Assembly: GCA_002269645.1 (NCBI GenBank)
Contig: NIVC01002740.1
Location: 62,001-126,000 of the forward strand
Length of the DNA stretch: 64,000 nucleotides
Reading direction: 5' to 3'
From: Macrostomum lignano
Taxonomy: Eukaryota
Below are positions 1 to 64,000 of this stretch, piece after piece. The notes beneath the pieces were generated by a model. It worked only from the letters and a program-made list of their open reading frames with translations, was not told where the DNA came from and did not search any database. A program made the translations under genes and the position numbers. The first letter of the stretch is position 1. Every line of letters starts with the position of its first letter.

Positions 1-1055
1 TAGAAAGCATATCTTACAGAGTATTTAATTCAAGTGAGCATCAAGTGATGGTTAAAGGTATGTAAAAAGCAACCATAAAGCCAGCAGTGCCTTCGCGCGA
101 TAATTCTACTGAATGGCTCAGTCTCAGTAGCATGTGCCGCATGGAAATTTAAAAAATATTTATTTAAACAAAACTAGATTGACGATACTTTTTATAGACT
201 GAATAGAGAAAAAAAGCAATTTATTTTTTCGTTAAAATTATTATTTTTTGAAGTTCTTCCTTAACAGCGAGTTTATAACTTTATAAAATTGTGTACATTC
301 TCGATTGACCATTTCAACACCGATATAAAGTAATAGAATATAATGGCATTAATGCTTACTTTTTTACTTTGATAATTTTGATAAAAAGTTACTGATTTAC
401 ACCTCTAAACGAAAGATCATCTTTTGTATGCATTAAAGTATGATGGATTTGTTACAACCTGATATCATAATTTTTGTTGCTGAAAACTAAATATGCTAAA
501 CCTGAAAACCGGTGTCCTCAAAAGCCAAAACTCAGTAGCTAAACGCAAAATTTTTATATTTTAATTACTATAATACTATTTCATGTATTTTATTGCCATT
601 TTAATTGATTTTATTTGTTATGGTTACTTTCTTGTGTGCTCTGATGATCAGTCAGTTCAAAGTGTTTTTGACAGTTTGGAAGCTGCTATTCAAATTGCAA
701 TTTAACTAGTTGTATACATAGCTAAGCTAGATAATTTAAAATCCCACAACAAATTTGAAGCAAACATTTTTATATATGACTGTTATCTTAAAATAACTTT
801 TTATTTTAAATTTTTCTATATGTAATAATTAAAATCCAAATATACTAAATCTCTAAGATTTGTATGCTTGAATGCTTGTCCGTAATCTAAATATACTAAA
901 TCTCTGAGGTTTGTATGCTTGAATGAATGCTTGCTTGTCCATAACGCTCTAGTAGTTCACTAAATTCCTTATGAAATCTATAATATATTCCCTTCAGAGA
1001 CACTGACAATAAAATTATCCAAAATAACCTGCTAACACAACATTCCAGACCTAGA

Positions 1056-4000
1056 ATGACGGTATTGGGAGAAGACAGCTCAACTGGGGAGCCAGAGCAG
1101 CAGCAGGAGCAGCAACAATATTATAATAAATTCAATGGCCAGTATGAGCCAAAAGAGATTCTTGGCCGGTAAGTAGACAGCTGTTTTCTATTTCTAGAAA
1201 TCAGTTTTTCATAATGCAGACTCATTTCTGCCCGAATCCGGTTGCACAGCGGTCTCAGCAGTGTGGTCCGTCGGTGCCAGGAGCGCGCCACCAACAACTC
1301 CTTCGCTGTGAAGATCATCGACCTCAACAACCTGAATACCGACCGTCAGGAGGTTATCAGAGAGTTGAAAATCCTGCGAACGGTGCAGGGTCACCCCAGC
1401 ATCATCCGCCTGCACGACAACTTTGAGACGGAGGCCTACATCTTTTTCGTTTTTGAAATGTGAGCACTTTGTAAACAATATCTCATCTAGTCAGGAGTCA
1501 CCCAATTCTAGTCAGGGGTCACCCAATTCTAGTCAGGGTCACCCAATTCTTATTCTAGTCATGGGTCACCCAATTCTAGTCATGCGTCACCCAGTTCTCA
1601 TGGGTTTGCCCAATTCTAGTCGTGGGTCACCGAATTCTAGTCGTGGGTCACCGAATTCTAGTCGTGGGTCACCGAATTCTAGTCGTGGGTCACCGAATTC
1701 TAGTCGTGGGTCACCGAATTCTAGTCGTGGGTCACCGAATTCTAGTCGTGGGTCACCGAATTCTAGTCGTGGGTCACCGAATTCTAGTCGTGGGTCACCG
1801 AATTCTAGTCGTGGGTCACCGAATTCTAGTCGTGGGTCACCGAATTCTAGTCGTGGGTCACCGAATTCTAGTCGTGGGTCACCGAATTCTAGTCGTGGGT
1901 CACCGAATTCTAGTCGTGGGTCACCGAATTCTAGTCGTGGGTCACCGAATTCTAGTCGTGGGTCACCGAATTCTAGTCAGAGGTCACCCAATTCTATTCA
2001 TGTGTCACCCAATTCTAGTCAGGGGCCACCCAATTCTAGTCAGGGGCCACCCAATTCTAGTCAGGGGCCACCCAATTCTAGTCAGGGCCACCCAATTCTA
2101 GTAAGGGTCACCCAATTCTAGTCAGGGGCGACCCAATTCCACTTCACAGCTGTCCAAACGGCGAGCTATTCGAGCACTTGAACCGAGTGGTTCGAATGTC
2201 CGAGAAGCGCACCAGAGCTGTGTTGAAGCAGCTGCTGAGCGCTCTCGACTTTCTGCACAGTCGCAATATCGTGCACAGAGACGTGAAAGCAGAGAACATT
2301 CTTCTAGACTCCGATATGAACATCAAGCTGACGGACTTTGGCTTCGCCATTGTGATTGACAGCGATGACATGCTGACAGATTTGTGCGGCACTCCCAGCT
2401 ACCTGAGCCCCGAGATTCTCGTGGTGAACATGTTCGAGAATCGCGACATTCGCGGCTACGGCAGGTGAAGTGACTTGTTGCTGATGTACATCAAGCTTTG
2501 TTAACACTTCGTTTCTTGGAAAATATTTGAAGGCCGAATTGACAAAATCCGCTCCAACAGAAATCTAAGGCAACTTTCATGTCGCTGGCGTATTTTTCGT
2601 GTTCAGCCAGATTTTGAGATTCTAAGAAAAGAAGTCATTTTAATAAAGTCGTTCTTTAATCAAGCCTACCATAATTAATGTCACTTGATTGATAAATCTA
2701 CTACTGTTGGCACCCGTCACGCAGGCCCGTAGACCTATGGGCTAGCGGGGTGCTCATGTATACAATGCTCAGCGGGTCGCCTCCGTTCTGGCACCGTCGC
2801 CAGATGACCATGCTCAGGATGATCATGGAGGCGCGCTTCAGTCTGGACTCGCCCGACTGGGAGGAGTCCTCCGACCTCGCCAAGGACCTCATCAGGCTGC
2901 TGCTGCGGCCGAAGCCCGCGGATCGCCTCACCGCTGCTGAGGCCCTCATGCATCCGTTTCTGTCCAGAAATGTAAGGCCCGTGTTTGACTGGTGGGTTCA
3001 ACTAGCATTGGCTATCGTTGGTTTCAGCACTCTCCGTTTCCACTGCATCAGCACCCTCAGCTTCCACTGCTTCAGCACCCTCCCGTTTCCACTGCATCAG
3101 CACCCTCCCGTTTCCACTGCATCAGCACCCTCCGCTTCCACTGCATCAGCACCCTCAGCTTCCACTGCATCAGCACCCTCCCGTTTCCACTGCATCAGCA
3201 CCCTCCCGTTTCCACTGCATCAGCACCCTCAGCTTCCACTGATTCAGCACCCTCCCGTTTCCACTGCATCAGCACCCTCCCGTTTCCATTGCATCAGCAC
3301 CCTCAGCTTCCACTGATTCAGCACCCTCCCGTTTCCACTGCATCAGCACCCTCCCGTTTCCACTGCATCAGCACCCTCAGCTTCCACTGCTTCAGCACCC
3401 TCCCGTTTCCACTGCATCAGCACCCTCCCGTTTCCACTGCATCAGCACCCTCAGCTTCCACTGCTCAGCACCCTCCCGTTTCCACTGCATCAGCACCCTC
3501 CCGTTTCCACTGCATCAGCACCCTCCCGTTTCCACTGCATCAGCACCCTCAGCTTCCACTGCTTCAGCACCCTCCCGTTTCCACTGCATCAGCACCCTCA
3601 GCTTCCACTGCATCAGCACCCTCAGCTTCCACTGCATCAGCACCCTCCCGTTTCCACTGCATCAGCACCCTCCCGTTTCCACTGCATCAGCACCCTCCCG
3701 TTTCCACTGCATCAGCACCCTCCCGTTTCCACTGCATCAGCACCCTCCCGTTTCCACTGCATCAGCACCCTCAGCTTCCACTGCTTCAGCACCCTTCACT
3801 TGCATCTCCAGCACTCTCTGCTTCTGTATCTTCAGCCCCCTCCACTTCCACTGTTCTAGCCCCCCCCCCTACGCTTCCACTGCTCCAGCGCCCTCCGCTT
3901 CCATCGCTCCAGAGCCATCATCAGCTTCCACTGCTCCAGCGCTCTCAGCTTCCACTGCTCCAGTGCCCTCCGCTTCCACTGCTCTAGTGCCCTCCGCTTC

Positions 4001-4503
4001 CACTGCTCCAGAGCCATCAGCTTCCACTGCTCCAGCGCTCTCAGCTTCCACTGCTCCAGTGCCCTCCGCTTCCACTGCTCCAGTGCCCTCCGCTTCCACT
4101 GCTCCAGAGCCATCAGCTTCCACTGCTCCAGCACCCTCCGCTTCCACTGCTCATACGCTTCCGCATCTTGACCTTATTTACCGCAACCGCTCAGGACTGC
4201 CCAGCCCGCACAAGCCAGCAATCTTCATCAGCCGAAGCTGCGCGAGTCAGGTTCCGCTCTGCCGTCCTGGCGGTCCGCTGCCTGGCCCGCCTGCACCGAT
4301 GCTGCGGCACCGCTTCGCAGACGCCGCGTCGCCTACCAGCCAGTCGGCTTCGTCAGGACCCGTACGGAGTGCGCGGACTTCGCGGCCTGGTGGACTCAAC
4401 CGCCTTCCTGGTCTACGGGCACTGGGTGAAGAAGGCGGAGAGTCAGAACCGGGCTGCTCTGTTTGAGACGTCTCTGCGCAAGGAGGAGACGGTCTTGGCT
4501 TAG
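1056..4503 (+). CDS. PHKG: Phosphorylase b kinase gamma catalytic subunit; exons 1056-1168, 1250-1459, 2150-2464, 2725-2971, 4195-4503
   Basis: Spliced translation gives [61 protein letters not shown] and the C-terminal [26 protein letters not shown]...QNRAALFE typical of PHKG. All introns are GT-AG with matching phases. Confidence 0.95.
1487..2139. repeat. 21-bp minisatellite (GAATTCTAGTCGTGGGTCACC)n in PHKG intron 2
   Basis: Directly visible tandem array with a homogeneous core and degenerate edges; it produces the spurious GSPNSSR and HRILVVG ORFs. Confidence 0.95.
3024..4152. repeat. 24/25-bp minisatellites (CAGCACCCTCCCGTTTCCACTGCAT and related units) in PHKG intron 4
   Basis: Two related sub-arrays at about 3024-3795 and 3860-4152. 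Confidence 0.93.
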
Positions 4504-4589
4504 ACAATTCTCACGGCTTGTTTTTTAACCAGGGACTGTGGGCACTGATGCGAATCAAGACGACAGTCCACCTGCAGCAGGAGAATAGG

Positions 4590-5230
4590 GGTACTCATAC
4601 AGGGTGTACTCACACATGCTGTACTCATACAGGGTGTACTCATACAGGGTGTACTCACACATGCTGTACTGACAGGGTGTACTCACACAGGGTGTACTCG
4701 CACAGGGTGTACTCAAACAGGGTGTACTCATACAGAGTGTACTCACACAGTGTACTCACACAGGGTGTACTCACACAGGGTGTACTCACACAGGGTGTAC
4801 TCACACAGGGTGTACTCACACAGGGTGTACTCACACAGGGTGTACTCACACAGGGTGTACTCACACAGGGTGTACTCACACAGTGTACTCACACAGGGTG
4901 TACTCACACAGGGTGTACTCACACAGGGTGTACTCCACACAGGGTGTACTCACACAGGGTGTACTCTCACAGGGTGTACTCACACAGGGTGTACTCACAC
5001 AGGGTGTACTCACACAGGGTGTACTCACACAGGGTGTACTCACACAGGGTGTACTCACACAGGGTGTACTCACACAGGGTGTACTCACACAGGGTGTACT
5101 CACACAGGGTGTACTCACACAGTGTACTCACACAGGGTGTACTCACACAGGGTGTACTCACACAGGGTGTACTCCACACAGGGTGTACTCACACAGGGTG
5201 TACTCTCACAGGGTGTACTCATACAGGGTT
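4590..5230. repeat. 15-bp minisatellite (GTGTACTCACACAGG)n just 3' of the PHKG stop
   Basis: Visible tandem array of roughly 40 units. Confidence 0.95.
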
Positions 5231-6267
5231 GACTGAAATCACTAAGGGGGAAGGTACAAAGGGGGAAGGAGCTACTGAGGGTGAAGGTACAAGGTGTAGG
5301 TAGATGAGCCTGTCCTTAAAGTGAGGCATTCACAGATAAAGTGCTCCGCATTCGTAACACGAAGAGAGGCGGAATGAGTGCATTCCTTACTGCTGATTCC
5401 CTCTACGAGCTAGATGTAGCGATGCCTAGGACCATGGATACCGCGCGTCCTAATGTCCTTGAGATCCAGTCCAGTTAAGATTGAAATTCAGTTAACTGCG
5501 GGTCGACTGTTCACTCGGATGTGCGTTGTTTACATACATAGTATCAGTGCTCCCCCCGACACATGTACATGTACAAACAAATCAGGACTAATTTTAGCCC
5601 TTAAACCTTCTCGTATTCTTTTTGTGTTTGTTTATTAACCTTTTATCAGTGAGTTCCATTAATGTACAGCACAGCGCTCTTTACAAGCTGGCTCTATTGA
5701 AACAAAAGCGCTCAGTAACAATGTCACTACAATATGAGTATTAATTTTTGTCCTGCATGCATACTGCAAACTTATAGTTTTGTGCGTTTGAGCACTGCAG
5801 TTGGCCTAGTAAATTAAATTGTAAATTTACAAGCGCCATGCCGTCACTTTATTCAGACGCGGTAAACTACAGCTACTAAATTGTACCGTTACACTAAATG
5901 TGCATTTTGTAACACGCTTTCTTTCCTATCTTGTTGGTACATCTGGTAAATGTATATTTACACCATGCCAAGTATAAATATATGCAACTTGAGTACTGCT
6001 TAAACTAATAAAAATTATTTTACCAAGAGTAATATTTGATATATTGCGATACGGCAAATAGTTAGGCCCTACTAGACAAACCTAACAGGAGTGATTAGAG
6101 ATTTTATAAAGCTATTAGTCCTATTTGTCGGTCGGCGAGTACTACCAACCTTTCTCCAATAGCCGCAGATACGGTACAGGAAAATGAATAACACGGTTGA
6201 ATACAATTCCACATAGATTTAGATTGAGTGGTAATCCTATCTTGAAAATGATGCTTCCGAAGCATCA

Positions 6268-8767
6268 TGGCAGCTATGCTTTTTACCCCGAAAAGTACGT
6301 TGGGATTAGCGATTAGCGATTTCTCTTCATTATCTTCACTTTCTACTTAATAAGAGCTTTCTTATGTATATTTTTTTCATTATTTTTTGTCATTCCTACG
6401 CGAAAGGTCATAAACCATTATGTAGCGATTTTGAGCGATTTATGACCGCACCTGTCGTATTTTTATGGCCCTGAGGAAACTGATAGGATCTTCTGGCCAC
6501 GTGAGTTTGGGTGGTAACAAGCTCAGCCAATCAGAAAATTCGACGTGCGTTATAACAAATCGGCTCAGCCAATCAGCGTCGAGGTGTTCCATTATAACAA
6601 ATTGCGGTCCAGTTGGCGGCTATTTAAACCGGTGTTTTTGGCCCGCTCGGACTCAACCTCCTGCTCCGCCTCCTGGGACTTTGGCCTAACTTAGACCTCC
6701 TGGAGCTCGATCCCGTCGCCTCTTGATCCCCGGATCGCGACTCCCCCATCACCATCAAGGACGAATCCCCCGGTCGTCAGCAGCGAACATCAAGATTAAG
6801 AACATCACCTGCGAGCTATCTGCGAAGATCGTGACATCAGCATTATCCCGGGTCTACAGCTGCGAAGCACTAAGCCGATTCGGTCACTGTGGATTACCTG
6901 GCTGTTGAGTTTCTGATTGGTTGGGTGATAGGCTACCTAGAATTGCTTGATTGGGTGATCCCTTTGTATGTCCCCTCTTTCAGTAGCTGGATTAGGCGCA
7001 CATTTTTGCTCTTTTATTTTCAGCGGTGCTGTTATTGAGGCAGAAATCATTTAATAATACTGATAGTAGTCTGATACTCCAATTCAATCTGAAGTGTGAA
7101 GTGATTTAGTGAGAAGGTTAAATCTGATAGTTATTGTTATCGGCTTTGTTTCTTTGTTCGCCGATGGCTAAGCTAGTAGGCGCCAGTCACAGTGGACCAA
7201 TGGCAAGGCAGTCCTGTGACGTTGTCAATTTTAGTAGACCCGTCAAGGGCCGTTTTAACATACGGTACCAATCTGTAATATTGTCAATTTAATGGTCCCG
7301 TACTCTCACGTCTGCTTAAAGTAGTGGCCAAAGAATTCTAAATAACTTGCGTATGTTTGTAAGCCTCAGTACAGTAGGCGATCGATAATTTCTGTTTTTC
7401 TCGCCGGCCAATAGAAAAGCTGCGCATAAATTATAATGTTAGCCTGAAATTAAGTTCTCCGCGCGCACCCAACCCCAGCCCGCTCTTTATCAGTCCTGTC
7501 TGGCTGGGGCGCTCGGGGTTGCCCGCCTGCCTGCCTTCTCCGCTCTTCCCCCTTTCTCTGGCCTCCTTTGCTTGTTTACTCGTTAGCTAGCTTAGGCTCC
7601 TTAGACTCTTGCCACCCCGGCACTCCGTGTTTGCTTGCCTTCTCTCCGCCTCGCTCCGCCACGGTTCTAAACCACGCCTCTGCCAAGCCTCAGTCACGCC
7701 ACTCTACTGTCTGTTTGAGCTCTCGCTGCGAGCACCGCCGCCACACGTTCACACTGTCACGCTGTTACCATTGCCTCAGGCTCCTCGACTCGATCTTTCG
7801 CCTACCAGAATTTATCTATCTTAATTGTTGTGTAACCGCCAGTGCACTCCTTCCGGATTCAGCAATTACTCTGCCCTATCGCTGTTGGCCGCCCAGGCAG
7901 AACTGATAATAGCAAGCTTAACTATCCTCTTATATTGTTACAATAAACAAGACTGCGGCCATTGCTCGCAGTCTTGAATCAGTCTTGATCAGTTGTACTA
8001 TCATCAAGTGCTACCGCTACAAATTGTGCCTCTGCCGTGTTGTCTCGTTAATCATTTTCGAGTCTGCCAATTAAATCGTCACAGTCCTCAGTCGATCAAT
8101 CTATCAAATCAGTTAGCGAAATTGCCAATAGTGCAGAATCGGCTCCAGAGATGTACTCTGTGCACTCTAGGTTAGCCAAGCGGCTCGGGTAATGAATCAT
8201 GCGGTCTCCGATGTTCGAGTTAGCCTATCATCAGCGCTAGGAGAGGCTAGTTGGCGCGTTGAAGGCCAAAAGTCCAATTCCTCGTATTTAGCAATGTATT
8301 ATAGTACATGTAACTACCCCGTAGTCTAGCTCGCCACTGCAAGAATCCCCTGCACAAGTCCCCTCTGTACCTGCATGGCCAACGCGATCTAGTCCCAGCA
8401 GTGTCCCTTAACATCGGCTATGACTTCGAGATTGACAGCAAAAAGACACTAGTTGGCAAGTAATTGCTAAGCCCCCTCTAGTCGGAAGCCCGATTTCGAA
8501 AGTTCCGGTGTGGTGAGCCAGGACGCACGGGCTGTTGGCAGCGGGTTAGTTAATCTGCGGATTAGCTAATCTCTACCTTCAAAATTCTCCCTGCTTGTCT
8601 CTCGCTGTCCCTCTCTTAGCTATAGGACCTAGACTGCTCGCCACAGTTCAAGCTACCATGGGGCTGACCATCTGACAGGAGTGGGGGCCAGGGCTCTAAT
8701 TGATTTATTTCTGAGACCTGAGGCCCGAAGGCTTCCCGAAAGGGGCCGAAAGGGCCGAAACCCATCA
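6268..8767. mobile_element. LTR-like repeat copy A (about 1.63 kb plus a nested solo LTR)
   Basis: Starts TGGCAGCTATGC and ends GAAACCCATCA. Collinear with 9600-11230. Contains repeated AGCCAATCAG (CCAAT) boxes and TATTTAAA. Confidence 0.7.
7215..8083 (+). mobile_element. Solo LTR (869 bp) nested in repeat copy A
   Basis: TGTGACG...CGTCACA inverted termini; 4-bp TSD GTCC at 7211-7214 and 8084-8087; absent from copy B; AATAAA near 7942. Confidence 0.88.
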
Positions 8768-9599
8768 CAAGCGAAAATACATGTGTGTGACTGTGTGGTT
8801 ATGTATATATGCTATTTCCTTATTTCGCACGCATACCGTACTAATATACTTGTAAATTGTACATATTCCTTCGTTCCATTTTAACAATTCTATACGTATT
8901 AATTAGGCGCTTATGTTTACTTTTGTATTTGTAGTTATTTGTCACCTTGATGTAGTATAGTTATTCCATTATTTTAATTTCATTCGTAGCTACATGCGTC
9001 TATTACATGTACTTTCCGTAAAAATCTGGTAAAGTGGCTCGCTTGATGAAGAGTGATGATGAGGAGGACCCTGACGATGTCCTAATGCAAATGGACGAAA
9101 TGCATCGGCAACTCAAATAAATAAATAACTAACTTCATGTTGATATTTACCTTTATTTATCTACTTTCCGTAAAGTATAGTTTCCATCTATGTCCATTGA
9201 CTTACAGTATTCTGGCACGATTGATTTCGTCTCATTTTCGGATTAGGCTTGTCTTCAATTGTTATCTTTGTTTACCTTAAATGATGAGGACGCACTTTTT
9301 CCCAAATCCCGCGCTAGCACATGGGCTCTAAACTTTCTGCGAATTTTCATAGAATCTATACTAGATATAATGTCTGGTCATACTAGTAGTCATAATAACA
9401 TAGGCGCAGCTTTTTGGGTCATAAATCATCGCTTTCGAAGCTGATCTGACAGCCACCTGCGCCTCACTCAGTGTTGAAGCGGGCGCCAGATGGTCTGAGA
9501 GGATGCGGGCGGTAGCTTTTTTCTCATCATTTTGACAGGCCATCAAGATTTATGAGGTCAGAGCCTATTGTTCGGATTCACTCAAGCGTGTGACAGCTT

Positions 9600-11230
9600 T
9601 GACAGCTATGCGTTTTACCCCTAAAAGTACCTTGGGATTAGCGATTAGCGATTTCTCTTCATTATCTTCACTTTCTATTTAATAAGAGCTTTCTAATGTA
9701 TATTTTTTCATTAATTTCTGTCAATCCTACGCGAAAAGTCATAAATCATTTTGTTGCGATTTTGAGTGATTTATGGCCGCACCTGTCATCTTTTTACGAC
9801 CCTGTGGGAACTGATAGGATCTCTTGGTCACGTGATTCTGGGTAGCAACAAGCTTAGCCAATCAGAAAATTCGGCGCTCATTTTAACAAAACGGCTCGGC
9901 CAATCAGAATCGACGTGTTCCGTTATAACAAACTACGGTCCAGTTGGCGGCTATTTAAACCGGTGTTTTTGGCCCGCTCGGACCTCAACCTGTTCCGACT
10001 CTGGCCTGGTTCCTACTTCACCGGCCCGGAACTGACCGTCGTTTCTTGATCCCCGGATTGCGAATTCCCCCCATCATCATCAAGGACGAGTCCCCCGGTC
10101 ATCAGCAGCGAACATCAAGTTAAGAGCATCACCTGCTAGCTAACAGCGAAGGTTGTGACAGCATCATCCCGAGTCTACAGCTGCAGAGCATCGAGCCGAT
10201 TCGGTCACTGTGGAATACCTGGTCTCCGGCTGTTGAGTTTCTGATTGGTTGGGTGAGAGGCTACCTAGACTTGCTTGATTGGGTGATCCCTTTTCTGTCC
10301 CCTGTTGCAGTAGCTGAATTAGGCGCACACTTTTGCTCATTTTGTTCAGTAGTGCTGTTGCTGAGGCAGGAATCATTCAATAATACTGCTAGTAGTCTAA
10401 GACTCCAATTCAATCTAAAGTGTGAAGTGAACTAAGGAGAAGGTTAAATCTAACAGTTATCTTTGTCGGCTTTATTTCTTTGTTCGCCGATGGCTCAGAT
10501 GAGTAGCTAAGCTAGTAGGCGCCGGTCACAGTGGACCAATGGCAAGGCAGTTCTCAGTCAACCAATCTAACCAATCAGTGAGCAAAACTGCCAAAAGTGC
10601 AGAATCGGCGCCAGAGATGTACTTTGTGCACTCTAGGGTAGCCAAGCGGCTCGGGTAAATGAATCATGCGGTCTCTGAAGTTCGAGTTAGTCTATCATCA
10701 GCGCTATGAGAGGCTAGTTGGCGCGTTGAAGGCTAAAAGTACATATCTTCGTATTTAGCAATGTAATAGTACATGTAGCTACCCCATAGACTCGCCACCG
10801 CAAGAATCCCCTGCACAAGTCCCCTCTGTACCTGCATGGCCAACGCGATCTAGTCCCAGCAGTGTCCCTTAACATCGGCTATGACTTCGAGATTGACAGC
10901 AAAAAGACACTAGTTGGCAGGTAAGTGCAAAGCCCCTTCTAGTCGGAAGCCCGATTTCGAGAGTCCCGGTGTGGTGAGCCAGGGCGCACGGGCTGGTGGC
11001 AGCAAGTTAGTTGATCTGCGGATTAGCTAATTTCTACTTTCAAAATTCTCCCTGCTCGTCTCTCGCTGACCCTCTCTTAGCTATAGGACCTAGACTGCTC
11101 GCCACACGATCAAGCTACCATGGGGCTGACCATCTGACAGGAGTGGGGGGCCAGGTCTCTAATTGATTTATTTCTGAGCCTGAGGCCCGAAGGCTTCCCT
11201 AACAAGGAGCCCGAAGGTCGAAACCCATCA
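9600..11230. mobile_element. LTR-like repeat copy B (1631 bp)
   Basis: TGACAGCTATGC...GAAACCCATCA; highly similar to 6268-8767 once the insertion is removed. Confidence 0.7.
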
Positions 11231-14200
11231 TAAATATAACGCTTGCAGTCAGCGCGGCCGCGCCTTCGCACTCTCGCGCGCGTGCTCCCCCTTTCTCGAC
11301 CTTCTCTGCTCGCGGACCCTTAGCCGTCTGGCCTCCTTGGCCTCTGCCTACCACCGCCTACCTACAGCTCGGCTCCTGCCGACTTTTAGTTGCCAATAAA
11401 TAAACATAAAATTACATGTAATGTCCCGACCGGCCCAATTAGTGTGAAGTCGGCTGCTGTTTAGAATTATAGACTTTAACTTAATCTGATTCACCGCTAC
11501 ACCACGTCTAGTCACTTATTCGTCATACGTGTTACATAAGTGTGTAAACATGCATTTTAAATAAAACAATAGCAAAAGTAACTTTACGTCAGTTTATCAC
11601 ACGCTGTATTAACTGAAACTTACGACCATAGAATATTTGACAGCTGAAAAAGCAAAGGTAAGCAGTAGCCGTACCTGAATTATTATCTATCTAATGTTAT
11701 ATTTGCATGCATAATTTACATATATCTATATCAGCATTGCTTAATTGCACTTCAGGGTCGTTCTCAAAGTTTAGTCGTAAGCAGTGAAACAAATATTTTT
11801 GAAAATCAGCCTGAAATATTGAATCTTTTCTTATTTTAGCTCTAAAAGGACTTAAAAAATATATGCCTCTCATGGGTCTTAATCTTTTTTAACATTGAAC
11901 TTTTGATGTTAATCTCATCAGAGTGCGCTATTTCATTTTTCGATATATATTTTTATTATCGCACGAGCTATAATACCCACTTTAGAGAAGCTACATTCTG
12001 TTCACGTGGTCTTATTAAAGAAGAAAGTTGATAAATGTTATTTATAACTTTGGTTAACACAACCTAGAACCCATTTAACTCTTTCGATTGCAAAGCAGAT
12101 GTTGCTATTTCGATTTTTGCTAGAAACGTAACATTATGAATGATTAAAAAATTCACTTTTAATTAATTTGTTCTGTTGATAGAATAAGCTAATAGCTGCG
12201 TTTTCTGCTGTTTTTTTAAGAAAGATAGTCATATCTAACACTAAAGTATCAATTAAGGCAGTTTCATTCTATAATAAAAAAGAAAAGTTAAATAAATTCA
12301 ATTTTAAGTTTTTTTCAATAGCACAAAATTAACCTAACAAAGAGAGATTTCGCTGACTACAACAAAGCAAGTAGCACCAAAGTTATTTTAATTTAAAGTC
12401 CTCATCTGTGGGATGAGAAAAAGTACCACTTTTTTGTCTCTAGTTATGAAAAAAAAATTTCTCAGCATATTGTTAGGTTTTTTGGATGTTTTTTATGTAC
12501 GCTCGTATTTAGATGAATTTTTGCTATTAATCACCCAATATGTTAGTCAGAACAAACAGAATTTCATTTATGTAGATAAAATTGACTATTTTTCTCTTAA
12601 AAACAGTCGTTTTTTGTTGTTTTCACACAATTTTTTTAACTGATTTAAAATTTGTATTGTAAGTTACAAGTAAACATAATGAGTCAAAACAAGAGGTAGT
12701 AGAAACTGAAAAGAAAATAAGAGTAACGAATAATAAAAAAGTTGCATGATTTGATTAGTCAAGAAATAGTATAAAAACAATTTTGCATCTGATTTATTAT
12801 CTATGAAATTAGCTGTCTGAAGCACAAAAAATTAATTTCTTTGAAACATTAAATTCATTCTCATATGTTCTGCAATTCATTAAAGATATATATGTAGCAA
12901 CTTAAACATTCAGTTGATACTTTCCACCTTTGGATGCATATAGCTACTAACAAGAAAAAAGACAAAAGAAAAAACTTAATTGCCATTGATGCTGGCAATG
13001 TAATATTAAATATGGTACAGAAAGATGGAATCTCTACAGAGTGCTGCCACACGAATTTGTGAAGTGTTTAACAGATTAGTCATGGCAGTACCATAACAGA
13101 CATACTATATTTTATATTACTCTTCGATTGACAATTACGCTTTAGATATGTTTTAGATGATGATTTTCCATTGGGACTGACTCTATATACCGAGGCCAGA
13201 CACAGTTAAGTGCGGCTGACAGCACTGAAGCGGCGGTTAACAGAGAATGCGATGAGCTGTGGCCTGTGGAGACAGCCAGCTGATGTACGAGCATCAGTAA
13301 AAGGGAAAGACATCCAATAGTGTCTTGCTATTGGTTTGTTACATGTACAGCGAACATCTACTTTTATTCTAATGTGATCGATTTAATTCTACTGACCCAA
13401 TTGGCTAAAGCACTGTAAACTGCACACCTCTCGGACGGATATGTAATGCCATTTGCTGCACTTTTACCTGTTTCTCTGCCAGAACACCAGCATCATTGTA
13501 TGTGCCACAATGCTAAGATGTGCAGTGGTCCTTTGGATGTGGTTAGTTCTGCAGGCATCGACGTAATTTATCAAATGAGACGAATTGTATACCGAGCATG
13601 ACAGCTAGTGCAGGGCCAGAATCGATTACAGAGGTTCGCCAGAGCAATTGCAGTGATCCATGTGGCTGCCGAGTCAGACGTCTGTAATAGGCTAATTAAC
13701 TTACCAAGACCAAAGTATTTAATTTAAATTTATAAGCTGCTCTTTTAGTAGTTATGCAGCATAAGAAAATAGTATAGTAAAATAGTAAAATAGTATTAAA
13801 GCTATGTTGCAGAATATAAATGCTTGCTGAATTATTTTTAAAAAAAACGCAAGTCTGTTCGAAAAAAGATACATGCATTTTAGGTTTTAAAAGAAATGGC
13901 TTCCTAGCTCGTTTACTATATATATTCTAATTCAAAAAAACTTTTAATGCTTTAAAAGACATATTTTGCAAGCCTAATTTTTAGCTAAACCAGTTTTGTA
14001 TATTTTAAGCATCATATTTCGGTGTTTAAGTACAATATTAAATTCTTGAGTGGTACAATATCAATTATTTCGGGTGTTTCTTGTTACGCGATAATTTTAA
14101 ATACAAGCAATTTATACGAAAAAAACAAAATGTTGATTTAAAAATAACATTTTCTATTGAAATAATACTTATTAAATAGTAAACATAGAATAAAAGATGT

Positions 14201-14838
14201 ATCTAATTTATAAAAAAATAAAAGAAAACTTGCATTATTTCACAATTTTTGGTCGTTTTATTTTCCGTTGCGAAAAATAACAAATTGCTAGATTTCGTCT
14301 TAAATATTTGGTTTCTTGTGGTTTTAACGGCAGTTTTTTAATTAAATTGACGAAAGAATCGTTTTTGCAAAATAATTACTTTATTCAAAAACTTTTTTTT
14401 CTGTACCAAAACATCATGACCTTAATTTGAGAACTACCCTTCAATCCATGTAAGATCAGTGATTTCAAGTGCAAAAATCTCAAACTGTTGAGAATTAGAT
14501 AAAGTGGTATCTATACAAATATGAAAACTTTCTATTAAAAATTCTTTTAACTGCAGCTTTCTGTATCTAAATAATTTGCAAACTTTGCATCCTATATATA
14601 GCTTTGTTTAAAAAGTTTATTTTGATGCAACGAAAACGAATTTAAAAGTGAACAAATATCGAGTCCAGACTAGATATAGTTAGTTTCCTAATTTTCGATT
14701 TTGACTTACTCCGAAGTTCAGCATTGTTGTGGAATTGCTCCTTTAGCCTCATAAATTTTGTTGTTTTTATCATCTCAAGTTTATGTAGCTAGGGCCCCAA
14801 ACCGATTTTTTTACTTTTTTAAATTTTTTTTAGAGTAG

Positions 14839-14963
14839 CCTAGGGGGGATCCTGAAGATTCCCGCGTTTAATTATAACCCCCACCCCCCACCACCCTTGA
14901 ATAGAGGGCGAAATAATTCCGTAAAATAATTAAACGCGGGAATCTTCAGGATCGCCGCCTAGG
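14839..14963. repeat. Short foldback/MITE-like element with a perfect 28-bp inverted repeat
   Basis: GATCCTGAAGATTCCCGCGTTTAATTAT (14848-14875) and its exact reverse complement (14926-14953), with outer CCTAGG ends. Confidence 0.85.
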
Positions 14964-15363
14964 GCATTGTAGTGTAACTGTAATATAGATTACTGAGTGC
15001 AGATAGGTAGCCATGTGAAAAGTACATTTTAGCCTTAAAAATGCATCAAACAACCCTAGGTCTATCTACCACTTTTTGGTCTGCTAGCAGACAAAGCAAC
15101 TTTTTCAGTAGATAAATTAGATGTAGGTCCTAGAACTTATAGGTACCCATTAGATTGCCTATTAAAGCCTTTTTAATCACAAGAAAGACATGTCATAATA
15201 GCAGACAACATGCTAAGTACCCAATCTAATCAAGACAAAGAGTGTAGGCCTACCTTTTTATAGGATTAAAAGTATAACAATTGGATGATTTTTGTGGTCT
15301 GCATTGAACTGACTTTTATAAGTTGAAACAAACACATATAATTTACTTGTTTAAATAGAAATT

Positions 15364-15662
15364 GCAAAACTATGGCTTATTCCAATTCTCCATATTCTGT
15401 AGCCATAAGGACCCTAATATTACTATATTCCCATAGTTCCCATAGCCATAGTTTTAACAAAAAGTAGATTTAAGTAGATTTAAGTAGTTTTAACAAATAG
15501 AAAACAAAATATTTTGAATCAAGAAGATAACATAGTGCTTAAACAACTGCCAATTAAGTTAGAAAATAAAAGAAACACTCAATTGCCTTTGTAAGATTAT
15601 ATTTTGTCTTTTTACAAAGCAACAATATATAATTGCTGCTGAAAATATGAATGCTAAACTTG
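15364..15662. repeat. About 290-bp dispersed repeat, copy 1 (copy 2 at about 23103-23374)
   Basis: Collinear sequence starting GCAAAACTATGGCTTATTCCAATTCTCC at both sites. Confidence 0.85.
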
Positions 15663-15674
15663 TGCTTATTCCTA

Positions 15675-16155
15675 TGATCCCATGCCAATAATTGCAATTT
15701 TATTCATATAGATCCATGTCAATAATTTCCAGCTTATCCCCACAGTAGCTTACTGGAATAGAGAACCTTAAAATGAATCTGTTCAAAACCATCTACTCGT
15801 TTTCACTGTTTTACAAATTTTCCAAGTAAACAACTGAATAATGAATAGTATCTAGTACTTTGTTAAAACTTTTTCATTGTTAGAGGGTAAATTTTAAATA
15901 TTTGCTTAGCTGCCAGCTTTGCTTAGAACAACCAAATGGACCCTAAGATTGAGGTGAATGAGACTTGCAAAATTGAAAATTCAAAATGTCATAATAATGA
16001 GTAATAATTACTAATAATAATGACAATATTGATTTAATGTCAGTATAAAAAATAAATATAATCAATTGCACAATCTTAGTTGTGGGGATAAGCTAAAATT
16101 ATTGACAGATCCGTACGGATAAAATTAGAATTGTTGACTTGGGACCATGGGGATC
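15675..16155. repeat. Imperfect inverted repeat with arms of about 70 bp, MITE-like
   Basis: AGCTTATCCCCACA (15731-15744) versus TGTGGGGATAAGCT (16081-16094), with further complementary blocks outward. Confidence 0.65.
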
Positions 16156-16888
16156 AACACTTCCTTAATAAAAATTATAGTTTGCTAATGGTTTATTATA
16201 CATTATTAAGGTATATTCTATAATTTTCTAAGTTGATAATATAGTTTACTAAAGTATCTTTGTTTTATTTTGTCTGTTTCTAACATTTTTTTCAATTTTT
16301 TTAAATTAATAAGTACAGCTATAAATAAGAATCTATAGAATATGACAGCAACTAGGCCTAACATATTTCTGTAGTTGTAGCCATAAGAGCAGCTAGCTAC
16401 TATAGGCATATCTATAGCTGCCATAGGCTCCTATTTTATCATGTTTGCTATAGGATACCATAGCTATAGCTATGGCTATGGTGGAACATTACATTAATAG
16501 GCCCTATTAGCAGACAAAAATGTTGTAGACAAAACATAGCAGATGAAATCACTATCAACTGCAGACTGTCACACACTCTTATTCACCATTATTCATAGCC
16601 TAGTCTTAATGACAATAAAAACATGTACCAATGACTAAACTAGGGCCTAAAATATATAAAAACTTATAATAATTTATATCATATAATTCTAAAATATAAC
16701 TGAATAATGCCTAATGGTTACATTAAAACATGATATCATAGGCCTAGGTCATAATTTTATTTAATTCAATACAATTGAATTGGGGGCCTAAGCATTCCGA
16801 TAAGTAGGCCTAGCCTAGGCCTATGCCTCTATCTAGGCCTATAGTTATTAGTTATATCCAAAACTGATTTATATATTCTAATATAATC

Positions 16889-17174
16889 CATACATGCGCA
16901 ACCTCCAAAATTTGGTCGGCCGTGCGACTTAGTTTTAACAAAAATGCGACGTAGTTTTCGGCCAAAAATGCGACTTACATGAAAAAACCTGAAAGCAAAA
17001 TTAACGCAACTTTGGGTAAACGGCAGGAGTAACTATGACTGTCTTTATTAAGGCAAAATGCTTCGTCAGCTACTTAATACTACTTTGGTATTTATTTGGG
17101 TGGGCATTTTTGCAACTTACCTTGGTTGGCCGCCAAATCAGTCGTCCATATCGGCCAACTATTGTGCATGTATG
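16889..17174. mobile_element. 286-bp MITE-like unit sharing the left TIR, with a degenerate right end
   Basis: About 17105-17174 is a direct copy of the 22705-22778 right end and finishes ATTGTGCATGTATG. Confidence 0.65.
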
Positions 17175-17614
17175 GTTTTGACTCTTGTCATTCCTTATCG
17201 TATTTGTACCCCATGTGGCACTAGAACAGTACACTTGACACGGAGTGTTTTAGGCATGATTGTACAGTGTAAGGTTGCAAAAGTGGGGAGTGGCAGAGAT
17301 ACATATGTATATATAGCTGTATGAGTATGATGGCACAAGCTAAGGCTAAGTCAATGCATGCAGAGATAAAAGCAGTCTGTAAAGCCAAATAGTGAAAGTT
17401 AACCTTAACTTATAGCACCTTGGCAGCCTATGCTGTCTGCCTGCATCTGATACGAGCATATAACTAAACTACCAAGGCAATTGGTTGTATTTACACTTTC
17501 TGTACATGAATTGGTAAAGGTAAGGGCTTTTAAATGTTTTATTTATATAGTAATACTCATAAATCAATTTTATTTTATCACCAAAATCATATACTCGACT
17601 TAATCTTTCACAGA

Positions 17615-19202
17615 ATGATGTACAGCCTTAGTTGTCTTTGCCTACTGATTCTAAGTGGCATCCTAGCTATCAATGGTATTCTAGCTGAGAGTGAGTGCTC
17701 AATTGTTATAAATGAGTTAAATACTGATGAGCCTAATATTGGATCTCAAGAATTTTCAGAGTTCATTGAGCTAAAGAAAGTTTGTTCTACAACTGCAATG
17801 CTATTAGGATCAGTGCCAGTGAGACTCCATGATTTTCTTCTGATTGGAGTTCAAGAATATAGCGGCGATTTTAGATGACCTGTGGTTTCATTTTCTGCTG
17901 ACTTCTATCGGTCCTCGGGCTTCAAAACGGACAGCAGTTTCTTTGTTATTGCATCAAAAGGGAAGCAGGAAGCAGCAGATATGTTTTTTACCGATACATC
18001 TATTGGGTATCAGGGAAAAACTAGACATGGGCTGCCAAGTTCCGCTCCTAGTAGATCATCGCAGTCATCCATCATTGATTTTTTCAAGTCTGCTAGTAAG
18101 ACAATTCCAACAGAACCAAATGCATTAAAGAATGGGAATGGTAAAAGTGCTATGGCCATTATTCTCTTGTATCAACGAGACTTTTCTAGATCAGAATCGG
18201 ACAGTTCAAGTTCCACAACTGCCAGTAGCATTGGAAAACTGCGACTAGCTAAAATGCATGCAACACAAAGAAGACCTGTTTATGAAGATAAAATTATCAT
18301 TGATAACTCATTAGCTGAAATTATTAGGAACAATAACAGGTGCACATTTTTGAGTCCATTTATCGTAGGCTAAGAGACAAGCCCAACTACATCTTAAAGC
18401 CAGCAAGAGAATGGGATGAACTTGGTCATGAGGACTATTCAATAAACCGGTGCCCTGAATCCAGCAGTGAGTTACGAAAGCCTTTGCTTTTTACAAGGTG
18501 GAAACTTGGACAGTTGACTCCAGGTAGATAAAATGACTGCTCAGGTGCTCATTGGATTTTAGAGGACAATATTGAAGCCATCATAAATACACCTTCAAGA
18601 GAAGCATGTACATTGGCAGACTCAGCATTAGCATCTGCTTCATCAGCAACAGAAAGAATCGAAATGCGACTAGCTCCTGCTCCAGCTCCATGTTCTGAAA
18701 GCTCACACCGTAGTGAATTGGCCAGGTCCTATGAATTTTCAGAGCAAATAGCAGCTAATCGAGATCATGCTGTTCAAACTGCTGCTGCAGAAACTTCTAA
18801 TTTTTGCTCTGCTGCAAATGTACAGGAAAGAAGAGAGTTGTTGGAGAATGACCAGCAAACAAGCAAACTACAAGTGGAAATTATTAGGCAAGTAAATATT
18901 CAAAGACAATCAACGAAACGATCACTTTGCCAAAGTCCTATTGTTGATTTAGATTCGAGCGACTCAAGGGGTTCAGGTGATGTTGAAATAGTACAAGTAA
19001 ATACTGCAGAAGCAGGGCCATCGCAAAGAAAAATACCATGCATAAGCACATCTGCAGACGCATGTCTAGCCACTTCAGCATCAAAGCCCTCGTCTTCCTC
19101 TATGATGGGCGAAAATATTGAAGTTTTCCCTAAAAAGGACTGGGAGGATACATCTGGTTTTCGAGAGGAGTGGTTACATTCTTTGGAGATGCACCAGTCA
19201 CA
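17615..19202 (+). pseudogene. Signal peptide + lamin-tail-like domain + Ser-rich linker, disrupted (5' exon inside the hAT element)
   Basis: MMYSLSCLCLLILSGILAINGILA followed by IVINELNTDEP...EFIELK, MAIILLY, DYSINRC and LGQLTPGR*NDCSGAHWILE. In-frame stops end at 17878 and 18531, with one frameshift near 18345. The domain call is from motif recall, not a search. Confidence 0.6.
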
Positions 19203-19333
19203 GTAAGTAAATGGAAACTGACGAACTGTAAATTAATGTATAGTGTATTGTGTATTGCACTTATTAGCATATTGCTTTTAGATACTCACAAATAGTCCAA
19301 ATCCCAAAATATTCTCTAATTTGACCATTGCAG

Positions 19334-21720
19334 ATCATTTTCAAGAAAATTTGTGTCACAAGAAATGAAGACATGGTTTCAATATGTTCAAAACACCGAA
19401 GATCTATCAAGATCTGGAATACAATGTCGGATCTGCAGAAAATTTTTGAATGCACATAAGAAAAAGGAGACAAATCTAGAGAGCCAACGTAAGTTAACTT
19501 TTGCAACAGAACAAGGCTACATTCCCAAAGGTCATGCAAAAGATAGCGTACGAAGAAAACTACAGGAACATTCATCAAATACACTTCACAGTGACGCCAT
19601 AAAGTGGATGAAGGAAAAACATACTTCAGTTCTTGCAAAGCAACTCAAACAGATGAATGAGGCCGCTAGACTAGCTAAAACTAAACGAGATGAAATAACA
19701 GCCCGAGTTTTGACAACAGTTTTTTCGCCGAAGTCAAATCTAATATTCCATTCAGTGCTCATCCAAATATGATTGATTTACAAGTAAAAAATGGGTTGGA
19801 TATGGGGAGCCATCATAAGCATCGCAAAAGTGCCGCAGCAATGGTGGAATCAATCAGTAATACAATGCATCGGACATTTGTGAATTACATTAAAAGTGCT
19901 GACAACCTTCCGATTTCTATTGTACTAGATACAACGTCTGATATTCATTCAAACAGCTACGTCATGATATACTTCAGAGTTCTTGAAAACAGCCAACCTT
20001 TGATGTTTTTTTATCGGTTTAAACGTCTGACTGAAGTAGAGACTGGACGAAGCATTTATGAACTTCTCATCCGTTTATTTTCGGATGACAAGCTAGAAGA
20101 TGAAATCAAACGAAGGCTATGGGGGTGACAACTGATGGTGCATCCGTAATGACAGGAAGTCGAGTGGGATTAATAAGTCAACTGAGGCCTTGGGCTAGCA
20201 AACAATTTTTTCAGCACCATTGTGCAGCGCATAAGTTAGAACTTTCAATCTATCATGCCTTTGAAATCTTCCCATTTATGCAACATCTCGATAAGAATAT
20301 AAATTCTCTACACAAATTTTATATGAGCCACGCTGTTAAACGTAAGGCATCTTTGGCACAAACTTCGGAAGCACTCAACTTGGTTTTCTATGAATTAAAA
20401 AGAATATATCGTATCAGGTGGGTTGCATCGGAAGTGTCTGCTCTTGATGTGATTCGAAAGTCATACTACTTGCTTCTGACAAATTTAGAAAATATCAAAT
20501 CACCTTCCTCAGGCTTTGATGACGAAAGTAAAGCAACTGCCTCTGGATTATTGAAAACATTGCAAAATGTCCGGTATTATTCATTACATCTATTTCTCAT
20601 GGACATTCTAAAATTACTGGAATTTGAGTCCTTGCAGTTTCAAAGAGCCAAGGGTACATTTATTGGCTTGCAAGAACGCCACACTAACCTTATCCATTCA
20701 CTAGAAACCTTAAAAACGAACAATGGTCCTCGCATTGTGGACTTTTTGGCTTCCTGCAAGTGTCGTCGAGTTTTGGGAACTGCAGATGGATATCCGCAGC
20801 TGGAATACCATTCAGGATGTCACACAAGAGACCTATCTTATTCTAACTTTGCTTGTCCTTCCGGCCCTGGAAGCAGCGATCCAACAGAGAGGTTTGAGTT
20901 GAAGCAACCAGGTTCTGCTGCAGACAGATCTCTAAGAAATAGATTATTTGATGCTAGTGGACGTGGCAGTGTTGTTGACATGGGAGCTTATCCAGCACTG
21001 GATGAGATTCGCAGTCGAATCATTGATAGCATAATTGATCAGCTGCGTAATTATTTTTCTGAGGATGACTACTCAATATTTAATGTGCTCAACCCAGTGT
21101 TATTGCCTAATGCTGAAACATTACATACTGTCTTTACATACAGTTCGAGAATCATACCTCTTGCTAGACGGTTTGGAATGGAAGATGACAGCTCTGAATC
21201 TGAAACAGAGGACCATCTTTCTGATTCAGACTCTAGAGATGCAGATGCTTCAGAACGCGCTACAGAAAGGACAATCTCTGGTCAGTTCGGTCTACTCCTA
21301 AAAAGTTTGATCACTTCGCATAGTGTTGACTTCTGTGCCTACAAAGGCAAAGGTCCGGTGAAATTTTGGAGTCACTTTCTAGAGACAAGAACTGTTGAAT
21401 GGCTGCCCAGAATAAAGAATCTAATTATGGTTGTGTTAACTTTGCCAATATCATCAGCTGAGGCTAAAAGAGGGTTTTCTATCTATAAGCACATTGCCTA
21501 TGACAGGAGAACACGCTTGGCACCAAAAACATTGGAGCATCTACTACGGATTCGAATAAATGGGCCTCCGCTGATGAAATTTAAGCCGGATATTTATGTC
21601 AATGATTGGCTGAAAAAACACTGGCGTTCTGATGCTCCTGGAGGTCAACGGCAAAAAGAATCCAACGTAGACGAGGAAAATAAAGATTCTGATTCTGATT
21701 TGCTAAGTGGACTATTTTAA
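19334..21720 (+). pseudogene. hAT transposase (ZNF862-like) with an N-terminal zinc-finger-like segment, frameshifted
   Basis: WFQYV...QCRICRK, IVLDTTSD, TTDGASVMTG, HHCAAH, RIRWVAS, LPISSAEAKRGFS and RRTRL motifs. Frameshifts near 19725 and 20118. The catalytic Glu position reads K. Confidence 0.9.
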
Positions 21721-22069
21721 AAGTTTTTTATCAGTTTTAATCTGCTACAATTTTAATCAATTATTACAATGGTACATGCATAATCATTAAGACTACAGTT
21801 CTTCTAAGTTCATATATAAGACCGTTAGAATCTTGCAGTTTTAATTTGCTAATTAAATATTATTAAAAGTATGATTTGCAATTGTAATAGGGCTGAAAAA
21901 TTACTGCTTATAAGTTATTCTATCCCTATTTCTATTCCTTAGCCATTTCTGGCTTCGTAATTCTTAATTTTTCAAATTGATGCGTTAATGCACACGTAGC
22001 CTACACCCTAGTAAGTGATACATTAAATTCATCCTAAACTAATCCTAACCTAATAATCCTAAAGATGCT

Positions 22070-22560
22070 CTGCGACTTAACTCAGTCCTGCTGCGACTTA
22101 CCTCGGCCCTGCTGCGACTTACTCGGTCCTGCTGCGACTTAGCTCGCCCTCGGTGCGACTTAGCTCTCGCTCGGTGCGACTTAGCTCGCCCTCGGTGCGA
22201 CTTAGCTTGGTCCTGCTGCGACTTAGTGCGACTTAGCTCTCGCTCGGTGCGACTTAGTTCGCCCTCGGTGCGACTTAGCTCGGTCCTGCTGCGACTTAGC
22301 TCGCCCTCGGTGCGACTTAGCTCGGTCCTGCTGCGACTTAGCTCGCCCTCGGTGCGACTTAGCTCGGTCCTGCTGCGACTTAGTGCGACTTAGCTCTCGC
22401 TCGGTGCGACTTATTTTGCCCTCGGTGCGACTTAGCTCGCCCTTAGTGCGACTTAGCTCTCGCTCGGTGCGACTTAGTTCGCCCTCGATGCGACTTAGCT
22501 CGGTCCTGCTGCGACTTAGCTTGCCCTCGGTGCGACTTAGCTCGCCCTCGGTGCGACTTA
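22070..22560. repeat. Expanded subterminal array of TGCGACTTAGCTCG units (about 21-22 bp) inside the hAT right end
   Basis: Visible array; the same TGCGACTTA core occurs at 16925-16980. Confidence 0.9.
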
Positions 22561-23102
22561 CCTTGTCTTCAGTGCTGCAACTTACAGCACTTACAACTCT
22601 TTTTGTGTTTTTCTCTTTCTCTTTGCTCCCTTTTTCTCGTTTTTTCCTTTTCCTTTCCCCTTTTTCGTCTTTTGTTTTTTCGTTTTTTTTGGCGGTTAAT
22701 CAATTTTGCGACTTACTTGGTTGGCCGCCAAATCGGTCGGCCGGATCGGCCGACTCGGCCGACTGTTGCGCATGTATGTGCACTCTAAAAGAACAAATTT
22801 TAGTGGACTTTTTAGAGACCTATCTTGTTAAGATGTAAAACTTTATTTTTGTTTTTTTATACCAAATCACTCAACTGGATGTCCTATATTTGAAAACACC
22901 AAGATCCAGCTAATTGGGTCATTAATAACTTGCCCAAGTGCCAAAAAGTACCTAAAAATGACATTTTTTGAAAACTATATTATATTTTTAAAAAGTAGTC
23001 CCCAAAGTTAAGAAAGTGTTTTATGCTATGGTGTTAAGACTTTAGCATAATGTGTAGTGTTCCGCCGTAAGGAGGGTCCATGTACCATAGCCATAGCGAT
23101 AA

Positions 23103-23374
23103 GCAAAACTATGGCTTATTCCAATTCTCCATATTCTGTAGCCGTAGGGACCCCAATATTATCATATTCCCATAGTTCCCGTAGCCATAGCCGTAGTTTT
23201 AACAAAACGTATAGAAAACAAAATATTTTGAATCAAGAAGATAACCTAGTGCTTAAACAACTGCAAATTAAGTTAGAAAATAAAAGAAGCACTCAATTGC
23301 CTTTGTAAGATTATATTTTGTCTTTTTTGAGAGCAACAATACTTAATCATTACTGAAAGTACTAATGCTGAACT
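23103..23374. repeat. About 290-bp dispersed repeat, copy 2
   Basis: Matches 15364-15662. Confidence 0.85.
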
Positions 23375-23740
23375 TTTTCACATTAATAAATTTTCATATT
23401 AGCTACAGCTACGGCGGAACACTAATAAAGTGTCAAAGTATAGAAATTAAATTTCCTAGATTTTCTAAACATTTGGAACTACCTATGTGGAGCAATGGCC
23501 TAGAAACCGACGAAAAAAGGCCAAGGGCTTGACCAAAAATCAGACGTTAAGGAAATTTTTAAAAAATAAGATGAATATTTTTGAGTGTGGTGTCATATTT
23601 AAAGTTAAGTAAAACTCTTGTAATTTTTAAAAGAATGTGTTTTAAAAAAGTTGGTGTTATAAACAATTTTTAGGGCACAAGTCTAAACTAAATGGATTCC
23701 AGATAAAGAAAAATTATGGGGTATCAAGATGATTGTTTCA

Positions 23741-23806
23741 GTGGGGATCAGGAATCAAACCCCTAATGTTCAAGTTGTAAATCCAATACTCTATCTACTA
23801 GGCTAT
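23741..23806 (-). other. Degenerate tRNA-like head (pseudo-tRNA or SINE head)
   Basis: Minus strand TAGCCTAGTAG (A-box-like) and GGTTTGATTCC (B-box-like) at tRNA-like spacing; no clean cloverleaf. Confidence 0.4.
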
Positions 23807-24716
23807 AATCCCATTAAGCAAAATAAATTCATTGTAAAAAACTTGCATGAAAAGTATAATTGCTAAAAAAACTTTCTTTTTTTGAAATTTTTTTGTTGTT
23901 TAAGACCTATTAGAATTATAAAGCAAATATAAATATATATATTATAGATTTTATTGATCAATTTATGGTATATAAAGGACATTATACAATAAAAATATAA
24001 TTTGGTATGTCCAATTATAATATAACTTTCTGAATACTTATTGCATATATTTTTGCTTTTTATGAAGTCAAGTATTGTTGACAGCAGGAAACTTTAAATT
24101 GCACAGTTTTATTTTTAAAAACTATACAACCTTCTGCTGGCATACATGAGTCACAGTAAGTAAAATTTTGTTCAGAAAAAATATAATGATTCTAATTAGA
24201 AAATAAGTTTCATACTTTTAACCCTTTTTAAACAGCCCTTAAGTTCTTAGGGATTTCAGATTGATGAGATAGCATTTGTTATTATTGCTGCTGCTCAACA
24301 AATTAGATAAACTTCAGACTGAGTTGTGGCTTATTAGAAAAAAAATTCATTTTCTTTTGTGTTCCAATGTAGCTATTAATATGGTTACAGAAAATTATGG
24401 ATATAGTTATAGGAATGCATATTTCCTATATCTAGTTCTTATATCTACTTTTTTGCCAGTTTCAAGTAGCAGCAGATATTTTCTACAACACGTGCACTTT
24501 GTTTAGTGGATGTGGTGGGGGAAAAAGTGAAGGTTAAAAGAATCCGAGCTGATAGTTTAGTAAATGTACTTAAAACTTTTAATCTTATTTTTACTTATTG
24601 AAGAATCTTGTGAGTAAAGTTCATATAAATCTGTCTGTGTAACTACTGAGAGCATCGGGATTGCTTCACATATTTTCACATTTCACATTCATACAATCTA
24701 AATTCAAAAGTGCTCA

Positions 24717-27700
24717 ATGCAGACTTTAATAACAAATTGCTTGAGCACAAACGCAAAAAACAACAATAACAAAATCAGACAGCGGCTTTGGCTTCGCTGC
24801 TGGCGGATGTCGCAGTTCGTACGACTATCAGCTGCCACCTCCAGCTGCTGGATTCGGGCATCGTCAGCAGCAACAGCGTCTGGATCGCGACAGGTCTCCA
24901 ATTCGACCTGGTGGTGGTTGTGGTGATGTGGGCGATGGCTCTAGCAGAGCTCGCGGGGGTAAGTGGAAAGCTCTTAGGAACCGTTCGAAACACGCGACAA
25001 TCTGGGGCTTGTACATGAAATATTGGTTTCTAGGGCTTTTAGTTAGAAGCAGCAAGGAGCTGTGTGGACCCTGGCGCACTTTAAGCGACATTGTCACACA
25101 ACCGGCGAGAGGCATTGCTTCCCGTTCCACCGACTCCCCTGAGCAGGCACACAAGCGCGTATACATACGCAGTCATATGCATAGACACACACTAGCTTTA
25201 TTTATCGTTAAGCAAGTACACTTCACTTAACGATTCCAATTTAGCCCCAAATGATCGAATGTGACTGCACTTAGGATCGAGCCTAGACCGCTGGCACATG
25301 AGAGGGCCGCGCTTGACTCACTGACTCATGATAAGAAGTTTAAGGGATCAATGCTGCTGTACACCCTGTGTGCGTGCTCAGGAGCCTGCAGAATGAGCAT
25401 AACTGCTTGCCTTCTCACTGTTTGCGGTTAGACTGTTGTTTTGATTTGGTTAAAAACCGCTCTGATCTGACCAATCTGTCTACAATTGCACCCATAGGAG
25501 GTGGCAATTCGATTCGTTCGCGCATCACAGAGGAGCCGCGGGGCTGGGAGCAGGACGAATCCGTGCGGCTAGATCTATACAACAGCGATCTCTGGCTAAT
25601 GATTGATACTGACGGTGTCAATGCCAAACCATTTAGTCATGGCGGCTTTGCTAACATGTGGGCTGGCGCTCAGGCTACCTATGCCGCTAGGCGGGGGCGC
25701 GTGTTTTACGAGGTGCGTAAGGCTTGCTGATTCTGGCTTCGATTATTGAGTTTTTCATTGATTAAGGGGGTTACAGCAGATTGGTGCCAGTGGAATGAGG
25801 TGGGTGTCAGTGGAGTGAGGTTGGTGTCAGTGGAGTGAGGTTGGTGTCAGTGGAGTGAGGTGGGTGTCAGTGGAGTGAGGTGGGTGTCAGTGGAGTGAGG
25901 TTGGTGTCAGTGGAGTGAGGTTGGTGTCGGTGGAGTGAAACTACACACGCGGCATCACAGGGTCACTCACTCCTCGAATCCCAGGTGCGGATCGGGCAGA
26001 ACAATCGCGACGTCTCGGCGCCGCCGGAGGAGCGGTTGATGTTCCTGCTGCGCTGCGGCTGGTCGCCATTAGGCGCCGGCATGGTGCTGGGCGAGGAGCC
26101 GCTGTCTTACGGCTACGGCGGCTCCGGCAAAGCTAGCACTGATTCGCAGTTCAAGGACTACGGCGGTCCCTTTGACTCTGGCGATGTTGTCGGCTGTTTT
26201 CTGGTAATTTGCTTATTATAGTTTTTTTAAACGAACTTAAAAAAGCTTGGAATGTTTTTGAAGTGTGTATTTGAAATTTCACTGCATCAACTTTGATAAT
26301 TGCAGTTTATTAACAAAGATTCGCGCATTTTAAAGCAGTTTTGTTAAGAATTGCTTTTGAATTAAATTGAATCGTTTTTAATCTGCCTTCAAAGACCATC
26401 CTTAATGCATCCTGATACTGAGAATCATCTAATATCTACCCTTAGAATCGCTCTTAATCTACCCTAAGAATCGCTCTTAATCCACCCTAAGAATCGCTCT
26501 TAATCCACCCTAAGAATCGCTCTTAATCTACCGTGAGAATTGCCCTTTATCTACTCTGAAAATTGCCCTTAATCTACCCTGAGAATCGCCCTCAATCTAT
26601 TTTGAGAATCGCCTTAAATCTACCCTGAGAATCGCTAGATTGCCCCGAGAATCGCCTTCAATCTACCCTGAGAATCGCTCACAATCTACCGTGAGAATCG
26701 CCCTTTATCTACTCTAAAAATTGCCCTTAATATACCCTGAGAGTCGCCCTTAATCTACCGTTAGAATTGCCCTTAATCTACCCTAAGAATCGCTCTTAAT
26801 CTACCCTAAGAATCGCTCTTAATCTACCCTAAGAATCGCTCTTAATCTACCCTAAGAATCGCTCTTAATCTACCCTAAGAAAAGCTCTTAATCTACCCTA
26901 AGAATCGCTCTTAATCTACCCTGAGAATCGCCCTCAATCTACTCTGAAAATTTCCCTTAATCTACCGTTAGAATTGCCCTTAATCTACCCTGAGAATCAT
27001 TCGTAATCTACCGTTAGAATTTCCCTTAATCTACCCTGAGAATCGCCCTCAATCTACCCTGAGAGTCGCCCTTAATCTACCCTGAAAATCGCCCTTAATC
27101 TACCGGGAGGATCGCCCTTTATCTACTCTGAGAATCGCCCTCAATCTATCTTGAGAATCGCCCTCAACCTATCCTGAGAATCGCCCTCAATCTACCCTGA
27201 GAATCGCCCTCAATCTACCCTGAGAATCGCCCTCAATCTACCCTGAGAATCGCCCTCAATCTATCCTGAGAATCGCCCTCAATCTATCCTGAGAATCGCC
27301 CTCAATCTATCCTGAGAATCGCCCTCAATCTATCCTGAGAATCGCCCTCAATCTATCTTGAGAATCTTCCTCAATGTATCTTGACAGTCGGTCGCTCTAT
27401 GTTCATTACCAATGCTCAATTTCTCGCGCAGGAGTACCGCGATGACGGCGTGCCGATCATCTCGTACGCTCTGGACGGGCGCAGCCTCGGCGTCTGCTAC
27501 ATGGCCAATGAGGCCCGCAATAAGCCGCTGTTTCCGCACCTGCTAACTAAAAATGTGCAGTTCGAAGTCAACTTTGGTCAGCGCAAGTGAGTCATTCATC
27601 CCAGTCTGAAAACTTTCTAGTTCTTTAGGTTTTAATATTAATATTAACTTGCAGTTTTAAAATCTCCAAGATTTGAGTAGTTGCAGTTTCAAAATCTGCA

Positions 27701-30700
27701 AGATCTAAGTAGTTGCAGTTTCAAAATCTCTAAGATTTCAGTAGTTGCAGTTTCAAAATCTCCAAGATTTGAGTAGTTGCAGTTTCAAAATCTGCAAGAT
27801 CTAAGTAGTTGCAGTTTCAAAATCTCTAAGATTTCAGTAGTTGCAGTTTCAAAATCTCCAAGATCTCAGTAGTTGCAGTTTCAAAATCTCCAAGATTTCA
27901 GTAGTTGCAGTTTCAAAATCTCTAAGATCTCAGTAGTTGCAGTTTCAAAATCTCCAAGATTTCAGTAGTTGCAGTTTCAAAATCTCCAAGATTTCAGTAG
28001 TTGCAGTTTCAAAATCTCCAAGATTTGAGTAATTGCAGTTTCAAAATCTGCAAGATCTCAGTAGTTGCAGTTTCAAAATCTGTAAGATCTAAGTAGTTGC
28101 AGTTTCAAAATCTCTAAGATTTCAGTAGTTGCAGTTTCTAAATCTCTAAGATTTCAGTAGTTGCAGTTTCAAAATCTCTAAGATTTCAGTAGTTGCAGTT
28201 TCAAAATCTCTAAGATCTCAGTAGTTGCAGTTTCAAAATCTCTAAGATCTCAGTAGTTGCAGTTTCAAAATCTCCAAGATCTCAGTAGTTGCAGTTTCAA
28301 AATGTCCAAGATCTCAGTAGTTGCAGTTTCAAAATCTCCAAGATCTCAGTAGTTGCAGTTTCAAAATGTCCAAGATCTCAGTAGTTGCAGTTTCAAAATC
28401 TGCAAGATCTCAGTAGTTGCAGTTTCAAAATCTGCAAGATCTCAGTAGTTGCAGTTTTAAATTCTGCAAGATTTCAGTAGTTGCAGTTTCAAAATCTCCA
28501 AGATCTCAGTAGTTGCAGTTTCAAAATGTCCAAGATCTCAGTAGTTGCAGTTTTCAAAGTCTGCAAGATCTCAGTAGTTGCAGTTTCAAAATCTCCCTAA
28601 CCCACCCTCAGGCCCTGGTTCCCGCCGTCAGAAGATGAGGCAGCAGGCGGCTGGACTCAGATCGGCCGGCTGACTGATCGCGATCGCCAAAGAAACTATT
28701 TGCCGCCTGACAAGCGCGAGGACTGCACTATGCTGATGATGTGCGGCCTGCCAGCTGCTGGCAAATCTGTGTGGGCTGAGAAGCACTGCTCAGAGAATGC
28801 CGACAAGCGCTACTGTGTACTGGGCACCAACAGCATAATTGACAGGCTGAAAGTGATGGGCCTGCCAAGGCAGAGAAACTACCACGGCCGCTGGGAGTTG
28901 CTGATCGAACGGGCTACGAAATGTTTAAACGATCTGTTTGAAGTGGCCTGCCGGCGCAAGCGGAACTACATTCTGGACCAGACTAACGTGTACGCCAGCG
29001 CCCAGCGCAGGAAAATGGCGCCGTTCGATGGCTACAGGCGATTGGCCGTTGTTGTGGTGCCTGAGCACGATGAGTACCAGCGCAGGCTTGATAGGCAGCG
29101 CAAAGTTGAAGGCAAGGAGGTGCCTGACCAGGCTATCGCGTCTATGAAGGGTGAGTGCTGTATGAAAAACTGAATATTATTTTCAAACATAAAAGTTTCA
29201 TCATAATTCAGGTGTTGATCTCCGATTGGACAGGGGGTACTATAATTGACGCAATGGGAATGTTGCTGAGATGCCAGGGCTCTTAGGCAATTGTTGTAAT
29301 GCCGTGGGTCATAGGGAATTTCTGAGATGCCAGGGCTCATAGGGAATTGTTGTAATGCCGTGAGTCATAGGGAATGTTGCTGAGATGCCAGGGCTCATAG
29401 GGAATTGTTGTAATGCCGTGGGTCATAGGGAATTTCTGAGATGCCATGGCTCATAAAGAATCGCTGAGATGCTAGGTCTCATAGCCTGGGAATCGCTGAG
29501 ATGCTTGCTAGGTCTCATAGCCTGGGAATTGCTGAGATGCTTGCTAGGTGTCATAGCCTGGGAATCGCTGAGATGCTAGGTCTCATAGCCTGGGAATCGC
29601 TGAGATGCTAGGTCTCATAGCCTAGGAATCGCTGAGATGCTAGGTCTCATAGCCTGGGAATCGCTGAGATGCTTGCTAGGTCTCATAGCCTGGGAATCGC
29701 TGAGATGCTTGCTAGGTGTCATAGCCTGGGAATCGCTGAGATGCTAGGTCTCATAGCCTGGGAATCGCTGAGATGCTAGGTCTCATAGCCTGGGAATCGC
29801 TGAGATGCTAGGTCTCATAGCCTGGGAATCGCTGAGATGCTAGGTCTCATAGCCTGGGAATCGCTGAGATGCTAGGTCTCATAGCCTGGGAATCGCTGAG
29901 ATGCTTGCTAGGTCTCATAGCCTGGGAATCGCTGAGATGCTAGGTCTCATAGCCTGGGAATCGCTGAGATGCTTGCTAGGTCTCATAGCCTGGGAATCGC
30001 TGAGATGCTTGCTAGGTGTCATAGCCTGGGAATCGCTGAGATGCTAGGTCTCATAGCCTGGGAATCGCTGAGATGCTAGGTCTCATAGCCTGGGAATCGC
30101 TGAGATGCTAGGTCTCATAGCCTGGGAATCGCTGAGATGCTAGGTCTCATAGCCTGGGAATCGCTGAGATGCTAGGTCTCATAGCCTGGGAATCGCTGAG
30201 ATGCTTGCTAGGTCTCATAGCCTGGGAATCGCTGAGATGCTAGGTCTCATAGCCTGGGAATCGCTGATATGCTAGGTATCATAGCCTGGGAATCGCTGAG
30301 ATGCTTGCTAGGTCTCATAGCCTGGGAATCGCTGAAATGCTAGGTCTCATAGCCTGGGAATCGCTGAGATGCTAGGTCTCATAGCCTGGGAATCGCTGAG
30401 ATGCTAGGTCTCATAGCCTGGGAATCGCTGAAATGCTAGGTCTCCTAGCCTGGGAATCGCTGAGATGCTAGGTCTTATAGCCTGGGAATCGCTGAGATGC
30501 TTGCTAGGTCTCATAGCCTGGGAATCGCTGAGATGCTAGGTCTCATAGCCTGGGAATCGCTGAAATGCTAGGTCTCATAGCCTGGGAATCGCTGAGATGC
30601 TAGGTCTTATAGCCTGGGAATCGCTGAGATGCTTGCTAGGTCTCATAGCCTGGGAATCGCTGAAATGCTAGGTCTTATAGCCTGGGAATCGCCGAGATGC

Positions 30701-31576
30701 TTGCTAGGTCTCATAGCCTGGGAATCGCTGAGATGCTAGGTCTCATAGCCTGGGAATCGCTGAGATGCTAGGTCTCAAAGCCTGGGAATCGCTGAGATGC
30801 TTGCTAGGTCTCATAGCCTGGGAATCGCTGAGATGCTAGGTCTCATAGCCTGGGAATCGCTGAGATGCTAGGTCTCATAGCCTGGGAATCGCTGAGATGC
30901 TAGGTCTCAAAGCCTGGGAATCGCTGAGATGCTTGCTAGGTCTCATAGCCTGGGAATCGCTGAGATGCTAGGTCTCATAGCCTGGGAATCGCTGAGATGC
31001 TAGGTCTCATAGCCTAGGAATCGCTGAGATGCTAGGTCTCATAGCCTAGGAATCGCTGAGATGCTATGGGCCATTGGAGAATTTCTGAGATGTTCATAGG
31101 AATCTTGACTTTCTAACGATCAGGCATGTACACTCCCTGTGCCATAGGGGTTGGCTTATACATTTAGCTCTCAGCAGCCAAGTGCCTCCTTTTCAGCCAA
31201 TTTCTCAATCCCAAGCGATCATGACGGACTATTTGACGAGGTGGTGTTCACCGAGTTGCCGCGTCGCGAGGCCGAACAGCTGGTCGCTCGCTACAACAGA
31301 GAAGCCGCCGGCGCCGCCGGTGGAGGCGGCCGAGGAGGTGGCCGCGGCGGCGGCTTCGCTGGCGGTTTCCATCAGCGGCATCAAGGCACCGATCAACAGC
31401 AGCACTCGAGGCCGTATTCTAATTATTCCGACAACAGGCCGCACCACCAGCAGCAGCAGTATAAGCAGGAACGGCGAGGCGGTGGCGGTGGTGGCGGCTG
31501 GCGCGGCGGCGGCGGCGGCAGAGGAAGAGGTTCAGGATACGGTTTTGGTCATGGAGGCGGCGGTCGAGCCTACTGA
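24717..31576 (+). CDS. HNRNPUL1: hnRNP U / hnRNP U-like (SPRY + P-loop + RGG); exons about 24717-24958 (start unresolved), 25498-25712, 25985-26203, 27432-27586, 28612-29150, 31197-31576
   Basis: SPRY motifs (LDLYNSDL, WAGAQATY, LGEEPLSYGYGGSGK, GDVVGCFL), GLPAAGKS P-loop, KRNYILDQTNVYASAQRRKM, MKANFSIP and an RGG-rich tail. Splice phases are consistent. HNRNPU versus HNRNPUL1 cannot be resolved. Confidence 0.92.
25790..25938. repeat. 20-bp minisatellite (GTGTCAGTGGAGTGAGGTTG)n in hnRNP U intron 2
   Basis: About 7 visible units. Confidence 0.9.
26430..27375. repeat. 23-bp minisatellite (AATCTACCCTGAGAATCGCCCTC)n in hnRNP U intron 3
   Basis: Period of 23 measured at 27181 and 27204. Confidence 0.93.
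27650..28597. repeat. 32-bp minisatellite (AGTTTCAAAATCTCCAAGATCTCAGTAGTTGC)n in hnRNP U intron 4
   Basis: Period of 32 measured at 28261 and 28293. Confidence 0.93.
29265..31065. repeat. 32/36-bp minisatellite (GAATCGCTGAGATGCTAGGTCTCATAGCCTGG)n in hnRNP U intron 5
   Basis: Period of 32, with a variant carrying 4 extra bases (TTGC). Confidence 0.95.
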
Positions 31577-31704
31577 AAAAAATTAGTTAAATTTTTTTAT
31601 TGAACATTTGTCGATCTTGACAAACTGAATATACTGTCACAAAGCATGTATTTACTGTTTATGATAAAGACTATATTTTATGTTCATGCCTTAGGACTGT
31701 GTTG

Positions 31705-32975
31705 TCCTTAATCTACCCTTGTAATTGACTCTTGACCTACCATGAGAATCGCCCTTGATCTACCGTAAGAATCGCCCTTAATATACCTTGAGAATTGCCC
31801 GTAATCTACCGTGATAATCGTCATTAATCTACCATGAGAATCGACCTTAATCTACCGTGAGAATCGCCCTTAATCTACCGTGAGAATCGCCCTTAACCTA
31901 CCATGAGAATCGCCCTTAATTTACCTTGAGAATTGTCATTAATCCACCATGAGAATCGCCCTTAATCTACCTTGTGAATCGTCATTAATAAACCATGAGA
32001 ATCGCCCTTAATCTACCTTGAGAATCGTCATTAAAAAACCATGAGAATCGCCCTTAATCTACCTTGAGAATCGTCATTAATAAACCATGAGAATCGCCCT
32101 TAATCTACCTTGAGAATCGTCATTAATAAACCATGAGAATCGCCCTTAATCTACCTTGAGAATAGTCATTAATAAACCATGAGAATCGCCCTTAATCTAC
32201 CTTGAGAATCGTCATTAATAAACCATGAGAATCGCCCTTAATCTACCTTGAGAATAGTCATTAATAAACCATGAGAATCGCCCTTAATCTACCTTGAGAA
32301 TCGTCATTAATAAACCGTGAAAATCGCCCTTAATCTACCTTGAGAATAGTCATTAATAAACCATGAGAATCGCCCTTAATCTACCTTGAGAATAGTCGTT
32401 AATAAACCATGAGAATCGCCCTTAATCTACCTTGAGAATCGTCATTAATAAACCTTGAGAATCGTCATTAATAAACCATGAGAATCGCCCTTAATCTACC
32501 TTGAGAATAGTCATTAATAAACCATGAGAATCGCCCTTAATCTACCTTGAGAATCGTCATTAAAAAACCATGAGAATCGCCCTTAATCTACCTTGAGAAT
32601 AGTCATTAATAAACAATGAGAATCGCCCTTGATCTACCTTGAGAATCGTCATTAATAAACCATGAGAATCGCCCTTAATCTACCTTGAGAATAGTCATTA
32701 ATAAACCATGAGAATCGCCCTTAATCTACCTTGAGAATAGTCAATAATAAACCATGAGAATCGCCCTTAATCTACCTTAAGAATCGTCATTAATAAACCA
32801 TGAGAATCGCCCTTAATCTACCTTGAGAATCGTCATTAATAAACCGTGAGAATCGCCCTTAATCTACCTTGAGAATCGTCATTAATAAACCATAAGAATC
32901 GCCCTTAATCTACCGTGAGAATCGCCATTAATAAACCATGAGAATCGCCCTTAATCTACCGTGAGAATCGCCCTG
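31705..32975. repeat. 23-bp family array with a 46-bp higher-order dimer, downstream of hnRNP U
   Basis: Alternating GAGAATCGCCCTTAATCTACCTT and GAGAATCGTCATTAATAAACCAT; same family as the intron 3 array. Confidence 0.93.
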
Positions 32976-33870
32976 GTGATAATCGGTCTTGATACAGTTT
33001 ATTAGAGTGCAACTCTAACATTCAAATGTCTCTAAAATGCGTAACCATTCGTTGCGTTTATTCTCACTTATACGGTACATGTTTTACGTGAGTATGAGTG
33101 AGCCGTACCTACTTTTTTACATGTCATATCCTTTTTTACATTTTGTTCATCAATATGCTGTTTGCATATTATAATATTTCTCTATTAGTACAACCGCTTG
33201 GTGATATGCATACGCACTCCTTTGCAAAATTTAAACTTTAAGTTTTTCTCTGACGTCTGTTTGATTCATTTTTTATTTACAAAAATAATATTGGGACTTT
33301 TTTTCATCTACTAATCGTCATTTTTAGTTTTGTTTGTTTCAAAGTGTCTTTAGTCTTGTTTCTGTTTTATTCTACTACTAGTAGCAAAAATAATAAGCGG
33401 CTTTATCAATACGAGAGATTTATCAAAACATATCTAAAGATGAACATTGAGTCTGCCTGCTTTCAAAGGCAATAGCATATTTGTGCTATAAAATAATGAA
33501 AAGTTCCTATCTCCGTAGTGTATTTTCGGCGAAAACCAGCCTCAATATACGTTTTTACTTGAGTAGTCTTTTCAGTTTTATCGTGCTAAAATAGAATAAT
33601 AAAGACAGGTTGGACCATAGACAACACAGGAATTTCCGACTTGAACATAAAAAAACTTGCTATTTATGGCCATAGAGAGATTTGTTGTCAAATATATACT
33701 GACAGATGTCTATGGCCCAGACCAGTCTATTCTGTAGGATTTCTGCTGCTCCTCAATTAAGTTAATAATCAAGCCGAGAATCCCCATAGACAATAAAAGC
33801 CAATCAAGCGCATAGTTAGCTCTATCTGGCAGTGGCTGTTAACTTGAATTTACCCAGCCAATTCTCATTG

Positions 33871-35204
33871 ATGGCTGCCCCATCCGGTCATCCCAGCCCC
33901 CTACTGACGGATTTGCCGTCATTCTCGCCCGACAGTTTCGCTCGGCATGCAAAAATCAATCGAGTGAGCTTCTGATTTCAAATTTGATGCATATATTAAT
34001 GCGGAAAATTTCATCTGCATGCCAAATTATTTTCCTTTTACAGTCGTCCTGCACTCAGCAGCAGTATTCTGAAGATTTGAAACCAGCTAGGCGTAAGTCT
34101 GGCTTGAACTTTTGTTATGTACCTTTTATTTAGCCAAATTAGCGATAATTATTAGCTACTTTTTGTTGCAAAATGCTTATTCTCTACAGCCCTTGTGAAC
34201 GGCTACTCGGACAAAAATGTCGTTCTAATTGCACAGGCTAAAAAGTGGGATAAACTGGTAAGACTTGGGGATGAACCTAGTTTTATGCTGCCTGGACCAC
34301 CTTGGCTCACCTTGGCTCGCCTTGAACACTGACTCAATTTGGCCCGCCATGCTCACATTGACCGACCTTGACGCATACTGACTGACATTGACCCTCCTTG
34401 ACCGACATTGACCCTCCTTGACCCTCCTTGACCGACCTTTACCCACATTGATTGACATTGACCGACCTTGACCCACACTGACTGACATTGACCCACACTG
34501 ACTGACATTGACCCACATTGATTTTCCTTGACCGACATTGATCGACATTGACCGACCTTGACACGCCTTCACCCACATTGAACCTCCTTGACCGACATTG
34601 ACCGACATTAAAACAATGTCGGTTGTTGATGTTTTCTAATAATTTCCGACCTTAACCCTTCTTGACCGACCTTGACCCACATTGACCAACCTTGACCCTC
34701 CTTTACCAACCTTGACCCTCCTTGACCGACCTTGACCCTCTTTGACCGACCTTGGCCCAAATTGACCTACCTTGACCCACATTGACTGACCTTGACCCAC
34801 ATTGACCCGCCTTGACCGACCTTGACCCACATTGACCAACCTTGAACCTCTTATTTGCACCTGGGCAGCCCCTGTTAATCGTCAACCTCCTGCATTCCCA
34901 GCTGGACTTCCAGTCCAACAGCAAGCCGTCAATCGAGGAGCTCCGTCAGCGCTGGGCCGCCACCATTAAAGAGCCGCCGCGTTCGCCCTCGGACTGCGCG
35001 GAGTCGCCGTCTGGCACCCCGGCCGACGTGGCTGCTGGCGGCCGAGAGTTGAGAAAACGGCGGGCAGCGGCGGACTCGAGCGGAGATCGAGCAGCCAGCG
35101 CGGGTAGCAACGGCACCCCATCCCAGTCCCAGCAGCAGCAGACAAATATTCGAAAGCGTCCTCGCCTAGTTCTTAGAAACACTCGTCGCTATGGCAACAA
35201 CTGA
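33871..35204 (+). CDS. Uncharacterised protein of about 170 aa; exons 33871-33963, 34044-34092, 34190-34257, 34902-35204
   Basis: Four GT-AG exons with phases 0/1/0 join into one open frame (MAAPSGHPS...AKKWDKLLDFQ...IRKRPRLVLRNTRRYGNN). No family was recognised. Confidence 0.7.
34295..34845. repeat. Degenerate array of about 10-bp units (TTGACCGACC/TTGACCCACA) in intron 3 of the uncharacterised gene
   Basis: Visible array. Confidence 0.88.
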
Positions 35205-35384
35205 CTGCGGACTTAAGAGCGTCCAAGGGAACCATTTAGTAACAAATGTTGAAAAAACATTGTTTTCTAAAAAGTTGTACATACATTTTCTACTTAATAT
35301 TTTATTCGACCCAAAATCAAATTTAAATCGATCGATTGAAAGATTCATTTTATGTTGGAAATTGGACTGGGGCTCTGTAGGGGT

Positions 35385-35812
35385 CACCTTCAGATCATGT
35401 CGGTAATCACCCTCTAATCATGTCGGTAATCACCCTCTAATCATGTCAGTAATCACCCTCTGATCATGTCGGTAATAATCGCCCTCTAATCATGTCGGTT
35501 ATCACCCTCTGACCATGTCGGTTATCACCCTCCAATCATGTCGGTAATCACCCTCTGACCATGTCGGTTATCACCCTCTGACCATGTCGGTTATCACCCT
35601 CTGACCATGTCGGTTATCACCCTTTAATCATGTCGGTAATCGCCCTCTGACCATGTCGGTAATCACCCTCCAATCATGTCGGTAATCACCCTCTGACCAT
35701 GTCGGTTATCACCCTCCAATCATGTCGGTAATCACCCTCCAATCATGTCGGTAATCACCCTCTGACCATGTCGGTAATCACCCTCCAATCATGTCGGTAA
35801 ACACCCTCCAAT
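35385..35812. repeat. 23-bp minisatellite (TCACCCTCTGACCATGTCGGTAA)n
   Basis: Visible array. Confidence 0.92.
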
Positions 35813-36194
35813 CTTATAGAGTGAAAGCGGCTTCTAACCGTCTTCTTTCAGCCGTAACTGATAAACGTTGTTGCTTGCTTTGAGTTATACGAAGTACTTT
35901 TTGTACTGTTTATTTCTTTTAAGTTTTCCATTGAATGTACCGTGCTGAAGGCACTGTTGTTGAGTCTCTATTGACTGTTTCTTTATTAGCGTGATGCAGA
36001 ATTCATTCTGTATTGAAGAGATTTTACTTCTAACTAATGCCCCATTGATGGTAGCGCTTTGTTATCAAAGAAAGTAAGTAGAACCATTTTTAGGTCTTTA
36101 ATTGTCGTATGTTTGTAAATAATTAGACTTACAGATAATTAGTACGTTTAAAGGTTTTTATGTGCCTAAAAAGCAACAGATATATGGTCTGTTG

Positions 36195-36690
36195 TAGAGA
36201 GGATGGGTCAGCATGGGTAAGAAAGGATGGGTCAGTATGGGGAGGAGAGGATGGGTCAGCATTGAGAAGAGAGGACGGGTCAGCATGGGGAGGAGAGGAT
36301 GGGTCAGCATTGAGAAGAGAGGATGGGTCAGCATGGGAAAGAGAGGATGGGTCAGCATGGGGAAGAGAGGATGGGTCAGCATGGGTAAGAGAGGATGGGT
36401 CAGCATGGGGAGGAGAGGATGGGTCAGCATGGGGAAGAGAGGATGGGTCAGCATGGGGAAGAGAGGGCGGGTCAGCATGGGGAAGAGAGGATGGGTCAGC
36501 ATGGGGAAGAGAGGACGGGTCAGCATGGGGAGGAGAGGATGGGTCAGCATGGGGAAGAGAGGATGGGTCAGCATGGGGAAGAGAGGATGGGTCAGCATGG
36601 GGAAGAGAGGACGGGTCAGCATTGAGAAGAGAGGATGGGTCAGCATGGGGAAGAGAGGATGGGTCAGCATTGAGAAGAGAGGCCAGCATC
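36195..36690. repeat. 24-bp minisatellite (GATGGGTCAGCATGGGGAAGAGAG)n
   Basis: Visible array; source of the REDGSAWG-type ORFs. Confidence 0.93.
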
Positions 36691-36991
36691 TGTAAAGCTC
36701 AGTACTTTAGAAAATATATGAACTAATAAAAGTTAAGGGCTGAGCATGTACTCGTAATAGCACCGCCCTTATTCAACACGCTCTCTATTCTTTCTATTCT
36801 ACTTCAGTGCAAGTTTTAAGCAAATTTTTGTAGTTTATTTGACTCGACCGGGTTTATAAAAACTTGTCTCCCTATTGATAATTTGTTTTACAGTTGGACT
36901 GATTGATGATTCCGTTTATTGACGAAATAAATTGCGTTGTATATTTCAGTCTTACTTGTCACATTTGACTTGGAGACCTTGCTTTCTTACA

Positions 36992-37097
36992 CGATTGACT
37001 GCCTGACTGCCTGTCTGACTGACTGACTGACTGACTGCCTGACTGACTGACTGACTGACTGACTGACTGACTGACTTGAGTGAGTGAGTGAGTGACT

Positions 37098-37129
<32 letters not shown>

Positions 37130-37218
37130 GACTGACTGACTGACTGACTGACTGACTGACTGACTGACTGACTGACTGACTGACTGACTGACTGACTGAC
37201 TGACTGACTGACTGACTG
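36992..37218. repeat. (GACT)n microsatellite
   Basis: Visible tetranucleotide run. Confidence 0.95.
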
Positions 37219-37319
37219 AGAAGCCTAATTTCGGTTTTCACCGCCGTGTTCACTCTTCTGCATATCTGTCATCTCAGCGGCATTGAAGGCCTCATAAATC
37301 TGCACATCATCTGGCAGTC

Positions 37320-39436
37320 ATGAGTCAATACAGTCAGCAGCGCGGCGTCCCCGCCTGCTCAGATATGCTCAAGGACCTGCCGTCCTACTGCAGCTCCAAT
37401 TTCAGCAACTATTCGCCTCAGAACCGTCTGCTGTCGGTAAGATGCTCTGTCTATCTTCTGTACTTATAAAACAACAGAAAGCGGATTGCTAAGTGCGCCC
37501 AATCCCATTCCTTTACAGACTCGAAAAGTCTCCGTGTACGTCTCCACTTCGCCTGAACGAAACGTTATTCGTAAGAATTGTTTTCATCTTTTATACCGAT
37601 TGTACTCCTTATACTAAAACCGTTTTAAACTAAATTTGATGGCCTAATTGGACTTTCTATTGTTTTAACTGCAGCCATTGTGAACGATCGACAGGGGCTT
37701 CTCGTTCACTTTCTTAATGCGGAGTCGCAACGGCAGGTGAGTCATCCTTATCTTTCTTAGTCACCGTCTCTGTCTTTAAAATTTTGCGCCAACTTCTATC
37801 CTTCCTTATCTTTCTACTCAGCCCTGTCTTTAATGTTTGCCGTCAGCTTCTATCCTCCCTTATCTTAACTACGCATCGCCTGTGTCTTTGAAGTTTTCCG
37901 CCAACTTCTATCCATCCTTATCTCATCTACTCACCGCCTCTGTCTTTAATGTTTGCCGCCAACTTCTATCCTCCCTTATTTCATCTACGCACCGCCTTTA
38001 TGTCTTTGAAGTGAGGTGGGGGCGGAGAAAGTTTTTCTTGGAAATTGGTTGTTTGAAATTAGTTGCTGACACCAGTGTGGTGGGGCGGATTCCACGCTTG
38101 AATTGCCGACGGCGTTGAGTTCGCACGAATAAATCCGGAAAATCGCGCAGACGAATCACAACGAATTACTTTCTCCTGTTTTACTCCGACAGCCGGGTTC
38201 TCAAGTCCGGGGGGGTTTTTCGTAATCGTAGCGGAGCGGTCGTTCAAATGATAAAACACCGGAGATTCTGACACCGTAATTTAATGCGTTGACTTGTCGA
38301 GCTTGTTACTTTCAGTAGGGTAGTTGCTGCCACCACCGTAATTTACGTAGTACGGAACGATTAAGTCTCGGAGCTTTCTTCGAGCTGAGAACTTGGGTTA
38401 TTTTACGCCCCGCGGGCAAATGACTCAAGAAATGCTATGGCTTAGGTTCACCGAATAAATATTAGATAGTTGAAGTTTTATTGGCTCATTAATTGATAGC
38501 AGGCTGGATAAATAGAATATTATATAAATAGTCGACCTTGACGCTACGCGAGAATAAGACGGGGCGCCGAGGCGTCAAGGAAAAACGCAAGAGAAAATTT
38601 ACAAAAGCTTAAAACAAGACAAGAAAAATATAAGCATGCAGAAAGGAAGGAAGAGCATGCAAAAACTAATCAAGGAGCATCGCATATATATGCAAGAGAT
38701 AAATGGTGAGGAAACCGTTGGAACAACGATTGGGCATAGGCGTGGAGGCAAAATTTCACGCAATGGACATGTCGCGGGACGGCTTTGAATACCTAGATAA
38801 AACAAAAATAACAGGCTTTCGTCCAGCGCTGGTTAGGCAAAAATTCACGGAGGTGGAGCACATAATTCAATGCCGGGAGTGACGACAATTCAAATAATGG
38901 AAAACACAAAATTTAAAACACTGGCATGCAAAAATAAAAAAATAAATAGTCCAATTATTACTCAGTGGCATCTCGCCGGCCACAGAAGTTTGCCGCCAAC
39001 TTCTATCCTCCCTTATTTCATCTACTCATCGCCTCTGTGTCTTTGAAGTTTATCGCTAGCTTCTATTCTCTCTTATATTTCTATTCACTGCCTTAGCTGT
39101 GTCTTTAAAGTTTGCCGCCAGCTTCTATCCTCCCTTATATTATAGTTTTTTTCTTTTTTGGTATTCATCCAGGCGGACTCCACCAAACCCAAGCAGACGT
39201 CGTCCTCTTCCTCGGACTCTGCTGCCACCGCTGCGGCCGCCCCAACCGCCCCAGCTGCTTCCGCCGCGGCCGCGCCAGCTGAGCAGGCGGCCGACGGCCC
39301 CACACAGCCAAAAGTGGCTCGTCTGGATGAAAGCGCTGCTGCGACAGCTCAGCAGGAGGCCCAGCAGCAGCAACATCCAAATGCAGACTCGGCCGCCGAC
39401 ATGCCATCCTCATCGTCGGGGGCTTCATCAGAGTGA
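37320..39436 (+). CDS. DDA1: DET1- and DDB1-associated protein 1; exons 37320-37436, 37519-37570, 37675-37736, 39173-39436 (about 164 aa)
   Basis: MLKDLPSYCSSNFS, RKVSVY, IVNDRQGLLVHFL and PKVARLD match remembered DDA1 motifs (FLKGLPVYNKSNFS, RRPSVY, IVTEKTNILLRYL, RKVARTD). Phases are consistent. Not present as a single ORF in the track. Confidence 0.85.
37745..39145. repeat. Degenerate tandem repeat of about 60 bp in DDA1 intron 3, interrupted by a solo LTR
   Basis: TTTGCCGCCAACTTCTATCCTCCCTTAT units on both sides of 38012-38984. Confidence 0.8.
38012..38984. mobile_element. Solo LTR (973 bp) in DDA1 intron 3
   Basis: TG...CA termini with a 4-bp TSD GAAG (38008-38011 and 38985-38988) splitting one repeat unit. 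Confidence 0.8.
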
Positions 39437-40039
39437 ACTGTTTGCCTCAGCTTCCAGCTAATATTACTACATATGAGAGCAGCTCTGGGCTAGTCAGGAC
39501 AGCCTTAATTAACTACCCAAAATTAAGGCTGATGGTTGCGGTGCTAGACTTTCAATTGTGTAGAATGTATGACATATTTGTATCTGCTGTTACTCATCAC
39601 TATGTTCAGCTATATTGAGCATATTTAGTCCCGTTCCAAAATGCCCTTTTATTGGCGCTGTAATAAATTCAGCATTGGCTGTTAAGTAGGTTTTCTACAT
39701 GTTATTAAGAGCTATTTAAATAGTCCAAAAATGCCTTCATCAGCGGTTTACATTGACAAATTTAAATGTCCTCAATTCAGTTCAGCTCAGTTTTGCATTC
39801 AATTTAATAAACCCCCAGCTTAAAAGTTCAATTGCGCATTATGCTCGCCTTTGCTGGTATTTTTTTCACACTGTTCCGTGTTTTTCATTATGATGACTTT
39901 ATATTAATTTATGAATTTTTTGTAGGCCTATTAGGGTCTGACTTGGCTTCTTGAATCTGTCACTCCGACACTCACTCACTCATTCAATCATTTTCACTGA
40001 TTTCTCAAGATTACATCAATCACTCATTCACCCAATCCC

Positions 40040-41075
40040 TAGGTTACTCAGTCTCAATCAGTCAGTCACTCAGTCTCAATCAGTCAGTCACTCAGTCTCA
40101 ATCAGTCAGTCACTCAGTCTCAATCATTCAGTCACTCAGTCTCAATCAGTCAGTCACTCAGTCTCAATCAGTCAGTCACTCAGTCTCAATCAGTCAGTCA
40201 CTCAGTCTCAATCAGTCAGTCACTCAGTCTCATTCAGTCAGTCAGTCAGTGACTCAGTCTCAATCAATCAGTCAGTCAGTCACTCAGTCTCAATCAATCT
40301 GTCAGTCAGTCACTCAGTCTCAATCAATCAGTCAGTCAATCAATCAGTCAGTCAGTCAATCAATCAGTCAGTCTCAATCAATCAGTCAGTCAGTCACTCA
40401 GTCTCAATCAATCTGTCAGTCAGTCACTCAGTCTCAATCAATCAGTCAGTCAGTCTCAATCAATCAGTCAGTCAGTCACTCAGTCTCAATCAATCAGTCA
40501 GTCAGTCACTCAGTCTCAATCAATCTGTCAGTCACTCAGTCTCAATCAATCAGTCAGTCAGTCTCAATCAATCATTCAGTCAGTCACTCAGTCTCAATCA
40601 GTCAGTCAGTCACTCAGTCTCAATCAGTCAGTCACTCAGTCTCAATCAATCAGTCACTCAGTCTCAATCAGTCAGTCACTCAGTCTCAATCAATCAGTCA
40701 CTCAGTCTCATTCAGTTAGTCACTCAGTCTTAATCAATCATTCAGTCAGTCACTCAGTCTCAATCATTCAGTCAGTCACTCAGTCTCAATCATTCAGTCA
40801 GTCACTCAGTCTCAATCAGTCAGTCAGTCAGTCTCAATCAGTCAGTCATTCAGTCTCAATCAATCAGTCACTCAGTCTCATTCAGTCAGTGACTCAGTCT
40901 CAATCAGTCAGTCACTCAGTCTCAATCAATCTGTCAGTCACTCAGTCTCAGTCAGTCAGTCACTCGTGCAGTCTCAATCAATCTGTCAGTCACTCAGTCT
41001 CAATCAGTCAGTCCTCAGTCTCAATCAGTCAGTCACTCAGTCTCAATCAGTCAGTCACTCAGTCTCAGTGAGTCA
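40040..41075. repeat. Complex (AGTC/AATC)n microsatellite between DDA1 and SHC
   Basis: Visible array. Confidence 0.95.
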
Positions 41076-41206
41076 GTGACTTGACCAATAACTTACTGTC
41101 GATAATTGTCACAACTCTGGCCGGTGCTTGACTCGAGCCTCATAGTAGTAAGTAGCGAGCTTATCCAGCTAAAATGAATATTTGAATAAAAGTCTACACG
41201 AATCCA

Positions 41207-44200
41207 ATGCAGCAGCAGCCGCAGCAGCATCAGCAGAGGCCGCCAGTGCCGACAAGGTTCGTCCACGCCGACACGAATCTGTCGCCGGACACTGGCGTCA
41301 CCTACGGCGTGCGCTACCTGGGCAACGTGCCTGTGCTGGCCAGCACCAGGTCGCTGAGTCCGGAGATCCGCAATCAGGTAAGACACTGTTAGGATATTGA
41401 TTGGGCGATTTTGGATTACAGTTGCTTGAAAATGAAATTTGATCACCAAAAGCCGCCTCGCCGTTTACGTCAATCCAGGTGACCCGCGCGGCCATCGCCA
41501 TGTGCTGCGAGGCGGACGGCGCCAACGCCGCTCGGTCTCGCCGCCCAGCCGGGCCGGCCGCTGCTCACCTTGGCGAGCGGCCGGTGCTGCAGTTCAGCGG
41601 CCGGGCGGCGCGCATCTGCATCAGCACCCGGTCAATCGCCGTGCTGGCCTCGGACACCCAGGAGACCATCGCGCATCACAATTTAATTAACGTCTCCTTC
41701 GCTAGCGGCGGCGACTCCGACACTGTTGACTGCGTAGCCTACGTTGCTAAGGACTCGTTGCTAGGCCGGGCCTGTCACGTGATTGAATGCCCGGACGGCC
41801 TGGCGGCGGAGGTCGTTTCAACAATTGGCCAGGCGTTCGAGTTGCGTTATAGGGGCGCCTTTGGCGGGGTGGAGCAGCAGCAGCAGCAGCAGCCACCCGT
41901 TTCCACTTCGCAGTACGTCGAGCTTCGTCGCAGCGACGACCCGGCTTTGGCCGTCGCAGCCGCGGAGGTGCCAGTCGGCAACTTGTTGAATCTAGAAGAC
42001 GACACCGGCGGCAGCAGTCAGTTTAACGACAGCCAGTCGAGCGGTGCAGCAAGCAACGTAGCGTCGCCTGGCATCAATGGTTTGTTGAATTCTACTACTT
42101 GCAGTAGGATGTAGCTGATGTTTTTTCTATGCATTAGTTTGCTGGGGAGCTGTCACAGTGCCGCTAAGTCAAGCCGACAGTCGAACCGCAGCCAGCGAGG
42201 AGACAAGCATTTGGCACACATAAGACACCCGAATTGGCACACCTGCGACGCTAATTGGCACACATAAGACACCCGAATTGGCACACCTGAGACGCTAATT
42301 GACAAACCTAATACAGTTACTCGTATTGACACCTGAGACACTACCCAAGTAAAAAATCAGTTTTATTAGCGTTCAGAAAACGTTTTCGGACTCATAACGT
42401 TGTCAAAAAGTTTTTCTCTGAGCTTTAAAAACGTTCAGAATGTCCTAAAAAACGTTAATTTGGACGAACTGGCAACGTTCTGGAACGTTTTCCTGAAAAC
42501 GGTTATTAAGGAACAGTTCTTATTCAGCTTTCTAAGACAACTTTGCCTTAAGTCAAGCATTTAGTTAATAACAGTTCCTCGCGGAATGTTAAATATTGTA
42601 AGATTAGCATGAATTACTTGACTGAATTGACTGAAAGACAGCAGCAATGAATTCGAGAACTTTCATTAGATTTTTTACAATTTAAATGACCAGTTACTGT
42701 TCATTTACAACTTACCACTTAAAAGTTGAACGTCTCGACAACCGTCTCTGCTGCAGTTGACCGCTTGCGCGTCTCAAAATCGGGCGATTCAAATGCCACC
42801 GCTGATGGCAATTGAATCTTCAAAAAAAAACAGCTCGGTCTCGTTTCCTTGACAGGTAGCAACGCACGGTTCTCTCGCGTTTTTGTCCCTGTGATCCGCA
42901 TGATTTCGCTCATGCCATGACCAGCGTCATGTAGATCGGCAATCCGTGTCACCCTAATGCAGTGATTCGTGTACTGACGCAAAAGTTTGCATTGCTTGCT
43001 CAGGCGCTGCATAAAAGAATTAAACCAATTTATTCCACGGCGTAAACTATCCGTCACCTTGTCATTCGGCAGTGGCCTGCGAAACAGAAAATCTTCTTTT
43101 TAATCCATGGGAAGCAGTGCAATGTACTTCTTGACTAGGTGTGCTCTTGGCCGTGCTTACCAAAAACATGCAAAAAGGTAAATGGACTTCTTTCTGCAGC
43201 ACAAGATCGCCGTCTTCAATAGCCTCAAACTGCTTAATTGAGCCACCAGGGTTATAAAATTCTCTAACCTTATCTCTCAACATACGATTCGCACTTTTAA
43301 ACTGCTCGGATGCAGCTCGGATGCAGATTCCAGCTCCGATGCAGATTCCAGCTCCGATGCAGATTCCAGCTCGGATGCATACTAGACTAGCTGGAGAATA
43401 AAATAAAGGTCCGTAATGGAGGTCCGCGGCGTCTATATATACGGACCTTACTAAAAATTCGAACCTTAACGTCCAAAACTAGAGGTCCACTGCAGGTTCA
43501 AATTTATCGTCCACGTTTATACATATGGACCTTAATGTCCGAAATTTGAGGTCCCCATCCGTATTTTTGCTGTGTAGCGTACATCAAAAGAGCACGATTA
43601 ACCCACTATCAAAATATTGTATTATAGATTTTGCACAATAATTAGACATCAGGCTTTGCGCATGAAATACCCACGGCTTATCAATAACCATATAGTAAGT
43701 TGTGTAAAGAAAGGAAGTCAGGCATCAGGTAACGACAACTGTTTTCATTATCATTATGTATTGATGGTTTTAATGCAAAAAACAATGCCAAACTACAAAA
43801 CAGTAAGCAACTAACGCAACAAAAATACTATATATTACATAATATACTTTAACTAATACTTTAAATAAAAGATTGACCATTTCCTTTGAACTACGCGTGT
43901 TACAATGAATGCACTACCATATAGTGCAAAAAGTTCAAATGTGTACTGAGCTTTGTAGTGCTAATGGTCGCTAGACGCAACAAAAATACTATGTTGAGCA
44001 ATACCAATATTAATTTAAATTAAAGATAGCCATTTCTTTTGAACAAAAGTTTAAATGAGAAGTTATAATGATAAAACCGTTTAACAGACTAAGACGCCCT
44101 TGGTAAATGTCCCAATGTACCCCAAAACAAATAGGCCCCGGTCATAGCTGCCTACCGGATTTCCTACCATATATATTTCGGGAGCACGAGAAATGCCCGC

Positions 44201-47200
44201 AGACGAATTGCCCGCCGAGATTTGCCCGCAGGAGATTTGCCCGTGGAGATTTGCCCGTGGAGATTTGCCCGTGGAGATTTGCCCGCCGAGAATTGCCCGC
44301 CGAGATTTGCCCGAAGTGCAATTTGCCCGTGGAGATTTGCCCGCCGAGAATTGCCCGCCGAGATTTGCCCGAAGTGCAATTTGCCCGCGAGCGAGTTGCC
44401 CGCCGAGTTTTTTCCCGCTGAGGTTTGCCCGCAATGCTTTTTCCTGCAGCGCATTTGGCAGCTAGATTCTGTCTGCATTGCCCCCCCCCATCAGCACATC
44501 AGCACGGCCTTTGTCAATTTGGGATGCTGACGGAAACTCGGGAAAACTCTTCTGATTCATCAGAAGTCATCGTTTCTAAGGGACCATAAATAGGATAGTG
44601 CGCGCAAACCTCAGAAAAGTTTCGACTACCAGAAAAATACGAAAACTAGGTTTTCGTGACATCTAAACTACATAAATTGTATTTGTAATGAAAACAATAA
44701 ATTATTCAAAAATAGCGATGCCCTTCCAAGAAACAAGTTAAAACAATATTATAGTGTTAGTTTAATTTAATTTTTTTAATTAACTAATACGCTCGTATTT
44801 GCTAACAAGCAGAGACAAGCAACAGCTTGAAAAAAATGTTTACTTTTGAGAAAACATACTCTTTTTGGATTTGGTAACCGATTTTTTTTATAAATTAGGT
44901 GGTAGGTATATACTCAACAGTTTTCTCTAGGAAAAAAAACAATGCAGTACATCTGTAAATAAGTAGAATATGATTTTTTGTCCCAAAGACCACTACATTT
45001 TACAACATTCACTATTGTGCTTTTTCATGTGTAGGAATACAAGGATTCACCGTCTTTGAAATACTGACATAAAACCAAGTTTTTTACTTCCGTTCCATCC
45101 ATGAAAATGTCATTGATAGAAAAAAGTTTGAGCTGTTATGTCTAAGAAGAAACAGCTTTGTAGAAATAAGCCGATCACTTGTTTAATAAAAACTATAGTT
45201 ACAATGAATACCCGAAACTTAAATAAAATTCTTAAAGGCATCAGCACTGCAGGGACTTAGTGGACCAAAGCTGAAAAAATCAGCTGACAAATGATTTAAA
45301 GCATGAACATTTTGGGTGGTGAAACTATGTCTAGCGGGTGTATTATTAAAGTTAGGAAGATACGGGTTATTGTTGTTTTGTTGTTAGTTTTAAAAAAATA
45401 ACAATTTGTGGAATTGTTGATGAGGATTCACTAAGCTGTAGTTCGGTGTTTGGGCATGTAAAGTTTTGGACTTAGATTTTTTCATTTAATCGTTCATGCT
45501 TGTTTTAAGACATTGTTGTTTATTATCGATTTTGACTGCTATTGAAATAACTGCCTTCAACAGTGAGTTGGCATAATTATAAAGCACGTGGTTGCTTTGG
45601 ATTTTCTCATTGTGGAAAACTACTTGAAGTGCCGTATGTAGCAGAAGAAAGACTTAATCTCTGATAACCCTCGAGGCTTTCTTGAAAATTCCGGTACCAT
45701 TTGGTCTGAATCCAAATTGTTTAAGTGTTCAATAAGAGTTTATAACATCAACAATCTGATGCATTACACTTTCCTTTGCCTGGTTTTCCATGGATCCAAA
45801 CAAAAAGTAAGCGGCGCATACACTTAAATTTAGGCATTGCATTGGATCACTTGGAAATGATTCAATTATATCTTGTCAGAGTTCCAAAATGGGCTGCTTC
45901 GAACATGATGCTCCTTACCTAACTTTTGGCGAAATGCTTTATTTTTCTTTGGATTTCCATGATCAATAAAAACATTGATCGAGAAGTCTGACCATTGTCC
46001 AGAAATAGTACATTAGTCCAATAGTACAATAGTACAACTTGAATAACCATTGTGACCTTTAGTACATTTAATTAACATAGGACTTCGCAGGAAGATCAGC
46101 AGTTATGAATTGGAGTGAAATTTTACAATTTGATCATAAAATTGAAATCCATTTTTTAATTTCCAAAATTCAGCAACAATATCTTTCAAATAAATTGATA
46201 GGTCAGGTATTCCAATGCCATAAAAATTACGATCACAAAACAACAATTTTTTTTAAAGTAAAAATTGCTTGTTTTTACCTTTTAAAGAGGCTAATTCCCT
46301 CCACGATAATGAAAAGTTGCACATGGTTAATAAAAAGCTAAATTTTCGACCAAGTATATGAATACTTAGTAATGATTCAATGCCAACGCATATACATATA
46401 TATTATTATAATATATACTAGTATAAATATATACGAGATATATACGAGTTATTATATACGAGTATATTGGCATTGATTAAAAAGTTGAGGACTGCTTGGA
46501 ATTAATTTATTTGAATCCAGCAGTTTCTGCAGTTTGAGGGAGTTTCTTACTCAATATATTGTTTCTTTAATAACGGGAGTAATTATGTTATATTCTGCTT
46601 AGGTATATTTGATCAAAGATCTTCTAGAAAGCTTTGTTTTTTATAAACTCTTCATCTTCAAATTCATTATTAATATCAGAATCCAAACAAGTGAGTACGA
46701 ATACTAAAAATGAAAATATATTTTATAATAAGGTTAAAAGGATTGAATTATAATCGAATTACATTTTGAGTAATGTCTGGGTATATTTTTCGTTGCTTGT
46801 AACTATGATTAAAAGCAATTATAATTCAGTAATAGTTGCCTAAATTTAATATTTAGTAAAAGAAAGCTCAAAATGTAAATTAAAAAAACGGTTAAGCTAT
46901 TAAACTTTAATTTCTTTAAAGTTAAACCATTACATAAAGTGTAAAAAAAACAGTTCGTAACTTAGTTATTAAAAGCCACAGTGGCTAAAATAAAATAAGC
47001 ACAAGCAAAGCTTTAAGCCCAGGCTATATTGAAAATGAAGTTTAAATATTGAAAACTATATTGATATAGTTTTGTATTATAGAACTATACAAGCAATATA
47101 TTATAAAATATATTGTAAAATATATTAGCAAAACACTAAAGAATCTGCTGAATTATGTACAGTCCTACATGTATATGTACATGCCTATCCTATCGACTGA

Positions 47201-48948
47201 GTTGCTTGAACTTCTTGAAAACTGCAACTTAAAATAGGTATATCACCGCCAACATTGGCACTACTAACTGTACCACCACTACTTAAGCGTCTGGTAGCAG
47301 TATCTAAATCTATGCATTCTAAATCAGGAATGAATTTTTTCAAGGAACACAATTTATGTTTACGATTGCGACTCATACACACGACATACTATACCAGATT
47401 TTGCTTAAATAAACAATTCTAAATTCTTATCAGTAATATACGCAAGCAACTTCAGGATATCAAGTATAAACCATTGAAAAAACAATGAGCAAGGATGATA
47501 CACTGAGTAATATAGTAATAGACACATCAAGTCTGAACATAAAAACACTGAATTCGGGAGAGAGATTTTTCAAATAATTAAAGATGTATAACAAATATAA
47601 GTCAGTTAAATAAAGTGAAACATGCTTCTAAAAGCTCCTACTGTTAACGTCGCTTTCACTAACATGTTTAACTACTTTAATGATGATGATAAAGTGATGG
47701 CACACCTGAGACACCCGAATTGGCACATCCGAATTGGCACATCCGAATTGGCACATCTGAGACACCCGAATTGGCACATCCGAATTGGCACACCTGAGAC
47801 ACCCGAATTGGCACATCCGAATTGGCACATCCGAATTGGCACATCTGAGACACCCGAATTGGCACATCCGAATTGGCACACCTGAGACACCCGAATTGGC
47901 ACATCCGAATTGGCACATCTGAGACACCCGAATTGGCACACCTGAGACACCCGAATTGGCACATCCGAATTGGCACATCTGAGACACCCGAATTGGGACA
48001 TCCGAATTGGCGCATCTGAGACACCCGAATTGGCACATCCGAATTGGCACACCTGAGACACCCGAATTGGCACATCCGAATTGGCACATCTGAGACATCC
48101 GAATTGGCACATCCGAATTGGCACATCCGAATTGGCACACCTGAGACACCCGAATTGGCACACCTGAGACACCCGAATTGGCACATCTGAGACACCCGAA
48201 TTGGCACACCTGAGACACCCGAATTGGCACACCTGAGACACCCGAATTGGCACATCCGAATTGGCACATCTGAGACACCCGAATTGGCACATCTGAGACA
48301 CCCGAATTGGCATATCTGAAACATCCGAATTGGCACATCTGAGACACCCGAATTGGCACATCTGAGACACCCGAATTGGCACACCTGAGACACCCGAATT
48401 GGCACATCTGAAACATCCGAATTGGCACATCTGAGATACCCGGATTAGCGCAGTTAAAATCAAGTTCTAATACGAGGCCGCTACCTGCCTCGCCCCTTTT
48501 TGGATGTTTAAGGCAACGATGATGTCTAAGTTTTTTTCTACTTCCCAATCTTTCAGGCACCTCAGAGCCGCCCCCGCAGCTGCCGCCCCGACAGGCGGTG
48601 TCGCCAGCAGCATCGGCAATCAGCGGAGCCTCGGTCCCGGAGCCGGTGTCGCAGCCGTGGTACCACGGCCCCATCAGCCGGCAGCAGGCCGAACGGTTGC
48701 TGTCAGCCGCCGGCGATTTTCTTGTCCGAGCAGCCACCGGCCAGCCCGGCCAGTTTGTGCTGAGCGGCCGCCTGGCCGAGGGCCGCTGCAAGCACCTGCT
48801 ATTGGTTGATCCTGACGGCCGGGTTCGAACTCGGGACCGCGCGTTCGATAGTCTTGAACAGCTAGTTGCTTTCCACGTTGATAGCCGGTTGCCCATAGTT
48901 AGTGAGGACAGCGAGCTGGTCCTGTGCTGTCCTGTGTCCAGAGCTTAA
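41207..48948 (+). CDS. SHC1: SHC-family adaptor (PTB-CH1-SH2); exons 41207-41377, 41479-42079, 48557-48948 (about 387 aa)
   Basis: PTB motifs (GVTYGVRYLG, ISFASGGDSDT-like VSFASGGDSDTVDCVAYVAKD, RACHVIEC, STIGQAFELRY) and SH2 motifs (WYHGPISRQQAERLL, GDFLVR, KHLLLVDPDGRVRTRDRAF). Phases 0 and 1 match. Confidence 0.93.
42220..42340. repeat. Left part of the GAGACACCCGAATTGGCACA minisatellite in SHC intron 2
   Basis: Same unit and orientation as 47699-48445. Confidence 0.8.
42760..43150 (-). pseudogene. Crypton-like (DUF3504-type) tyrosine recombinase C-terminal remnant
   Basis: VKKYIALLP*..FLFRRP...GINWFNSFMQRLSKQCKL..YTNHCIRVTRIADLHDAG...IMRITG, then frameshifted TVRCYL. Contains the HxxR motif and a downstream Tyr. 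Confidence 0.7.
43400..43575. mobile_element. Possible right end of a CACAG-type (CMC) DNA transposon
   Basis: Ends TTTTTGCTGTG followed by TA, with clustered GGAC/GTCC subterminal motifs; no partner end was found. Confidence 0.4.
44200..44430. repeat. TTTGCCCG-based array of about 15-bp units, resembling transposon subterminal repeats
   Basis: Visible array. Confidence 0.8.
45600..46130 (-). pseudogene. CACTA/CMC-type transposase remnant, heavily frameshifted
   Basis: Minus-strand fragments LTADLPAKSY, KGHNGYSSC, DIIESFPSDPMQCLNL and VPEFSRKPRGLSE match the D-x-PA/GH-x-GY, D-x-MH and PxEFxRKPR motifs. Confidence 0.72.
47699..48445. repeat. 23-bp/14-bp composite minisatellite (GAGACACCCGAATTGGCACATCT) in SHC intron 2
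   Basis: Period of 23 measured at 48189 and 48212. Confidence 0.93.
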
Positions 48949-49224
48949 CCCCCTTCCCTCCTCATCCATGGCTTAACGTCGGCTGAATGGCTTATGCCTT
49001 GCCTGTCTGTCGATCGCTCTCGATGCCTTACTGTTGCGTCTCCTTAACAAAGTTAGGCTGCCATATAGCTTAACCAGTTTGCTCTGTTTCAGAGCTGTGT
49101 AGAAAGTTTTAATTAGAAGAAACAGTTACTTTGTTTACTAAAGCATGCGCACTTTTGCCCTGTCTTTTTTATATTAATCAACAATTTTAGCCAAAATATT
49201 ATTGCAATTTTAGTAAGAGAGGGA

Positions 49225-50612
49225 GAGAACAGCCAGTGTAAAAATAGGGTCACAGGAATGTACATTGGGGCAGAGAGGGAGAGAACAGCCAGTGTAAAAA
49301 TAGGGTCGCAGGAATGTATATTGGGGCAGAGAGGGAGAGAACAGTCAGTGTAAAAATAGGGTCGCAGGAATGTACATTGGGGCAGAGAGGGAGAGAACAG
49401 CCTGTGTAAGAATAGGGTCGCAGGAATGTATATTGGGGCAGAGGGAGAGAACAGCCAGTGTAAAAATAGGGTCGCAGGAATGTACATTGGGGCAGAGAGG
49501 GAGAGAACAGCCAGTGTAAGAATAGGGTCGCAGGAATGTATATTGGGGCAGAGAGGGAGAGAACAGTCAGTGTAAAAATAGGGTCGCTGGAATGTATATT
49601 GGGGCAGAGAGGGAGAGAACAGTCAGTGTAAAAATAGGGTCGCAGGAATGTACATTGGGGCAGAGAGGGAGAGAACAGCCTGTGTAAAAATAGGGTCGCA
49701 GGAATGTACATTGGGGCAGAGAGGGAGAGAACAGCCAGTGTAAAAATAGGGTCGCAGGAATGTACATTGGGGCAGAGAGGGAGAGAACAGCCAGTGTAAA
49801 AATAGGGTCGCAGGAATGTACATTGGGGCAGAGAGGGAGAGAACAGCCAGTGTAAAAATAGGGTCGCAGGAATGTACATTGGGGCAGAGAGGGAGAGAAC
49901 AGCCTGTGTAAAAATAGGGTCGCAGGAATGTACATTGGGGCAGAGAGGGAGAGAACAGCCAGTGTAAAAATAGGGTCGCAGGAATGTACATTGGGGCAGA
50001 GAGGGAGAGAACAGCCTGTGTAAAAATAGGGCCGCAGGAATGTACATTGGGGCAGAGAGGGAGAGAACAGCCAGTGTAAAAATAGGGTCGCAGGAATGTA
50101 CATTGGGGCAGAGAGGGAGAGAACAGCCAGTATAAAAATAGGGTCGCAGGAATGTACATTGGGGCAGAGAGGGAGAGAACAGCCAGTGTAAAAATAGGGT
50201 CGCAGGAATGTACATTGGGGCAGAGAGGGAGAGAACAGCCAGTGTAAAAATAGGGTCACAGAAATGTACATTGGGGCAGAGAGGGAGAGAACAGTCAGTG
50301 TAAAAATAGGGTCGCAGGAATGTACATTGGGGCAGAGAGGGAGAGAACAGTCAGTGTAAAAATAGGGTCGCGGGAATATACATTGGGGCAGAGAGGGAGA
50401 GAACAGCCAGTGTAAAAATAGGGTCGCAGGAATATACATTGGGGCAGAGAGGGAGAGAACAGTCAGTGTAAAAATAGGGTCGCGGGAATATACATTGGGG
50501 CAGAGAGGGAGAGAACAGCCAGTGTAAAAATAGGGTCGCAGGAATATACATTGGGGCAGAGAGGGAGAGAACAGTCAGTGTAAAAATAGGGTCGCAGGAA
50601 TATACATTGAGG
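49225..50612. repeat. 56-bp minisatellite downstream of SHC
   Basis: Period of 56 measured at 49742 and 49798. Confidence 0.95.
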
Positions 50613-51230
50613 CGGTGTCTTGCTAAATATTTAGCAAAAAAGTGCTGTTAAACTGTGCAATAAAATTTATCTTTATTCATTTCTTTGTTCCATTTTCAAA
50701 GTCATGTGAATAACAGTATGTGGATCCCATTTCTGTTGCCAACGCAGCTATTTATATTTTGCAACCACTGAGTCTTTAAGTCTGACATTTTCATTAAGTC
50801 GGATCGTCACAGCCTGCAGCAATACTTTCCTCCGTAGGTCCTGGTGGATTGGCTGTATAAAATTTATTGTCCGTATTTTGTCATCAAAGCGTTATTATTG
50901 TATTGTGAAAGCTTTGACCGATTTTAAGTCACATTATGCGCTGTGCAATAATTTTACCAATGCTAATAAATATTGCAGTTCGGCATGCTCTTTTCTCAAA
51001 AATTTACCGTAACTGGCTCTTTAAGCCACAAACTATTAGCCTTAGTGTGTACACACATTTCATATATAATACACTATACACGTTTGGGTGCTTAATGTTA
51101 AAATTTATTATACAATATTTGTTAAGCACTGTAATAAACTATACATTTTGGTCTTTAGAGTTGTGTTTTAAATTGCTGATCCTTCGGCTAATTTTTTTAC
51201 CCGTCAATCAAACGGAGAGACGCACTCGCA

Positions 51231-51805
51231 TCAGCCGCGTGTTGAACTGTTAAAAGACTCGGGGGAGACATCAGTCAAGCCAGGTTCTTGGTTTAACCGA
51301 AGGGTGACCTTTTCATTACCAACTTCTACTCCACCGTTGTTGGGCTCCCCATCAGCCCATAGAGCGGCGCTTATACCCGGGCCGTGGCAACCCACCGCCA
51401 GCCTTCGCGCGGCTCGCCGCTGCCTTGAGTCTGGTAGCCACCCAGCCACACGGATCCGCCATCCGAGTACACGCTGCTGAACTGCGAGTTGATGAAGCTC
51501 ATCTCTGGCCATGATTACGAGACCGAACTCACTGTCGCACCCCTGCTTCTGCTTGCTCTGCTGCCAGTTGCCAGAGTTGGAGTACAGCTTGTACTTCACT
51601 CCCCACAGCTGCTCATTGTAGCCAGACGGACACAGCCTGCTTGGCTGCAGTCCCGCCTGCCTCCTCACGAACAGCCGACCAGTGGCTGAGCAGCTGCAGT
51701 TTCCCACCCGATGGGCATCTAGCCCCGTGAACTCGCTGTTGATGCGCAGGCTGTCGTTGACCGCCTTGAACGACAAGGCGGTGACGCCGCCAGGCAAGTA
51801 GCGGC
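51231..51805 (-). pseudogene. C-type lectin domain exon with two compensating frameshifts
   Basis: CPSGY...KYKLY...NWQQSKQ...CDSE, alternate-frame VWLGGY...EGWRWV, then WADGEPNN. Several canonical Cys are missing and no upstream exon was identified. Confidence 0.62.
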
Positions 51806-52577
51806 CTGGAAGCCGAGGATTAGCACAATTAATAATAGAACGCAAGTCGAATGCATACAGTTGGTGCGGCTCTCTCAAGTCGATGTAAATTTTTGTGGGC
51901 TCCTTATTTGCTGGAATAGCGCGCGCCTAAACATCAACACAGCTTGGCGAATATGTTTCAATTGTCTTGCTTTGTCGCCGCGTTGTTTGCCTTCTACTTG
52001 ATATAATAGAATATAGCATTTTAAATTGTTTACTAAAAATGGCAGCCATCCTTATATCGCCAGTGCTTGTTCGTGTGCAGGGACTTCTATAGAGATCCCT
52101 GTCTCAGTGGACTGGAGGCTAGAATAATTAAGTCAAACCCCAGTAAACGAACATAAATCGTTGTCATGCCAGCGACAAAATGAAAGGGCCGTGTTTTATT
52201 TTAGTTTCCAGTCCACCGATTCCATTTCTAAAAGTCCCTGGCTTGGCTTGTGGTTGCCATCGTGAGTGGTTGTGAGTGACACTTTAGACAATGCCTCTCA
52301 AGTAGGCTCGGCAAACCGGTAGGCTCGCTTGTCATCGAGTTTCTCAGTCAGAAATTCACGCATTCTCTATGGTCAACCCTATCTTCATTCTGTAGACTTT
52401 CAACTCTGATGATTCTTGGACATTTGTCTATGGTTAAAGCAAGGTGAAAGGGCAGTTTTAGACTTACTTAATTAATTAATAGTTATCTTTGAGAGTGAGA
52501 ATGATAATTAAGGGACTGCTTCTTCAATAGAAATTCGCTGAGGTATTAGAGCTAACAAGCTAGCTGCGACATCGAAC

Positions 52578-53088
52578 ATGCCCCGCATTTCTCTGCCGGC
52601 TCAAGTGCTGCTGATTGTGGCTGTCATTTTCGTTGGAAACGCTTGTGCCTGCAAAAAAGTCACCAAACCAATCAAGAAACTTTTTGCCAGTAAGTACACC
52701 ATGTAGTAGTCAACTGTGTCTTATTACATCATTTGATCTGACCCGAATCAGTTAACTTACTATGGGTGTTTAAATCGCAGACCCAAAAGTTACGGAGGTC
52801 GATGGGCACACCTGCTACACTAAGGAATCCATCCGGATTGACCAAGGCATGCCTGCCTACACTAACAATGGCATGGCTAACGACTTGTCCGCTGATGCGT
52901 GCAAGAAATTCTGCAAAGACCAGGGCTTTAAAGGCAAAATTGTCGGGGTGACACCAACGGAGTGCCACTGCAACAAGTACATGAAGTACGACGGCGCCAG
53001 AGAAGCCGACAAGTGTTCAATCCGTTGCCGGGGCAACGATCAGCAGTTTTGCGGCGGCCTTGGCTACGTGTCCGTGTACCCAGCTTAG
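52578..53088 (+). CDS. Secreted single-WSC-domain protein 1 (139 aa); exons 52578-52689, 52781-53088
   Basis: Hydrophobic signal peptide, phase-1 intron, and an 8-Cys WSC pattern ending CRGNDQQFCGGLGYVSVY. Confidence 0.88.
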
Positions 53089-53749
53089 CTGAAGCCGCTG
53101 CACTGCACTGCACTCTATCTGTAGCCCATTGCCGAGTTGCTTTTGGACAGCCAATGCACTGTAGATCATATCGCTTAAAATGGAGTCTTACTGGCCATAT
53201 TTTATTTTATTGCTTTTCTTATTGTGTTAACGAGTCTGTATAGGTCTAAATGTGTAAGAATGTTTATTTCTATATACGTTGCTAAAATACTACCTTCTAA
53301 GACTACTTAAGACTAATGCTAATACTTGCTTTCTCGAGTCACTTACACGTATTAAAATTGCACGTGTGTTTTTCAGTACGTTTTAAAGGTATTAAAGTAC
53401 AGAAAGCCCCTTACAAATGCGAAAGTCAACCTGAAGAAGTTAGGAATTCTTGACTGCTATGTGTTCTACCTGTTCTCACATACGAGTCAGAGTGCTGGAC
53501 CATGTCACAATACCACCAGCAATGAAGAGCAGAATCGAGGTAATGGGGTTGCTCTGCTAAAAAGGAAGTTGATTACGAACATTTAGAGACAGCAGTTGGA
53601 GTTTTTTGACCCTATTATGAGCTGTTTAATTGCTTAGGCCTTAGGACAAATAACAAAGAACGAACTAACACTAGAAGCTAAATTTAGTAACAGACAGACA
53701 GTGATGCTTAAACGGTCGTAAAAAGTTGGAAGAGGCCATGACAGCCAGA

Positions 53750-54700
53750 TTTTTTCTAAAGTACTCTCCAGAATAGTCTACGCATCGTTGCGTCCTCTCA
53801 AACCACTTATTAAAGCAGCTGGACCACTATGAACTTGGCACCTCCTCGACATGCCCGATGAAGGCCTTGACTGCAGCTTCCGGTGATGAATAACGACTGC
53901 TACGCATCTTCCGCTTGATTTGCGGAAACACGGGCAAGAAGTCGCACGGGCCAGGTCTGGGCTGTAGGATGGACAAGCTGTTGAATGCGAATTCTCCAGC
54001 CAGGAATCCAACCACTTGCCTGGACTTGAAGGCGGAGGCGCGTTGTCGTGATGAAGAAGCACACCCCGAGCTCGAATCCTTGCACGGCAACTGGAGAGAC
54101 AACTCAGTACTTCTGGCAGGCAGCAGTTGGTACACCAGTTGGCAGCGACGGTGCGCTGCTGCGCAAGTGGTACGGTCGCTAGATGACCAGCTTTCGCCAC
54201 AAAAACGGCTACCACCTGCTTTGCCACACTGCATGCGCTGATCGTTTCAGCTTCAATGGTGTGGCGCCTCTAACTGGCGTCCACTTGTCCGAATGCTGCT
54301 TGTTCTCTGGGTCAAAACTTTTGCTCCAGGATTCATCACCACTGACGATTTCCCAGACCGAGTTTAAGCGGGGCTACCATCGAATCTGTCAAGCATGGCA
54401 TGCCACCAAGCCACCCGAGCCTCCTTTTGCTCCTCCGTCAGGTGATGAGGCACCCAGCGTGCAGAAATCTTGCAGGATCGTGCGGATGGCTCCCGATGAG
54501 ATGGCCACTTCTGCCTCTATCTAGGCCACAGTTATCCTGGCATCATCCTCAATCATGGCCCGAATGGCAGCAAAATTCTCATCGCTGCGGAGTTGAGGCG
54601 GCCGCTGCGCTCTTCATTATTCAGACTCTGTCGGCCACGTGGAAATTCGGCAAGCCACTTTAGCAAGCCATAAAAGCATTTATGTTTCGAACAACAGCAA
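53750..54700 (-). pseudogene. mariner transposase remnant
   Basis: Fragments GRQSLNNEERSGR, RWVPHHLT, IVSGDESW...FDPENKQ, LLHHDNAP and SYSPDLA, broken by frameshifts and stops. Confidence 0.88.
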
Positions 54701-54987
54701 GGTTACAGTTGCAGATCTCATGAACATAGGCTTTTATAGTTTTGAATCTCAATCGAGAAAAGCGATCTGAATTTAATTTCACAACAATTAATTTATTTAT
54801 TATAATCTGACAATAAAATACGTAAATAATTAAAAGTGCTAATTAAATTAGTATCGCACTAAGCAAATTATTATAGCAGGATAAGTAAAGCAGCAAAAAA
54901 AATTGCGCAAAAATACGAGCCAATAATCACAAAAACATAAGCTGTACTTTTTTTTAATTAACACCCGTTGTTTAGCAATCAGTGTCG

Positions 54988-56300
54988 CTACTTATTGAAT
55001 CCCGCATTCACCTGGCCGCTACTACCGCTAGCCGTCACTGCAGCATCGTAGCTCGGAGGCGCGGCAGTGTACTGCGGGTACTGCGGGTACTGTGGGGCTT
55101 GTGGGTACTGCGGCTGCGTCGGGTACGGCTGAGACCCCGCTGGGTACTGCGGCGCAGCGGGGTAGCTGCCGGCAGGCGGCGGGACCGTCACTTGACCGGC
55201 GCTGACCACGACGGAACTGGCGCCCTGGACCCGTCGGCGCGCCCGACTGCGCATGCCGGAGTAAATGCCGACCACGATGAGGCCGAACAAGAACAGGCCG
55301 CCGCCGACTAACGCGTAGACCCAAATGTTACTGCTGGTTGAATAGTAAGGATTGTAGGTGTTTGGCACGGTGTAAAACGTACTCGTGCCGCCAGGAGGTG
55401 CGGAGCAGGCGAATTTGTTTCGATCGCTGCAGTCATCCATAAAAATTGCGTAATACGAGCTTTTGTCATTGAAAGTCCCACAGCGTTCGTACGAATAGCA
55501 GCTGGACGAAGAGCCACCTGAGTAGCAGCTGATCTCCGACGTCCTAAAGCACAGGTGGTTCTGGAGTCAAACACAAGAGAAAGAGTGTAAATGTTAGATA
55601 AAAGGAAAAACGGATCTAGAAATTACCAGAATTGTAGCGTTCTACTCAGCCAGTAGTGCGAGAATCGAGCCGAGCGGTCGGTCAGTCCGATCCAAGTGTA
55701 GTAGCGCCTCAGGCTGTTCGGCAGCAGTCGCATGAACGAGCCAATGTTGTTGTAGTACGCAACCGGAACATGTAGGAGATTCGAGCGCATGCTGTTGCAA
55801 GCTCGCTGAGCGTCAAAGTAGTTCCGGCTGCTTTCAATGCTGTCAGTACCGTAGCAGGTGCCGCTGATGTACGTCCAGCCGGGAATGCAGCCGTTGAGGT
55901 CCATCGCTCGAACTCGGACTGTGACGCCTTCGCTGTTCGACTGGTCTCCGCTCGCATCAAAGCGGACCCTCAGCGACTTCGATGGCGTCAAGATTTTGTG
56001 CTGGTAGTCCGGGATGCTGGAGCCGCTAAACAGCACCTCATCACCGGAGCTGATGGTGAACACTGCCGAGCTGACCTTGAACGACTTGACTTCGACGAAG
56101 AATGCTCGATTAGGCGACTCCGCATTGAACTCGCAGCTCATTCCGGAGGAGTAGCTGGCCTCGTTTTTGCGTCTCGTAGTCAGGTAGAAGTCCGTCAGTG
56201 ACGCGCTGACAATGGTAGGAGAGTCCGGGCTGCAGTAGAACTGCTGCTGTGCCGTGGCCGCCGCGACGAGGCATGCCAGAAGGACCAGCAGTTTGTGCAT
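54988..56300 (-). CDS. Type I membrane protein: signal peptide - CUB - C-type lectin - TM - Pro/Tyr-rich tail (about 409 aa); exons 56300-55627, 55543-54988
   Basis: MHKLLVLLACLVAAATA signal, CUB-like (SCEF...LRVRFDAS...EG), CTL (CIPGWTYISGTCY, WIGLTD, DDCSDRNKFAC), TM IWVYALVGGGLFLFGLIVVGIY and a PPSY motif. The phase-2 GT-AG intron restores the frame. Confidence 0.85.
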
Positions 56301-57734
56301 GCCGACTCTGTGTTGCATGTTTCTGTTTCCTATGGGTTTGCGTTTTGCCTCACTATCGGATTGAGTCTCATTTGCTAGCCGTTTCGACTGGCAATATATT
56401 GCTTCGAAAGACGAGTTTGCCGAGAGAGCTCTGATAAGATATGCCAAGTTATATTTAGTGTCTGGCTATGTACATCTGCGCTGACGAATGACATCGGCTG
56501 AAATTTAATGCTTGACAATTTGCTGAGCCACTTTCGATGATAATAATCACCGCACTTGATGATAAAATCGCAGTAGATAACTCGTACAAACAAAAGGTGG
56601 ACGCACTTGCAGTAAATTTTTGTTGCAGAGACCAACGTGCGTTGTCTTATCAATCAGTTTGCATGGATAGGCTGCTGCTTGGAAACCTGCATTGCCCAGT
56701 ACCGACCTAAGCTGCATGGCCATTAGTTGAAGAAAAAGAGAAATGTCTCTGCAGGTCTTTCTCACTTTTGACTTACCGACCTACCAGTCATGCAAGTTAC
56801 TTGTATGAATAATAAACTGTGCTATTCAGGACAGTACAATTTATTTTGCACTTTTGATGAGTCATTTTCATCACGACAAGAAGTCTTCTGATTGTACAAG
56901 ATGTTTGAATTTTGAATTTGCAATTAGTTGGTGATGAAAGCAAGCACTATTCAGTAAAAAATGGGAAACTACGTCTGAAGGAACCTCGTTTGAGGTTGCA
57001 TTTGTTGTGTGCACGAGCCTTCCGTAATTATAAAATATTGGCTTCTGATCTTGCTATTGGTGAACCAAAAGCATTGGTAGACCGGTAGTCAGGTATCTAC
57101 CCTTGGAAAATTGTGCAAAAAGTTCTATATAGTTTTGATATTTCTTTCAGGGTTCTTAGATATTTGATTATTTTTCGAAATTCTCCCTATCCGAAATCTT
57201 GCAAGATCTTTCCAAGATTATAAAAGATTTGAGTCTGACAAAATCGTACAAAGACAAAAGTATCTTATCACAAGTTAGACATCTACCGGTATTATACGCT
57301 CGTAAGAACACTTGTGGAAATCTTGCTTAGTCATGCTGGTGGACTGCACTTGCAAAATATCACCTAGAATGATTCTGCAGAATGATCTACGAGCGTATAA
57401 TTATTAACGTATATTTTTTCTAAGATTCTCAAAAGATAGCCATTAGGGTAAAATGTAGTACTTGCACTTTGACTCTTGTCTACTAATGGTCGAAAAGTAG
57501 GAGCCCGAATATTTGGGATTTAGGCTTCAGTTTTAATAGCAATGTGGGCTCTCTGGGTTGGCTCGGTACTCTCTGCTTTGCACTGGAGCGCTTCGTCTAT
57601 GGCTCAAAGCCAGCCAAAGTCCAGGGCTGCTGGCAATACTGCGAACTAATCGTTTGCTATACTTGATAAACGTCTTCGCAGCCCGTAGGTTTTCTCTTTC
57701 GCAGAATTAACGTCAAGAGAAACAAACATTTGCG

Positions 57735-58325
57735 ATGTGGAATACGTCACGTTTTTTGCTGTCGTCTCAATTGCTGCTGCTGATTTTGGCTGTCATATTC
57801 GTTGGGAACACCAGCGCCTGCAAGAAAGTCACTAAACCAATCAAGAAATTATTTGCCAGTAAGTGATTTTAGCTGATTTTATTAAAGAAAACTGGCTAAA
57901 GCTATGAATATGTAGAAATATCTTTGTGCACCCTTCCCAGCAGAAACCTAAGTCGCTTTTCAATGTATATGGACTGGCAAGGCTGACTAATTGTGTCTAA
58001 CCATTTCAAATTCACAGATCCGAAAGTCACGGAGGTCGACGGGCACACCTGCTACACTCAGGAGTCCATCAGGATTGACGAAGGCGTCGCAGCCTTCACT
58101 AACGACAACATGGACAAAGACCTGTCCTTGGCTGAGTGCAAGAAGTTCTGCAAGGAGTCCGGCTTTGAAGGCAAAATTATCGGACTGACTCCGACCGAGT
58201 GCCACTGCAACAAGTACATGAAATACGACGGCAAGCGCGACAAGGAAAAATGCCCAATTAGGTGCAAAGGCAACGACCAGGACTATTGTGGCGGCATTGG
58301 CTACATCTCGGTTTACCCCAGCTAG
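57735..58325 (+). CDS. Secreted single-WSC-domain protein 2 (143 aa); exons 57735-57858, 58018-58325
   Basis: Close paralogue of 52578-53088 with the same exon structure. Confidence 0.88.
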
Positions 58326-58696
58326 AGGGGGCGATGCTTCTGTGAAAGCTGAACTAGCTACTGTAAACTAAATATTGGTGGATTTTTGTTTAGTTATTTT
58401 AGACCCTTGCAGAACCCATCTGAGCTGAATTTCTTTTGCAGTCTGGTTATTTTCTGTTTCCTTAACTATTCATTAGGTAAAACTGCAGTGTGCGATGAAG
58501 TATAGGATCTACTCCTAAATAAAATGTATTTCAAACTGAAGTTATAAGACTTCAATTCAACTTTTAAGAATTTAAAAAATAGGTTGCAGGTTATTTGTAT
58601 TTAAGTTTAGTGAGGTGAAAGTTAATCAGTCAGTGTAATGAGCAACTTTTCTCACTAGATAACGCATTTTGTAGAGAATTACGAGTATTTTGCTTC

Positions 58697-58900
58697 AGTT
58701 CACCCAGCCGTAAAATGGGTGCCAGCATTAGCTGGGGCAATTGAGGGTGTGTGGCGGCCCCCCCGTCCTTGGACTGAACAGCCGTACGCAGCCTTCAGAT
58801 GCGCCGCGCAATAGCTGCGGCTGAGCTGTCGGTTGCACATCTGGCGATTAAAGCAGGTGTACTCACTTATTATTATTACTATTATCATCACCATCATCAA
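58697..58900 (+). mobile_element. Possible SINE/LINE 3' fragment with a (TTA)n-like tail
   Basis: GC-rich island CACCCAGCCGTAAAATGGGTGCC ending in TTATTATTATT. Confidence 0.35.
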
Positions 58901-59266
58901 TTTGAAGAAGACTGCAGCTATCTACCACGAGCCATGCTGCATGCCCCGATACATAATACTGTAGTCTAAAAGCGGACCGTTAATAAGTTAAAGTTAAGGA
59001 GCATTCTGCATGAGATCACCGTATCAGTCTGGCCCGAATCAGACACTGGGTGTAATTTTTTAAGATGTCCCACTTTCTTTAGGAATTCGAATAATTTGTC
59101 TATGGTTGAATCGGTCGGTCAGTCTGTACAGATCTTTTTCGATATTAATTTGCCTAAGCTCTGCCTTCAACGCTTGCTTGGGCATAAAAAATTATTGAGT
59201 TGTAAATTATCAAGCCGCTGAGGCATCAACGAGTTCGTAGTACAAGGAGCCTTCACCTGCGGCGCC

Positions 59267-59761
59267 ATGTTAAATTTCCAATTCATTGCTTGCCTCGTGG
59301 TTCTTCTGACCACCGTAGCGTCAGTTCAAGCCTGCCCGAGGAGCTTTGTGGCGATCAGAAATACGTTTAGCTGTAAGTTTTGTACAGGCTCCGTCCGTTT
59401 AACATAGAGTCCGTCCGTTTAAACATGACCACACTCCCACTGTCACGCTGTTCCAGCCCGAATCAAGACGCTTAACGGACCCAGCTGCTTCACCGAGCGG
59501 TCTTTGCGCACCGCAGGCGAAACGGAGGGCACCTACGACGAACTGAAGGAGACCATGACTCCCGACGCCTGCCGCAAGCTGTGCAAAGACAAGGGCCATT
59601 CGGCTAGCAGCATCATTGCGGTGTCGCAGACGCTGTGCCACTGCGACAAGAACTTCAAAAAGGAGGGCTTATCGGACGTTGCCAAATGCACGAACAGTTG
59701 CCCGGGCAATCTGGATGAGCGTTGCGGCGGTCCGGACTATCTGTCTGCCTATCCAGTGTAG
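59267..59761 (+). CDS. Secreted single-WSC-domain protein 3 (136 aa); exons 59267-59372, 59457-59761
   Basis: Signal peptide, phase-1 intron, 8-Cys WSC domain ending CPGNLDERCGGPDYLSAY. Confidence 0.87.
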
Positions 59762-60484
59762 GAGCCGCGCCTCGACAGTTTGCTCAAATATAAGTTTTAG
59801 AGCATGGATGGACACCTAGCTATAGTCTGCGATACAAGTTAAGAGACAATTTTTTAGCTATCGTACTACCGAGTGAATTCTTTGTTTTAACTAACGGTAA
59901 TAAATTACCACCATTCTATATATCATTTTTAAAATAAACCTGCACATTTGGCGGCCATCCAGATTTTTTTATATTTCCAACAGGCACTACTAAACATACT
60001 GAAATATACTTGAAGTATAAGACGCTGGAGACAAATAGTATAGAGAGCTCTGCAAAGCGAGTTCACTTTTACTGCAGCTTAAAATTGCACTACTCAACTG
60101 ACAAGGATGTTCTAGAAATTTCCAATCCAGAATTCAAGCATTGGCCTGCGAAACAATAAGGACTCCAAGACCAAGGATCCCATACGAGAACATGGACTGC
60201 CCATATGGGTGGGGTATAAAGTGAAGTTCACTTCCTCAGTTCGAACTTCTAATGATGCTCTCCGTAATAAATGTGAACAGGAAATCTTGGATCATAAAGT
60301 TTCGAATTTTAAAAACCTTGCTGCAGAGAGGATAAAGTATATTTACCTAGTAACTTTAAAAGATCGAGACACAATGTAAATTCTAGCAAAAGTGATCAGA
60401 GACATAGATTTTTACTCTCGATACGTCATTATTCACCACCTTCTTGTGATTACTTTTTGTACACTGTGAAAATCAATTGGTACT

Positions 60485-60600
60485 TACGAGGCGTGTCCGG
60501 AAAGCAGTGTTAACTTTGACGAGGTTGCGCAAATGACCAAACTTGACGACGATGTAATAAGCATCCGGTTTGTATAACCATCGCTAATCCTGCATGTACT
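60485..60600. mobile_element. mariner-like terminal fragment
   Basis: TA followed by CGAGGCGTGTCCGGAAAG resembles mariner TIR starts; no partner end was found. Confidence 0.4.
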
Positions 60601-60735
60601 TTAAGCTGATTTGAGTTGTCTATGACCGAGCTTTAGCCACGTGGCTTTGGCTTAAAACACGAAAAAATTATTGGGTCAAGGTTAAGCTTGACAATTCATA
60701 ACAGTAGAGAAAGAGAGCCATCATAAAAAGTTGGC

Positions 60736-61244
60736 ATGGCGCATCGTTTAATCATTTTAGTATTCACCTGTGGAGTCATTCTGCTTAGCAACGTTGCCGA
60801 AGTGCATGGCTTCACCCGGGCTTTTGTAGCCTTGAAAAACATGGTCTCATGTAAGCTTGTTCAGCTGTTGTCTGATTCTGTCTTGATGACGCAAATGCAA
60901 GTCCGTCTCTGTTTGAATTCCTAGCCCGGACGCACTCCGTACTCGGTCCATCCTGCTTCACACTGAGATCCCTGAGAACTGTCGGCTCAAACGAGGGCAC
61001 GTACAATAACTCCATGGTGCAGTCGTTCAAGTCCTGCCGCAACCTGTGCAAAAAGAAAGGCCACGAACAGACTGACATCATCGCGATTGAGGTCGACTTG
61101 TGCCACTGCGGCAAGGAGTTCCGCAAAAACGGCCGGGCGGACGTCAACAAGTGCTTGCACAGCTGCCCTGGCCGGATCGAGGAGCGCTGCGGAGGGCCCG
61201 GCCACATCTCCGCTTATCCATACGATATGAAAATTGACTACTAA
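60736..61244 (+). CDS. Secreted single-WSC-domain protein 4 (144 aa); exons 60736-60850, 60925-61244
   Basis: Signal peptide, phase-1 intron, 8-Cys WSC domain ending CPGRIEERCGGPGHISAY. Confidence 0.87.
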
Positions 61245-61767
61245 CCAGGCAGGACTGAGTACTTTAAGTAGCTGCATCAACTAAATCGCTATATTGTCCT
61301 GGTTTAGATTTTTTGTTCTCTCATTTAAAGCACTTAGGAACGAGACGCCTTCTTTGCGTGGTACATGCGGTACCAACCAGTTTACAGATTTGTTTTGCTG
61401 TAGGCAAGCGAATTCCTCACTAAAATTAGCGCGGTAAATAAAAAAATACTGAGTTCGAAGGACAAAAGGTTACAAATAAGTTCAGCACACCTTTGACAAC
61501 ATGTAACGATTTACTTTAAATAACAATTGCTTCTCAAAACTTCTCTTCAAGATCTGCTATTGCCGAAGAAAGCATTTATCAGGGTATTATTTTACAACAT
61601 TCTAAGATAATCTCTTAAGTGACAAAGTGAGACAGAGAGAAGGAAAGCGTCTGTTTAATGCGAATATTGGAGTCCAGCAGGAGACGGGTTCAGGAAAGTT
61701 GCAGCGGCACCGGGAAAGGGTGCCTGATGAGAAAACTTGGTGAAAAGGTGAATCGGCTAATTCGGCA

Positions 61768-61935
61768 TTAGAGAATGCCGAACCGCTCCAGGTGTTTGTC
61801 GATTATAAAAGCGCGACAGCCTTCCAGCACTTTCTTCACATTGTCGGTGTTGACGGCGCAGGTGTAGTAATAGCAGCAGGTGTGATGGTGGTACTCGAAT
61901 TTGAAATCAGCCTGGCGCTTTCGTTTCGCTATTTC
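61768..61935 (-). CDS. Terminal exon of a heterotrimeric G-protein alpha subunit (Gs-like, divergent); upstream exons lie beyond the window
   Basis: Acceptor CTACTTCAG, then EIAKRKR...HTCCYYYTCAVNTDNVKKVLEGCRAFIIDKHLERFGIL*, which resembles the G-alpha-s C terminus. Confidence 0.8.
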   Translation of the reverse strand, partial: EIAKRKRQADFKFEYHHHTCCYYYTCAVNTDNVKKVLEGCRAFIIDKHLERFGIL

Positions 61936-62166
61936 CTGAAGTAGAGTTCGAGAAGTTTGAGAACAGTTTGAGAATTTCTTTAGCATTCGATTCTTAAGAA
62001 AAAAAGGAATTGATTCTATCGCCCAATATACAGACAGGCTTTTGGTCTCACTGAAAGGCACCCGAGGCTAAATTGACAGTCAAAGTCTCAATGTCCCGTT
62101 GACAGACACTACATGGTATATTGGGTTTAATTGAGTGTCACACTTCCAATGTCCCGTTGACAGAAA

Positions 62167-64000
62167 TGTAGCATTAATTAGCTAGTAGCGAGCCCCATTT
62201 TGACCATAGACAATATTCTCAAGCTGTTTCTCGTACTGTATCTAAAATCGAGTAAAGCCGAGGCGAGAGTTTACAACCTTTCTTTCTCACTTACGCCAAA
62301 GTTAACTCCACGATTTGCGATTTGATTCATTCGCTACAAAGTGGTAGCAGAGCGTTTTTCGGACCGAAAACAACGCCACCTATCCGTGATCACTGAATTT
62401 GTCAGCGACATCGTTCACATCGCCGGTAGGGACAACGTGGTTGCCGATGCACTATCTCGTCCCAACCTCACGTCCGAGGCGCAGCCACCATCGTCCGTAA
62501 GACTGCTAGCCGACATCCCGCCCTCGGTGGATTTGCCAGCTATCGCTCGAGCCCAGAAAGACAGTCTACCCGCCAACGACCCGCCAGTAGGACAGTTCAG
62601 CAACTTCGATATCGGGATTAAAGACTACCCATTACACTGTGAGACTTCGCAAACTAACCCGCGTCCCGTAGTCCCTGAAGTACTACTACGTGCGGTGTTC
62701 AACTCGCTGCATTCGTTCGCACACCCCGGCAGAAAAGCTACGCAACGGCTCATTAGCTATCGCTTCTTTAGGCCGCTAATGAGTGCCGACATTCGCAAGT
62801 GGGTAGCCGAGTGCCAACAATGCCAGAAGTACAAGACTGGACGACTTGTGTAACGCCCACTGCAGCAGCTGCCTGTGCCATCTCAGAGATTCACGACGGT
62901 ACACATTAACCTGGTCGGACCGCTAACGCCTCCTGAATCTGAAGATCCTGACCCGAAGCCTCGCTACCTACTCACCATGATCGATGCCTACTCACGCTGG
63001 TTCGAAGCAGCACTGCTTTCGAACATTGCCGCCACATCAGTCGCACGAGCCTTCCTGGAAACCTGGATTTCTCGGTTCGGCCCACCTTTGACGCTGATCA
63101 GTGACCAGGGATCCCAATTCCGAGCGGAGCTCATGAAGAACTTGAAGGGCCTACTCGGCATTCACCACATCCGCAATTCAGCCTATAATCCGAGAGAGAG
63201 CTAACGGTATCATCGAACGTGCACACCGGACGCTATAGGTCGGTTTGAAGGCGCGCGGCAAGAACTGGCTGCAGCAGCTGCCCGTCGTGCTCCTGGGCAT
63301 GCGCATTTTCCCAGATGAGTCAGGTGCCTCTCCGTTCTCCGTTGTTACGGGTGAGCAACCGCTGGTCCCACCGCTCGTCACCGACACGTCTGCGCTCAAG
63401 GAGCTCTCGACTAGTCTACACCAGCTTTTCTTCCCATACCGGCAGCCGAGAACGTGCGAGATAGCCGTGCATCTGCCAGCCGCGCTGAGGTCGTACACAC
63501 ACGTCTGGCTACGGTTGGACCGTCTGGCTACGGTTGGACCGTGTGCGACGACCCCTGGAGGCTCCTTACCAAGGCTCGTACGCGGTGCTGGACAGGCACG
63601 ACACCAAAATGACACTCCAGATCAACGGCAAGCCTACCGTAGTGTCGATCGATCGTGTCAAGCCCGCCACCCTGCCAACAGCCCATCAAGAGCAGCCAGC
63701 AGCCACACTGGCCCCGCCAAGCGACGCTCCCGCCTCTAACACAAGGTCGCGCAGCTCAAACCGCGCGATTCAAGAGCGAGACCTCCGCGCAAGTCCTCCA
63801 GGAAGGACAGTCCACCTAGCAATACTTGAACAGTGCTTTAACCGATCAACCTATGACATCAGCATTGCTTGCCTACTCGTTCCCCTTCGCTGTTCAAACT
63901 TTTTGTCTCTGATTATCTAATGCATAGTGATGTACTTCATCTAGGAGGGGGAGTATCTTTTAGCATTAATTAGCTAGTAGCGAGCCCCATTTTGACCATG
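62167..64000 (+). mobile_element. Internally deleted Ty3/Gypsy LTR retrotransposon (5' LTR 62167-62338, PBS 62342-62352, RNase H tail and integrase remnant, PPT 63943-63953, 3' LTR from about 63959, truncated by the window)
   Basis: TGTAGC...GCTACA LTR; PBS TGGTAGCAGAG complementary to the initiator tRNA-Met 3' end; NVVADALSR, HPG...CQQCQ, VHINLVGPL and ISDQGSQF motifs; AGGAGGGGGAG PPT; LTR sequence repeated at the window end. Confidence 0.92.
62341..63700 (+). pseudogene. Gypsy pol remnant (RNase H end and integrase) with a stop and frameshifts
   Basis: Three broken ORFs (62341, 62875, 63245/63534); the first catalytic Asp position reads N. Confidence 0.88.

Follow-up and report, generated by a model that had tools for sequence, protein, structure and literature searches.

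The window (64,000 nucleotides of Macrostomum lignano DNA, positions 62,001 to 126,000 of contig NIVC01002740.1) contains a complete copy of a hAT transposon, 5,890 bp long, at 16889-22778. The most likely explanation for its sole gene is that it specifies one spliced transposase of about 1,320 amino acids, which starts with a hydrophobic leader and a lamin-tail domain (LTD), and that this fusion is ancient and clade-wide. The leader and the LTD are likely to be an integral and selected part of the whole clade's transposase, and not a cargo gene or a one-off chimera. The copy in the window is a decayed member of the Buster/FAM200-like hAT cut-and-paste transposons of M. lignano, and was probably mobilised lately. 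All positions below are within the window, unless another locus is named, and all of the features are on the + strand.

The element and its boundaries

Another M. lignano scaffold (L010) is 99.8% identical to the window across precisely 16889-22778, and its flanks are unrelated. A third copy (L012) is 97.3% identical and its left end is identical in position. The element begins and ends with terminal inverted repeats (TIRs): the 14 bp at 16889-16902 (CATACATGCGCAAC) are a perfect inverted match to 22765-22778 (GTTGCGCATGTATG). The same termini are found in L008, L010, L011, and L012, and each of these copies has perfect 8-bp target site duplications (TSDs; CTTGGGTT for L010, GCAACTAG for L012, TAACATCC for L011, and AATTTAAA for L008). 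We looked for a TSD around the copy in the window and did not find one, as its flanks differ (ATATAATC vs. TGCACTCT). An earlier note, based on the DNA sequence alone, had described a TIR-bounded element, and this held up: the homology to L010 stops exactly at both ends.

Both ends of the element contain repeats. The 5' end (16889-17174) is a MITE-like segment with its own copy of the right end (ATTGTGCATGTATG, at 17161-17174) and with TGCGACTTA subterminal repeats. Within it, 17105-17174 repeats 22701-22778 in direct orientation. A solo 297-bp copy of the MITE, with a TSD of TCCAGAAA, lies at 9122-9418 of L011, and the homology of L001 to the window begins precisely at 17175, just past the MITE-like segment. 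The 3' end of the element includes a subterminal minisatellite (22070-22560) with 21/42-bp units (TGCGACTTAGCTCG...), which has grown to about 1.9 kb in L012. At least 18 near-identical protein variants are annotated in M. lignano.

The transposase

Exon 2 (19334-21720, with the stop codon at 21718-21720) encodes a BED-like CxxC...HxxxxxH zinc finger and a hAT transposase. The finger is at about 19425-19600 and its CxxC...H-x5-H pattern is kept across relatives; Pfam's BED model does not match this region. The first and second catalytic aspartates are at 19928-19930 and 20134-20136, and the position of the catalytic glutamate is 21466-21468. The hAT dimerisation region (about 21406-21555) was identified by comparing exon 2 to Pfam's Dimer_Tnp_hAT (PF05699; 27 bits, E = 3.8e-6, with a cut-off of 21.4 bits), and this C-terminal domain is also found in full-length relatives. 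Precomputed results show FAM200-ZBED5_RNase-like (PF27073) on P0005, which is nearly identical to the window's protein, and on P0006 and P0195. A search of PDB sequences with an intact full-length member did not find a meaningful relative. Overall, the element meets the following expectations for the hAT superfamily: 8-bp TSDs (on the other copies), TIRs, PF05699, and an RNase-H-like DDE core.

Gene structure and splicing

The gene has two coding exons. Exon 1 (17615-19202) encodes the hydrophobic leader, the LTD-like module, and a Ser-rich linker. Its ATG, at 17615, is immediately downstream of an acceptor-like ...TTTCACAG that ends at 17613. This might be the end of a 5'-UTR intron (GTAAGG...TTTCACAG, 17520-17613) or else a trans-splice acceptor that adjoins the ATG; trans-splicing is frequent among M. 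lignano mRNAs (PMC5730564). Both the donor-like GTAAGG at 17520 and the acceptor-like site are kept in L001 (89% identity), but these sites are known only as sequence and their usage is inferred.

The two exons are separated by a GT-AG intron at 19203-19333 (GTAAGT..TTGCAG), which is in phase 2 on both sides. Removing it joins ...HQSQ to SFSRKF... in frame. L005, which has 69% nucleotide identity, has a phase-2 GT-AG intron at the identical place. The sister family L011, from the same genome, also has the homologous intron, and GenBank annotates an intact protein of 1,313 amino acids (PAA51197.1) across it. That annotation stems from a genome-guided RNA-seq assembly (PMC5730564). The RNA support for splicing is second-hand: it comes through a GenBank model from a 72%-identical sister family rather than from reads of the window's family.

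The conceptual spliced protein has no gap at the junction when it is aligned with 18 relatives whose reading frames continue across this region. Exon 1 closes with a conserved WE...F...W motif (KDWEDTSGFREEWLHSLEMHQSQ, 19135-19202, dN/dS = 0.14), and in the 18 aligned read-through relatives, including P0009 at 27% identity, this motif runs on into the zinc finger. When we compared a junction-spanning protein query to a set of 5.8 billion proteins, no match crossed the junction; the fused model PAA51197.1 came from a cluster listing and not from this query.

The earlier note had listed an ATG after an acceptor, a leader, a series of motifs, a Ser-rich linker, and a phase-2 intron, and all of these are present in the sequence. 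Its claim of in-frame splicing is supported by the intron in L005, by PAA51197.1, by the gap-free junction, and by the uninterrupted reading frames of the relatives (see below). It had offered two interpretations. Of these, an ancestral chimera that united a transposase with a module of secreted type is supported, except that the chimera is ancient and clade-wide instead of specific to this element. The other, a secreted cargo protein plus a transposase, is not the main design, and an extra isoform is not excluded.

The N-terminal module is probably a divergent LTD

The module (17693-18570), which in the window's copy is broken by both stop codons, a 39-bp deletion, and the loss of 1 bp in a run of T (see below), contains the motifs IVINELNTDEP...EFIELK, AIILLY, SINRC, and TPG..NDC, and then gives way to the Ser/Ala-rich linker. 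Profile-profile homology supports its identification as a true yet divergent LTD with long insertions. When a module alignment (A4) was compared by hhalign to six LTD repeats of an amphioxus protein (P0125), the probability was 99.45% (E = 5e-22) across 183 of 184 columns. P0125 itself matches Pfam's LTD model with E = 7.5e-95, and module profiles match P0125 with E = 5e-9. The module's profile also matches bacterial proteins with PF00932 (E = 1e-26 to 1e-11). The homology covers both halves of the domain. A third, profile-based homology search, which was capped at 8,000 candidates, added only bacterial LTD proteins.

Other approaches did not identify the domain. The earlier note had called the module lamin-tail-like, which the profile-profile comparison supports, yet Pfam's LTD model itself never matches: the window's module, members of alignment A3, and ten relatives all lacked a hit, although the thresholds were as lax as E = 10 or 0.1. 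Searches of PDB sequences with module profiles found nothing meaningful. Using the amphioxus LTD repeats as queries against PDB sequences gave no clear relative either (the top hit, with E = 0.0027, was an unrelated protein with a cystatin-like fold). An AF2 model of the module, from an alignment of 47 sequences, is mainly beta (pLDDT = 82.8, pTM = 0.83). Because Foldseek's matches for this model in PDB were only weak ones to Ig variable domains (E ≥ 0.06, TM ≤ 0.40), with no LTD entry, the fold does not independently confirm the LTD, for which an Ig-like beta-sandwich would be expected.

The module has several conserved cysteines. C293 and C322 are invariant and correspond to the two cysteines of RC...N.C in extracellular LTD repeats; C256 is at least 90% conserved, and C28 is in the consensus.

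The leader and the linker

The protein begins with a hydrophobic, signal-peptide-like leader (MMYSLSCLCLLILSGILAINGILAES, 17615-17692). As a criterion for a signal peptide, we required a Met, often followed by K or R, then an h-region of about 8-16 residues with small residues after it. The window's leader (MMYSLSCLCLLILSGILAINGILA-ES) has an h-region followed by small residues, which fits. There are 57 related modules that have 15 or more residues ahead of the LTD, and in 45 of them these residues include a run of 10 whose mean hydropathy is at least 2.2, as compared to 1.6% of control windows. The leader is the sole strongly hydrophobic segment ahead of the transposase core. True secreted LTD proteins are arranged alike, with a signal peptide that abuts VVINE(L/V)N. 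We infer from the hydropathy, and by analogy to these secreted proteins, that the leader is signal-peptide-like; cleavage, translocation, and function in vivo are not shown. The evidence about the leader is all from sequence, and entry of the fusion protein into the secretory pathway is undemonstrated.

A soluble nuclear enzyme with a cleaved ER signal would be mechanistically awkward. We also considered a type I membrane topology, with the LTD in the lumen and the transposase in the nucleoplasm, but this is ruled out because we did not find a transmembrane segment between the LTD and the transposase.

The linker (18571-19134) is of low complexity and rich in Ser and Ala. It contains a basic, NLS-like cluster (SQRKIPC, 19021-19041), which is SQRKRPC or ERKRPC in intact relatives. 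In most relatives, the basic cluster is 10-35 residues before the WE motif.

Conservation and selection of the fusion

In a representative library, 199 clusters match the N-terminal module at E ≤ 1e-3. If a listed match extends at least 200 amino acids beyond the module, it usually carries the transposase (40 of 44 cases). Many of the relatives have uninterrupted reading frames of about 1,000-1,250 amino acids (examples range from 1,086 to 1,217), with the leader and LTD at the N terminus and the hAT domain at the C terminus. In a metagenomic sequence with about 30% amino-acid identity (L007), the same parts are joined in one frame by different introns. Given the 199 relatives of the module and the gap-free junction with the 18 read-through relatives, the fusion is not due to chance.

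We also compared rates of evolution between families. For one pair of families, the LTD has a dN/dS of 0.13 and the transposase one of 0.14, so purifying selection on the module is as strong as on the transposase core. Between families, the LTD's dN/dS ranges from 0.13 to 0.19, while the linker is relaxed (0.35-0.53).

The distant relatives are from Logan, ENA, or JGI assemblies. We searched for TIRs and TSDs around four of them (L007, L009, L013, and L014) and found nothing convincing, so it is not established that the distant metagenomic relatives are mobile.

The copy in the window is decayed

The earlier note had considered this copy dead, with two stop codons, three frameshifts, and a change of the catalytic glutamate to lysine. 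All of these held, and we add a 39-bp in-frame deletion at about 18334/18335 that was absent from its list. The stop codons are TGA at 17876-17878 and TAA at 18529-18531. The frameshifts are the loss of 1 bp in a run of T at 18347-18351, the gain of 2 bp near 19719-19729, and the loss of 1 bp in a run of G at 20121-20125. The catalytic glutamate, which is kept in P0189 and P0195, is replaced by AAA (lysine) at 21466-21468. The window's copy does not encode a functional product and is dead or non-autonomous. Several of the defects are shared with the 99.8%-identical L010, which suggests that the transposase of an intact relative (the 1,313-amino-acid gene of L011 is a candidate) probably mobilised the window's copy in trans.

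A stop codon recurs after ..CTFF, and we considered whether it might be subject to programmed recoding. We rejected this idea: a run of T precedes the site, and the frame stays the same downstream of it. A hotspot for mutation or for sequencing errors is a simpler account.

A proposed explanation

In the explanation that we favor, splicing of the phase-2 GT-AG intron would yield, from a single gene, a transposase of about 1,320 amino acids. From its N terminus, it would comprise a cleavable-looking leader, the divergent LTD, a disordered linker with the NLS-like cluster, the WE..F..W motif, the BED-like finger, the RNase-H-like DDE core, and the hAT dimerisation domain. The core would excise and insert the element in the standard hAT manner. 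The LTD may be an accessory domain that binds DNA, chromatin, or another partner, but no binding has been shown. Competition between the leader and the NLS might set how much of the protein enters the nucleus (dual targeting), which is only a hypothesis. As for its origin, we infer a capture event in which the transposon acquired the 5' end of a secreted LTD protein's gene (with the signal peptide and the first LTD), because secreted LTD proteins from bacteria and amphioxus begin alike. The source was probably a host gene, or else a bacterial one.

Alternative explanations

The alternative that survives best, which we consider possible but clearly less likely than not, is that the leader does not serve in vivo as an ER signal. 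The leader might be an inert or structural relic of the captured gene, or a helix that weakly tethers the protein to membranes; the protein would be cytosolic and imported via its NLS, and the LTD would only bind DNA or chromatin in the nucleus, or the lamina. In favor of this, relatives retain the basic, NLS-like cluster, the enzyme needs to get to chromatin, and no transmembrane segment would place the two halves in separate compartments. Also, the LTDs of lamins work in the nucleus. On the other hand, a useless or harmful leader should vanish quickly from a fast-evolving transposon. Instead, 45 of the 57 clusters keep the hydrophobicity while the residues themselves vary, a pattern that functional signal peptides typically show. 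The conserved cysteines, with C293 and C322 resembling those of extracellular repeats, also suggest folding in an oxidising compartment.

It is unlikely that the gene mainly makes two products. In this scenario, intron retention or early polyadenylation would yield a secreted, cargo-like factor (the leader, LTD, and linker), and the transposase would be made separately from an internal Met of exon 2 at 19365 (MKTWFQY...). If the intron is retained, then the phase-2 GTAAGT donor supplies an immediate stop codon (..CAG TAA), which is seen in the reading frames P0001, P0002, and L005. The M. lignano families share the Met after the intron, and it is where several GenBank models begin (P0006, P0189, and P0182). 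However, a stop codon just past the donor is automatic given GTAAGT in phase 2. Distant relatives have one uninterrupted reading frame, with neither a stop nor a conserved Met at that site; WE..F..W precedes the intron and is part of the transposase's N terminus in the aligned read-through relatives; L007 connects the LTD to the transposase exon by a differently placed in-frame intron; and PAA51197.1 is annotated as the complete fusion. A minor isoform of this kind remains possible.

A bolder reading, which we consider very unlikely, is that the leader functions as a signal peptide and that the transposase, or its LTD-bearing form, transits the secretory pathway and reaches nuclei by retrotranslocation, or by secretion and uptake into other cells. 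If so, this would be a protein-level route between cells for a DNA transposon. For example, protein made in the soma might be delivered to germ cells and mobilise copies there, and so evade RNA-based silencing of its own mRNA in the germline.

Finally, an accident of the M. lignano genome, in which a hAT element landed beside or captured a host exon for a secreted LTD and the in-frame intron is a coincidence or an annotation artefact, could not be excluded from the window's copy alone, and hAT elements do capture host fragments, but it is all but excluded because the module is inside the TIRs in every copy, is coupled to a transposase in many distant sequences as well as in four or more lineages of M. 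lignano or its relatives, is under purifying selection, and has a junction that is colinear with the read-through relatives.

Significance and comparison with known systems

In textbooks, DNA transposases are nuclear enzymes that begin with DNA-binding fingers. In the literature that we searched, there was nothing relevant on an LTD with a hAT element or another transposon, or on a transposase with a signal peptide, so the leader-LTD-transposase architecture is apparently undescribed. For the well-studied hAT superfamily it is a new arrangement of domains, and it places the poorly understood LTD in a new and testable context. It also raises the question of how and why a protein with a putative signal peptide acts on chromatin. 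Transgenesis in M. lignano, together with the intact 1,313-amino-acid PAA51197.1, makes assays of localisation and transposition practical. For annotation, present gene models break these elements into "hypothetical" fragments that lack the LTD.

The transposase half is similar to Buster-type hATs and their domesticated kin (TcBuster and AeBuster; FAM200, ZBED5, KIAA1586, and ZMYM6; PF27073, PF14291, and PF05699). They share a DDE core with an insertion domain, a C-terminal dimerisation region, a CxxC...H...H finger before the core, short TIRs, and 8-bp TSDs. Known Buster-type members begin at or near the zinc finger and have about 600-800 amino acids, whereas this clade has about 550 additional N-terminal residues (the leader, LTD, linker, and WE motif).

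The N-terminal half is colinear with LTD proteins (PF00932), including lamins, secreted bacterial LTDs, and a multi-LTD membrane protein from amphioxus (XP_035693005), across VINE(L/V)N, EFIEL, FVIG, NG..A..LY, VD.v.Y.R, S.NRC, and TPG..N.C. As in the secreted LTD proteins, a signal-peptide-like leader directly precedes the first strand. Unlike these proteins, the transposon's module is about 300 amino acids long (vs. about 110-185), owing to long insertions; it scores below Pfam's LTD model; and it is fused to a transposase.

A secretory leader and an internal, basic nuclear-targeting cluster are also found together on one polypeptide in FGF3 and PTHrP, whose dual fates arise by competition between signals or by alternative initiation. 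These proteins are not homologous to the transposase, for which dual targeting is no more than a hypothesis.

Lastly, a host-type domain that is spliced to a transposase is reminiscent of exon capture and of host-transposase fusion genes such as SETMAR and the KRAB- and SCAN-ZBED genes. Those fusion genes are single-copy and domesticated, and have lost their TIRs. In contrast, the M. lignano fusion is carried by elements that move, occur in multiple copies, and have both TIRs and TSDs, and a clade of transposons has conserved it.

A leader and a lamin-tail domain are part of the transposase gene

The transposase gene of the window's hAT transposon includes an N-terminal module, made up of a leader and a lamin-tail domain (LTD), that is joined to the transposase via a conserved intron. 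An earlier note had described this gene from sequence alone, and three-frame translation of 17500-21800 gave the same structure. The start codon (ATG at 17615) is preceded by ...TTTCACAG. Exon 1 opens with MMYSLSCLCLLILSGILAINGILAES and then ECSIVINELNTDEP..EFIELK, continues through AIILLY, SINRC, and TPG..NDC in that order, and ends at 19202 with a Ser/Ala-rich stretch (last residues ...KDWEDTSGFREEWLHSLEMHQSQ). The 131-bp intron (19203-19333) has GTAAGT at 19203, has TTGCAG ending at 19333, and is in phase 2 on both sides; in a conceptual translation, splicing it out joins ...HQSQ to SFSRKFVSQEMKTWFQY... Exon 2, which ends with the TAA at 21718-21720, scores above Pfam's curated cut-off for the hAT dimerisation domain.

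The proposed in-frame fusion held, on five independent lines of evidence. In L005/L006, a relative found in a public sequencing run (69% identity), the parts come in the same order, and a GT-AG intron lies at the same place and in the same phase. A sister family, represented by L011 (72% nucleotide identity to the window), has a fully open gene, which is annotated in GenBank as PAA51197.1 (1,313 aa; exon 4001-5629 of the locus joined to 5734-8043). Its 104-bp intron is also GT-AG and phase 2, at the site homologous to the window's intron, and the protein has the leader, the LTD, the linker, ERKRPC, the WE motif (a conserved WE..F..W at the end of exon 1), the CxxC...H...H zinc finger, and a transposase with an intact catalytic E. 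This annotation derives from a genome-guided RNA-seq assembly (PMC5730564); we did not inspect the reads themselves, so the RNA support is indirect. A metagenomic contig with about 30% protein identity (L007) encodes the leader MKLIVTVIFMFAFNF, CKIVINEVN..EFIELR, ...LNRC...TPGADNDC, the WE motif, the finger, and the transposase; its introns are placed differently from the window's, and every one of them keeps a single frame.

More broadly, 199 clusters match the module's profile at E ≤ 1e-3 (1.84 billion representatives were searched). Many of these are uninterrupted ORFs of 1,000-1,250 aa that carry the module N-terminally and PF05699 C-terminally. Where the match extends at least 200 aa past the module, homology to the WE motif, finger, and transposase follows in 40/44 cases. 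We also spliced the window and L005 genes conceptually and aligned the resulting proteins to 18 relatives that read through this region. The junction is free of gaps, and in all 18 the transposase N-terminus includes the WE..F..W motif, which lies 5' of the window's intron.

To quantify selection, we compared the window's family with the PAA51197.1 family. dN/dS was 0.13 for the LTD, 0.40 for the linker, 0.14 for the WE motif, and 0.14 for the transposase, so between these families the LTD is constrained as strongly as the enzyme. The architecture is old, widespread, and under selection.

Alternatively, the gene might give two products, a secreted LTD protein and a separately translated transposase. 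This would fit with a conserved Met 3' of the intron and with the stop that arises if the intron is retained, but it leaves unexplained why the relatives' ORFs are uninterrupted and why the WE motif lies where it does. We consider it unlikely, except perhaps as a minor isoform. Chance juxtaposition of the module and the transposase is ruled out.

We favor the fusion, and it does not seem to have been described. In databases, such proteins carry no label beyond "hypothetical" or "HAT C-terminal dimerisation domain-containing," and most M. lignano protein models start 3' of the intron. In a search of the full-text literature, we found no paper that ties LTDs or signal peptides to hAT or other eukaryotic DNA transposases. 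A secretory leader conflicts with a nuclear function, which should be of clear interest to transposon biologists.

The window element is a recently mobile transposon with a dead gene

L010, on a second M. lignano scaffold, is 99.8% identical to the window over exactly 16889-22778, with no match elsewhere. The ends of this interval are perfect 14-bp TIRs (CATACATGCGCAAC and GTTGCGCATGTATG). Four other copies have 8-bp target-site duplications: CTTGGGTT in L010, GCAACTAG in L012 (97.3% identical to the window), and TAACATCC and AATTTAAA in L011 and L008 of the sister family. Thus, this is a bona fide and recently mobile hAT transposon. The window copy itself has no such duplication (16881-16888 is ATATAATC vs. 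TGCACTCT at 22779-22786), which could reflect a flanking rearrangement, recombination between copies, or an assembly join. The best-aligned stretch of its transposase is 100% identical to an M. lignano protein in GenBank (P0005), which is the product of a different copy and shows a few differences over the full comparison.

All of the defects listed in the earlier note were confirmed and given exact positions: premature stops TGA (17876-17878) and TAA (18529-18531), 1-bp losses in a T-run (18347-18351) and a G-run (20121-20125), a 2-bp gain near 19719-19729, and the change of the catalytic E to K (21466-21468). The list missed an in-frame deletion of 39 bp near 18334/5. This deletion also occurs in L010, together with the TAA, the E-to-K change, and the frameshifts in the T-run and near 19719-19729 (+2 bp); two further defects of the window copy are absent from L010. 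Because several defects are shared, a defective master copy was probably mobilised in trans.

The run ACA TTT TTT GAG (..CTFFE..) was mutated independently three times: one T is missing in the window (18347-18351) and L010, GAG became TAG in L012 (~3985-3990), and GAA became TAA at the same codon in L005/L006 (~1100-1108). We disfavor recoding at this site, which looks more like a hotspot for homopolymer-linked mutation or sequencing error.

The sister-family copy at L011 2539-8902 (NIVC01003487.1; 6,364 bp) appears fully intact: it has TIRs and the duplication TAACATCC, and its 1,313-aa gene is open and retains the catalytic E. We regard this copy as a candidate autonomous element, and it might supply transposase for moving dead copies. 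The first 286 bp of the window element (16889-17174) amount to a complete MITE-like unit that has a right-end copy of its own (ATTGTGCATGTATG at 17161-17174), and a solo 297-bp copy of this MITE lies at L011 9122-9418 (~90% identical, opposite orientation, perfect target-site duplication TCCAGAAA). In an 89%-identical relative (L001), homology to the window begins exactly at 17175. The window's subfamily might therefore be a 5'-truncated element that was rescued by the left end of an adjacent MITE. A subterminal minisatellite (22070-22560) has 21/42-bp units with TGCGACTTAG, a motif that recurs at 16923-16978; its copy number differs among element copies (~1.9 kb in L012). Conceivably, the transposase binds these units as subterminal repeats. 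Outside the element, a ~300-bp direct repeat (82% identical) lies ~1.2 kb upstream (15364-15661) and ~0.3 kb downstream (23103-23375), probably as two copies of a different repeat family. There is also a tandem repeat at 25781-25938 (20-bp unit TTGGTGTCAGTGGAGTGAGG, 7.9 copies, 94% matches).

The module is very likely a divergent lamin-tail domain

The module has no match in Pfam searches or in sequence searches of PDB. Its profile does match an amphioxus protein (P0125) that contains eight LTDs genuinely recognised by Pfam. When 47 modules were compared, profile to profile, with the amphioxus LTD repeats, the probability was 99.45% (E = 5e-22, 183/184 columns) and all of the signature motifs aligned. 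A second profile search matched PF00932 proteins of bacteria, with E-values from 1e-26 to 1e-11. An AlphaFold2 model from a deep alignment is confident and mainly beta (pLDDT 82.8). Foldseek found only weak Ig-like matches to this model, so the fold neither supports nor contradicts the assignment. The earlier suggestion of a lamin-tail-like domain is supported by the profile comparisons, and the module is very likely a divergent LTD with long insertions.

In some relatives (P0041 and P0110), the C-terminal half of an extra LTD precedes the complete module, so the number of LTDs in the N-terminal region varies. (The extra half in P0041 begins with residue 1 of the sequence and may therefore be truncated.)

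Where a related module has 15 or more residues ahead of the first LTD strand, a strongly hydrophobic 10-mer is present there in 45/57 cases, as compared to 1.6% of length-matched control windows. The leaders of the relatives are unrelated in sequence to each other, but the hydrophobic character is retained. We found no further transmembrane-like segment between the LTD and the finger, and the linker of most relatives contains a basic NLS-like cluster. The leader is signal peptide-like, as had been proposed; passage through the secretory pathway has not been shown.

We infer that the module arose by capture of the 5' end of a gene for a secreted LTD protein. The LTD may act as an accessory binding domain, and the leader and the NLS might jointly set the protein's localisation. 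Of the module's cysteines, C293 and C322 are invariant, C256 is conserved at ≥90%, and C28 is in the consensus. C293 and C322 are the counterparts of the RC...N.C pair in extracellular LTD repeats. Secreted LTD proteins from bacteria (P0173 and P0177) and amphioxus (P0125) also start like the module, their signal peptide running straight into VVINE(L/V)N.
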